Made by a program: the position numbers and the translations under genes
Source: Oculina patagonica
Lineage: Eukaryota
Direction of reading: 5' to 3'
NCBI RefSeq assembly: GCF_052425735.1
Contig: NC_135767.1
Location: 4,154,001 to 4,218,000, forward strand
Length of the DNA: 64,000 nt
The notes under the pieces: generated by a model
The model's database searches: none
Told to the model about the DNA's origin: nothing
What the model saw: the letters and a program-made list of their open reading frames with translations, nothing else
Shown: positions 1 through 64,000 of the stretch, one piece after another
Numbering within the stretch: position 1 is the first letter of the stretch
Layout of the letters: each line of letters opens with the position of its first letter

Positions 1-254
1 TATTTTTAATAGTGATCTATGAATTACATGTATGCCAGAGGTCTAATACTTCATTTTCCTTCTTACTTATAGGTAGCCAATTTTTCAACTAAAATAAAAA
101 ATGGAAAGATTTTCACTCTAGCAGAGAAGATTTCTTTCAGTTACACCTTAGTCTAGCGAGGCGGTTATCAAAATGACAAAATTGTGACATGATCAAAAAT
201 AGACCTTGGGAACAGGACAAGACATTTCTAGAAGGAATAATCAATAAAAATTAC

Positions 255-540
255 CCGTTTTAACGGATGCGTGAATGTAGCCTTTGGTTGCATAAAGTAC
301 CCAATCAAATCCAGCCTCGTTAGCCATTTTGCCCAAATAAGGGTACTTATCCTTATCTCTATCTTCTGTGGTGAGATCAACGGCGCGTCCTTCGTGGTGT
401 AGAGAATGAAGTCCATGATGATGTTTTTGCTTTTTGTCTTTCTCGTAGAAATCCAGATCGTAAGCGTCAATAACTCGTAGCCTCACACCCCATTTTGCCT
501 TTACGTTGGCCGCAAGGATGTCGAGCTTTTCCTTGCAATT
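255..540 (-). CDS. Hh: Hedgehog coding exon 2 (C-terminal half of the HhN signalling domain); the gene continues left of the window
   Basis: Translates [10 protein letters not shown]...LRVIDAYD...[13 protein letters not shown]...[20 protein letters not shown], matching Hh motifs. TTTTGCAG acceptor before 540 and GTAATT donor after 255 (phase 1), at the intron positions known from vertebrate Hh genes. Confidence 0.96.
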
Positions 541-720
541 CTGCAAAACGCGATTTAAAAAGATACTTAATGAGAGGAAAGTATTTGTAACGACGTACCG
601 CGCCTATAATACGTAATTCAAGTGACTTGTAGCAAGTCGCTAACGCCTTTTGAACTGCTCTATATAAAGGTTTTCCGCAGAAGTTTCTAATCCGCACTGG
701 GCTTAGGTTAAAAGGGTCTA

Positions 721-963
721 AAGCAGCCTTCACACGACAAACTTATGGCCAACTCGTGTTGGCAAACTCAAGTTGATGTGTGTGAACGACGCACCAACGG
801 CAAACAAGTTGGCCAACTGTTGGGGACAGATAGAACTTGTCTCTATTTCTCACCAACAGTTTGCCAACTTGTTTGCCAACTGTTGTTGTGTACGTTCACA
901 CATACCAACTCGAGTTTGCCAACATGAGTTTGCTAACTTTAGTTTGTGGTGCGAAGGCCGCTT
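721..963. mobile_element. Palindromic MITE in the Hh intron
   Basis: Ends AAGCAGCCTTCACACGACAAACT and AGTTTGTGGTGCGAAGGCCGCTT are inverted repeats; internal inverted GTTGGCAAAC/GTTTGCCAAC repeats. Confidence 0.8.
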
Positions 964-1480
964 AATACTGTATAGTAAATGTCATTTTCTAGCCACATAT
1001 AGTGACACGCCTCGATAAGCAAACAATACAGAAACATTAACAGGAAACACGCCGCTAAGACGAGTAGTGTTTGTTGTAAAGGAGTAATCACTACTCCACA
1101 AAAACAAATCTGAACAATGCTTAAACCGGTTGTGTTTATTACCCCCATGAAGTGTTAAATTCCCATTAATGCCTGCCATGCATTTTCTGTTAGATGTAGT
1201 TATGGGAATTTAATGGCGTATCACTCTCGAATGTCATGAAGTCTTTGCAAAACGTACGATTGGAGGTGCAATGTTAACCCAATTAGCTCCTAAGATCAGA
1301 CTTAAAATTCTTCAAAGATATAACCATAAATTTATTTCTATGCTATTATTGAGAATTAAGGATTTTATAAACATTAAGCTGGCCCTAGTTGATGAATCCT
1401 TAGTTCTCATCGCCTGCCTGCTTGTCAATGTACCAATATTCTAAGGAGAAAATATGTTTTGATCATATTTCACTGGTTAC

Positions 1481-1813
1481 CTTGGTCATTCGACGGTCAT
1501 CATCATTTTTCTCGTCGTTTCTGAACACAATATCTGGGTTATAGTTTTTTTCCAATTCTTTGTACGCTTTGCTCCCTCTTTTCACAGGTCCAACATATTC
1601 CCCACTTGCCACGATTGAAACTTCGTCCGTATCAGGAATTCTTTGCCTAAACTTCATCGGAGACTTGGGGCGCGTATTTCGAGCAGTAGGTCCGGGGCCA
1701 CAAGCCATAAGGTATCCACAGCCCGATGTAACAATAACGAGGATAAAATAGCATTTGAAAACGCTAAGCAGCGGACCTCGCAAAGACATATGCAGATACG
1801 GGCGGTTTCTCAT
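1481..1813 (-). CDS. Hh: Hedgehog coding exon 1 (signal peptide plus CGPG N-terminus)
   Basis: Hydrophobic segment followed by CGPG..., NYNPDIVF...DRRMTK. GTAACC donor (phase 0) joins in frame to exon 2. The start could alternatively be the second Met (MSLRG). Confidence 0.95.
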
Positions 1814-2193
1814 CTTGTCTGTTAAAATTGTTGAGATGACAACGGATGTTAAGTACTTTGTGATGTTTTTAGAACTGACGGACTTGCCGATTACTCTAAT
1901 AAGGAAAACAAAACAAAGTTAACAAATCTTATTATATCCATCTGCGTAATATTACGTAGCAACGCCAGCCTCGGTGCGTTGTATATATGCAAACAGAAAC
2001 TGTCTTCGCAGTTATAGGAATTTAAGAACAATAACATCACAATAAAACAACGTAATAGACAGAAAGAGATGTTTAAGCACTGAGTTCAAAAGCTACCGAC
2101 CTGTCGACGACAAACGCAGATAGACAAAACACTGCTCGCGCAAATAGCTCTTTGCTGAAGAACAAGGAGTCACTTAACTTACAACAGACTTAC

Positions 2194-2457
2194 CAAAAGT
2201 ATTAAACAAATGCCCCAACATTATAAGACTGATCAGGTAGCTTTTGCATCATGATCAAGTGTTGTAGCCCTCAGGCTTCGTTCTGGCATTGTAGGTCCCC
2301 TGCTGGTAAGGTTTTCTCGTTGGATAAAACAAACTCCACCTTTAGAGTGAACCAGAAAAGAAACCTCAGCTATTTGTGAGTCAATAAGTGAGCGCACTGG
2401 GGTTTCATTAGGGGACAATGGAAGCTGTAAATGAGGACAAAGCTTTGTTGCTTTATA
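2194..2457 (-). promoter_or_regulatory. Probable Hh core promoter and non-coding first exon
   Basis: On the minus strand: TATAAAG at 2457-2451, Inr-like TCATTT near 2432, G|GTAAGT donor at 2194/2193, and a polypyrimidine acceptor (ttttccttattag) before 1895, upstream of the ATG. Confidence 0.45.
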
Positions 2458-4889
2458 ATCACCAGTTTTGTTAATTTGCCGCAATGCACGAATGTTGGTT
2501 TTGTTAAAAGGTTTTCATGTTTAATTAGCAGGAGCCAGTAGTACATTCGTGACTCTAAGAGAAGTAATTAGCGGACTCTGTTGACTCTCAATGGATCAGC
2601 CGTTTATACCTTGTTAATCAGATCGAACTTTAAACTGAATCGAACGTAAACCAGCGACATTCAGAAAAAAGTCCATGTACTTCAGCACCAGCCCGGATCA
2701 AAACCACTCAAAGCTTGACAAGTTTTTGAGGGTGGAATTTAATCAAATTATCAGCAATTAGACAAACCCAGACAAAATTTTCTTTTGGTACTTCTCGTTA
2801 AGCGGATTTTGCAAAGATAAGGGGCGGGTGCGTGGATTTAAATGGAACACAAATTTCAACATTTCGTTTCTAATCCTACAAACGTGACTCGCATCTGATA
2901 AGAGTCATCCGCTTAGAGATTATAATATATTTTCCACCGATAAAAAACGGGATAAAATGTTTCGAAACAGCAGTGAAAACGTCTTAAATGCTTAATTTAA
3001 AAAACGGCTAAAAAGAATAAGCGTTTAAATCTCCAGCTTCCAAGCTTAAACTAAACATTTAACTTCGCTTTGGTAAAATATGTTGAGCGTAAGCATTATA
3101 GTATTATAGTCAAAACAAATAAAATACAGATGAAAAGCTTCAAATTTTCGAGGAGAGTAAATCCGTTGGTTATATGCAAGGTCAGTTACAATGTAGGCTT
3201 GGGTTTGTGGATAAAATTACAGATAAGTTCATAAAGAATCATAATTAAAAACTTTACCAGAAGTTTCCTTTTCTTTGTTGCCGTGGCGGAACAGTTACTG
3301 AGCCTTAATTCCTGTCGCGTTCAAGTTATTTTTACGTATTTAAATGGTTACTGGACTGATAAAAATAGCACTCACTCTGTTGCATATCAATCTATTTTTA
3401 AATCCCGAGCTTAAATGCCCCCATCTCCCTCAAGGCATTTTGGTATTGTGAGATCTCGCAATGGCTAGCAAAAAAATGCAATGGCATTATTGCGAGAAAT
3501 CAAATGCTTCTTTCTCAACTCGGTCAACCTTAGGTTTTCAAATCCAGTTTGGTAGAAAATACGGAAACTTTTTGTACAGAATAAACTTTATCAAGGCCGG
3601 GGCTATCTGTGATCAAATCTTTTCACCGGAAAAATTCAATTGTAACACTTCAAAAATAATATCCCCCCAGAAAGCCCTTTATTTCTCACGTGTTGGTTTC
3701 ATTAAATAACTGAAAGAGTAATGTCCAATCCGAAACTATTTATCAAATCCGCAGATATATATCAAATCCGAAGCTATATTATAAATCCGTAAATTTTTTT
3801 TTTTTTATCCACGCATTTTTGAGATTGTGCGAGAAGAGACTGGGTACAAGGGTTCATTCAACATGGCGGAAGGTCATGTATGTTGAAGGTGTATGGAAGA
3901 AATACCCTGGATAGTCTTTTAAGAACATAAAGCCTGTTACAGCCAAATCTGTGCTCGCTTCAATTAAATCTCGTTAAAATTGCAAGAACATCCAATCTAT
4001 ACAAAAATGTAGGTACAGAAACGACTCTTATAAGCCCTAAAAACAATTTTCAGGATTTTGTCCCTGAATTAAAAGTTATCCTCGTTTTCTAGTTGTTTAT
4101 TTCCGGATTAGGAACCTGCGCATTTGATGAATATATTATAAGATTGGTTCCGTCTGTTCGCGGAAGGAAAACGAGAAAAAAATGTAACACTGACTTGCAA
4201 AATTGTGAAACAAGCTTTTGCTTAATCAACTAAAAGAAGACTGCTAGATGAAATAGATTTGCCTGGATTGTAAATTGCATTTCAAACTGATGGAAAAAAT
4301 GATCGGAATTAACAACCTTTGGAATTAACTATATGGATTTCAACAGAACAATTTAGGATTTTAGATTTCTGTGTCAGTGATGAACGACTTTTTTGGATTT
4401 GTAAAAGATGCTTCCGGATCTCAGAAATATTTTAGAATTATCCTTTCTCAGCTTCCATGGGATAACCTATGCTTAACCTGATAATTCAACAAACTTTTCA
4501 TTTCAATCCTCTTTTGATACACTAGAGATATAATCTGACTTCTAAACCACAAATTATGATATAATACATATAATATATATTACCTAAGGGTCACATCAAC
4601 AAATGCAACCCTAGTCGGCCACGAACCTATTTTGGCGAAAATATTTTTTCGTTTCAGCGAGCTAGCAACACGCCAAGGGCTTGAAAAATTCTGCTTACTT
4701 GAAAAATTATGACGTAAACGTTATGACTATATTTTTATTTTCAGGATTTTGTTATTTGCTCTCTGAGTGCAATTGAGTTTTTATTTATAGTGTAGCGATG
4801 TTAGGTTGCTTATTATAGCAATTTATATTGGCACGAGATACGTTCGTTCAGACGTACACACATTGTTCGACATTGTTGTGACTGCGTTT

Positions 4890-5029
4890 TATTCAAATGA
4901 ATATTGAGCAGTACTCTAATGTTCTGTTTGTTATGCTGTACTACACGACGGTTCTAACTTTTAGGTCTGTGGGTGAAACTGGTGTAAGACTATTAAATAA
5001 TTATTTTGTTTTTTTTTTTTTTTTTTTGT

Positions 5030-5095
<66 letters not shown>

Positions 5096-5290
5096 CTAGT
5101 GTGTGACCATTCAAATGAAAGCTATTGAGCAATACTTTCATGTGGTACTGTTTATTATGCTGTACAAGTTGGTTCTAACTTACACGTCTGTGGATGAAAC
5201 TCTAATGTGTGACCATTCAAATAAAATCCATTGAGCAGTACTTTCATGCAGTACTGTTTGTTATGCTATAATTAACTTAGTTCTAAATTA
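4890..5290 (+). repeat. ~106-bp dispersed tandem repeat family (tgtgtgaccattcaaatgaaagctattgagcagtactttcatgtggtactg...), interrupted by a ~90-nt poly-T tract
   Basis: Unit starts at 5100 and 5206; the same family recurs at six loci in the window. Confidence 0.85.
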
Positions 5291-6428
5291 AAGCAGCTAG
5301 GCGGCGCCTTCATGTTTGTTTTTCAATACTGTCCTAAAATGAATTTCGGGTTCTTTTTTTTTTAAATTTTGATCTTGACCAAACTTTTCGAGGAGTGAAA
5401 GCTCATTTTAGTTTTTTTCCGCATAGCATGCATCCTTATATAAATATTGAATCATTACGTAAAGTGTACTTGTAGAGATAATTGTATTTCACACAGCTAC
5501 GGTGCATGCGATAATGGAGTGATCTATTTACGGTACAATTACCAAGTTGAACGAGTAAAAATAACATGAAAACTTAATCCACTACAATGCTTTTTTGCCT
5601 TTTCTTATTTTCTATCCCATTTGGAACGGAACTTGATCTGTGAACGCATCTGTCGTGACGTTTTTGTCTTCAATGATCATTCAAAAGTGGAAAACACACA
5701 AATATCATAAGAGAAGGGTCATTAACTGGCTAGATACCCTCAAGAAGATTTGAGTACACCTACTTTGAACGAATTTCTGCCTTGTTGGCAATGAAGCTGC
5801 TGGATGATTTGTGACCACGAACTAAGCCCTTGTCCACACAACCTGGCAAACTGCACTGCTATGAACTTTGTCCCAAATCACGACGCACCCCCAAGTATAA
5901 GAGCCCGGAATCTGATACGTTTTAAGCCACATAACAAACAGTTCCTTAAAAGGCTTCAAGCCGACACGCGAAAAACACATTACTCCTGATTATATTAGAT
6001 GGGCCGTCGCAATAAGTTTAGCAGTTAAAGACCTTTAATTACTGCTAATCGTGCTTCTGACGCGAAAACTATGCAAAGTACAAAAATAGTAAAATGAGTT
6101 ATTGAAAACTTTGTTTGGAGTGGGCCTTACGTCACAGTTTATATGTATTTATAGCTTTCCTTGATAACGAGCTGCCTTGTCTCTCTATATAAATGGCTTC
6201 CATATCTAAATGGTTTTAGAGGATTATAGTCACATCAAAGTGTTGAACAATAGACAGACCCAATTAAATATGCGCCATATTTTTAAAGTTCTAAAACAAC
6301 TTTAAGAAATGACCTGACTACAATATATGATGCACTTCAACGTCCAGACGAATGTTTCGAGACATCGATCGATTTTTTATGTCTAATTATTTTGTCTATG
6401 TTACATAAAAGCACCTAAAATATTAATA

Positions 6429-6830
6429 TTAAAGAGGAATTGTCACGTACGGATTTTACAAGATTTTTTAACAGCCAAAATTTATATTTGTGTCGCATGA
6501 AACCTAAAAGTAATTGTCCATTTTTATTAAAAATTGCTATATTAGAGCAGTGAAACTGTAAACGAGCGTCTTTGGATGCTAATGGCTCGGATGAAAATGG
6601 ATTGCAACTTGAAAAAGTAAAGCTTAACCATTCAAGTTGTTGCCGCGTGTCTTATAAAAAATCGATATTTTAAGCCGTAGCTTGATTTCTATCTGCAAAT
6701 TAAGGCCATATCTTCCTTAAGATGTTCAAAGATAATTTTTTTCATGGGTTACGTAGTTGCCTACCGCTAATTTCATAAACAGTTTAGACCAAAAATATGC
6801 GAAATCCTCATGACGCTTACCTCGTTTTAA
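6429..6830. mobile_element. Degenerate TTAA-flanked non-autonomous DNA element
   Basis: TTAA-AGAGGAATTGTCACG at the left end and an imperfect inverted copy ending TTAA at the right; shares internal sequence (ggat..aaatggattgc..acttgaaaaa) with 11435-11822. Confidence 0.4.
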
Positions 6831-7884
6831 CTAGTAAGACGCGATGGTGCGACAGCTCTTGAAGAATTCCGCAGAAGCGATTTCTCTTGCCTTATCATTT
6901 CTCTCATAATGTGAAAGATTGGTTTTCTTGCTTTGGCAACTCGGAATAGCCCGTTAAGCATGATGAAAAATAGAACTCAATATATACAGGACTATATAAT
7001 GTACTCATCGCCCTTCTTAAGAGCCACCAATTGAGTGCTCTTGTACCACAAAGATAAAGGAAAACCACAAACCACAAGAACGAAGTTAATGACAGGAAGC
7101 TATCGTTTGGAAAAGGCCGCGCACGACAGGAAGAAACTGTCGATAACACTTAGACGGAAATCGTCCGTAAAGAATTACTACTGAAAAGTAATCGCAATTT
7201 TCAGGCGAGGATCCACACCGGTTTCCACCGTTTTACGGAAAACGCCTGATTTTGGCAAGATTATCAAATATTTGAAAAATCACCTCATAACTGATAGTTT
7301 TTGGTTGGCGTGCCCTGTCTGTTGCTGGTCCTGCTTTGATGTTGTGACGCAGTTTTGTTGTCAAACTTCGAAGGAAAACAGGAAGGCGTATTCTGCATAA
7401 AATGTGATCAAAAATTATGGCCTTCGATATAGCCTTTCTCTTTGATAGGCATTAGCCAAATAAACTTCCCTACAATCTAGAGAACTATCAAAGTATCTAA
7501 TTGAATAGAAAAGCAGGTTCAAATAAGCTTACCTTAAGGACGCAAAATTAAGACTGGTGCAGTTATACGGTCGGGTGGAACATGAAAAAATGTGACCCCC
7601 TGGATAAACAACTCTAAATTTAGTGAGTTGAACATGTTCCAACTTTTTCAATATTCAACCCGTAATTATAACCTTGTAGTAATACTAGATTTGACCTTCT
7701 AGCGTAGTGTCTTGAAAACGTCTCTGTTTACTCGCCATTTAACTTGTTTACTAGCAAATTCCAACCTAAAATCAATGAATGTTAGTGATTGTCACTGTCG
7801 ATTGTGGAATGTGACTTCATTGACAGATGTCCGCGTGATGAGACCCTGTGGTGACCACTGAAGAACGTCAGGGCATAGTTGTGT

Positions 7885-8250
7885 ATAAAACCCAAATGTG
7901 TGACCATTCAAACGAAAGCTGTTGAGCAGTACTTCCATGTGGTACTGTTTATTATGTTGCACAAGGTGGTTCTAACTTTTAAGTCTGCGAATTTAACTTA
8001 AATGTGTGACCATTTAAGTGAACGCATTGAGCAGTTCTTCTTTGTGTCTAGCTTTTAAGTCTGTGTATAAAACCCAAATGTGTGACCATTCAAACGAAAG
8101 CTGTTGAGCAGTACTTTCATGTGGTACTGTTTATCATGCTGAACAAGGTGGTTCTAACTTTTATCTAATAAGTCTGTGAAGTTTAGCGACCTCAATGTGT
8201 GATCATTCAAAAAAGCTGTCGAGAGATACCTTCATGTGGTTCTATTTGTT
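7885..8250 (+). repeat. ~106-bp repeat family, 3-4 units
   Basis: tgtgtgaccattcaaacgaaagctgttgagcagtac-type unit starts at 7897, 8003 and 8079. Confidence 0.85.
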
Positions 8251-8600
8251 TTTCAACATTTTGCACTGAAGTTACAATGTGACATGTTTTTCAGCTTATA
8301 AGTTAGCCCCAAGTGTTAAACGGAGTTAGATTGTAACTATTTCACATGACTTCTCTAGAAGATTTGTTCTCTCCTGATCCTAACTCTAGCAACACACTAA
8401 TAATTTCCGTCTTATTCTTCATTCCACTTGAGTGGAGTTTTAGGCTTAGCGTGACAAGAATGGACTGGAATTATTTTTTTTGCTGATATTGGGTCATGTC
8501 TAGGGGGATATGCACTTATCTAGGTATTTTTTTTAGCCTTGAAAAAAAAAAAAAACAAGACAAATATAAACGGTCTATGTATAAGAGCACGTCATCGATG

Positions 8601-8775
8601 TACAGCCAACTCTCTCTTAACAGACACCTCTATAAGACGGACACCTCTTTAAGACGGACACCTGGTGTTGGTCCCGTTCTAGCCGTTGTTCAGTCATTTT
8701 ACTGTAACTAAACTCCCTATAAGACGAACACCTCTCTAAAACGGACAGTTGGAGCCGGTCCAGACAGTGTCTTCG
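8601..8775. mobile_element. Tc1/pogo (Tigger-like) MITE fragment
   Basis: TA-CAGCCAACTCTCTC terminus followed by repeated taagacggacacct subterminal motifs. Confidence 0.55.
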
Positions 8776-8794
8776 TCAACCAGTCCCCTTTCAT

Positions 8795-8995
8795 GATATT
8801 TCACGACGGTTGCACGAGTTTTCCCGACGACTACACAACTTTCCACGATGTTTTACGACGGTAACAAGAAGTTCTACGATACACTACGACAGTTGCACGA
8901 TGTTTCACGACGGTAACAAGAAGTTCTACGATGTACTTCGACAGTTGCACGATGTTTCACGACGGTTACACGACGTTCCAACGACATTATGACAG
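8795..8995. repeat. 21-bp minisatellite (cacgatgtttcacgacggttg), about 9 degenerate units
   Basis: Direct periodicity is visible in the sequence. Confidence 0.75.
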
Positions 8996-11434
8996 TTTAA
9001 TATGGTCAACAAACAGTTAACCCTAAACGTTAAGGACAATGTACATGAATTTAGTGTCTGGTTGAAATCAATCCGCTTATCAGAAATTAAAAACAAGCAT
9101 AAAAAATAGAACTATTAATTGTTTTTTTTTTCGTGGATGCACGCGACCATTTCTTCGGCCTGATGTTGGTCGTTTTGAACTGATAACTGCACTGTTAAAA
9201 TTCAATTAGCCGCAATCCGTTAATTGAGTGTTTCCGAATGAGCATTTAAAGGCTGCTTTTGCGGCCACGAGAGTGGAGAACATGGATTGAGTTTGCTACT
9301 TTCTGCTACAAAGGTCTCAAAGTGACAATGTGCTGGAATTTTTTTACGTGATTTTGTTATCTCAGTATTTGGTTTGCGTGCAAAAATGGTAGAAAGCTAT
9401 TTTAATTAGTTGGAAAATTCCTTCTCCAAACTTCGGATCTTAATTGAGTTAGTTCCTTAGCTAAAAGTTAGTCTGCACCAGCCAAAAGACACGTTTACAT
9501 TAGAATTAAAGCCTAAAACTAATAGTCTAGCTAGTTTTGTTATAAAACTGCTATACTAGTATAGGCAAAGGTGACCAACAGGCTTGTGTGTGCCTCTCTG
9601 TCTATGTTCAATATGTTTGTATTTTGGGGTGTGAAAAAAATCTAACTCCCTAATACTGTATCACTATTTTTCTTGCAACATTTCATTAATTTTCTGTGAT
9701 TATAAATTTGCGTCGTCTGGTCTAGATTAGCCCTTAAGGCTTATTTTCAGGTTTTCTTTATATCTTAATTTTTCTTTCAGTTTACTGTCGGTAACAAATT
9801 AAATCAAAAGTTAGTCTTATCATTGTAGTTGTTGTGGTAAATAGCAAAGGCAAAGCACAATCGCTCAATCAGACTGCAATTATGACATTGTGGCATGTCT
9901 TATAAACAACAAGAAAAGCTGGTGGTGGCAAGGCTTACGCCGTAACGATCATTTTTGCCAAAATTGTTCAAGTTTGTAGCTAAGTAGTCCCTCCACATTT
10001 TCCCTTTAATTTTGTCAATATTTGTTCCTTTCTGGCTTGTGAATACGCCCTTGGTGTTTTTCTAACTTACAGTTTTATTATTTTGAGGTTCCCTTCAATT
10101 TGAAGGAGAAGTTGAAAAGCACAAAAATGACTTAGTAAATCTTGACTTGAAGATGCTTCCAATTATGAAACTGCTTCTGTGCAAAGCACACAATGACACA
10201 AATTTCATTTAAAGTTGATACTGACTAATATAAATTGCTGAGTAGCACCATGAAGCAAACTTTGAGAAATCTTAGGAAACAGAAAAAAAGGAAAATCTCA
10301 TTTACCCTTCTTCGATCTAATCCAGTTTCAAAACTCCGTCTAGAATGGGATGCTGATAATCGCAGGAAGCTCACAAACGTCTAGCTAACCAGGTTGTGAT
10401 GTCCCAACTAAAATATTCACCAATACCCATTTGTGTGCGTGTAGATATGCACTGTGAAAGTAAAGCGTCTTGCTTATAATAACACTTGCAAGATTGAACA
10501 AGTAAAAAGCTTAAACCTTTGACCTACACGTGTGTATGACAAGCTCGTATTAACACTGGATATACCTCGTCAAATTTGGCAGTTCTCGTTGTGTTTGTCA
10601 TCGAAATATTTCGACAGTACACAGTTCTATTACATGTGACACAAGTGAAACTCTTACACGATTCGAGAAAAAAAATTGCGAGTGGCTAAAAAGGAATTTT
10701 AAGCTAACATTATAATTAAAAGCTCATGGTCTAATATATATGGTAGTGCCAACTTTCGTTAACTCTTTGACTCTAAGATTTGATTCTTACGTAAATTGAA
10801 GTGGGCCTAGCGTGCGTTGAACCGGCTCAACGAGTGTTGCCGAAACTCTTGGGTGTGACAATCTAAACGAATGCTTTAGAGCATATCTTTCATGTGGTGC
10901 TATTTGCTTCTCAAAAGATTCGAAAAAATGAAATTAAGCTTACATATTTTGGGGGGGTGGGTGGGGGGGGGGGGGGGGGGGACTGGGCGGTGTCAACAGC
11001 TGTGTGCAAAACGTGGCTACTTTATCAAGTAGTCAGAGTTGTATCTTGTTTGCAAAACGTTCTCGTTTCATTTTCAAGGCACGTGCATGTTTCCTTTCTT
11101 ATATCCCACTTTAAAACGACTTAGCACTTTGGATTCATTCCTAAAACCTGCACGTGCACGTGCATTTTAAAAATACACGCAAATCAGCGATTTTAAAAAT
11201 CCTGGCCTAATCGGTTAGCCTACTGACAAAATGTTTGCAAATGGGCTTGGATGTTCATGTTCGCAGCCAAAATGAGAAACCCCCCGGGGAGTCTGCTAAA
11301 AAGAGCCGGAGGGGGCTTATCCCCTCCTACGCTCTGCATGCAAAAAGAAACTCTCTGATGTCAACATGGAAATTCTTCATCTAGTTTCCTAACATTTCCT
11401 ATGTTACTAGATGGGAGAATTTGTTCGTAAGTTG

Positions 11435-11822
11435 AAGGGGCTATGTCATGCAATTTTGGGCAATTTCGGTACTGACCAACTGGTCATAGAATTAACTGAA
11501 ATATCACAATAACGGCTTAAAACTGTAGAATAACTCAAAAGAAACTCATAGAGGCCCAAAAGGGGCAGGGATGGGAAAATTCGAGAAGATTAAAATGGAT
11601 TGCGTTCGGGTAAACTTAAAAAAAAAGCGTCGGCCCGACTTCTTTCAAGTGTATCTCAATTTGTATGAAAGTGTCATTTACAATACTCAAAAGTGATCAC
11701 TTGTTTGTTATGTGGCCGTGATTTTGCCTATAAATAACTTTTGCTCTGCCAATTTGAAGTTTACAGCTCTTAATTATCGAAAATAAATAGAATTACCTAA
11801 AATACCGTGACCTAGCCCTTAA
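11435..11822. mobile_element. Non-autonomous DNA element with AGGGGCTA(T/G)GTCA(T/C)G TIRs (Kolobok-like TTAA context)
   Basis: Left gaaggggctatgtcatg and right cgtgacctagcccttaa are inverted repeats. Confidence 0.55.
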
Positions 11823-12339
11823 TTTTACCACAATTTCCACTTCATTATTTTATTTAACCCACAATTTTTTTTTTTTTTTTTGACGACAAATCACCTCCAC
11901 GATATCTAACCAAATATTAAAAAAAAAAAAAATAATCTTCTCTTATGTAAAAAAAATTTTTTTTATTTTATTATTTTAATCTGATGTTAATTTATTTTTG
12001 TTTGCATTAATCCTTTAGAGTGCCATAGTGAAGAAATTAATATCAGTTTATGTTTTGACGAAAAACTTAAATCCACGATTACCAACTAAAAATAAGAACA
12101 CAAACGAACAATCATCTCAAAAATTAAAAAACTATTATTATTTTAATAATCTGATGTTATTTTTTGCTTCCAATAACCGTTTAGCTGCACAGAGTGCCAG
12201 TAAAAAAGTTTTAATATCAGCCACATTTTTCAAAGTTTCACTTAAAAAATTTGCTACGGATATCACACACGAAATCCTGATCGATTGAATGAACTGGGGC
12301 TACAGACACTTTGCGCAGCATAATAAGCACTGCTTGTTT

Positions 12340-12835
12340 AACATATAATAAGCAATACCACATGAAAGTAATTTGAAGAGTCACACCCTGCACACTAGGG
12401 TATCACTGACAGGCTTAAAAGTTAGATCCATCAAAGTGTACCGATTGCAATTAGTACTCAAACGCTTTCATTTGAATGGACACAGACTAGGGTGCGGCCT
12501 TATCCACAGACTTAAAAATCAGAACCACCTTATGCAGCAAATAAACAGTACCACATGAAAGTACTGCCGAATAGCTTTCATTTGAATGGTTACACACTAG
12601 GGTGTCATCCACAGACTTAAAAGTTAGAACCACCATGCACAGCGTAATAAAAAGTATCGACATGAAAGTACTGTTTAAGGCAATGGAATTCATTTAAATG
12701 GTCACACACTTGCGTTTCATCCGTAGACTTAAAACCTTAGCCGCAGCCTCGGGACCGCAGCTAAATAAACAGTACATGTACTAAAAAATATTGCTCAATA
12801 GCTTTCATTTGATGGTTTAATGGCCATACGCTAGA
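12340..12835 (-). repeat. ~106-bp repeat family in reverse orientation, 4-5 units
   Basis: Reverse complement of the unit (agctttcatttgaatggtcacacactagg; cacagacttaaaagttagaaccacc) is repeated. Confidence 0.85.
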
Positions 12836-15800
12836 GTCTTATTGGTTCTTTTAGCCCAATGTTACGAAAACAAGTGACGTTTTTCATTCTGCTACTTATT
12901 ACTTAGTACTTGATACATAAAAACGTGCATTGATAGAACAACTTTCAGTTGACAGCCTAATGCACTTATTTGTTTGCTTACTGATGTGCGCTTAGCTGAG
13001 CCAGATTTGTTCAATTAGTTTCAGAGTGCAAAGATCTAACCAATCAGAGAAGACGTAGTGTTTTCTTAAACCAATCAGAAGCAGAAGCGTTTGCAAACGT
13101 GACTTGGCGTTCGCCCATTTTCCCGCCGTTGGCACCAGCTGCGTGTTTGCGAATCAAGTTTTGATTGGTTCATGGCATTATTTGTGTTTTGCTGTGATTG
13201 GTCAGGACTGCACACTTCAGTTGGCATTAGAAAACCGCCAAAACCACCGTGAAAGTAGAGGTTTTAGAGAAACATAGTCTATCATCCAAACAGACTTAAA
13301 TTCCAAAACACTGCACCTACATTGCAAAACAGTGTATATACTAACTGTAAACGTGAATCTTTGCACGAAGACAAGATTATCAATTCGCTCATGTCTAGTC
13401 AAGAAAACAGACTTAGAGATTAAGTGGTTTTAGACTCGATAATTTTTTTTTATGACAGCGTTGTCGTTTGCAAATATATAATAATAAGGATATAAAATGG
13501 CGACATTTTGAGATCGATCGCAGATCAGAAACGAATTACAAGTGATGCTGTGTACAAACTCTGGAGATTTGTAATGGAACCAACTTAAAAAATGCACTGG
13601 TTTATGTTTCCCAAACGTTACAGCTAAAAACTGAAGAGAAAAATGGGTTTAACCGCCTTAACGAGGCGAAATTGTAATAGGTTCAGGTTAAAGAAGGTGA
13701 AGTATAAAAGAATGTATTTAGTAGATGAAAACAAAAATAACTTCGAGATCAGGGACTAAAAGGTGTAACACTCTGTTCAACTGATAAAGACATCGTGAAT
13801 TTTCTTAAGTCGTTTTTATCCAGTAAACGTCTCGCCGACAATGAACAATTATGACTCAGTCATTTTATAACAATATATCTCTTTGTATAAAGGCCACACG
13901 TATACTAAAAGCAAATCTTTGAGGAGCCGGCGATTTTTCCAGTAATTCCTTAGATTAAATTTTGTCACGTACAGCTACATGTAACATCCATTGAATATGA
14001 TAAGCCAAATTTCTGGTATCGAAAATACACGCTGTAGGGAATTGACTGTACTGTTCGATATGTAAGGTCTGTTTCTAATAGTCGACAAGTCGTTTGCACA
14101 GGGTTTCTTGAAAAAAATTAAAAACCCTCTCCATCTTCATTCTTGCCAATACCGCCTAACTTAACAAATGCGTGGAGAGACATTAGGAGAAATGTCCAAA
14201 AATGGAGTCCAGCTGTGGAGAGTTTAGGTTGCTTTGAACGAGATATAGTCTTTATAATGTTTAGGTGTTTGAAAATTAATTTAAAATTCAATGTCAGATC
14301 GTAAATCAGAGTTAAGTGGACATTTCCGTTTACACTGAAGCCATTTTCACCTCGTGGTTCAAATTGCACAAGCAAATTCCATCCGAATTAATTCACGAAA
14401 ACGAGCAACCGTACAAGAAAGCAGTGTTTTGAATCATGGCTTATTGTACAGCCTGCGAAGAATTGCAATGTACAGAATTTCTGGCGTATCGGGTCTTTTT
14501 TGCGGCGATAGCTTTGTCGGTGAAGGCAGATAACTGGTATCACTCTTCGTTCGCCAGCAGTAAAACGAACAACAGAGATAAAATATGTCGGGGTATAAAT
14601 TAAATTTCAGTGAACACTGGTCTGATATCGATGTCGGAATGGCTGGTTATGAAGAGGTCAGGGCGATAACAATCGTTTGATGCACACATTGAAGTTTATC
14701 ATGCTTTGCACATGGTCAAGTGTTTCCGTTGTTTATGGAACTGTTCAATTCTTCATTAAACATACAAGTGGTGATGTACACGGAATTGAGTGAAGTAAAA
14801 AGATTTTCGAGTCCACCAAAAGAGCTTTGCAGACTTTATAGTAACATAATCGTTAAGAAACGATTTCCTCTTTAACTCGATAAAGAGATATCTAAATCTG
14901 TTGAGCATTTTCAAGAGCGCGGAAAAATTCGCGAAATCGTATGATAAGCGATTGCCTTACAGATAAGCCGAAACTCATCCACCGAGCTATTTGTTTTAAA
15001 CGGTTGTCGTCATTTAATCGAAGAATTTCTTGAACTGAAAGCATTTACTTCGATGTGTATTCAACGCAGGAATTAATCGCAAGTTAATAAGTCGCGGTAA
15101 CACACAGTAGGTCAGTAGTTAAATCAGTTATCTGAGTCCCGCGTGCTATCTGCCTTTTCCTCCTTTCTAGACCGAGATGGGAGAAGATTAAAACGATCTC
15201 GATGTTCCCGAAGGTTAACTTCCCACGATGGTCATTGAGTTAAGAGCACAGAAAACTCGCCTAATTTGTCAAAACTGTGTACATCCTTGTTAGTTAATAG
15301 GTCGGGGGTACACGATTCTTGCCTTATCTTGTGATAAACAAGCAAAGTCAGGCAATGGCGGCTTGCGCGCTGGCACTGAACCAATGTAATCTATGAAATC
15401 TGTCGAGTTTGGTCTACCACGCAAGCGTTAAAAATGCAATTTCGCCATAAAAAAACATTGCGCGGATATTCAAGCGAACGTGCTTCGGTGAGCGTTCCTA
15501 TCCACACCCGGACGCGAGCCATTTTGACTAGAAACACAAGACGAAACGGAGCGAGCTGAGATGAGGCTTTCCATCTTAGACGCGTGGCTGCAATTAACAC
15601 GTTTAAATGCTTTTAAAAATATCCCGAACGGCTTGCGTGAGACAGGCTGAGTTTTCCCGTAAGTTAATTGAGGGGTGTATTTAATCCTATTTAGTTTCCT
15701 CAGCCTTTTACTTTAGATCAGAAAGAAACCCGTTTCTGAGCCGAAAATGCTTTCAGTTCAGACATGGGGCATTTATAAAGATCCTTAGCAGGGAATTTAG

Positions 15801-18800
15801 CTGGCTGGGCCAACTACGTTTACAACCACTTGAAAACATAAGTGAATCCAGGTATCTCAGTGAAAACAAGTCGGTATTTCAATGACTCTCTCTGAACCTT
15901 CAACCCAAAAATGGTTTTAAATCAGATTTATCGGACAATCTAAGATACAGGCTTATTTCTCAGCCGCAGAGAGGCTGTCATTTAGCATTAGGAATGCGAG
16001 CTATTCCATTAGCAAATTCTGTTAGGAAAAAATCTTCGGCTAAACTGCGATCAGGACCTAAACATCCCTTTATAATAAGCGGAGGACTGACTCGCAAACC
16101 CCAAGCTTTAACCCGATTTTTGAAAGTGTCAGCAGTTTTTGAATCTTTGGTCGCGCTGATAAACTAAAACCAATATCGGTATAAATTCGAAGTGTAAAAG
16201 ATATGTAATCATTCCCTTTGATCAGAATAAATGTTTGTTCACTTGATACATGCGAATCCACTTGTAGGTTTATCTTCGTTGAGAATTCGCTAAGACTATT
16301 AAAAAGCAAACAGCAAAAGCAATAGGCTTGGTTAGACATAGCTTTTCTCAAAATCATTTTCTTGCTAACCTGTTCAATTTTCACCTAACGATGCACAGCA
16401 CAAGTGAAAGAGAAAGTGGACTTTGCTCCAGTAATTTGAAGGAGTTAACTTCAGGAATAGTCTGACACTCCGTGCTTTGCAAAAATGCCAACGTTTTAAG
16501 ATTGAAGATCGACTTTTGTGATAGCTAGCATTTAATCTACATCCGGAAATTGTGTTCCGTGAACACAATCCATGGCTTTCATTGCGTGATAACCTAAAGA
16601 AAACTATTTTTCTTTCCCACTCAGTGGCTAAAAATTTAACTTCTCATTTTGTGGCCGTATCAATGTAGCTGTAGTGACGCATTCCCTAAACTGCGTTCTT
16701 TTTTCAGCTCCGCGCACGGCCGATTTGTTGATAGTATACGGGTGTTGATAATCAGGTATTGTACCGCTGTCACACTTGCAGCTTTCACCGGGTTAGGATA
16801 GAGGTTTCAAAGAAGTATAAACTTAGCAAAAGAGCCTTTTCTTGCGTTTCTGTGGCTAAGCGCGACAAACCACGAAACCCTTTTTGCGCGCGCAGAAAGC
16901 CCTCTAAGGGATCACTGTTTGTGACAGCTTGGCTCAACTCAAGGCCAGAGGTTGTTATGCTCACCTTAGAATTCCTTATGTTTCAGTCCAATTTCTCAGT
17001 CACAGGCGGCCGCTGAAGTGCTTGGCTGAATCACTCCACTAGCACAGAGCTTAGGAAGGGCTGTTTATAGTTCTTGTAGTGATCGCAGATCTCTGCTCAT
17101 GCACGGGACGATATGTCAAAACATTTGATATTAACCATCACGCTGTCGGTTCCTTTTAAACATACGAGACGTAAAAGCTATTAAAATTGGCGACATTTTG
17201 AATCGTAAGTGTGGCTTTCATTCAAAGCCTTGACAGACATCTGATAAATCCAGCTATATGAAATAAACTTATGCTTTCCAAATAAGGCTGTGTATCACCC
17301 TCAAACCATTCCTTCGATTGCGCTCATTTTCTCATAAACGTTTCACTGCGACATTAACAAATCAAGATAAAAAGGTCAAGGCTGCTTATCTTAGTATAAA
17401 AGAGCCCCACTTTTCCGACGCGATAATTTGTTGTTTGCTTTGCACAAAAGGTGTGCTTCAACGGAGCTTTTAAAAATCGTTCAAGGCGCTGTTTAGCTTA
17501 GTTCCTTGTATACATGCCCAAGGAAATTGTGCTAAAGCCTTGGACGCGAGTATGAAACACTTTTGCCAAAAACAGGTGCTTTCTGGCCTCGCTTCAGGCA
17601 ATCCTTGATGGAAACCCCGCAAAGGACCGCATATACCTTTCTAGACATATTGCTTTGATAACATCAATGGCACTGTCGAATCACTTTCATCTGATCTGAA
17701 GCGCTAAAGAAACGCGAACGCGCCAAGTTTGTATAAACAGTTGAAGCCCACATGTGCGTGAGATAACAGGCATGTTTCCCTCTCACCTTTATACACAGTG
17801 TAACTTTTGAGGTCACCCTGAAAATGATACTGTTTCATATGTGAGCTAATGTACAACTTATGTTCCATCCGAGCACGCAAGTCTTGTCTCGTGTCAAAAT
17901 CAAACTATAATAGTTTCACTTATTTTAAATGGTTGGTATTTAAATAGCGAAATCACCCCATTAGTAATAATATGCATTTTTAAGACTTCCCGAGGCGTGA
18001 CTGCTTAATATCATTTCAGGCAGTGAATATTGGAACATTAAATATTACATCTGCTAGAAGTTATTCTGAGCTCGCAAACTAACATCGCACAACTGATAAA
18101 AAGGCGTATTTTAACCCGTAAACACCCAAGACAACAACATCTAGCATCAACTACCAGTTTCTCCCCACATTGTTAATACAATACCAAGTAGACTTGTGAT
18201 GAGAAGTACTAAATTTGTCAACTTTGGGCCGGGTCACTATCTCACTATCTTCAATGATGTACCGCGAAATTTTCAGTAATAAAATCAAAAAGAAATATTT
18301 TTTAGTCAAAAATGAAACTGACTTTCTCGAGTTTGAGACCAAACCTTTTTCAAGACCAAATAATTAATTAGGATGCGAAAACACAAAGTTCAGACAATTC
18401 GAGAAAGCTAATGTAAACAAAATTGAAAAAATAGAATGTGGGTTATTTTGGAAAAACGGAAGTATTTGACTAGCCTTTTCGAAAACAATTAAAATTAGAC
18501 TTCCCTAGGAAGCAGGTACTCATCCCACTTATAGTCGAACTGGCTGCTTACTAATTACAATTTTGTCCCGCATAATTAGAACTAGAAAAACGTGTTTCGC
18601 AGAAACGTGCGAGGGTAGGATGGGGTACATTTTTAAGCGTAAAGATAGAGTTTTCTTTTGAAGAAGGCTAAACATAATTTAGTTGAGCGCGAGTTGAATA
18701 AAATATTTACGTGATTGAACCTATATCAAACACTTAGAAGAACGCAAATAACTCGTTTAAAATACTGGCTTTTTTGGCATCTTCCCGAAAACTAGCGTAT

Positions 18801-21800
18801 GTACCTACTTCTAAGTGAACTTGACTTTAAGACAAAATTACTGAATCATTATGACGGTCATTTCTGAGAAAATAAATTTCGTTATAGGCGGCGTTTTGGG
18901 AGCGGCAAGCCCATAACACTGACGTAACGATCTGTCTTATCGTTCATTATAACTGCCGCTTATGACGTCAAAAAATGAATTTAGCTTTTCTCGTGACTTT
19001 AACATTTTTGGGTCAAATGAAACGTAAATGAAAACTAATTGCTGTTTAATAATTAAAGTTTATTTGTACTGACGTAAATTTCTTGAGTACGAACGTAAGT
19101 TGTTTGTACTGAGTTAAAGCTCAGTTTTGCGCGCGAAAAATTGTATGAATGAACGGCTACGGCAATAAGTTATTTTTAGGTGCGCCATTTCGTTCATGGT
19201 CTGTCCCCTTAGAATTGTACGCTCTATGTGCGGAAACAGTTACACGTATATATATATATTCAAACTTTCGCAGACTCAAGTCTTCCAAGTTTGTTTTTCT
19301 AATTGATTTAGGCGCACAAGCTAGTTAAATTGACGCCCGTGGGTTTGTAAAATTGTGTGTTGGCCGTAATACAGATACAAATTTTAAAAGAAATTAATTC
19401 ACAACTTTATCTGAAAGTGAAGACCAGTGAAGTAGCGAATGATGATGAAACAAAAGAATTGCTTCAACTTAACCTTTTCCCACTTAACTTGTTCAAGAAT
19501 TTGCGTCTTTACACGAGATTCTTCTAACAAGCGCTTCGCTTACTATGACAAAAACTGTTATAAATCAAAGAACTTTACACAAACTTTGGTACTTACCTTA
19601 GAAATGTATATATACTTCTAAGAAGCCAAGAAAGTGTTGAATTTCGATTCTGTACGTGAGTAAACCAGACAAGTATTGCAAAGTTACAAGTGCAGCGATG
19701 TTAAGTGCAAAATTCGAACCAATCACAGGCAAGTATTTTGAGACGACATTGTTTTGTTTGTACAATAGCGGGAGCTGAGCACTGCTTTTCCTGAATGGAG
19801 TCCTGAATGCATGGTTAATGTTCCAGCTCTGGTATCACGTGACTAGTGTACCTCGTTTTCGCGATTTTGTCGCTCGCACGCGAGACCTAAAGCCTGAGCC
19901 TGCTTTTGCTGACTTGAAGTCATTTGATGAAAGCAAAAACCGCACCATTAGTATGGTTAACAGACTCAATAAGTCCAAGCGGAATGTTAATGAAAGGACA
20001 CTCAAATAGCTTGTAAAATCCCTTCTCGAGTTCTTGAATTGCAATTTCCTGCGCGCTTAACTGAGCAGAAAAAAACCGCAGAATTGCGTGATCACTTATT
20101 ATATTTCCTTCCTTTTCGATAAAAATCTTGTATACGCGTAGGCGGCCAGACGAAAACATCGGCTAATTTGAATCGTGCATTTCTTTGGCGTGAAAAAAGA
20201 AAGAAGAGAAAACAAGTTGGAAAGAAGCACACGACCAAAATTACGGCTGATTAATAGCTTTAATATGTAATTAATAGAGGACAATCTACGTCCTACTTCT
20301 AACAAGAATATCATAATAATCAATATCAACGCGCATTAACAAGAAGAAACAGCTGAAGAGCTGAATAAAGAGTTGAGTTTTGAACTGGATCGATTGCTGA
20401 ATTCTCGGAACTGACTTTTAAGGAAAGATATGGAAAACGAAAAGAAGAATCTATATTTTGATATTTTCAGTTTGCCACTCAAAAGGATTGTCAGAACACT
20501 ACCTTGTGTAAGTCACCTGCTACAGTCAATGGTTACCATAGCAACAGTACCCTCTTAGTTTGTCTACAGCCACTGATCCATAGCATCATGTGACTGATGC
20601 CGGTTTTTTGTCTATATAGGTCATAATTTATGACGAAAACTCTCATTTATTGACGTCACGATATGACGAACTTCCGTTGAGAGATGATTTGACAAAAATT
20701 TCCACGAACTTTGTAACTATATATGAAATAATGTTTCTTTGCTGTTATTGTAATCATTGCTTAGTTGTAGAGTTTTAAATTGAGTTTTTTATGTGCCAGG
20801 TTTATGTTGAAAAGTATGGACGAGGGGGGGGGCGGGCGGCGGGGACGAGGCAGACAAACGGCGAGGAGGGAGTGACAGCGAATACCAGTAATGATTTTGG
20901 TAAAAGCGCGGAAACGTTATAACTCTTAAAGTTTTTACTTAAGTATTTTACTTAATCATTTTACGAAGTGTTTTTGAATGGTGTAAAGTACTAGATTTAC
21001 ACCTTTATTGCAATAACGTTGTCATTGAAAAAATAAAGAATAAAAAAGGTAAATAGGAATTAATTAGCGTAGTTTCATAACTGGTAGCATTTACAGAAAA
21101 CTCAAGAGTTTTTATCTGCACACTTTGAGTCCACTTCTTTATGCTGTAACAAGATAAATTGATCTATTCGTATTTTGAGGCATTTTGAGGCCATTCGTAC
21201 GAATTTGACTTTTTCCTTTTTCCTTTCTTTTTATGTCGACTTTATTGTATTTAGGTGTATCTTCAAGAATAGAAATTTGCAATTAACTTAATGAAAGGCA
21301 GAGAAACACCAATAAGCTAAAATTATAAATCAGTATAAACAAAAAAGGAACAAAGATGGGAGTTACGATTGAGGAAAATTGAGACGGAACAGGAACAGTC
21401 TTCAAAACGTTAATTAACTCGTTGGTCTTAATATATAGACATATAAATAGTGCTTTGCCGGCACTGGCTCCAATATCTGTTTATAATCAAGAGGAAAGTG
21501 CGGAAATCATGTTCACGATGCTAACAGGCGGGTATTAAGATAGATACAACATGGAAACTTCGAGAATTATTAAAATCAGCTCTTGCGACATGAATCTAAA
21601 AAAAAACACTTTGTTTTGAACCTTTTATACAAATTTGGAACATTTCAAACAATGATACGAGCACCGACGAGATGATTGAAATAGTGTTAGATGAAATGCA
21701 GTGGAGACGTCAAGTTCTGAAATTCGCGTTCACTGCTAAGGGTCTGCTAAAGCAATTGTTGTAGAGATAAGAAAAATAGATATTGAAATGTCTTTGAGAA

Positions 21801-22543
21801 GACAAGATACGTGGTTTTCTCCGTAGCTACGATATTTAACGTATTTTGTCTGGATTGCTTGTTTTAAAAGAACACGAGGAACGGTCGATCTTTTCCACAT
21901 CTTTATTATGATGCACAACGTAGGCAATTTGGCTTCGGCCGGATGGTTTATTCCGATTGTGTTTTTCAGTGTCGGAATTTTAGTTTGAAAAATAGTGAAC
22001 TGCAGATTTGAGTTTTTAGTCTTGCTGAATAAAGTAAAAGATCGGCTTTTTTTTAGATAGAAACTAAATTACAGATGCCGGTTGTTTTTTCAGTTTGGAA
22101 AGGGTTACAGACTTTCCTTTTTCGCCAGGGACGGAGTCAGTATTATTTTGTCAGGGAAGTATGCGGCGATCCCATACATATTTTGAACTAGCGTCTGGAA
22201 CTTACAAATTTGTGACGTCATTATCAACTCTTCGCAATCAGTGATTTACCAGATTTAAAAATATCATTACTAGAAGGTTCTGACTAAATAAAACTTTGTG
22301 ATAATATATGGCAAGATCATTAGCAAGAAAAGGAAAACGTGTTTGTTCCTTCCTTTCCATATATCCTTCCTCTGGATCAAAATAAAACAAAGTATTTGCC
22401 ATACCCCCACATGTCTCCTGTTCCTCTAAATAATCTTTCGGCTTAATACCCATGTTTTCTGTTACACATACATTCCAGATTCCCCTACGATTTTGGCGGC
22501 CCCCAATCGCATTGTTCCCTGGTCACCCCTGTTCCAGCTCTTT

Positions 22544-23509
22544 AAGACTTTAGACGAGGCTAGAACTAGAACAGATTTGGTTTGATTCAAAATGATTTTC
22601 TGGCCGTGTTAGGAGCCAATAAATATGTTGCCCCTTCGGTCCCGCCGCAACGTCTCGAAAATTAGAAAAATAGGCATTTTTCGAGCCGCTGTCAAAAATT
22701 TCATTCGCATCAAACACCGACAATTTTTATATCAATTTGTTCATAAACATTTCAAGTTTTCTTAGAAAGTAGCAAGTTTCCCCTCGATTAATCTGGAAAT
22801 GCGAAATCAAGGATATAATGACCACTACTAATCGGCATCGAACAAGGGTTGAAAAATGACCTAGATTTAGAAGCAAATATTTCAATTTCGGGACCTAGCT
22901 GACGACTCTACTCGTTTCGGCTAAAATATGCAAAATCCCATGTACTTTTTCAGTATTTCAAAAGTTATGAGCGTTTGGATCAGCACATGTGCGCGTAATA
23001 ACGACGATATACTGAGCGGAAATTTCATTATTACCCGCACATGTGCTAATGCAAACGGTCATAACATTTGAAATACTGAAAACGTACATGGGATTTTGCA
23101 TATCTTAACCGATAAAGGACTACACTTTTCGGCTATGTAGAGTAGAGTTATCACCTAGATCCCGAAACTGAAATATTTGCTTGTAAAGTAAGGTCGTTTT
23201 TCAGCCTTCGTTCGATGCCGGTCAGTAGTGGTCATTATATCCTTGATTTCGCATTTCCAGGTAAATCGAGGGAAAACTTACTACTTTCTTAGAAAACTAA
23301 AAAATGTTTATGAACAAATTGATATAAAAATTGTCCGTGTTCGATGCGAATGAAATATTTTAAAGCGGCTCGAAAAATGCCAATTTTTCCAATTTTCGAG
23401 ACGTTGCGGCGGGCCCGAAGGGGCAATATATTTAATGGCTCCTAACGCGGCCAGAAAATCATTTTGAATCAAACCAAATCTGTTTTAGTTCTAGCCTTGG
23501 TAAAGTCTT
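22544..23509. mobile_element. ~965-bp foldback (palindromic) element with ~460-480-bp arms and a ~20-bp loop
   Basis: 22544-23003 is the reverse complement of ~23025-23509 along nearly its full length (e.g. cagatttggtttgattcaaaatgattttctggcc / ggccagaaaatcattttgaatcaaaccaaatctg). Confidence 0.92.
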
Positions 23510-24439
23510 TTAGTTGCCAGAGTTTCAGGCAAAATTATTTTTTGACGCGAATTTGAGTGGGTGTTTTTCAGAAAATTCCTATTTCCATGGAGTTTCTCAC
23601 CCCTCCACCTTTGTCTTCGATTCGACTTCCTCGATTGCTATGTTTAGATAACTGTTCCGGCCGGAATCCAATCCCTTTTTCTTGTACAACTCCCCGTTTT
23701 TTTTTTTTCATTTATGCGTAATTGCAGGAAATTACTTTTTCGAACCTTACCCTGTCTTGAACCTCGGATCTCTTGCTCAGAAGCGGTCTTTCTCATCCAC
23801 TTATCAACGTCAGCTGTTGAAAACTTAACACGTCCCAACTCTTTTTTGCTATCTTATCTTATTGGACCCAGGCTCAACTCGGCCGAATGTCCAAAGGTAT
23901 TTCCTAATGATTCAAAAATGACTTTTCTTAAACAAAGAAACGTCGTTTTTTTTTTAAAACCACTTTTTACAAAACCACTAACTAGCCTATTGTTATTACT
24001 GTAGCCTGCTTGCCGACCACAAAGTTCCTGCTTCGATTTTTGTCGCAGGAAGGATGTCCAGGCTTTGAATAAAAGAGGCTTCTTAACATCAACACAGGCA
24101 GTGGTTTAAATAAAAATTCACTGCACGTAGAGCAGTTTTCAATTGAGTGTGTAAAACCAAAACCAAAGAAGCATAAAAGGAAAGAAAAAAAAAAAAGGGG
24201 GGGGGGGAATATCAAGGAAGAAATAAACTGAACAAAGAACAAGATAACAAAGCCCTTTCAGAGAAAGGAAGCAGCGGAGACCGAAGGTTACCTATATTTT
24301 AGTATTGTTTTCAAGCATCGTCATCATTCTTACAGCTTTCAATCTAAAACTTCTCTTTAAACAAATATGAGAGAACATTTAAGCAATCTTTGTTAAATCA
24401 AGATTAGGGGCTTCGTTAATTTCTTGAGGTGCCTTCATG

Positions 24440-24700
24440 TCGAGCCAAGTGGCCCTTACAGCTGGAGCTTATCCCGGTTTCCGTAGCATTAAGCGACTAG
24501 TAGTATTTCTACTCTCCCCTGGATGGGATACTTGTCCATCACAGGGTTACCCGGCAGCGTTTTCTTTTGCCGCTACCCATTTATACACATGGGCGAAGAA
24601 GAGTAGGCACTGTGAAAGGTAAACGTAAAGTGTCTTACTAAAGACGCAATGTGCCCGGCTAGGGCTCGAACCCAGACCAATCTACCACCATTAGGCTACT
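24440..24700 (-). mobile_element. tRNA-derived SINE
   Basis: B-box-like GGTTCGAGCCC on the minus strand (24662-24672), followed by a body (agacacttta...cacagtgcct...) shared with 27707-27940 and 44660-44912. Confidence 0.65.
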
Positions 24701-26258
24701 TTTGTTGCCTCAGCGCTGTTTTTACAAAGTAAAAAAAAATTGAAGTTGTAGCCACACGAGGAGCTGCTCCCTTTTGGTATACAAAGAATTTACCATCATC
24801 AGATATCTTTCGCGACAAAGAGTTGATACCGAAGTCAGAGAATCGAAGATAATGCGCAAAACACTCAGCAAAAACTTATTTTACTCAAAAGAAAAAAATA
24901 TCATTCGACTGTTCGTACCACTGTAAATTTGACAAAAGGCTCTTGTACCCTGAAAATGGCTGAAAGAAACATAGATACCGCCTTAACGAAGCTGAATATT
25001 TATAACAACCGTTACCAAAGTCAATCTAGCAAGGCAATTTCAAATCTTGGAGCCTGTGGCCATACCGATAGAACTACACTGAACTGGGTATGAATGGTAA
25101 GGCTGTGGCGCTACGCTCGACTTTCGCGCCAAAGGTGAGTTCACCGCAGGCTGCCAAGCCAGTTGTATAAATTCAAAGATGGCGGCTGGTGGTGGGCGAT
25201 TTGAAAACGCAGTTGTTGTTGCAAATTTTAAAGAACTGCTGCAATTCGAGACATTCAAAGCGCTACTAGGAATTCAGATAAATGACTTGTAAGACTTTTG
25301 GAGCAAATTTACGCGCAAGAAATAATTTTGACGGTATTTACAAGCCGCAAAGAAAGGTCACATCAGCTAGCCATGTGGGCAAACGGAGAGTTGAGCGACT
25401 GGTCGATTTTACTTTTCTTTTACAGCCCTTTGCTTCTCATTGCAGGTGAATTCAGTATCAAAGCAACAAAGGTACGTCGTAAATTTGATTTTCGAAGTTT
25501 CTTTTGTTCATTTTTGTGGCTGTTGTAAATTATGTCTGTGCAGTAGGTAGCGACAAAATACCTTTTTGTTTGAAAAGTAGGCAAACGCGCCCGTTGTGCG
25601 AAATACAGAGTTTGTATGGGAATTTCAGAGATTTCGATGTCAAATAATTTTCACAAAATTGAATGTGTCCAAATGTTTTTGTAGAAAAGGGCTAAAATAA
25701 CATTAAAACTACTTAGAAGTTACTGATAGCACTACGAATCAAATATAAACTTGAGCAAAGTTTGTCTGCATTTGACTCGAACCTTTTATATTTGGGTTAC
25801 ATCTGATTGATTCTGTGACTTTGGCGGACTAGAAAAGTAAGCCTCCTCGAATTCTACTACACATGGGCTCAGCTTTAACATGGAATTATGCACACTTCAT
25901 TAAAGTCGTGACAGTAAATTCGATAAAAGGTTCCTTTTAAATACCGTTAAAACAATAAGGAGGCGGAGGGTTAACTTTATTTCCACTTAATGTAAGAATT
26001 TATAAATTATTTTATACAATGTACCATGTTTTCATAAGAATTTTAAGAATTTAAAAACTCACAATATATGAATTTTACTTTAAATCATTTTGATTATTTG
26101 ACATATTTCTTTGACACTTTAATTACATAGAAATATACCTAGCCATACGGCTAGTTTATAGATATCCCATGGCTAGTTAACAGATATCTTTATAAATAAA
26201 ACTGTAAATTTTTAACTGTACACTGTACAAAAAGGCTCCCATCCCGATTGCCACACCC

Positions 26259-26507
26259 TCATGCTCCTTCTTCAAGCTCTTCTTGAGAATCCAGATTTTT
26301 GTTGGCAGCAAACTTGAAGTATGCCTTTAATGAAAGGTGGTCTGATGGGAAAAACTCATTTGGCAGACCAGTGTATGGTGTGATCACTGCTGGGGTGACT
26401 GTTTCCAATGCTGCCGTAGCCTCCAGGTTTATGGAGTCGAACCAGATGTAGTCCAGGGTCCACACATGTCCTGGTCCTTCATGATTAGTACATTGAGGCT
26501 CAGCTCC
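26259..26507 (-). CDS. CCR4/Angel/PDE12-like EEP phosphoesterase, last coding exon
   Basis: ttttag acceptor; GAEPQCTN...WTLDYIWF...LPNEFFPSDHLSLKAYFKF...stop, containing the TLDY and PSDH catalytic motifs. AATAAA on the minus strand at 25981-25976. Confidence 0.93.
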   Translation of the reverse strand, partial: GAEPQCTNHEGPGHVWTLDYIWFDSINLEATAALETVTPAVITPYTGLPNEFFPSDHLSLKAYFKFAANKNLDSQEELEEGA

Positions 26508-26771
26508 CTAAAATGTAACAATATTATTCCATGAGCATGCGTTGGATATGAGATTGTAGAAAAGCTAATCAGGTGCGTAGCGCCAAGTTGGTTATAACTG
26601 GGTGGCCTATGGTGATAGCCCTGATGCTTGCATGCATCGTACATGCTTTTTATAGCTGTTGCAACAAGCTGCTTCTTGCTTGCTGCCACCTATACTGTAG
26701 TTTTTTAAAATGATTTTTGTTGTGAAATATTAATACATACAGTAAGCAATTTTAATCCATATATCACTCAC

Positions 26772-26864
26772 CAGAATGCTTTTGTAAGCACTTTGCAGGT
26801 TCCCAAGTGGATTACAGATTTCTGCCTTGGTCCTATCTAAAAGTGATGCCTGATCTGGTAACAG
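26772..26864 (-). CDS. EEP phosphoesterase, coding exon 4 (93 nt)
   Basis: atacag acceptor and gtgagt donor, phase 0/0; LLPDQASLL...NPLGNLQSAYKSIL contains the LxSAY motif of the family. Confidence 0.88.
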
Positions 26865-26956
26865 CTGTATGGTAAAAACAAAGTGCAAATGAAAGATTAA
26901 CTAGTATCTTGTTTTTCAGTGACTTTTATCCTTTGGGAGGAGCAGTAGCTTAATGG

Positions 26957-27218
26957 TGGGGGGGGACAGGGGGGTCTGAACCTCCCGCCTCCCGTACCTT
27001 TTACTCCCGCTTCCCGTACCCTTTACTCCCGCCTCCTGCCCCTTTCCGTAGCTTTTCTCTCCTGTTTGTTCCATGTCTATTGCGAAATATAATGAAATGT
27101 TACGAAATTTCACTCGTTTTCTCCCGGTTCCCGCCACCTTAAGAATCCCGCTTCCCGGCCTCTCTCCTCCCGCTTCCCACCCCTTTTCTCCCGGGCTCCC
27201 GCCCCCTGCCCCCCTCCA
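26957..27218. mobile_element. hAT-like MITE with 8-bp TSD
   Basis: CTTAATGG duplicated at 26949-26956 and 27219-27226; G-rich and C-rich TIRs TGGGGGGGGACAGGGGG / CCCCCTGCCCCCCTCCA. Confidence 0.85.
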
Positions 27219-27278
27219 CTTAATGGTTAGTGGGCTGGACTCTGCATCAAATGCTTTTATGCCCCCTCCCCCCTGGTG

Positions 27279-27690
27279 CGGGGGGACACTCAGTATATTT
27301 TTGGGTAGGGGAGTACTTGTGTCGCTGGGACTCTAAAACACTTACCCTATTCCAGACCATCTTCAGCTGATTTTGTAACCCTATACTAGACTAGATCTAT
27401 AGACACCGAAAATACCTACCCTTTCCCAGACTTGTTTCTTTTTAGAACTGTATCATTATTAGTGTTTTTAGTAGAAAACCATTCGTTAACAACGTTGCCA
27501 CTAGGGAGGCCTCCTTCTCTTCCAATTTTTTTAATTCTTCATACCACTGATTAGTTACTAGGCAAATTATACCCTATTCTAGACCAAAGTCTCTGATTTC
27601 TATACCCTATTCCAGACTGAACTGCTTGAAAACCATACCCTTCACAGTGGCACATACTTATATAGCTCATATAAGAAAGTGTTCCCCCCC
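27279..27690. mobile_element. Non-autonomous element with GGGGGGACACT...AGTGTTCCCCCC ends
   Basis: Short inverted termini; internal repeats of taccctattccagac. Confidence 0.55.
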
Positions 27691-27706
27691 TCCACACACA
27701 CACTAG

Positions 27707-27940
27707 CTGGGGCCACTGTGTTGTGTTCTTGAGCACGATACTCAGCTCTCACAGTGCCTCTCTCAGGCATGGGGTTGATCATGAAATAGGTACTAGCAAA
27801 TTATGAATTGCTTGGGGTACCCTGTGTTGGACCAGCATATCCAATCCAGGGGGAGCAGAAGTACCCTTAGTTACTTTGTGCTATGGAAAGTCCAGGGATA
27901 AATGCTGCCTGATGGGCCACTAAAGCTTGGATGCAGATTT
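27707..27940 (+). mobile_element. 5'-truncated SINE, same family as 24440-24700
   Basis: Conserved body gggccactgtgttgtgttcttgagcacgatactc...cacagtgcctctctc. Confidence 0.6.
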
Positions 27941-27990
27941 AAGCTTAATCTTGTTTTTAAACGTCTGTACTGTGTACATGTACGTTGATA

Positions 27991-28471
27991 CAGTGAAACC
28001 TCGATTTAACGAAGTGCCAAGGGACTGGGAAAATTTGTTCGTTATATCGAGGGTTCGTTATATCGAAAACCTCGATATAACGAATTTGTGGAAAAACAAC
28101 CAAATGTTCGTTATATCGAGGTATAGTTACATGTAATAATTGTTTTCATGCAGTTATGTTGCACTAGCCAGCATTTACTGATCAGCACGACTTTCCAAAT
28201 AACATTTGTGTTTTTATATCTAATATCAACAAAAAAATTTTATCCTTGTTGGTCTGTTCTACATCCATCTTTTGTCACGTGTTTACTTTAATTCGTTATA
28301 TCCAGGTGCATTTCATGTTTGGGCTCCAAATTGTGTTCGTTATAACGAGGATTTCGTTATATCGAGGTTCTGTTCCATACAATGTACAGTAACTTTGGCC
28401 GGGCTGAAGAATATCGTTTGTTATACCGAGGACTTTGTTATATATAGGTTCGTTAAATCGAGGTTCCACTG
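27991..28471. mobile_element. Tc1/pogo (Tigger-like) MITE
   Basis: TA TSDs; 23-bp TIR CAGTG(A/G)AACCTCGATTTAACGAA; internal ttcgttatatcgagg repeats. Confidence 0.93.
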
Positions 28472-28719
28472 TATTAATTCATGATGCCATATTGTGTACA
28501 AGGAAATAGATTGAAACATCTTTAAACATACATGTACATTAAAACATGGCAATGCTGGTCATAACTGGTATGCATACTCTAGTAGCTCAGATGCAACATA
28601 TTAACCTGAAACAATCATAAAGACATGAAATTTTCAGGGAGGAGGGGAGCTAATAGGTGGTGAAGAGTGGTGGAGTACTTCATAGTAGTATTGCATCAAA
28701 GATTTGTAAAAACAAGTAC

Positions 28720-28991
28720 CTGCGAAGGTGCCTCAATGTCAGGACTCCATGTAATGTAATCAACACCATAGAGTCTGCTCAATTCTTTATCAGTCAGTTT
28801 CCCATCCTTTAGAAGCTTATAAGCAGGGAACTGAGGTTCAATATTGAAGTCTCCACAGAGAATATGAGCCACTTGTTCACCTTGTGACTCAAGTGATTTA
28901 ACCATGTTACCAAGTGCATTGGTGACCATTGTTATTTGGCAAACTTGCGAGACAGTCTTGAGCAGCTTTTCCCATTGTATATGTGTTGTAC
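28720..28991 (-). CDS. EEP phosphoesterase, coding exon 3
   Basis: ttttcaag acceptor (phase 1); GTTHIQW...ILCGDFNIEP...; gtactt donor. Confidence 0.92.
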
Positions 28992-29956
28992 CTTGAAAAA
29001 CACAGAAATAACAGGATTAAAAGTAGTTAGTTGCTGTTAGCACTAATATTGCCTTTAAAGTTTTTCCAAGGTTTTTTTTATCTTTTTATACATGCTATTG
29101 TAGTTTTATGCTTTTATTTTGAAAACATCTATGTGGTTCCCTCTCTAAAAATAATTTAAATTTACATGTACTATTATTTATCATAAGAAGGGTACATAGA
29201 AGAGGGAAAATTGATCATGAGTGATCATTTAATCTCTAATGTTAAGAGAATCATGGTCCTTAAATTGACACACATGAATGTTGCTTTCATGACATCTTGT
29301 GAGGGGATTCCTTCCATATGATAAGGAGACATTGAAAATGTGTCTCTGGCCGCACACCTTGAAAACACTTAATTTGCAACATCCTTTAAGAAAGGGTGGC
29401 CAAAATACCCCCCATAAGGAAACAGTGCACTGTGGTTCCAGATACTTAAACATAATTTCAACATCATGTAAGAGGACACTCCTCCCAGCACCCTAAGGTG
29501 GCACTGTCTCATGGTCTCACTCAAACACCACATTTAAAACCTTCCTTGCTCCTTCCTTCCTTGTATGTGAAGTGGAAGTTAAAACGCAGCCTCTACCCCT
29601 CCACAAACTTTTTATAACATCAGTTATGCTACATTAACATTATTTTTGTTTATGTAACATTACATAAACATGTATGTGGCTGTCATGTTTGTGGGCAAAA
29701 AAATCAATTCTTGCACGCATTGCATGCCTATGTTTATTATTTCCTGTACACACTTAATCAACACTACATCTCCACTTGAGTAAACTAAGGAGACAACTCA
29801 AGTTGGGGAAGTGGGGGGGGGGGGGGGGGGTTTTACTGTATTTAGGAAGTGTGGAGCAAAATCAGTAAGCAAACTATAGTTCTTGAGAAGATTCATACAT
29901 ATTTTTATCATGTCCATGTACACCACTGTACGGTAATTCTTTAAAACCATTCTTAC

Positions 29957-30263
29957 CAACTACTAGAAGGTTATTGCTAATCTTGTGCCTCAGTGCAGCC
30001 AGAAGTACAACCTGTTTATCCTTGGGAAGTACAGTCTGCTTAAAAGTGCATGCCACCAGATCATTCAAATGGACAGTTTTCGTTTCTTCAAGGTGAAACT
30101 TGGCCTGCTTGAAAAACACTGCCACACCCTCAGGGGTCCCCATACACTTCTGTGCAAAAAGCCCTTCATATCGTAGCTCCGACAGCTCCTCTTTTAGGAT
30201 CTCTGAGAAGTAGGGTGTGTCGACCTCTTGTAGACAGATGATATCACTGTCAAGCCACTGTAG
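29957..30263 (-). CDS. EEP phosphoesterase, coding exon 2
   Basis: ttttcag acceptor; LQWLDSDIICLQEVD...EGVAVFFKQAKF...; gtaaga donor (phase 1). Confidence 0.93.
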
Positions 30264-30925
30264 CTGAAAACACGAATGAATAAATGAAATAGTAAATAAA
30301 TAAATAATAATTAAGAAAAAGAAAACATTTTCATGTTTTTATCAAGTTATAGAAACAGAAGTTGAAGATTAGGAAATGAGCAATAATAATGCTTTTTTGA
30401 GTTCTCCTAATAAACTTTCACAAGTGTTTCTCAATCTGTAACTGGCTAGAAGCACAAAGGAAATACTTTCCATTTCTCAAAAAAAAACTGAGAGGAAAAG
30501 GAAATAAAATCACTTGTTTGCTCTCAGTGATTAACAAAATGTAGATTCTCCTTGCACAATTGTTATTTCAACAGCTTGTGCTAGTTCTTTGTTTCTATGA
30601 GTTATAGAAATGTGGCTACTACGGCTTTTAATCACTTCAAATTAAAACTGCATTCAGACTCAATGTGGCTACCTTGAAAAGACACTGTGTATTTGGCACA
30701 AGACATAACTTGTTGTACCATATACTAAACACACATAGTCCATTCTACCATATTTCAGGGTAAAATGCGTGGTTGTGTACAGAAAGGGTGCAGCGAAATT
30801 GGGTTGTTTGTACTCATGCATCATTGGTTTAGTAATGACCGATGAAGTGTGCTCAAATGTTTGCACAGGACTTGTAAACAAATGTGTTCTCACTGGTGCC
30901 TGCCCTGTTTAAGGAATAAACTTTT

Positions 30926-31053
30926 CAGCGCTGGATCCAGATCTGATCAAATAAAGGGGGTGGGAGAAGAGTGCAAGTAAAGATAAAACTCTTTTTGGAG
31001 GGGGTGGGGAAGGGGCAACTTGGGGTAGTGGGGGAGGGCTGGATCCATCACTG
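30926..31053. mobile_element. Small MITE next to the exon-1 splice donor
   Basis: TIRs CAGCGCTGGATCCAG / CTGGATCCATCACTG; no clear TSD. Confidence 0.55.
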
Positions 31054-31062
31054 TTTGTGTAC

Positions 31063-31284
31063 CTCTGCCATGAAAAGTTTATGCCGATGTGAGCTTTTCC
31101 CTTGCGCTCTGAGCAAGTAGGCATTTGGGCAATAGCTGTAGCAGTCTCTTTTCATTTGGGTCTGCTGTATACAGTAGTCAGCGAGGATGTTATAGGTGAC
31201 AACGGAAAATTCGTGTTGTCCTGTCTTCGCTTCTACAACCCGCTTCAAAGCTCTCCTGGCAAAAGGGGCTTCTGACTGATTCAT
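31063..31284 (-). CDS. EEP phosphoesterase, coding exon 1 (the five exons total 1143 nt = 380 aa plus stop)
   Basis: gctgccATG start; FSVVTYNILAD motif; gtacac donor (phase 0). Upstream tttcag acceptor at 31332 and a likely 5'UTR exon donor GAG|GTAAGA at 32727/32726. Confidence 0.9.
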
Positions 31285-31477
31285 GGCAGCTTTGAAAGTT
31301 TATGAGTTGTAGAGTAGAATGGATTGTCAAACTGAAACAAAGTACCAAGTTGAGTACCAAGCAGAGCCAAAACATTAATTCTCCTTACTTATCGTCACAC
31401 TTTCTTTCAATGAGTTAGTTTTGAGAATTTGGTAGAACATCAGGTTGACAAGTTTCTTTACTTGTCAAATATCTGTC

Positions 31478-31914
31478 TACCCTGGGTGCCAGAGGTTTTT
31501 CTTGCGCGGTTTCCAGTGTCGGTCATGTCTCTATTGTGACCCGTGCGAAAAACCTCTGGAACAGAGCGCTATTCCTTTGATACCGCCGAGGCAATGAAAA
31601 GCCTGTTTATGTCAGTTTAGTCCAGAATCTGGACTAGAAAGCTGATTGGCTTCTTATGGCCTCCCATGGGTCTTCTAATCTAACCAACGCTGTGATTGGT
31701 GAATAAATATAGCGAACTCTGCGTAGAAGATGCCTGTGAAATGAAATGTTTTGTAGTGAAGTGCCGCCGAAATGGGGTATTCCAAGGATTTGGAGATTGA
31801 TGGAGGTTCGCAAACGTTCCACAATGTTTTTTCTCGCGCCACTCGTGGTGACGGCCTTTGGCCGCCAAAGAGTAACCCACCACACGCGAGAAAAATCCTC
31901 TGGTACCCAGGGTA
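31478..31914. mobile_element. MITE with 9-bp TSD
   Basis: ATATCTGTC duplicated at 31469-31477 and 31915-31923; TIR TACCCTGGGT(G/A)CCAGAGG. Confidence 0.92.
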
Positions 31915-33133
31915 ATATCTGTCTGACAAAGTGTAGATTCCATAAATTATCCATACTTCCCCCACCGAAGGTATTTTTCCTAAGACCCCCCCCCCGCAAC
32001 CCCTCTGGCAATTCCTATTAAGCTTATACATTTCCTTAAAGTTTTTGGCCTTTGAGACCCTCCCACCCCCATGGACATTTGCTGGAACCACACAATTGTA
32101 TTTAATTTCATGCTATAAGGAGACAAAAGCTCTGCTTGCGGGGTCGCTTACTTCATGCTGTTATTGCATGTCAAGGTCTCAATCAATCTGCATAAATGAT
32201 TTTTCAGGAAATATCCATGCTCACCCTTAGAGTCACTGAAAGTTGCAAATGTGAGGGAAGTATAAAAACGTCATAGTGTTTTTAAAGGGAAGTATGAAGC
32301 TTACCTAGAATTTCAGAGGAGTTGATAAAAAAAAACCTTCCGTAGGAGGGGTACATGTGCAGTTTTCGGGAACCACACAGTTAACAAACTTATGTCATAT
32401 TGGTCTGTCAATTCACAAAATATCAAAAGCAAAAGCACGTAATCACGTGATGACATAGTAGCCGTTGTAATCTTGTACAAATCACGCCACTCGTGGGAAA
32501 TGACCTTTGTACAGAGGTGCCGTTGTTCATGCTACTGGGTGCTTTTTTTTACCGACAAGCGCATAAAGTTATGACAAGAAAAATCGCAAAATGATAACCT
32601 GCTAGCTCGTTTCCAGAAAAATTTGTGTTAGCTTTCGTTACGTGGAGGGCGATTTAGTAATATGTGTATAGCGTGTTTGCTGTTTACACGATTTAATGAT
32701 ATCAATAATAATATCAAAGATCTTACCTCAATCAAAAGTGTTACTCAGTTGTTAAAATCGCACACTTCTTCCTGAGCACCAGTGAATGAACAGGCTGTAC
32801 ATGTACGAATAGTGAAATTACCTATCTTTGAAAGCGACCGGTTAGTGCAAATCGTACACCGGTATATTTATTGCGAGTCTCAAAATCCTGTCAAACAGGT
32901 TTTGATTGCGTGACACACAATCCCAAGGGCAAGGTTAGCTAAGGTAAATAACGTGACGAGGACTTTGCTGGGTTATTCTAATGTTTTGAGGTCCAAAAAC
33001 CTATATATAATATGGCGTGGCTTATTAAACAAAATTCCGGTTAGAAGAAAGGCAGCCTTCTACATTTGCTACACAAAACTATATTGATGACAAACGACTG
33101 ACGAGTCTGAATTTTCCCTTTCAGTCACACATA

Positions 33134-33595
33134 CCGTAATGATTCGATTTAGCGCCCGGGGCGCTTATTTACTTTTGGCACCTCAAGGGAGGGCGCTTAT
33201 TCGAGACAGGGCGCTTATTCGGGACAGGGCGCTTATTTAATTTTTTGAGAAACAACCAAATGTATCTAACAATAACAGAAACTGTAACAGTCAGAAATTG
33301 TTAAAAGTTCAGTAACTTTTAAAATAATTGTTCATTTTAGCAGTAAATATATACATGAACTGTACGGTGAACGGTCAGGAGTTTATCTAGTTGACGTCAA
33401 TGACTTCAGAAGGGGCAGTTATCCACAATAGGGGCACCTATTAGAATAGGGGTGCTTATAAGAATGGGGGCGCTAATTAGAATGGGGGCGCTTATTGGAA
33501 TAGGGGCGCTTATTTACAAAAACACATTCGAAGGGGGGCGCTTATTCGGAAGGGGGCGCTTATTGGAAGGAGGGCGCTAAATCGAATCATTACGG
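33134..33595. mobile_element. pogo/Tigger-type MITE
   Basis: TA TSDs; perfect 24-bp TIR CCGTAATGATTCGATTTAGCGCCC; about 11 internal ggggcgcttatt subterminal repeats. Confidence 0.93.
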
Positions 33596-33714
33596 TAGCT
33601 GTTCCGTTTGTGTTTACTTTTTGAAGACGATCAATTTTTCTCGTATTCTAGTCAGAAACTTAAAAGACAATTTTTCATCTCAAAGTATGTTGGTTTGATT
33701 GCCTATAAACAAAG

Positions 33715-33871
33715 TACATACATTTTCAAAAGTATGACCGTTTCAAATTTTAGATAACTAAATATAATAATATATAAATAGTTGTCTATTTATAACAGTA
33801 GATACATAACAATATACAGTATAAATAGTTGTCTAAAATTTGTAACGGTCACACTTTTGAAAATGTATGTA
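33715..33871. mobile_element. Short palindromic MITE
   Basis: tacatacattttcaaaagtatgaccgtttcaaattttag is inverted as ctaaaatttgtaacggtcacacttttgaaaatgtatgta. Confidence 0.8.
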
Positions 33872-36800
33872 GCTTAGCATACGAAACGTCAAGTTAGTAA
33901 AATGCGAATTTTCATGATGTTTATTACCGCTGTTTGTTTCATATTTTTAATCGGGTTTGTTCAATCTGATTGGGAAAAAATAGAATCTCGCTACTTTCTG
34001 TGGAATCTCCATATTATTTTTCATGAGTCTCCAGATTTTCCTTTATCAGATGTTGGCAAGTGTGAAAATCCGTAAGTAATTTTTCCAAGGGAAATTTTTT
34101 ATGGTGGGCTCTTTTGATTGGTCAGACTTTTAAATCAGAGTAGAGAAGCAAACAAGTACGACATTCGCGACTTTATCTGCTATGTTTGTCGAATTGTCGG
34201 AAATTTATAGTAGTTCGGCATGTGGGGGAAGAAGACATTTGATTCGTTTGGACCTGCAGTGAGCATTAGGCTGAATCTACGTGATTGCATTTTCACAAAA
34301 AGGCCCAAAATGTACCTTTGAAGTTTCAAACCTGCCGTTTTTGGGGGATCTGGAGAGAAGATAAGGCTTACTCTACGTGGCGTTCGGCATGCATGTGGGC
34401 GGAGAGATGTAATTCGTTTGGACCTGGAGTGAACATAACGCTGAATCCACGTGGTGTCGTTCTTCCATAAAGACCCAAACTGTACATTTTCAAGTCTCAA
34501 ACTGGCCGGTTTTCCTGTATCTGGAGCGAAAATAAGCTTTAATCTTCCTTGTGGTATTTCAACACAAGGGTCGATAATCGTCATTTTCAGTGGCTCCTGT
34601 AGCACTCTCTATACGATTCCTATAGAACTGGAGTGAAAATTAGGTTGTCCCCACGTGATGGCATTTTTCCAAAAAGACACAAACTGTACATTGCAAGTGT
34701 CAAAGTGGCCGGTTTTGCTGGATCTGGAGTGAAAATAAGCTTAAATCTACGTGGTGGTATTTCAACACAAGGGCCCAAAATCGTCATTTTCAGTGGCTCG
34801 TGTATTACTTCTTTATTCGATTGTTTTAGACCTAGAGTGAAAAGTAGGATGAATTCACGTGATGGCGTTTTTCCAAAAAGACCCAAGCTGTACATTTTAA
34901 GTCTGAACTGGCCGGTTTGGTGGATATGGAGTGAAAATAAGTTTTAATATACGTGGTAATATTTCAACACAAGGGCACAAATGTCATTTTCAGTGGCTCA
35001 TGAGCCTTTTCCTTTTTGATCTTTTTGAGCTGAAGTGAAAATTAGGATGAATTCACGTGATGGCATTTTTCCACAAAGACCCAGGCTGTACATTTGAAGT
35101 CTCAAACTGGCCGGTTTTGCTGGAACTGGAGTGAAAATAAGCTTTTTCTCTTTGTGGTGTTAGGTCAACACAAGGACGCAAAATCGTAATTTTGAGTGTC
35201 TCGTGTACACTTTCTTATTCGATATTTTTGGACGTGGAGCGTAAATAAGGATTAATCGACGTGATGGCATTTTTCCAAAAAGAACCAAAGTGTAAATTTC
35301 AAGTCTGAAACTGGCCGGTTTTGCTGGATCTGGAGTGAAAATAAAGTTCAATATACGTGGTAGTATTTCAACACAAGGCCCCAACATCGTCATTTTCAGT
35401 GGCTCATGTAGCATTTTCGTATTCGCATTATTTTGGACCTGGAGTGAAAATTAGGATGAATCCACGTGATGGAATTTTTCCAAAAGACTCAAACTGTACA
35501 TTTCAAGTCTCAAACTGGCCGATTTGGTGCATCTGGAGTGAAAATAAACTTTAAACTTTGTGGTGGTATTTGAACACAAGGGCGCAAAATCGTCATTTTC
35601 AGTGGCTCGTGTATCACTTTCTTATTTGATTCTTTTGGACCTGTAGTGGAAATAAGGATGAATTGACGTGATGGCATTTTTCCAAAAAGACCCAAACTGT
35701 ACATTTTAAGTCTCACATTGGCCGGTTTTGTTGGATCGGGAGAGAAAATCAGTTTCAATCTACGTGGTGGTATTTCAACAAAAGGGCGCAAATCGTCATT
35801 TTCAGTGGCTCATGTAGTACTTTGTTATTCGATTATTTTGCACCTGTAGTGAAAAAAGGACGAATCATCGTGATGGTATTTTTCCACAAAGACCCAAACT
35901 TTACATTTCAAGTCTCAAACTGGCCGGTTTTGCTGGATCTGGATTGAAAATAAACTTTAATCTTCCTTATGGTACTTCAAAACAAGGGCCCAAAATCGTC
36001 ATTTTCAGTGGGTCATGTAGCCGTTTCTTATTTGATTCCTTTGGACCTTGAGTGAAAAAAATAGGATGAATCCACGTGATGGTATTTTTCCAAGAAAGAC
36101 CCAAAATGTACACTGCAAGTCTCCAACTGGCCGGTTGTGCTGGATCTGGAGTGAAAATAAACTTTAATCTTTGTGGTGGTATTTCAACAAAAGGGCACAA
36201 ATCGACATTTTCAGTGGCTCATGTAGAACTTACTTATTCGATTTTTTTGCACCTGGGGTGAAAATTAGGTTGAATCCATGTGCTGGCATTTTTCCAAAAA
36301 GACCCAAACTGTACATTTCAACTGTTTTAAGTCTCAAACTGGCCGGTTTTGCTGGATACAGATTGACAATAAGCTTATCTTCCTTATGGTACTTCAAAAA
36401 AGGGCCCAAAATCGTCATTTTCAGTGGCGTATGTAGCACTTCTTTATTTGATTGTCTTGGACGTGGAGCGACAATTAGGATGAATCCACGTGATGGTGTT
36501 TTTCCAAAAAAGACCCAAACTGTACATTGCAAGTCTCAAACTGGCCGGTTTTGTGTGAATCTGGAGTGAAAAGAAACTTTAATCGTCGTGGTGGTATTTG
36601 AACAGTAGGGCCCAAAATCGCCATTTTCAGTGGCTCATGTAGTACTTTCTTACTCAATTATTTTGCACCTTGGGTAAAAATTAGGATGAATCCAAGTGAT
36701 GGCATTTTTCCAAAACGACCCAAGCTGTACATTTCAAGTCTCTAACTGGCCGGCTTAGCTGGATCTGGAGTGAAAATACTCTTTTATCTACGTGGTGTTA

Positions 36801-39800
36801 TTTCAACCTGACAAGGGAACCTCATCATCATTTTTAGTGGCCCATGTAGCTCTTTCTTATTCGATTGTATTGCACCGGGAGTGAAAATTAAGATAAATGC
36901 ACGTGATGGCATTTTTCCAAAATATCCAAACTGTACGTTTGAAGTCTCAAACAGGCCGGTTTTGCTGGATTTGGAGTGAAAATACGTTTTTATCTACGTG
37001 GTAGTATTTCAACAGAATGTCCCAGAATCGTCATTTTCAATGGCCCAAGTATCACTTTCTTATTTGATTCTGTTGGACCTGAAGTGAAAATAAGGATGAA
37101 TCAACGTGATGGCATTTTTCCAAAAAGAATCAAACTGTACATTGCAATTCTCCAACTGGCCGGTTTTGCTGGATCTGGAGTGAAAATAAGCTTTACTCTT
37201 CTTGGTGGTATCTGAACACAAGGGCCCAACATCGTCATTTTCAGTGGCTCATGTATCACTTTTTTATCCGATTCTTTTAGACCTGTAGTGAAAATAAGGA
37301 TGAATCGACGTGATGGCATTTTTCCAAAAAGACCAGAACTGTACATTGCAAGTCTCCAACTGGCCGGTTTTCCTGGATCTGGAGTGAAAAGAAACTTTAA
37401 TCTTCGTGGTGGTATTTGAACTCAATGGCCCAAAATCGTCATTTTCAGTGGCTCATGTATTACCTTCCTATCTGATTGTTTTGGTCCTGTAGTGAAAATA
37501 AGTATGAATCCACGTGATGGTATTTTACCAAAACGACCCAAACTTTACATTTCAAGTCTCAAACTGGTCGGTTTTGCTGGATCTGGAGTGAAAATAATCT
37601 TTTATCTACGTGGTGTTATTTCAACCTGACAGGGGCTCCTAATCATCATTTTTAGTGGCTCATGTAGCACTTTCGTATTCGATTGTTTTGCACCGGGAGT
37701 GAAAATTAGGATGAATGCATGTGATGGAATTTTTCCAAAATATCCAAACTGTACGTTTGAAGTCTCAAACTGGCCGGTTTTGCTGGATCTGGAGTAAAAA
37801 TACGTTTTTATCTACGTGGTAATATTTCAACAGAATGTCCCAGAATCGTCATTTTCAATGGCCCAAGTATCACTTTCTTATTTGATTCTGTTGGACCTGA
37901 AGTGAAAATAAGGATGAATCAACGTGATGGCATTTTCCCAAAAAGAATCAAACTGTACATTGCAATTCTCCAATTGGCCGGTTTGCTGGATCTGGAGTGA
38001 AAATAAGCTTTAATCTTCCTTATAGTACTTCAAAACAAGGGCCCAAAATCGTCATTTTCAGTGGCTCATGTAGCAGTTTCTAATTCGATTCTGTTGGACC
38101 TTGAGTGAAAAATTAGGATGAATCCACGTGATGTTTTTTTCCAAAAAAGACGCAAAATGTACATTGCAAGTCTCCAACTGGCCGGTTTTGCTGGATCTGC
38201 AGTGAAAATAAGCTTTAATCTACGTGGTGGTAATTCAACACAAGGGCAAATAATCGTCATTTTCAGTGGCCTATGTAGCATTTCCTTATTCGATTGTCTT
38301 GGACGTGGAGTGACAATTACGATGAATCCACGTGATGGTGTTTTTCCAAAAAAGAACCAAACTGTACATTTCAAGTCTCAAACTGGCCGGTTTTGTCTGG
38401 GTATGGAGCGAAAATAAACTTTAATCTACGTTGTGGTATTTCAACCAAAGGGCACAAAATCGTCATTTTCAGTGGCTCATGTAGTACTTTCTTATTCGAT
38501 CATTTTTCACCTTGGGTGAAAATTAGGATGAATCCAGGTGATGGTATTTTTCCAAAAAGACCCAAACTGTACATTTCAAGTCTCAAACTGGCCGGTTTTG
38601 CTGGATCTGGAGTGAAAATACGTTATTATCTACGTGGTAGTATTTCAACAGAATGTCCCAGAATCGTCATTTTCAATGGCCCATGTATCACTTTCTTATT
38701 TGATTCCGTTGGACCTAAAGTGAAAATAAGGATGAATCAACGTGATGGCATTTTCCCAAAAAGAATCAAACTGTACATTTTGATACATTGCAATTCTTCA
38801 ATTGGCCGGTTTTGCTGGATCTGGAGTGAAAATAAACTTTAATCTTCGTGGTGGTATTTGAACTCAAGGGCCCAAAATCGTCATTTTCAGTGGCTCATGT
38901 ATCACTTTCTTATCTGATTGTTTTGGACCTGTAGTGAAAATAAGTGTGAATCCACGTGATGTCATTTTACCAAAAAGACCCAAACTTTACATTTTAAGTC
39001 TCACATTGGCCGGTTTTGCTGGATCTGGAGTGAAAATAAGCTTCAATCTACGTGGTGGTATTTCAACAAAAGGGCGCAAATCGTCATTTTCAGTGGCTCA
39101 TTTAGTACTTTCTTATTCGATTATTTTGCACCTGGTTTCAAAATTAGGATGAATCCACGTAATGGCATTTTTGCAAGAAGACCCAAACTGTACATTTGAA
39201 GTCTCAAACTGGCCGGTTTTGCTGGATCTGGATTGAAAATAAGCTTTAATCTTCCTTATGGTACTTCAAAACAAGGGCCCAAAATCGTCATTTTCAGTGG
39301 CTCATGTAGCAGTTTCTAATTCGATTCTGTTGGACCTTGAGTGAAAAATTAGGATGAATCCACGTGATGGTATTTTTCCAAAAAAAGACCCAAAATGTAC
39401 ATTGCAAGTCTCCAACAGGCCGGTTTTGCTGGATCTTGAGTGAAAATAAGCTTTAATCTACGTGGTGGTAAATCAACACAAGGGCAAATAATCGTCACTT
39501 TCAGTGGCCTATGTAGCATTTCCTTATTCGATTGTCTTGGAAGTGAAGTGACAATTAGGATGAATGCACGTGATGGCGTTTTTCCAAAAAGAACCAAACT
39601 GTACATTACAAGTCTCAAACTGGCCGGTTTTGTCTGGATATGGAGCGAAAATAAACTTTAATCTACGTTGTGGTATTTCAACCAAAGGGCACAAAATCGT
39701 CATTTTCAGTGGCTCATGTAGTACTTTCTTATTCGATTATTTTTCACCTTGGGTGAAAATTAGGATGAATCCACGTGATGGCATTTTTCCAAACAGACCC

Positions 39801-42800
39801 AAACTGTACATTTCAAGTCTCAAACTGGCCGGTTTTGGTGGATCTGGAGTGAAAATAATCTTTTATCTACGTGGTGTTATTTCAACCTGACAAGGGCCCC
39901 TAATCATCATTTTTAGTGGTTCATGTAGCACTTTCTTATTCGATTGTTTTGCACCGGGAGTGAAAATTAGGATGAATGCACGTGATGGCATTTTTCCAAA
40001 ATATCCAAACTGTACGTTTGGCGTTTCAAACAGGCCGGTTTTGCAGAATCTGGAGTGAAAATACGCTTTAATCTACGTGGTAGTATTTCAACAGAATGTC
40101 CCAGAATCGTCATTTTTAGTGGCCCATGTATCACTTTCTTATTCGATTGTTTTGCACCGGGAGTGAAAATTAGGATGAATGCACGTGATGGCAATTTTCC
40201 AGAAAGACCCGAACTGTTCATTGCAAGTCTCAAACTGGCCGGTTTTGTCTGGATCTGGAGTGAAAAGAAACTTTAATCCTCGTAGTGGTATTTGAACACT
40301 AGGGCCCAAAATTGTCATTTCAGAGGCTCATTTAGTACTTTCTTATTCAATTATTTTGCACCTTGGGTAAAAATTAGGATGAATCCACGTGATGGCATTT
40401 TTCCAAAAAGACCCAAACTGTACATTTCAAGTCTCAAACTGGCCGGCTTTGCTGGATCTGGAGTGAAAATACTCTTTTATCTGCGTGGTGTTTTTTCAAC
40501 CTGACAAGGGAACCTCATCATCATTTTTAGTGGCCCATGTAGCACTTTCTTATTCGATTGTTTTGCACCGGGGGTGAAAATTAGGATGAATGCACGTAAT
40601 GGCATTTTTCCAAAATATCTAAACTGTACGTTTAAAGTCTCAAACTGTCCAGTTTTGCTGGATCTGGAGTGAAAATACGTTTTTATCTACGTGGTAGTAT
40701 TTCAACAGAATGTCCCAGAATCGTCATTTTCAATGGCCCAAGTATCACTTTCTTATTTGATTCTGTTGGACCTGAAGTGAAAATAAGGATGAATCAACGT
40801 GATGGCATTTTTCCAAAAAGAATCAAACTGTTCATTGCAATTCTCCAATTGGCCGGTTTTGCTGGATCTGGAGTTAAAACAAGCTTTAATCTTCTTGGTG
40901 GTATCTGACCACAAGGGCCCAACATCGTCATTTTCAGTGGCTCATGTATCACTTTCTTATCTGATTCTTTTAGGCCTGTAGTGAAAAAAGGATGAATCGA
41001 CGTGATGGCATTTTTACAAAAAGACCAGAACTGTACATTGCAAGTCTCCAACTGGCCGGTTTTCCTGGATCTGGAGTGAAAAGAAACTTTAATCTTCGTG
41101 GTGGTATTTGAACTCAATGGCCCAAAATCGTCATTTTCAGTGGCTCATGTATCACTTTCTTATCTGATTGTTTTGGACCTGTAGTGAAAATAAGTATGAA
41201 TCCACGTGATGGCATTTTACCAAAAAGACCCAAACTTTACATTTTAAGTCTCACATTGGCCGGTTTTGCTGGATCTGGAGTGACAATAAGCTTCAATCTA
41301 CGTGGTGGTATTTTACTAAAAGGGCGCAAATCGTCATTTTCAGTGGCTCATGTAGTACTTTCTTATTCGATTATTTTGCACCTGGTTTCAAAATTAGGAT
41401 GAATCCACGTAATGGCATTTTTGCAAGAAGACCCAAACTGTACATTTCAAGTCTCAAACTGGCCGGTTTTGCTGGATCTGGATTGAAAATAAGCTTTAAT
41501 CTTCCTTATGGTACTTCAAAACAAGGGCCCAAAATCGTCATTTTCAGTGGCTCATGTAGCAGTTTCTAATTCGATTCTGTTGGACCTTGAGTGAAAAATT
41601 AGGATGAATCCACGTGATGGTATTTTTCCAAAAAAGACCCAAAATGTACATTGCAAGTCTCCAACAGGCCGGTTTTGCTGGATCTAGAGTGAAAATAAGC
41701 TTTAATCTACGTACGTGGTGGTAATTCAACACAAGGGCAAATAATCGTCATTTTCAGTGGCCTATGTAGCATTTCCTTGTTCGATTGTCTTGGACGTGGA
41801 GTGACAATTAGGATGAATCTACGTAATGGTGTTTTTCCAAAAAGAACCAAACTGTACATTTCAAGTCTCAAACTGGCCGGTTTTGTCTGGATATGGAGCG
41901 AAAATAAACTTTAATCTACGTTGTGGTATTTCAACCAAAGGGCACAAAATCGTCATTTTCAGTGGCTCATGTAGTACTTTCTTATTCGATTATTTTTCAC
42001 CTTGGGTGAAAATTAGGATGAATCCAGGTGATGGCATTTTTCCAAAAAGACCCAAACTGTACATTTCAAGTCTCAAACTGGCCGGTTTTGGTGGATCTGG
42101 AGTGAAAATAATCTTTTATCTACGTGGTGTTATTTCAATGTGACAAGGGAACCTCATCATCATTTTTAGTGGCCCATGTAGCACTTTCTTATTCGATTGT
42201 TTTGCACCGGGAGTGAAAATAAGGATGAATGCACGTGATGGCATTTTTTCAAAATATCTAAACTGTACTTTTAAAGTTTCAAACAGGCCGGTTTTGCTGG
42301 ATCTGGAGTGAAATTACGTTTTTATCTACGTGGTAGTATTTCTACACAATGTCCCAGAATCGTCATTTTCAATGGCCCATGTATCACTTTCTTATTTGAT
42401 TCTGTTGGACCTGTAGTGAAATCAACGTGATGGCCATTTTCCAAAAAGACCCAAACTGTTCATTTCAAGTTTCAAACTGGCCGGTTTTTCTGGATATAGA
42501 GTGAAAATAAGCTTTTATTTAATCTACGTGGTGGTTTTTCAACACAATGTCCAAAAATCGTTATTATGAGTGGCTCATTAATCACTTTCTTTTTTTATTC
42601 TTTTGAACGTGTAGTGAAAATGAGGATGAATCATCGTGATGGTATTTTTCCATAAAGACTCAAATTGTACATGTCAAGTCTCAAAGTGGCCGGTTTTGCT
42701 GGATCTAGAATGAGAATAAGCCTCAATCTATGTGGTAGTATTTCAACACATGGGCCCAAAATCGTCATTTTTAGTGTCTCATGTAGCATTTTGTTATTAG

Positions 42801-42847
42801 TATCTTTTTGTCCTGGAGTGAAAATTAAGATTAATCCCCGTGATGGC

Positions 42848-43348
42848 GGAATCTCAAATGGATTCCGCTAGCTGGTCGATGCTTTGGACACCACTGCTGT
42901 GCTGTACAAAACGCTATTAAAGGGGACATTCCAGAACATTTTAACAACTTCAAAACGACCATGAACGATTCACACGGCTACAGCACAAGAAACAGCTATC
43001 TGCCCAGACTCCCAAAAATAAGAACTGACTGGGGAAAGAGAGTCACCAGCTACAAATGTACTATCGATTGGTCATCTTTACCCGATGTTTTAAAAAGACC
43101 TATGCCTTGTGACATTTTTAAACAAAAAATTAAGAACTTTTTAATAGCAAAGTACTTTTAGCTTTTTATTTTTAGAACATTATTCTTAATTTTTAGAACA
43201 TTATACTTGTAATTTTATATTTTTACCTTTTTAACTTGATTTTTAACCTTGTAATTAGTTTTATTTGAGGACCTCTCTGAAAACCACTTCATGTGACGGG
43301 AGCCTCCTCTTAAAAAATTATTTATTATTATTATTATTATTATTTATT
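42848..43348 (+). mobile_element. 5'-truncated CR1/L2-type LINE (ORF2 C-terminus, 3'UTR and (ATT)n tail)
   Basis: HGYSTRNS...PKIRTDWGKR...W..LP..LK...FKQKIK resembles the ORF2 C-terminal tail; 3' stem-loop near 43268-43310; (TTA)n tail; ATGGC duplicated at 42843-42847 and 43349-43353; the satellite resumes in register. Confidence 0.85.
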
Positions 43349-43825
43349 ATGGCATTTTTTCCAAAATGACCAAAACTATACACTCCAAGTCTTAAGCTGG
43401 CCGGTTTTGCGGGTGAGTTGAAAACACTGACTTCCGATCCGCGGACTACGGACTACCCTACTGACTACCCCTACGGACTACCCTAAATAATCAACCAAAT
43501 TTACATTTACGGTGAGACTAAGTTACTTCTGAGTTAGGATTTCGAGTTTAATTTTCGAGTTGGATTTTCAAGTTAGATTTCTTAAGTTGGATTTTGCAGT
43601 TGGATTTTTTGCCGGAATTTCCTTGTTTGCTAGAAGTTAGATCCACTTTGGTTTGCCTGCGGTTAGCTTTCATTTGTTAGCTAGGATGACACTATAATAT
43701 ATATTTATGCTTACTTATCGGCCTTAGCCGAAGTAAAAAAGAAACCGACAGAATGAAAAACTAAGGGACTGAAATTTCACTGAATTATCTTACAATTATG
43801 GAAAAGTGAGAAGAAAAAAAGAAAA

Positions 43826-43944
43826 CCCCACAACATAGGGGTAGTTCCAGTTGGTCACCCAGCCAATTACTTACCCTGTCGACAGGGCTTAACTTCGGCG
43901 ATCGGACAAGAGCCAGTGCTTTCCTTGTGGTATCAGTTCCAGGC
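43826..43944 (-). ncRNA. Divergent full-length 5S rRNA-like sequence, copy 1 (inside the transposon)
   Basis: Reverse complement gcctggaactgataccacaaggaaagcactggctcttgtccgatcgccgaagttaagccctgtcgacagggtaagtaattggctgggtgacc...tacccctatgttgtgggg is colinear with eukaryotic 5S over 119 nt; box A, box C and a downstream T-run are present. Confidence 0.8.
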
Positions 43945-44057
43945 TATATTCCTGGTTTAAATGAATCTTTCTAACAATTTGACACGTTTCTGTTTAACTG
44001 GACTAACCTTTATTAAGTGGTTTTCGTAAGTCTTAACCCTCTTATTAATTATGTCGT

Positions 44058-44183
44058 GTCTGTGACAGATACCACAAGGAAAGCACCAGTTCTTATTGTA
44101 CGATTGACTAAGTTAAGCCCTGTTGGGCACGGTTGGTAGTATTTGGATGGGGTGACCAGCCAGAAATACCCTTCGTTGTTGGC
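44058..44183 (+). ncRNA. Divergent full-length 5S rRNA-like sequence, copy 2 (inside the transposon)
   Basis: gtctgtgacagataccacaaggaaagcaccagttctt...aagttaagccctgttgggc...tagtatttggatggggtgacc...aatacc...gttgttggc followed by a T-run; more degenerate than copy 1. Confidence 0.75.
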
Positions 44184-44659
44184 CTTTCTTTTTTTTCTTT
44201 CTTCAGGCCATTGTGATCCCCCACGTTAAAAAATTTGTTTTATTCGCGGTCAGTTCGAAATCCGTCTCAAAAAAAAAATCCTACTCAAAATCCAACCCGA
44301 AAATCCAACTCGAAAAACCTACTTCAAATACAATTTGAGAATCCAACTTGGTAATCCAACTCAAAATCTTAATTTAGAGGTTAGTCTGTATCACGGTAAA
44401 GGAAAATTTGGTTGATTATTTAGGGTAGTCCGTAGGGGTAGTCCGCGGAGTAATCCGTAGGGTAGTCTGTGGAGTGGGGGTCAGTGGGTAGTCCGCGGAT
44501 CGGGGGTCAGTGTTTTCAACTCACCCCCGGTTTTGCTGTCTCTGGAGTGAAAACAAGCTTTAATCTTCCTTGTTGTATTTCAAATCAAGGGCCGAAAATC
44601 GTCATTTTTCAGTGGCTCATGTAGCACTTTCTTATTCGGACTTACCTTAAATCACGTAA

Positions 44660-44912
44660 TGGATTTCGAAGCATGAAACAACTAGGGGTATTGCTACTCC
44701 ACCTCGGTAGGAGGGTAGTGCAAAGCTAAGTGCCCCCCCAATCCCCCAACCCCCCAACCCCACCCCAAGCATTTTGTAAGGCCTGCAATATGCATTCACC
44801 CCTGCGGGTAGAAAGAGGCACTGCGAGAGCTGTCCTGCCCAAGAACACAATACAATGACTCTGGTAAGAGCTTGAACCCAGATCACTCAATCCGGAGTCC
44901 AACGCCACCGCG
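44660..44912 (-). mobile_element. tRNA-derived SINE
   Basis: Minus-strand head ttggactccggattgagtgatctgggttcaagct, followed by the conserved ttgtgttcttgggcag...cagtgcctct body. Confidence 0.7.
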
Positions 44913-45439
44913 TCTTCCAGAATTTCTGTTTACGAATTCTTTTTATACCACCAAAACGTTTACGGAGTAAATATCTGCTAATAGTGTAATATAACGATTT
45001 ATTTATCGCCCTCGTCATCATTAAGAAGGCTATTTATGATGTATACAAAGGAAAGTTACATGTATCAGGTAGAACTGATAAGCAAGTGGCCTTCTGATTA
45101 AAGACATCGAAAATACAGGTAAAGATATGTGATTCAGATTAAAATATTTGAAACAGAACTATATATTGAAATTAAAAACCTTTTATAAAAATGTTTTATG
45201 CCGTACAAATTGTTTTTAAAGCTATGTTCTTAATTGTTTTCTCATAACTGTCGTAATACTTCAACTATAACTAAGTCATTGATATTGAAAACGAAATAAC
45301 CAGAAAGAAATGTCATTTACTGGACGTTTTAACTACACAGATCTGATCAATTCTCTTTACACAGTTTAGCTCCTCAGTTCATAAAGTTAAAATATACATA
45401 TGGTTACTTATTACTTGTTTCTTCAAAATCAGCACTTCT

Positions 45440-45781
45440 CTACCGAATAACAGAAACAGGAATCGACGTCGCAGAAGGAAATGTTGTAACCGGCGAAACC
45501 AGTTTATTGGGCGACGGACCACTAATACGAAATATCATCTTCTCCCCCATGTCATAGCTCGGAGACGTAGGAGGCGCGAAGCGTGGGCACAAGCAAAGAG
45601 GACAGTAAGACATAGGCACGACTGGCCGGGACAAATATTTCCATAGAGTAGTAGTAGTGGGGTTAAACGAATTTGCTTCAGGAGGTTCGAACTTGACTTG
45701 AGGAGGTCTCCTATCGCCAGCTGCTGGTGCGTCGTTGAAGGGACGTTTGTTCAACCTGTACACAAACCTTTGGCCAGGAAC
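45440..45781 (-). CDS. ETS-domain transcription factor copy A, exon 3
   Basis: ttgcag acceptor; VPGQRFVYRL completes the ETS domain; Pro/Ser-rich tail ending SIPVSVIR-stop. Confidence 0.9.
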   Translation of the reverse strand, partial: VPGQRFVYRLNKRPFNDAPAAGDRRPPQVKFEPPEANSFNPTTTTLWKYLSRPVVPMSYCPLCLCPRFAPPTSPSYDMGEKMIFRISGPSPNKLVSPVTTFPSATSIPVSVIR

Positions 45782-45974
45782 CTGCAATACAACATGAAAC
45801 ATGTCATCAAGTCTTAACGGTCTTAACTTTTGCGCTTGGCATTTCGAACATTTCAGTTTAGTTTACATTGAGATCAAACAATTTTTATATTTTAAGTTTT
45901 AGTGTTCCCAATTTCAGGCAAGTGTCAATGTATTTAGCACTGCTGTACTAATTAATGACACTGTAAAAAGATAA

Positions 45975-46170
45975 ACAAATATTATAAATCGAACAAAAAC
46001 TTATTAAAAACCCCAACTGGCGGGAGGCTGTCCAGTTGGCTATTTACAAAGCGTGGAGGAGTTGAATTCGTAACGACCAAACACAAATCCATCTAGTGGC
46101 ATGGAGGAGGATTTGAACCCGGGCCTCCGGATTACAAGTCCAATTCTCTAATCACTAGGCCACGCTGCCT
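45975..46170 (-). mobile_element. tRNA-derived SINE in ETS-A intron 2
   Basis: Head aggcagcgtggcctagtg (A box) ... gggttcaaatcc (B box). Confidence 0.8.
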
Positions 46171-46739
46171 TCTCCTGTTTTAGTTCACTGTTAGGTGCAA
46201 TTGTTTATCTCCTACAGTGAGTAATTCATCACTTCATAAGTAGCTACCTTCCTTACAAACTCAAAGAGACAGATCGTGACAATGAAGCCTTGATCACCTA
46301 GCTTAGTAAAAACGTTTTGACCAGGAACCAAATCCTTCTGAGGAGAACTCTATAAAGGTCAAGGAAAACAGTTATAGGAAATTTAACATGGTGTCCAGGG
46401 TATCCACACAAAGCTGAAATAGCTTTCGCCTTAGAAACCGTTACACAAGACATTCAAGTGGGATGCTTAAATTAAAAAAGTACCCTCTTAACCTGTTACA
46501 TTTCGAAGTACCACTGATTCAAGTCTTTTAAAAAGTACTGATGGTGGTGGTGTATTTTAGAAAGCACATCAAGGCCTTTCGAGTTGTTGCATTGATTTAG
46601 AAAGTATTCCCCATACGAAATCTTTGAGTTTGCTCAGTGCTATATATTTACAACAAATGCTACTAAGCTTTCGAGTTGGCTGCTTTAGTAGTACATTGAA
46701 GTTGTTGCTGTAGCCTTCCCAAGAATTCATCACCACAAG

Positions 46740-49017
46740 GTTTTCGAGTTGTTGCTGTAATTTAGAAAGTTCCTTAAGCCCTTTGGAGTTGTTGCTGTAT
46801 TTTAGAAAGCTCCTTAAACCCTTTAGAGTTGTTGCTGTATTTTAGAAAGTTCATTTAGCCCTTTCGAGTTGTTTCTGTATTTTAGAAAGTTTCGTAAGCC
46901 CTTTAGAATTGTAGCTGTATTTTAGAAAGTTCCTTTACCCTTTAGAGTTTTTTCTGTATTTTGCAAAGTTCCTTAAGCCCTTTCGAGTTGTTGCTTTATT
47001 TTTAGAAAGTTCCTTAAGCCCTTTCGAGTAGTTGCTGTAATTTAAAAAAAAAATTACTTAAGCCCTTTCGAGTATTTGCTGTGATTTAGAAAGTTCCTTA
47101 AGCCCTTTCGAGTTGTTGCTGCATTTTAAAAAGTTCCTTAAGCCCTTTTGAGTTGTTGCTGTATTTTAGAAAGTTCACTAAACCATTTCGAATTGTTGCT
47201 GTATTTTAAAACGTTCCTTAAACCATTTCGAATTGTTGCTGTATTTTAGAAAGTTCCTTAAGCCCTTTCGTGTTGTTGCTGTATTTTAGAAAGTTTCTTA
47301 AGCCCTTTCGAGTTGTTACTCTATTCAATAAAGTACCTTAAGCCCTTTCGAGTTGTTGCTGTATTTTAGAAAGTCCATTTAGCCCTTTCGAGTTGTTTCT
47401 GTATTTTAGAAAGTTCCTTAAGCCCTTTAGAATTGTAGCTGTATTTTAGAAAGTTTCTTAACCCTTTAGAGTTTTTGCTGTATTTTGCAAAGTTCCTTAA
47501 GCCCTTTCGAGTTGTTGCTTTATTTTTAGAAAGTTCCTTAAGCCCTTTCGAGTAGTTGCTGTAATTTAAAAAAAATTACTTAAGCCCTTTCGAGTATTTG
47601 CTGTAATTTAGAAAGTTCCTTAAGCCCTTTCGAGTTGTTGCTGCATTTTAAAAAGTTCCTTAAGCCCTTTTGAGTTGTTGCTGTATTTTAAAACGTTCCT
47701 TAAACCATTTCGAATTGTTGCTGTATTTTAGAAAGTACCTTAAGCCCTTTCGAGTTGTTTCTGTATTTTAGAAAGTTCCTTAAGCCCTTCCGAGTTGTTG
47801 CTGTATTTTAGAAAGTTTCTTAAGCCCTTTCGAGTTGTTGCTGTATTTTAGAAAGTTCCTTATGCCCTTTCGAGTTGTAGCTGCTTTTTAGAAAGTTCCT
47901 TTAGCCCTTTCGAGTTGTTGCTGTTCAGTATTTTAAGAAGTTCTTCAAGCCCTTTCAATTTGTTGCCGTAATTTAGAAAGTTCCTTAAGCCCTTTCAAGT
48001 TGTTGCTGTATTTTAGAAAGTACTTTAAGCCCTTTCAAGTTGTTGCTGTATTTCAAAAAAGTTCCTTAAGCCCTTTTGAGTTGTTGCTGTATTTCAGAAA
48101 GTTCCTTAAACCCTTTCAAGTTGTTGCAGTTTTTTAGAAAGTTCTTTAAGCCCTTTCAAGTTGTTGCTGTATTTTAGAAAGTTCCTTAAACCCTTTCCAG
48201 CTGTTGTTGTATTTTAGAAGGTTCCTTAAGCCCTTTCGAGTTGTTGCTGTAATTAAGAAAATTCCCTAAGCCCTTTCGAGTTGTTGCTGTATTTTAGAAA
48301 GTTCCTTAAGCCCTTTCAAGTTGTTGCTGTATTTTAGAAAGGTCCTTTAAGCTCTTTCGAGTTGTTGCTGTAATTAAGAAAGTTCCCTTAGCCCTTTCGA
48401 GTTGTTGCTGTAATTTAGAAAGTTCCCTAAGCCCTTTTGAGTTGCTGCTGTAATTTAGAAAGTTCCTTAAGCCCTTTCAAGTTGTTCCTGTATTTTAGAA
48501 AGTTCCTTAAGCCCTTTCGAGTTGTTGCTGTATTTTAGAAAGTTTCTTAAGCCCTTTCGAGTTGTTGCTGTAATTAAGAAACTGAATTTCCTTAAGCCCT
48601 TTTAAGTTGTTGCTGTAATTTAGAAAGTTCCTTAAGCCCATTCGAGTTGTTATTGTATTTTAGAAAGTTCAAATCAGGCATTATTGCAAGCTATTAACGG
48701 AACAATTTATTTATAACTCTAATTTTCAATTCCTTTCTTTTGCTAGTTAATCTGTCCATATACTTTATTTTCCCCTTTTTTCAGTAAATTTCTTAAGTAA
48801 ACTTAGATTATGTTTGTGTTTGTGTGTTGTTGTATTTTTTATCTAAATCTTTAGTACTCCTGAACCTTTTAATAATCATGTAATAAACACTTAGGATGGC
48901 TGCCCAATCTTATAAGCCAATGGTGGTTATCTTGGGCAGCCATGCACATTATTTTATTTTTATTATTGTCTGTATTGTAAATTTAATTAAATTAAATTAA
49001 GGGTGCGCAGAATAAAG

Positions 49018-49048
<31 letters not shown>

Positions 49049-49400
49049 CAAGCCCTTTCGAGTTGTTGCTGGATTTTAGAAAGGTCCTTATGCCCTTTCG
49101 AGTTGTTGCTGCAATTTAGAAAGTACCTTAAGCCCTTTCGAGTTGTTACTGTTTATAGAAAGATTCTTAAGCCTTTTCGAGTTGTTAATGTAATCAAGGA
49201 ATTTCATTAAGCCCTTTCGAGTTGTTGCTGTAATTAATGGTCATTAATAGAAAGTGCCTCAAACCCTTTCGAGTTGTTGTTTTGTGTTGTTGCTGTAATT
49301 TACAAATTTTCTTAAGCTCTTATGAGTTGTAAGTTGCTGTATTTAAGAAAGTTTCTCTTGAAAGGTTTTTTTCGAATTGTTGCTGTAATTTAGAAAGTAC
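46740..49400. repeat. 40-bp minisatellite (ttgctgtattttagaaagttccttaagccctttcgagttg), more than 50 units, in ETS-A intron 2
   Basis: Head-to-tail units with no spacers; degenerate units extend on both flanks. Confidence 0.97.
48671..49048 (+). mobile_element. LINE 3'-end fragment inserted in the 40-bp array
   Basis: 12-bp stem ATGGCTGCCCAA/TTGGGCAGCCAT, then AATAAA and a (GTT)n tail; the array resumes after it. Confidence 0.7.
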
Positions 49401-49928
49401 CCTAATTTATTTGCTGTGCTGCTGTAATTTAGTACCAAAAGATTTCGTGTGCATGTTGGCTGCTGTTATTTAGAATACTCCAGTGAAAAACCGTTCGAGA
49501 TAACTGTTGTGCTGAAGTACTGCAAGGCTTTCGAAAAAGCTGCTGTATAATATTATTTAGAGTGCCACATGTACAAATCGTACGAGTTTAAGATGCTGTA
49601 ATTTAATAAGATAATGCCCTCCAAGCTTTCAAGTTCGTTTAATGTAATTTGTAAAGTACTACAGTTGCAACCTTTTGTCAGGTTTACTGACTGGTCCTGA
49701 CTCTTTCTTAGGAAATAACCTTTTGAAAATATTTGGTTCTGTAATTTATAAAGTACAACAAACTTTTCGAGTTGGTTTCTACATCCAAGTTTTTGGTCAT
49801 TTTTGAGGTAAAAAGTACTCAGGGAAAATTTAACATTAAAGTTAATGAAAATGCTAAATATCCAAAAATTTCAGCTTAACTTGTTTGTTACAGTTATGTA
49901 ACGTTTGATACAGGAATTATTGACTTAC

Positions 49929-50182
49929 CTTTTTAATAATTCCCTGTTGATAATAATACCTTAAGGCTCGACTCAGTTTCTTGTAAGTCATTGCTTTGTT
50001 TCGTTTGAATATTCCCCATCGTCTGGCGACTTCTTCAGGGTTATTCAGTTTAAACTCTCTGTGTTCTTTTCTGCTCCAGCTAATGATTGCTTTACAGCTA
50101 TCGTTTCTCAAAAGCTGCAGCAAAAACTGCCATAAATGGACAATATTTCGTTGGCGAAGTTGTCTTTCCTCTGACTCTGTCT
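49929..50182 (-). CDS. ETS copy A, exon 2 (most of the ETS domain; ELF/ESE/SPDEF-like)
   Basis: HLWQFLLQLL...ISWS...FKL..PEEVARRWG..K...MTYKKLSRALRYYY..GII; ggcag acceptor and gtaagt donor. Confidence 0.95.
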
Positions 50183-51179
50183 CTGCCAACAAAACAGGCA
50201 CAATCCAATGCGTTATTCAGATTAAAATTTAACCACGTGTCTTGCACGTTGTCAAAGCTAAGCTAAATGTTTAGTCGTTTCATTCAAATAGCTCATTCAA
50301 GGAGAGAGATTGAGAATAAACTGGTATCTCAAACTGCTCACTGAAGCTTCTTTATTTATATTTCAGATAATGTAACTAAACATTTGACGCGTACGAGACC
50401 TAAGAATATAAAAGGTGTTTACCCGTAGATCTAAATTTTGAGGGTCACGTTCAAACAAAGAACAAAGCCACAGCTACGGAGAACAAAACTTTTGTGGATT
50501 CTTGGACTTTTCCCCGGCAGTAAAATCATTAACTAGACCCTTTCCGACAACAATATAACAAACATTTGACATTATATAAGAAAAAATAAGTAAACAGACC
50601 TGCTTAAGGTTATAAAAGGTATTTGCCCGTAGATCTAGATTTTGTCACGTTCAAACAAAACTATAACTCTGATATTTACGAATCTCCTGGTAGATACAGA
50701 ACAAAGCTTTCATGTAACTTCGGCCATTTCTACAGTAAAAATAATAACTGGCCCTTTCCGACAACAATATAACAAGCTTTCGATATTTTTACGAGAAAAA
50801 TCCGAGCTGCATAAGGTACAATGAACCCAGCTACGAAAGCCATGTGGTGCGCGCTTAGCTAAGAAAAGAAGACCATTTCGCCCCTCACCTGACAAAAACA
50901 AGGATATGTCATAAATAAACGCTGCATAAAAATGATTTCAGCTTTAAACGAAGGTTTCCGGTAAAAAAAAAAAAAAAACAGTTAACATTCTTCTTGGGTT
51001 CGATTAGATTTATACCGCATTAGGTGTTCTTACATGAATGACCCAGAAATGGATCAAGGATGTTTGTGTCTATACACTGAGGGGTACAGGGCCCATACGA
51101 GGACACTAAATGTGGTAGCATAAAACAAGCATTTGAGGCTCTAACATCATAAACAAAAAGTAACATTAGGTGTATTTAC

Positions 51180-51210
51180 CATTTTGTCTCAGCTCACTCG
51201 ATAAAGCCAT
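51180..51210 (-). CDS. ETS copy A, exon 1 (MALSSELRQN; full protein 208 aa)
   Basis: agcATGG start; gtaaat donor in phase 1 matching exon 2; identical in copy B. Confidence 0.75.
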
Positions 51211-51309
51211 GCTGAATAGTTTTCTTTTGTTACGTCAAACGAACAGCGAACTCCGTAAAGATTGTTACTAGTTGTGACTGACTCGAACAACAGCGCATGA
51301 AACTCCAGC

Positions 51310-51430
51310 TAAATGACTTCCTTGTTTATAAACAAATTTGAGGCATAGGAAGTACAAATAACATTGATGTAAGCATCAGCTGCCCACGCTATTAAAACGT
51401 GCAGATACTGAGCGGGCGTGTACTTATAAA
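51310..51430 (-). promoter_or_regulatory. ETS-A proximal promoter
   Basis: TATAAA (51330-51325) flanked by two AGGAAGT ETS sites; nearly identical at 57800-57920 in copy B. Confidence 0.5.
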
Positions 51431-51929
51431 TTTCTTATAGAACTTAGCCGAAGTGGCTGATGGGAAAACTAATTCGGCAGACGAAAAGCCATCTTTCTTA
51501 GCTTTCCCAAGTAGCAAAATAATATGTTGACAGTTTGGTTTTAAAACCTATATTTCGAATTTTCTTATGGCCCCCTCTGTAATACGTCTTTTAATGCTAT
51601 TTGCCAGCTAGACTTCTGTGCAGACTACAGGAAATGATGGCCTATCTACCGGCTTTTATCACTGTGATCAGACGCGGTATTCATTTCCAAAGCACTTTAC
51701 TATCGTGACTATCCTACTATAATTTGTTTTTGTCGCTGAACCGCCTCCAAAACGTCCACGTTCACCAGTTTGTGTAGGTGTCTTTAAAATTAAACGTGTT
51801 TTGCTTACTGATTTTCTGTTAGTTCTGTGTCTGACGGAAGTCCCGTAAAAAACGTGCTGTTTCACGTCTTCCACTCCGGCACAAAGTCGAGCCTAGGCAA
51901 ATTAAAAGTGCTAATTTAAATTTTAAGTC

Positions 51930-52100
51930 TTTCATGAAACCCTAATGCATGACCATTTAAATGAAAGCTACTGAGCAGTACTTTCATGTGGTACTGTTCA
52001 TCATGCTGTACAAGGTGGTTCTAACTTTTAAGTCTGTGGATGAAACCCTAGTGTGTGACCATTAAAATGAAAGCTAATGAGCAGTACTTTCATGTCGGGT
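51930..52100 (+). repeat. ~106-bp repeat family upstream of ETS-A
   Basis: Same unit; paralogous block at 58430-58710. Confidence 0.8.
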
Positions 52101-54273
52101 ATTATTTCTTTTTACAGCATTTTTCCAAGTGAAATTTCAGATTTCCTTTTCCAATGCTAACTTTGGCACTTTTGTGGACCTTTAAGGGATCTAGGGAGTA
52201 AAAGAGCCTCGTACGCAGACGATCTTTGGGCTTGTCACGCAGACTTTATATATATTGTTGGTTCGAGTGAAAGGGTCAATGGGTCTTTAAGTGGGAGTGC
52301 GTAAGAACGCATGCATCAGAGATTATTCATTTTCCCGCCGGAAAATTTTTTTTTGCGGTTTCTTTGTTCGAAGTTCCTGACGGAAGAGGAAGTCGGTTTC
52401 TGCTTTTCTTCCTCTAGGAAAATTGCTGAAAATTATTTGGAGAATAGAGCATATAAAAATAAGTTGCCATTAAATATACTGCGAGATGTTTTAAAGTTTA
52501 AATTTTTGGTGTTTTTTTTTTCTAAAGATTTCTTGACTGACGACGTGACTAACCATTCTGTAGTTTATATATCTTTACGCCGGATGTTTACAAAAGTGAT
52601 ATTACGTGACACTGGTTTAACGGATGGTCGGAAATGGGTTGAGCGAAAAAAATTGGTGCATAAAGCCACACCTGAAACCAGCGAGTAAAAATTGGTGCAT
52701 AAAGTTTCAGCACGCTAATCTAGTGGGAAGTAATTTCAAATAACTACATCACCAAATCAATGTTTGTTTTTAAAACTTCTTTTTGCCATTCGCGGGGCAA
52801 TGACAAAAAGAAAGTTGGTTAATTTATGTGCGTGTATTGGCCGAGGGTGAAATATTGTCAGCCATTTACACTGCAGTTTTACTTATTTTTACGTGTGGTT
52901 TTACTTGACCGCAGATGTATTTTGTTTTTCCGTGAAGACCGAAGACCGTAAACCGCCAGATAAATACGAATGTAGTCACAAACCGACACTCAAAATTGGC
53001 TTAAACGGCCAAACCGCCAGAGTATAATAAAACCTCTTTACTTGCCATATTGAAGAAAGTTACTTTTTCGACTTACGATATCATGTTTTTACCTAAAGTT
53101 TATTTTCAGAACATCAGCTAGGTTCACGAGCTCTTCCTTGGCGGAGGAGGAGAGCGGGAGACAAACAGGGCGGGTATTGCTTATGGTTTGCGAGCAGATG
53201 TTTGACAACTAAGAACAATCTTCACTGATTTGAGCACGGTATCTTTATACACAGGCACAGTAAAACCAATTAAGACATTTCCGGCACAAGCAAGAGGGAT
53301 CTCCAAAGTTAACCATTTCAACATTATGAAACAATTATATTAGATTGCCATTTGGTGGTGAAGTTTACCTTTGCAATACGATTTTCTTTATCTTTGCCAC
53401 CTTTCTGCTTTGCCATTTTGCTTAAAATATGGCCAAGCTATAGCTGGATGTATATGTAGTCCATGTTGACTAGGAGAAATTTCTGACAGAGCAAGCCACA
53501 AAGAAGCATATTACCTTAATTGCCTGGTCTGGAATAGAAATCACGGCCCGCCCGCTTGGTCTCTTTTAGTCTCAAGGTTGCAATTCTCTTAGCTTATTGC
53601 CATACATTTATTTCAATGTTAGCATTGAGAATTCGGGGGTTGATCAAGCTCACTATATACTGTCGTGCTGTAATGATATTGTAAGGAGAAAATTTGTTGA
53701 TTGTTCTCAGAAATAAGGCTTGAGACAGGGAGAGATTAAGGAAACAATAAGACAATGACTGAAAACTTTTTAAGCAAAACGTTTATTTACATTGTTATGT
53801 ACATTATTTGGTTATGAGCTGAAGATATGTACAAAAGAATTTTAAGTTTTGTGATTAAGCGATCGAGTGTCCCTCTCGCTTTTGTTCTATTTTTCAGTAA
53901 AAGAAAAGGTCAAAAGTCTACTACAGCGACCAAGCGAGCGTTTCCTCGGTTTCATTCTAGGTTTTTGTTTACAAGTCTATTTCTTCTTACATAAAAACAT
54001 GTTTTAAAACTCTACTACAACGAGAGTTTTTATGCAGCTCGCTCGTTCCTTTTCGTTACTAACTTGTTCCAGTTTTTTATTGCCAATCTAGTTTTCAATA
54101 AAAATTAAAAATGCAATACTACAGTGATAAGTTTTTATGCAGTTCGCTGAATTACAGAAACAGGGATCGACGTATTGGAAAATGGGAGTGCTTCGTATAC
54201 AGAAAGTATAGGCTCGATTGGTTTAAAACCCAGCGGAAGTGACGTCAAGGTATCGACAAATGGGAACATGATT

Positions 54274-54738
54274 CTACTTCCGGTACTGAAGATGGGTGGC
54301 TTGAGAGGCAAAGCACCTGGGTAGCACCAGACAGGACGTGTAGGCATGGGCACGACTGGCCAGGACCAATGTGTTTTCTTCAAAATCAGCACTTCTCTGC
54401 TGGATAACAGAAACAGGAATCGACGTCGCAGAAGGAAATGTTGTAACCGGCGAAACCAGTTTATTGGGCGACGGACCAGTAATCCGAAATATCATCTTCT
54501 CCCCCATGTCATAGCTCGGAGACGTAGGAGGCGCGAAGCGTGGGCACAAGCAAAGAGGACAGTAAGACATAGGCATGACTGGCCGGGACCAACGTTTCCA
54601 TAGAGTAGTAGTAGTGGGGTAAAACGAATTAACTTCAAGAGGTTCTAACTTGACTTGAGGAGGTCTCCTATTGTCTGCTGCTGGTGCGTCGTTGAAGGGA
54701 CGTTTGTTCAACCTGTACACAAACCTTTGGCCAGGAAC
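54274..54738 (-). CDS. ETS copy B, exon 3 (frameshifted, extended tail)
   Basis: Near-identical to copy A exon 3 through SIPVSVI, then reads on to a stop at 54274. Confidence 0.85.
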   Translation of the reverse strand, partial: VPGQRFVYRLNKRPFNDAPAADNRRPPQVKLEPLEVNSFYPTTTTLWKRWSRPVMPMSYCPLCLCPRFAPPTSPSYDMGEKMIFRITGPSPNKLVSPVTTFPSATSIPVSVIQQRSADFEENTLVLASRAHAYTSCLVLPRCFASQATHLQYRK

Positions 54739-54924
54739 CTGCAATACAACATGAAACAACATGTCATCAAGTCTTAACTTTTGCACTTGGCATTTCGAAC
54801 ATTTCAGTTTAGTTTACATTGAGATCAAACAATTTTTATATTTTAAGTTTTAGTGTTCCCAATTTCAGGCAAGTGTCAATGTTTTTAGCACTGCTGTACT
54901 AATTGATGACACTGTAAAAAGATA

Positions 54925-55121
54925 AACAAATATTATAAATCGAACAAAAACTTATTAAAAACCCTAACTGGCAGGAGGCTGTCCAGTTGGCTATTTAGAA
55001 AGCGTGGAGGAGTTGAATTCGGGACGACCAAACACAAATCCATCTAGTGGCATGGAGGAGGATTTGAACCCGGGCCTCCGGATTACAAGTCCAATGCCCT
55101 AATCACTAGGCCACGCTGCCT
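54925..55121 (-). mobile_element. tRNA-derived SINE in ETS-B intron 2 (paralogous to 45975-46170)
   Basis: Same sequence and flanks as in copy A. Confidence 0.8.
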
Positions 55122-55726
55122 TCTCCTGTTTTAGTTCACTGTTAGGTGCAATTGTTTATCTCCTACAGTGAGTAATTCATCACTTCATAAGTAGCTACCT
55201 TCCTTATAAACCCAAAGAGACAGATCGTGGCAGTAAAGCCTTGATCACCTAGCTTAGTAAAAACGTTTTGACAAGGAACCAAATCCTCCTAAGGAGAACT
55301 CTATAAAGGTCGAGGAAAACAGTTATAGGAAATTTAACATGGTGTCCAGGGTACTGATCCACACAATGCTGAAATAGCTTTCACCTTAGAAACCGTTGCA
55401 CAAGACATTCAAGTGGGATGCTTAAATTTAAAAAATACCCTCTTAACCTGTTACATTTCGAAGTACCACTGATTCAAGTCTTTTAAAAAGTACTGATAAA
55501 TCCTCCTTCCACCGACAATTTTTTCGAGTTGGTGGTGTATTTAAGAAAGCACATCAAGGCCTTTCGAGTTGTTGCATTGATTTAGAAAGTATTCCCCATA
55601 CGAAACCTTTTGAGTTTGCTCAGTGCTATATATTTACAACAAATGCTACTAAGCTTTCGAGTTGGCTGCTTTAGTAGTACATTGAAGTTGTTGCTGTAGC
55701 CTTCCCAAGAATTCATCACCACAAGG

Positions 55727-56035
55727 TTTTCGAGTTGTTGCTGTAATTTAGAAAGTACCTTAAGCCCTTTGGAGTTGTTGCTGTATTTTAGAAAGTTCCT
55801 TAAACCCTTTCGAGTTGTTGCTGTATTTTAGAAAGTCCATTTAGCCCTTTGGAGTTGTTCCTGTATTTTAGAACGTTCCTTAAGCGCTTTAGAATTGTAG
55901 CTGTATTTTAGAAAGTTTCTTAACCCTTTAGAGTTTTTGCTGTATTTTGCAAAGTTCCTTAAGCCCTTTCGAGTGATTGCTTTATTTTTAGAAAGTTCCT
56001 TAAGCCCTTTCGAGTAGTTGCTGTAATTTAAAAAA
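55727..56035. repeat. 40-bp minisatellite, about 7-8 units, in ETS-B intron 2
   Basis: Same unit as 46740-49400. Confidence 0.93.
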
Positions 56036-56395
56036 AAAATATCATCGAGAGTGTCACATGTACAAATCGTACAAGTCTAAACTGCTGTAATTTAATTAGA
56101 TAATGTCCTTCCAGAATATCTTTCAAGGTCGTTTAATGTGATTCGTAAAGCACTACAATTGCAACCTTTTGTTAGGTTTACTGGTCTTGACTGTTTCGTA
56201 GGAAATAACCGTTTGAAAACATTTGCTTCTGTAATTTATAAAGTACAACTGAGGCTTTTGAGTTGGTTTCTATATCCAATATGTACTCAGGGAAAATTTA
56301 ACATTAAAGTGAATGAGAATGCTAAATTTTAAAAATTTTACTGGCTTAACTAGTTTGTTGCAGTAGTAGCGTTTGATAAGTAGTTATTGACTTAC

Positions 56396-56649
56396 CTTTG
56401 TAATAATTCCCTGTTGATAATAATACCTTAAGGCTCGACTCAGTTTCTTGTAAGTCATTGCTTTGTTTCGTTTGAATGTCCCCCATCTTTTAGCCACTTC
56501 TTCGGGGTTATTCAGTTTAAACTCTCTGTGTTCTTTTCTGCTCCAGCTAATGATTGCTTTACAGCTATCGTTTCTCAATAGCTGCAGTAAAAACTGCCAT
56601 AAATGGACTATATTTCGTTGGCGAAGTTGTCTTTCCTCTGACTCTGTCT
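56396..56649 (-). CDS. ETS copy B, exon 2
   Basis: 254 nt, same splice sites and phases as copy A; 3 amino-acid differences. Confidence 0.95.
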
Positions 56650-57670
56650 CTGCTAACAAAACAAGCATACATGTAATCCAATGCGCCAAGTTATTCACAC
56701 AGCAATTGAACCACGTGTGTTCCACGTTGTCAAAGCTAAGCTAAATTTTCAGTTGTATAGTTCAAATAGCTCATTCAAGGATGAGGGATTTGTGAATAAA
56801 CTGGTAACTCAAAGCTCAGTTTAAAGCTCCCTTATTTATATTTCAGATAATGTAACTAAACATTTAACGCGTACGAGACCTGCTAAGAATATAGAAGGTG
56901 TTGGCCCGTAGATCTAAATTTCCAGAGTCACGTTCAAACAGAGAACAAAGCCACAGCTACGGAGAACAAAGCTTTCGTGGATTCTTGGACTTTTCCCCGG
57001 CAGTAAAATCATTAACTAGACCCTTCCGACAATAATATAACAAACATTTGATATTATATAAGAAAAAATAAGTAAACAGACCTGCTAAAGGTTATAAAAA
57101 GGTGTTTGTCCGTAGATCTAATTTTTGTCACGTTCAAACAAAAGCACAACTCTGATATGTACGAACCTCCTGGTAGCCACAGGGAACAAAGCTTTCATGT
57201 AACTTCGGCCATTTCTCCAGTAAAAAACAATAACTGGCCCTTTCCGACAACAATATAACAAGTTTTCGATATTTTAACGAGAAAAATGCGAGCTGCATAA
57301 GGTGCAATGTACCCGGCTACGAACGCCATGTGGTGCCCGCTTAGCTCAGAAAAGAAGACCATTTTGCCCCTCAGCTGTCAAAAACGAGGATATGTCAGAA
57401 ATAAACTCTGCATAAAAATGATTTCAGCTTCAAAATGTTTCAAATGAACGTTTCCAGTAATAAAAAAAACAGTTAACATTCTTCTTGGGTTCGATTAGAT
57501 TTATACCACATTAGGTGTTCTTACATGAATGACCCAGAAATTGATCAAGGATGTTTGTGTCTATATACTGAGGGGTACAGGGCCCTTACGAGGACACTAA
57601 ATGTGGTAGCATAAAACAAGCATTCGAGGCTCTAACTTCATAAACAAAAAGTAACATGAGTTGTATTTAC

Positions 57671-57701
57671 CATTTTGTCTCAGCTCACTCGATAAAGCCA
57701 T
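57671..57701 (-). CDS. ETS copy B, exon 1 (full protein 249 aa)
   Basis: Identical to copy A exon 1. Confidence 0.75.
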
Positions 57702-58429
57702 GCTGAATAGTTTTCTTTTGTTACGTCAAGCGAACAGCGAACTCCGTAAAGATTGTTAAATTTGTGACAGACTCCAACAACAGCGCATGAAACTCCAGCT
57801 AAATGACTTCCTTGTTTATAAACAAATTTGAGGCATAGGAAGTACAAATAACATTGATGTAAGCATCAGCTGCCCACGCTATTAAAACGTGCAGATGCTG
57901 AGCGGGCGTGTACTTATATATTACTAAAAGAACTTAGCCGAAGTGGCTGATGGGTAAACTAATTCGGCAGACGTCAAAAACCGTCTTTCGTAGCTTTCCC
58001 AAGAAGCAAAATAATATTTTGTCAGTTTGGTTTTAAAAATTATATTTCGAGTTTTCTTATCGCCCCACTACAATACGTCTTTCAATGCTATTTGCCAGCT
58101 AGATTTTTGTACAGACTGTTGGAAGAGATGGCCTATTTACAGGCTATTATCAAAGTAATCAGACGCGGTTTCATTTGCAACCAAGCGCTATTAGTATCGT
58201 AAGCACTTTTCTAATCGGAACTATCCCTATATAATTTGTTTTTGTCGCTAAACCGTCTCCAAAAACGTCCACGTTCGCCGGTTCGCGTAGGTGTCTGAAA
58301 TTAAACGTGTTTTGCCTCCTGATTTTCTGTAAGTTCTGTGCCTGACGGAAGTCCACAAAAAACGTGTTGTTTTACACACAAAGTCGAACCTCGAGCCAAT
58401 TAAAGTGCTGGTTCAAATTTCAAGTTCTT

Positions 58430-58710
58430 TGGATGAAACCTTGTGTGACTATTCAAATGAAAGCTATTGAGCAGTACGTTCATGTGGTACTGTTTATCAC
58501 GCTGTACAAGGTGGTTCTAGCTTTTAAGTCTGCGGATGAACGCTCAGTGTGTGACCATTCAAATGAGAGCTATTCAGCAATACTTTCATGTGGTACTGTT
58601 TATAATGCTGTACAAGGTGGTTCTAACTTTCGAGTCTGTGGATGAAACGCTAGTGCGTGACCGCATTCAGATGAAAGCTGCTGAGCAGTACTTTCATGTG
58701 GTACTGTCCG
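58430..58710 (+). repeat. ~106-bp repeat family upstream of ETS-B
   Basis: About 2.5 units of the same family. Confidence 0.8.
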
Positions 58711-61560
58711 TTTTGGGCTCGTCATGCAGTCTTTAAATATATTGTTGGTTCGAGTTAAAGGGTCAATGGGTTTTTAAGTGGGAGTGCGTGAGAGCAAATG
58801 CATCAGTAATTATTTATTTTTCCGCAGTTAATTTTTTTTTGCGGTTACTTTGTTCGAAGTTCCTGACGGAAGAGGAAGTTGATTTTTAGAAATCTTTTCT
58901 CTAGGAACATTGCTGAAAATTATGTGGAGAATAGAGCATATTGTTAATAAAAATAAGTTGCCATTATATGCTGCGAGATGTTTATAGTTTAAGTTTTGGG
59001 GGCGACGTGACTGAATAATACTGTAGTGTATGTATCTTCACGTCGGATATCGATGTTTACAAAAGTGATAGTACGTGACACTGGTTAACCAGATGGTCGG
59101 AAATGGGAAGAGAAAGTAAAAATTGGTGCAGAAAGTTTCAGGGCTAACCTTTAAGGAAGCCGGAAGCATTTTCAAATAACGACATCATCAAATCCGATAT
59201 TTGATTTTAAATATCTCCATTCTTTAGTATCAACCATACAAACCTCATTCAATAGTAACAATGCTCACCTCAGTTTTATTTAAAAGAAGCAGGGATCACA
59301 CAAAAAGTCGCACTGAGGGCCCTGATAAAAGAAAGCTAGTTTAGTTTATATGCGTGTATTGGCCGAGGGTGAAATGTTGTCAGCCATTTACACTGTAGTT
59401 GTACCTAATTTTTACGTGTGGTTTTACTCGATGTGTGGTTATTAGGCGTGGCTTTGTTATTGATGGTGTTGAGTAATATTAAATAACAAGGAACAAGAAA
59501 CTGAACGATAAAACGCTTGTTAAGCGATTAATATCTATCGTTCACATTCGAATCAATAAGCAATGTTGAGGTATTTGAAGAAATTACGTGCTCCTGTCAT
59601 TGAAAGGCCATTAACTGAATAAAAAGTCTGAAACTCTTTTGACGAAGAAAACGAATTTGTAAGACCGTATGGATGGTGCAAAGATGTTTGAAATGATTAG
59701 CTAAATTTTTTATTAACATTCGGAAAGATAATTTCACTTATGTGGATTTTCAGTTCTGAAAGGGGAATAGTTCTCTATCACATTTCTTCTCAATATTTAA
59801 GTCTGTAAAATTATACGCCAGTAGATCACTCTCAGTAGTTTGCTCAGGGTTGACCGCAACTTCAGGCAAACAGTATTCAAATGATACTGATAAATTAATG
59901 GAGTTGCTTATATTTTGTCACGCTAACCAATACTGGTTACAATCCTTTTTGCTTGCCACGTTGAACAAAAGAATAGTTACTATTTCCGACTTCCCGCTTC
60001 ACGTATTCGCCTTCCTAAGTTTATTTTCAGAACCGAAGTTCGGCTCACGAGCCTTGTCTTAGGTTCCTTCCTGACAGGAGTGGAGAGCGGGATAAATTAG
60101 GGCGGGGATTCAAGGTGGCTTTAGCAGATTTGTGACTTCTGAAAGTATTTCTTATTTGGATTTTTTCACAACACCGAGCCAGTCAAACCAGTTGGAATCA
60201 TTTCAGCCTCAACATGGTTAAGGCTGGTTCAGCCTCAAAATGGTTGAATTAGATCTGTGGATCGCAATTTGGTGGTTAAGTTAATTTTTCTATACTTTTG
60301 TCACCTTCCTGTTTTGCTTAAAACACGGCCTAGCTGTAGCTGGATGTATAACGGTAGTCTATGTTGACTAGTAGAAATTTCTGACAGAGTACGCCATAAA
60401 TAGGCACATTGTCTTGATTGCCTAGACTGGGATAGTAATAACGGCCCGTCCGCTTGAACTCTTTTGGACCATTTAGTCTCAAGATTGCATTTCTCCTAGA
60501 CATTCCTGTTATTATGTTAGCTCTGATAATTTGGTGGTTGGTCAAGCTCACAATATACCGCCGTGTTGTAATGATATTGTTAGGAGAAAATATGTTGATT
60601 AGTCCTGATTGTTCCCAGAAATAAGGCTTGAGATAGGGAGAGATTAAAGAAACAATAAGACACTCACTGAAAATTTTTAAGCAAAACGTTTATTTACATT
60701 GCTATGTACATCAGTTGAGCTGAATATAGTTATGTACAAAAAAAATTAATTTTTGCAAAAAAGCGATCGATTGTCCCTATCGCTTTTGTTCTAGTTTTTG
60801 GCTTTCTGTTGTCTTCCCATTTATGTAAAACATAGACGTGTACGTGAGGCCCAAACGGGTCACGCAAAAAGGAGTTCCTAGTTGTCAAAACAATTAAAAA
60901 AAAACAACGCTACCGTTCCTCCCAGAATTGCTACTTAAGAATTCTTTTTATCCCACAAAAACTTTCACGGAATAAATATCTGCTTATAGTGCGATTAAAC
61001 GATTTATTTATCGTCCTGGTCATCATTAAAAACGTCATTTATGATATACACAAAGGACAGTTACATGTAGCAGGTAGAACTTGTAGACAAGTGGCCTTCT
61101 GATAAAGGACATCAGAAATACAAGGAAAGATATGTGATTCAGATTAACATATTTGAAACATTTATATATATTGATATTTGATAAAAATTGTTTTATGCTA
61201 TTGATCTGACATCTAAAAAGGACTTCCTTATTGCACACTTAATAAAATTAAAACAGTTTCTATGTAGGACATTCACTGGAAGATTGTTGCATGAGTTGGT
61301 CGCCGTTGCTGTATAAGTTCCCCCACATTAAGCTTGAGGTGCAAAATGTTATTAACACTGATGTTACATGTTGATGTTTTTGTTCTATCATAAATGCTGT
61401 ATTTCTTCAAGTAGCTAAGTCACTGATGGTCACTGATATTGTATAACGAAACATCTAGAAAAGAAATGTCATTTTCCGGGACGTTGTTTTTACTTATCTG
61501 ATCAAGTCTCTTTATACAGTTTAGATCCTCGGGTCATGAAGGTAAAACTGATATAGTCAC

Positions 61561-61974
61561 TCAGAATATAATGGCGTCTTTCTTCAAAATCGGCACTTCC
61601 TTGTAACTAGTCTGCTGAATAACAGAAACAGGAATCGACGTCGCAGAAGGAAATGTTGCAACCGGTGAAACCTTTTTATTGGGCGACGGACCAGTTATCT
61701 GAGATATCATCTTCCTTCCCATGTCATTGCTCGGAGTCGTAGAAGGTGGGAAGCGTGGGCACAAGCAAAGAGGACAGTAAGACATAGGCTCGACTGGCCG
61801 GGACCAAGGTTTCCACAGGGGAGTGGTAGTGGGGCTAAATGAATCTGCAAAAGAAGAGCCATTGATTTCTTTAGGAGGTTCTAACTTGACTTGAGGAGAT
61901 CTCTTATCGCCTGCTGCTGGTGCGCTGTTGAAGGGACGTTTGTTCAACCTGTACACAAACCTTTGGCAAGGAAC
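61561..61974 (-). CDS. ETS copy C, exon 3 (exons 1-2 presumably right of the window)
   Basis: ttgcag acceptor; VPCQRFVYRL...SIPVSVIQQTSYKEVPILKKDAIIF-stop. Confidence 0.85.
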   Translation of the reverse strand, partial: VPCQRFVYRLNKRPFNSAPAAGDKRSPQVKLEPPKEINGSSFADSFSPTTTPLWKPWSRPVEPMSYCPLCLCPRFPPSTTPSNDMGRKMISQITGPSPNKKVSPVATFPSATSIPVSVIQQTSYKEVPILKKDAIIF

Positions 61975-62029
61975 CTGCAATACAACATGAAACATGTCAT
62001 CAAGTCTTATCTACATTTTTATACTTTCC

Positions 62030-62445
62030 GTCCTTTCAATCCGTCCATTCAGCAGCCGACCCAACCAGCCCAGCTAACCCAGCCAGTCAGTCNNNNNNNN
62101 NNNNNNNNNNNNNNNNNNNNNNNNNNNNNNNNNNNNNNNNNNNNNNNNNNNNNNNNNNNNNNNNNNNNNNNNNNNNNNNNNNNNNNNNNNNNNNNNNNNN
62201 NNNNNNNNNNNNNNNNNNNNNNNNNNNAGTTAGTCAGTCAGTCAGTCAGTCATTAAGTCAGTCAGTCTGTCNNNNNNNNNNNNNNNNNNNNNNNNNNNNN
62301 NNNNNNNNNNNNNNNNNNNNNNNNNNNNNNNNNNNNNNNNNNNNNNNNNNNNNNNNNNNNNNNNNNNNNNNNNNNNNNNNNNNNNNNNNNNNNNNNNNNN
62401 NNNNNNNNNNNNNNNNNNNNNNNNNNNNNNNNNNNCAACCAGCGA
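62030..62445. repeat. (GTCA)n-like microsatellite with two N blocks (62093-62227, 62272-62435)
   Basis: agtcagtcagtc runs flank the undetermined bases. Confidence 0.8.
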
Positions 62446-63469
62446 AAAAGAGTGTGCAGCTTTTTTTTTAATTTTGGCAATTGGCATTCCGAACATTTTA
62501 GTTTAGTTAAGTATATTATCCATCTATCTATTATCCATCTATCTATTAAGTTTTAATATTGTAATGCGCTTTTGCTCATTTACATGTTAAAAAGCGCAAT
62601 ATAAATTCATAAATTATTATTATTATTATAGTTTAGATTGAGATCAAACAATTTGCATATTTAACTTTAAGTGTTCCCAATTTCAGGCAAAAACTGATTA
62701 TTAATTTTTTAACGTTTCAGTTTACATTATCCCCTGAGTTCAGGTTTTATTCACTGATAAGCCTTTGATGCGATTATTAACGCAAAATGCAGATTTGGAA
62801 ATTTGAGTAAAATACACTGTTTTAGTTACAATTGTTTATCTCCTACAGTTAGTAATTCATCACTTTATAGGTAGCTACCCAAAGAAACAGATCGTGACAA
62901 TAAAGCCTTGATCACCTAGCTTAGTAAAAACGTTTTGACCAGGAACCAAATCCTCCTAAGGAGAACTCTATAAAGGTCAAGAAAAACAGTTATAGGAAAT
63001 TTAACATGGTGTCCAGGGTATCCACACAAAGCTGAAGTAGCTTTCGCCTTAGAAACCGTTGCACAAGACATTCAAGTGGGATGCTTAAATTTAAAAAGTA
63101 CCCCTTTAATCTGTTACAATTTCGAAGTACCGCTGATTCAAGTCTTTTAGAAAGTACTGATAAATCCTCCTTCCACCGACAAATTTTTCGAGTTGTTGGT
63201 GTATTTTAGAAAGCACATCAAGGCCTTTCGAGTTGTTGCATTGATTTAGAAAGTATTCCCCTTATGAAACCTTTTGAGTTTGTACAGTGCTATATATATT
63301 TTCAACAAATGCTACTAAGTTTTCGAGTTGGGCTACTTTAGTCCTACATTGGAGTTGTTGCTGTAGGCTTATCAAGAATTAATTACCACAAGGCTTTCGA
63401 GTTGTTGCCCAGCTCAGGTAATTAGAAAGAGTAGCACAATGGTTTGGAGTTGTTGCTCGGTAGTACTTC

Positions 63470-64000
63470 GAGTTGTTGCTGTAATTTAGAAAGTACCTCA
63501 AACCCTTTCAAGCTGCTGTTGCAGTTCAGAAAGTACTTCAACCCCTTTCAAGTAATGGCTGCTGTAATTTACAAAACATATCGAACCCTTTCGAGTTGTT
63601 GCTGTAATTTAGAAAGTTCCTTAAGCCCTTTGGAGTTGTTGCTGTAGTTTAGAAAGTTCTATAAGCCCTTTTGAGTTGTTGCTGTATTTTAGAAAGTTCT
63701 ATAAGCCCTTTTGAGTTGTTGATGTATTTTAGAAAGTAACTTAAGCCATTTTGAGTTGTTGCTGTATTTTAGAAAGTTCTATAATCCCTTTTGAGTTGTT
63801 GCTGTATTTTAGAAAGTTTTTTAAGCCCTTTCGAGTTGTTGCTGTAATTTAGAAAGTACCTTAAGCCCTTTCGAGTTGTTGCTGTATTTTAGAAAACTCC
63901 TTAAGCCCTTTCGAGTTATTGCTGTATTTTAGAAAGTTCCTTAAGCCCTTTCGAGTTGTTGCTGTAATTTAGAAAGTTCTTTAAGCTTTTTTGAGTAGTT
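63470..64000. repeat. 40-bp minisatellite in ETS-C intron 2, running off the window
   Basis: Same unit, 10 or more copies visible. Confidence 0.95.

Follow-up and report, generated by a model that had tools for sequence, protein, structure and literature searches.

What are two units of a Pol III gene doing inside a transposon that moves by cut and paste? 5S promoters in mobile elements have until now been reported only in retroelements, where what they contribute is plain: they drive transcription of the RNA from which new copies are made. Movement by cut and paste does not call for any such RNA. The element raising this question lies in a 64,000-nucleotide stretch of the Oculina patagonica genome (NCBI RefSeq assembly GCF_052425735.1, contig NC_135767.1, positions 4,154,001 to 4,218,000 of the forward strand), hereafter the window, to which all positions given without a locus or contig name refer. 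Positions 43411-44526 constitute a DNA transposon of 1,116 bp whose arms are long and inverted and which is flanked by a 10-bp target duplication; with a longest ORF of only 51 aa, it is non-autonomous. The preliminary description of this DNA, made from the letters alone, had recognised here a target duplication, long terminal inverted repeats (TIRs) and two 5S-like units pointing outward, and all of these are present. The features of the locus, with strand where one applies, are as follows.

43401-43410: target duplication, left copy (CCGGTTTTGC), a sequence with one copy in the empty monomers
43411-43620, plus strand: left inverted arm with the A-type terminus GGGTGAGTTGAAAACACTGAC..., identified by inverted-repeat pairs; subterminal 12-13-bp repeats at 43446-43485 and 13-bp repeats at 43527-43610
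43621-43737: internal sequence specific to the 5S-bearing A sub-family, matching only L002, L003, L004 and L005
43738-43824, minus strand: region 3' of 5S copy 1, with homology to the B core (core homology at query positions 328-793); minus-strand terminator T-runs at 43822-43825 and 43814-43820
43825-43944, minus strand: 5S-derived unit copy 1, outward (left); RF00001 49.6 bits, own-genome model 70.1, fold z = -0.13
43945-44057: central spacer, equivalent to the fold-back loop, with CCTGGTTTAAAT at 43951-43962
44058-44184, plus strand: 5S-derived unit copy 2, outward (right), with small insertions; RF00001 31.5 bits, own-genome model 54.7, helix I with 8 of 9 pairs, fold z = 0.02
44185-44203, plus strand: T-rich terminator after copy 2 (T8 at 44189-44196) and end of the shared core
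44204-44274: internal sequence specific to the A sub-family (genome search and local BLAST)
44275-44526, minus strand: right inverted arm; 13-bp repeats at 44275-44368 and subterminal 12-26-bp repeats at 44421-44512
44527-44536: target duplication, right copy (CCGGTTTTGC)

The outermost 44 nt of the arms (43411-43454 and 44483-44526) are 91% complementary, and complementarity of 72-80% continues inward beyond them as far as about 43620 in the left arm and 44275 in the right one, so that the arms measure about 210-250 bp; both contain subterminal 12-13-bp tandem repeats. The two 5S units are inverted relative to each other, and the only direct repeats detected in the element are short tandem ones.

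The surroundings of the element are repetitive. A 204-bp satellite (organised as a 410-bp dimer) forms an array of about 33 monomers at 36000-42847, with more monomers flanking the element at 43280-43410 and 44537-44680, and the insertion site is one such monomer at the edge of the array. Further along the window, a 40-bp minisatellite of about 48 copies occupies 46742-48670 and 49050-49235, and a tRNA-like match at 55053-55120 (minus strand) just reaches the Rfam threshold (29.1 bits versus 29), has a deleted T-arm and is not found by ARAGORN; most probably, this is either a pseudogene or a repeat of tRNA origin.

When the element and one copy of CCGGTTTTGC were excised in silico, the joined flanks aligned, without any gap at the junction, with 38 neighbouring 204-bp satellite monomers, in each of which CCGGTTTTGC is single-copy. 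The gap-free match to these 38 empty paralogous monomers confirms an insertion accompanied by a 10-bp duplication.

The two 5S-like units, which share about 80-88% identity with the host 5S, lie head to head at a distance of 113 bp, point outward and are each followed directly by T-runs, of four and then seven T behind copy 1 and of eight behind copy 2, confirming what had been read from the letters. The preliminary description had also remarked that no SINE body follows the units, and rightly so: the T-runs come directly after them, the arms are inverted and the duplication is of fixed length. It had further suggested a search of both copies with the Rfam model RF00001, which recognises only one of them. 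Copy 1 (43826-43943, minus strand) scores 49.6 bits, above the gathering score of 38, whereas copy 2 (44058-44184, plus strand) remains below it with 31.5 bits (E = 3e-4 in a local search); for comparison, the true 5S reaches 117 bits and copies from the second family of elements, called B below, 62-78. A covariance model derived from the host's own 5S gives the two window copies 70.1 and 54.7 bits, respectively, and by this score copy 2 is clearly 5S-derived despite its sub-threshold Rfam result. The spacer of the window copy is shorter than that of the copy at locus L002 by about 35-40 bp on the side of copy 1. The window copy is a decayed member of its family, with copy 2 below the Rfam threshold and the block upstream of copy 1 deleted.

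The canonical 5S genes of the coral (117 bits) reside in a 2,005-bp tandem repeat on contigs C1 and C1187. The 5S unit examined at L031:1501-3069 (C1, 45.94 Mb) also contains genes for the U1 (158 bits) and U2 (189 bits) snRNAs on the opposite strand, and thus represents a linked 5S-U1-U2 unit. A second tandem array, composed of divergent 5S variants (94-96 bits) spaced by about 518 bp, is located on the window's chromosome at C10:9461610-9469043 (L050-L053).

The genome (an assembly of 529 Mb with 14 large chromosomes) was searched with the window element and then by local BLAST. Two types of termini are distinguished here: the A-type, which is that of the window copy (GGGTGAGTTGAAAACACTGAC...), and the B-type (GGGTGACCCTATTCGG...). 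There are 97 A-type termini in the genome. Full A-type copies with the 5S pair occur at L002 (with a duplicate, L003), L004 and L005 (with an inverted duplicate, L006), and with the window copy they represent four independent insertions that are 68-84% alike and each have their own 9-10-bp duplication; the pairs L002/L003, L005/L006 and L018/L029 are segmental duplicates sharing flanks. Most elements with A-type termini, about 45 of 50, carry no 5S. These MITEs, whose termini match those of the window element almost exactly, measure 0.6-0.87 kb and differ in their interior, which is unrelated to that of the 5S-bearing copies (about 45 loci, for example L021:1501-2333 and L025:794-1632). They outnumber the 5S-bearing elements roughly tenfold and are younger, as is apparent from their nearly identical termini; because they are both commoner and younger, the 5S module cannot be needed for mobility. 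The sub-family that includes the window copy is small and old.

Family B is represented by 398 termini, or about 200 elements, which are larger than the A elements and form near-perfect palindromes, with arms of about 600 nt that are 86-99% complementary and a loop of 126 nt. Exact 8-bp duplications differing in sequence flank 17 of the 22 elements examined, and the 5S is present in seven of eight B elements selected by their termini alone. The 5S-bearing elements fall into at least six sub-families with more than 100 copies, and the assembly contains, spread over all chromosomes, at least 243 element-type 5S signatures as against 20 canonical ones. The genome-wide BLAST check proposed in the preliminary description thus turned out positively, as other insertions with different target duplications do carry the same 5S pair, and its notion of a cut-and-paste element dispersing this pair is borne out by the three further A-type insertions and by the B family. 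Two B elements, at L057:919-2399 and L076:267-1746, lack direct duplications and have mutually reverse-complementary flanks (agaaatgaaa and tttcatttct), a pattern suggestive of a rearrangement or of integration within another palindromic repeat.

A 9.8-kb element at C12:2438405-2448249 (L062), bounded by B-type termini and an 8-bp duplication (AAAAATTG) and without any 5S inside, contains an intact ORF of 812 aa (L062:6682-9120). The ORF itself has no match in Pfam, nor did a profile search against solved structures return any; a language-model search puts it among MULE clusters. It has 32 homologues, including one from O. patagonica, and of the 22 that were aligned, eight match PF10551 (MULE) and two PF00872 (Transposase_mut). 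Residues D311, C401 and H404 are invariant in the homologue alignment and D380 is nearly so, consistent with the DDE/CxxH signature of Mutator transposases. The 9.8-kb element may thus be the autonomous partner of family B, with a Mutator-like transposase (an assignment based on the homologues and the language-model search) and possibly still active. A 95% identical copy on C13 (21.49 Mb) is interrupted by stop codons. Taken together, the MULE-like homologues, the long arms and the duplications of 8-10 bp assign both families to the Mutator superfamily. For the A-type termini, the genome yielded no autonomous partner. Two candidates with such termini, of 3.98 kb (C1850) and 2.2 kb (C10), proved to contain only short ORFs without Pfam matches, and an A terminus located beside a transposase gene on C4 (60.36 Mb) belongs to a neighbouring MITE and not to a partner. 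The fold-back organisation is clear in the B copies, and the window copy follows the same plan in a decayed form; it also displays the features of a Pack-MULE-type element, namely a duplication in the range of about 9-11 bp, long TIRs with subterminal repeats, captured host sequence and no transposase ORF.

Our preferred reading, to which we assign a probability of about 0.55, is that the window element represents an old Mutator-like fold-back transposon with a 5S unit that was captured once and mirrored, and that the promoter DNA of this unit has been kept preferentially while the RNA has not. Conservation was evaluated on 28 aligned cores and on the consensus sequences of six sub-families, with the internal control region (ICR) taken as boxes A, IE and C (51 nt per arm). 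Between sub-families, identity amounts to 84-100% in the ICR, 70-85% in the spacer and 41-85% in the flanks. With CpG sites excluded, the sub-family consensuses diverge by 4-9% in the ICR, whereas the non-5S core diverges by 14-36% (p values range from 1.5e-2 to 7e-8); when only transversions are counted, five of the six comparisons still show this contrast. Among 67 copies, the positions with 95% or more identity to the true 5S cluster at 47-95, that is, in boxes A, IE and C. Both the promoter and the terminator features of a 5S gene, the ICR and the T-run, are present in the element units.

The same pattern can be read in another way, namely that the 5S units are passive cargo, a host fragment picked up in the manner of Pack-MULEs and without any role, whose ICR looks conserved owing to low mutability, cleaner alignment or gene conversion. 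We find this explanation quite plausible, if short of probable. It is favoured by the fact that ICR variation is depleted within sub-families too (1.7% versus 3.7% differences from the copy's own sub-family consensus), but the depletion is stronger between lineages (10.7% versus 47.5% variable columns). This within-versus-between contrast is not significant (p = 0.23) and does not separate selection from low mutability, so that some of the conservation could be due to low mutability, to noisy alignment of the AT-rich flanks or to ectopic conversion within a set of more than 240 copies. The 5S-less elements with A-type termini, commoner and younger as they are, point in the same direction, and so does the absence of transcript support for the element units from the RNA runs examined. 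On the other hand, the depletion of variation in the ICR is still seen when CpG sites are left out and, for five of the six comparisons, when only transversions count; the terminator T-run (four or more T within 30 nt of the 5S 3' end) is retained in 67 of 68 copies; and the module has outlasted a change of termini and six sub-family splits. Bases derived in the elements also persist, which implies that there has been no conversion from the true 5S. Constraint acting on those lineages that kept amplifying is the simplest reading of these comparisons, to which mutability, alignment and conversion may each contribute.

As far as the sequences compared here tell, the conserved feature is promoter DNA, not structured RNA. 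The true 5S adopts its canonical fold at -48.4 kcal/mol (z = -2.38), whereas the minimum-energy folds of element copies, at -30 to -38 kcal/mol, are non-canonical, with z values of -0.13, 0.02 (window), -1.39, 0.04 and -0.08 in five copies; a stable canonical three-way-junction fold was not found in the element copies tested. The preliminary description had envisaged a variant 5S-like small RNA kept by compensatory change, an idea that finds no support here, given that the element copies do not fold better than shuffled sequences and that two model pairs are broken without compensation, one in 56 of 63 copies and the other in 55 of 62. Its observation of non-canonical helix II strands (ACAAGG/CCCTGT) was correct in that the mismatch is real and family-wide, but the mismatch is uncompensated and leaves the positions unpaired in 56 of 63 copies. 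The AGGG/CCCT pair that it had interpreted as compensatory in copy 1 did not hold up either: helix V retains two of five model pairs, and the RNA folds no better than shuffles.

It is accordingly the DNA-based view that these folds sit with more easily, and we regard it as very unlikely that the element spreads a functional small RNA, be it a decoy for TFIIIA/L5 or a variant ribosomal 5S. What can be said for such an RNA is that 84% of the model pairs are standard in the model-fitted alignment, with double changes exceeding those in shuffles, and that some arms preserve 8-9 of the 9 helix I pairs; only 1-5 of 9 are left, however, in the commonest sub-family's second arm. The covariation check thus did yield an excess of double changes, but from an alignment biased towards the structure; since that alignment is fitted to the model, the copies are related and the folding energies oppose it, we do not count the covariation as support for an RNA structure.

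Sequence runs add to this picture. The window element was found in none of the runs on record as RNA. The B core was found in runs of four coded organisms and in coral metagenomes. In the one of these runs that is on record as RNA (X32, a coral metatranscriptome), coverage is deep only where the sequence equals the canonical 5S, with canonical ends, a further argument against a functional small RNA from the element. Three other runs, only guessed to be RNA, look like DNA, because their contigs extend over the spacer and flanks and not just the 5S parts. In contigs labelled as organisms B and D, the spacer shows a single difference in 107 nt, indicating that the family is not confined to one sample set.

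The history of the pair can be traced from bases derived relative to the true 5S, which are common to both families: A45>G in 66, G93>A in 64, G99>A in 65 and C63>T in 60 of 67 copies. All element arms additionally have in common a helix II change (G>A/T) and an insertion of 2 nt, UG in the RNA, ahead of position 11. The arms of the window copy and those of the B copies correspond side by side, left with left and right with right. The spacer includes blocks conserved in all sub-families, among them CCTGGTTTAAAT, identical to a 12-mer at positions -36 to -25 of the true 5S gene (estimated chance expectation about 1e-3), and the sequence just 3' of the element units resembles that following the true gene. 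The derived bases common to all arms point to a single capture; these bases, and the orthology of the arms across families, mean that the pair does not stem from two independent pseudogene insertions, in agreement with the preliminary description. The same description had considered that a lack of 5S in other family members would betray exactly such independent insertions; the lack is real in about 45 of 50 elements with A-type termini, but the conclusion is contradicted. That two unrelated 5S pseudogenes met in one MITE by chance, or that we are dealing with a segmental duplicate and not a transposon, can practically be dismissed: although most elements with A-type termini are devoid of 5S and three pairs of loci (L002/L003, L005/L006 and L018/L029) do have common flanks, the same arm order and spacer blocks recur in insertions whose duplications differ, four of them A-type and dozens B-type, and the empty site exists in 38 paralogous monomers.

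Under our preferred reading of a fold-back transposon retaining promoter DNA, an ancestral non-autonomous element captured a host 5S once, including the gene, its terminator T-run and probably the -30 region. The fold-back architecture then copied the captured module into both arms, and it is this mirroring that accounts for the head-to-head, outward orientation of the units. Two types of termini have since moved the module, the A-type with 9-10-bp and the B-type with 8-bp duplications. Since the ICR has been retained and the RNA fold has not, the module most likely acts at the level of DNA, presumably as a type-1 Pol III promoter recruiting TFIIIA, TFIIIC and TFIIIB on each arm; a transcript of about 120 nt ending at the T-run, if any is made, would be a by-product. 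Outward transcription over the arms, one of the roles contemplated previously, is unlikely, since a T-run comes directly after each unit. The likeliest benefit, hypothetically, would be chromatin that is open or insulated owing to bound Pol III/TFIIIC, so that the element stays accessible.

A more ambitious extension of this idea, which we put forward tentatively and consider doubtful, is that the Mutator-like fold-back lineage keeps the twin outward 5S-type Pol III promoters as a working module: units bound by TFIIIA and TFIIIC would shield or open chromatin and might stall replication forks head-on from either side, favouring persistence or the timing of transposition. If true, it would provide the first demonstrated case of a DNA transposon that relies on a co-opted Pol III promoter but uses no RNA intermediate. 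An active module would also offer a natural system for studying effects of Pol III complexes beyond RNA, such as chromatin boundaries, accessibility and replication. Whatever its role, the promoter portion of the captured 5S is what the non-autonomous elements have kept best across sub-families, and it has outlasted the change of termini. There is a practical consequence too: with at least 243 5S-like sequences versus 20 assembled true genes, the elements will mislead 5S annotation, FISH mapping and estimates of rDNA copy number in this coral, and related corals may be affected likewise, as the core also occurs in runs labelled as other organisms.

It remains to compare the coral element with known systems. 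Fold-back elements (Drosophila FB and relatives) are grouped with the Mutator superfamily and are characterised by long arms, subterminal tandem repeats, a short loop and duplications of about 9 bp. They share with the coral element the subterminal repeats, the short loop and arms that make up almost the whole element; no Pol III gene is known from FB arms. Dada DNA transposons, which reportedly insert into small-RNA genes with 6-7-bp duplications, resemble the coral element in being DNA transposons tied to multicopy small-RNA genes. In Dada, however, the RNA gene is the target, whereas in the coral element it is internal cargo and the insertion sites are diverse.

Pack-MULEs are described in the work of Jiang et al. 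2004, as cited in PMC10946416, as non-autonomous Mutator-like elements with captured fragments of host genes. Like the window element, they have long inverted arms, 9-10-bp duplications and host sequence between the arms but no transposase of their own, and the candidate partner identified here for family B encodes a MULE-like transposase. They differ in that their cargo consists of protein-coding gene fragments, whereas here it is a whole Pol III gene unit, mirrored in both arms and retained in an animal (coral) host across at least six sub-families with more than 100 copies.

The preliminary description knew of no precedent for a DNA transposon with 5S units, and we likewise found no published one with a 5S promoter in full-text searches of the literature or in a 2024 review (PMC10946416; Repbase and Dfam were outside the scope of this search). 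In the review, SINEs, Cassandra and Ajax are the only elements credited with 5S promoters, and Pokey, the sole DNA transposon that it tabulates, contains repeats of the rDNA spacer and not 5S (PMC10946416). The 5S-derived SINEs (SINE3/AmnSINE1, OS-SINE, MEG, Ped-1 and 5S-Sauria; table 2 in PMC10946416) are similar to the coral element in possessing a 5S-derived segment whose internal promoter is the best-kept part. They are, however, retroposons that need the promoter for their RNA template and have a body and tail but no inverted arms, in contrast to the coral element with its inverted arms, fixed-length duplications and a terminator directly after the 5S in place of a body. A further parallel is provided by the TRIM retrotransposons Cassandra from plants and Ajax from ribbon worms, which carry a 5S promoter in each LTR (PMC10946416) and are, like the coral element, non-autonomous, with two 5S-derived units, one per terminal repeat. 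Yet their repeats are direct LTRs accompanied by a PBS and a PPT and they replicate through RNA, whereas the repeats of the coral element are inverted and it moves by cut and paste.
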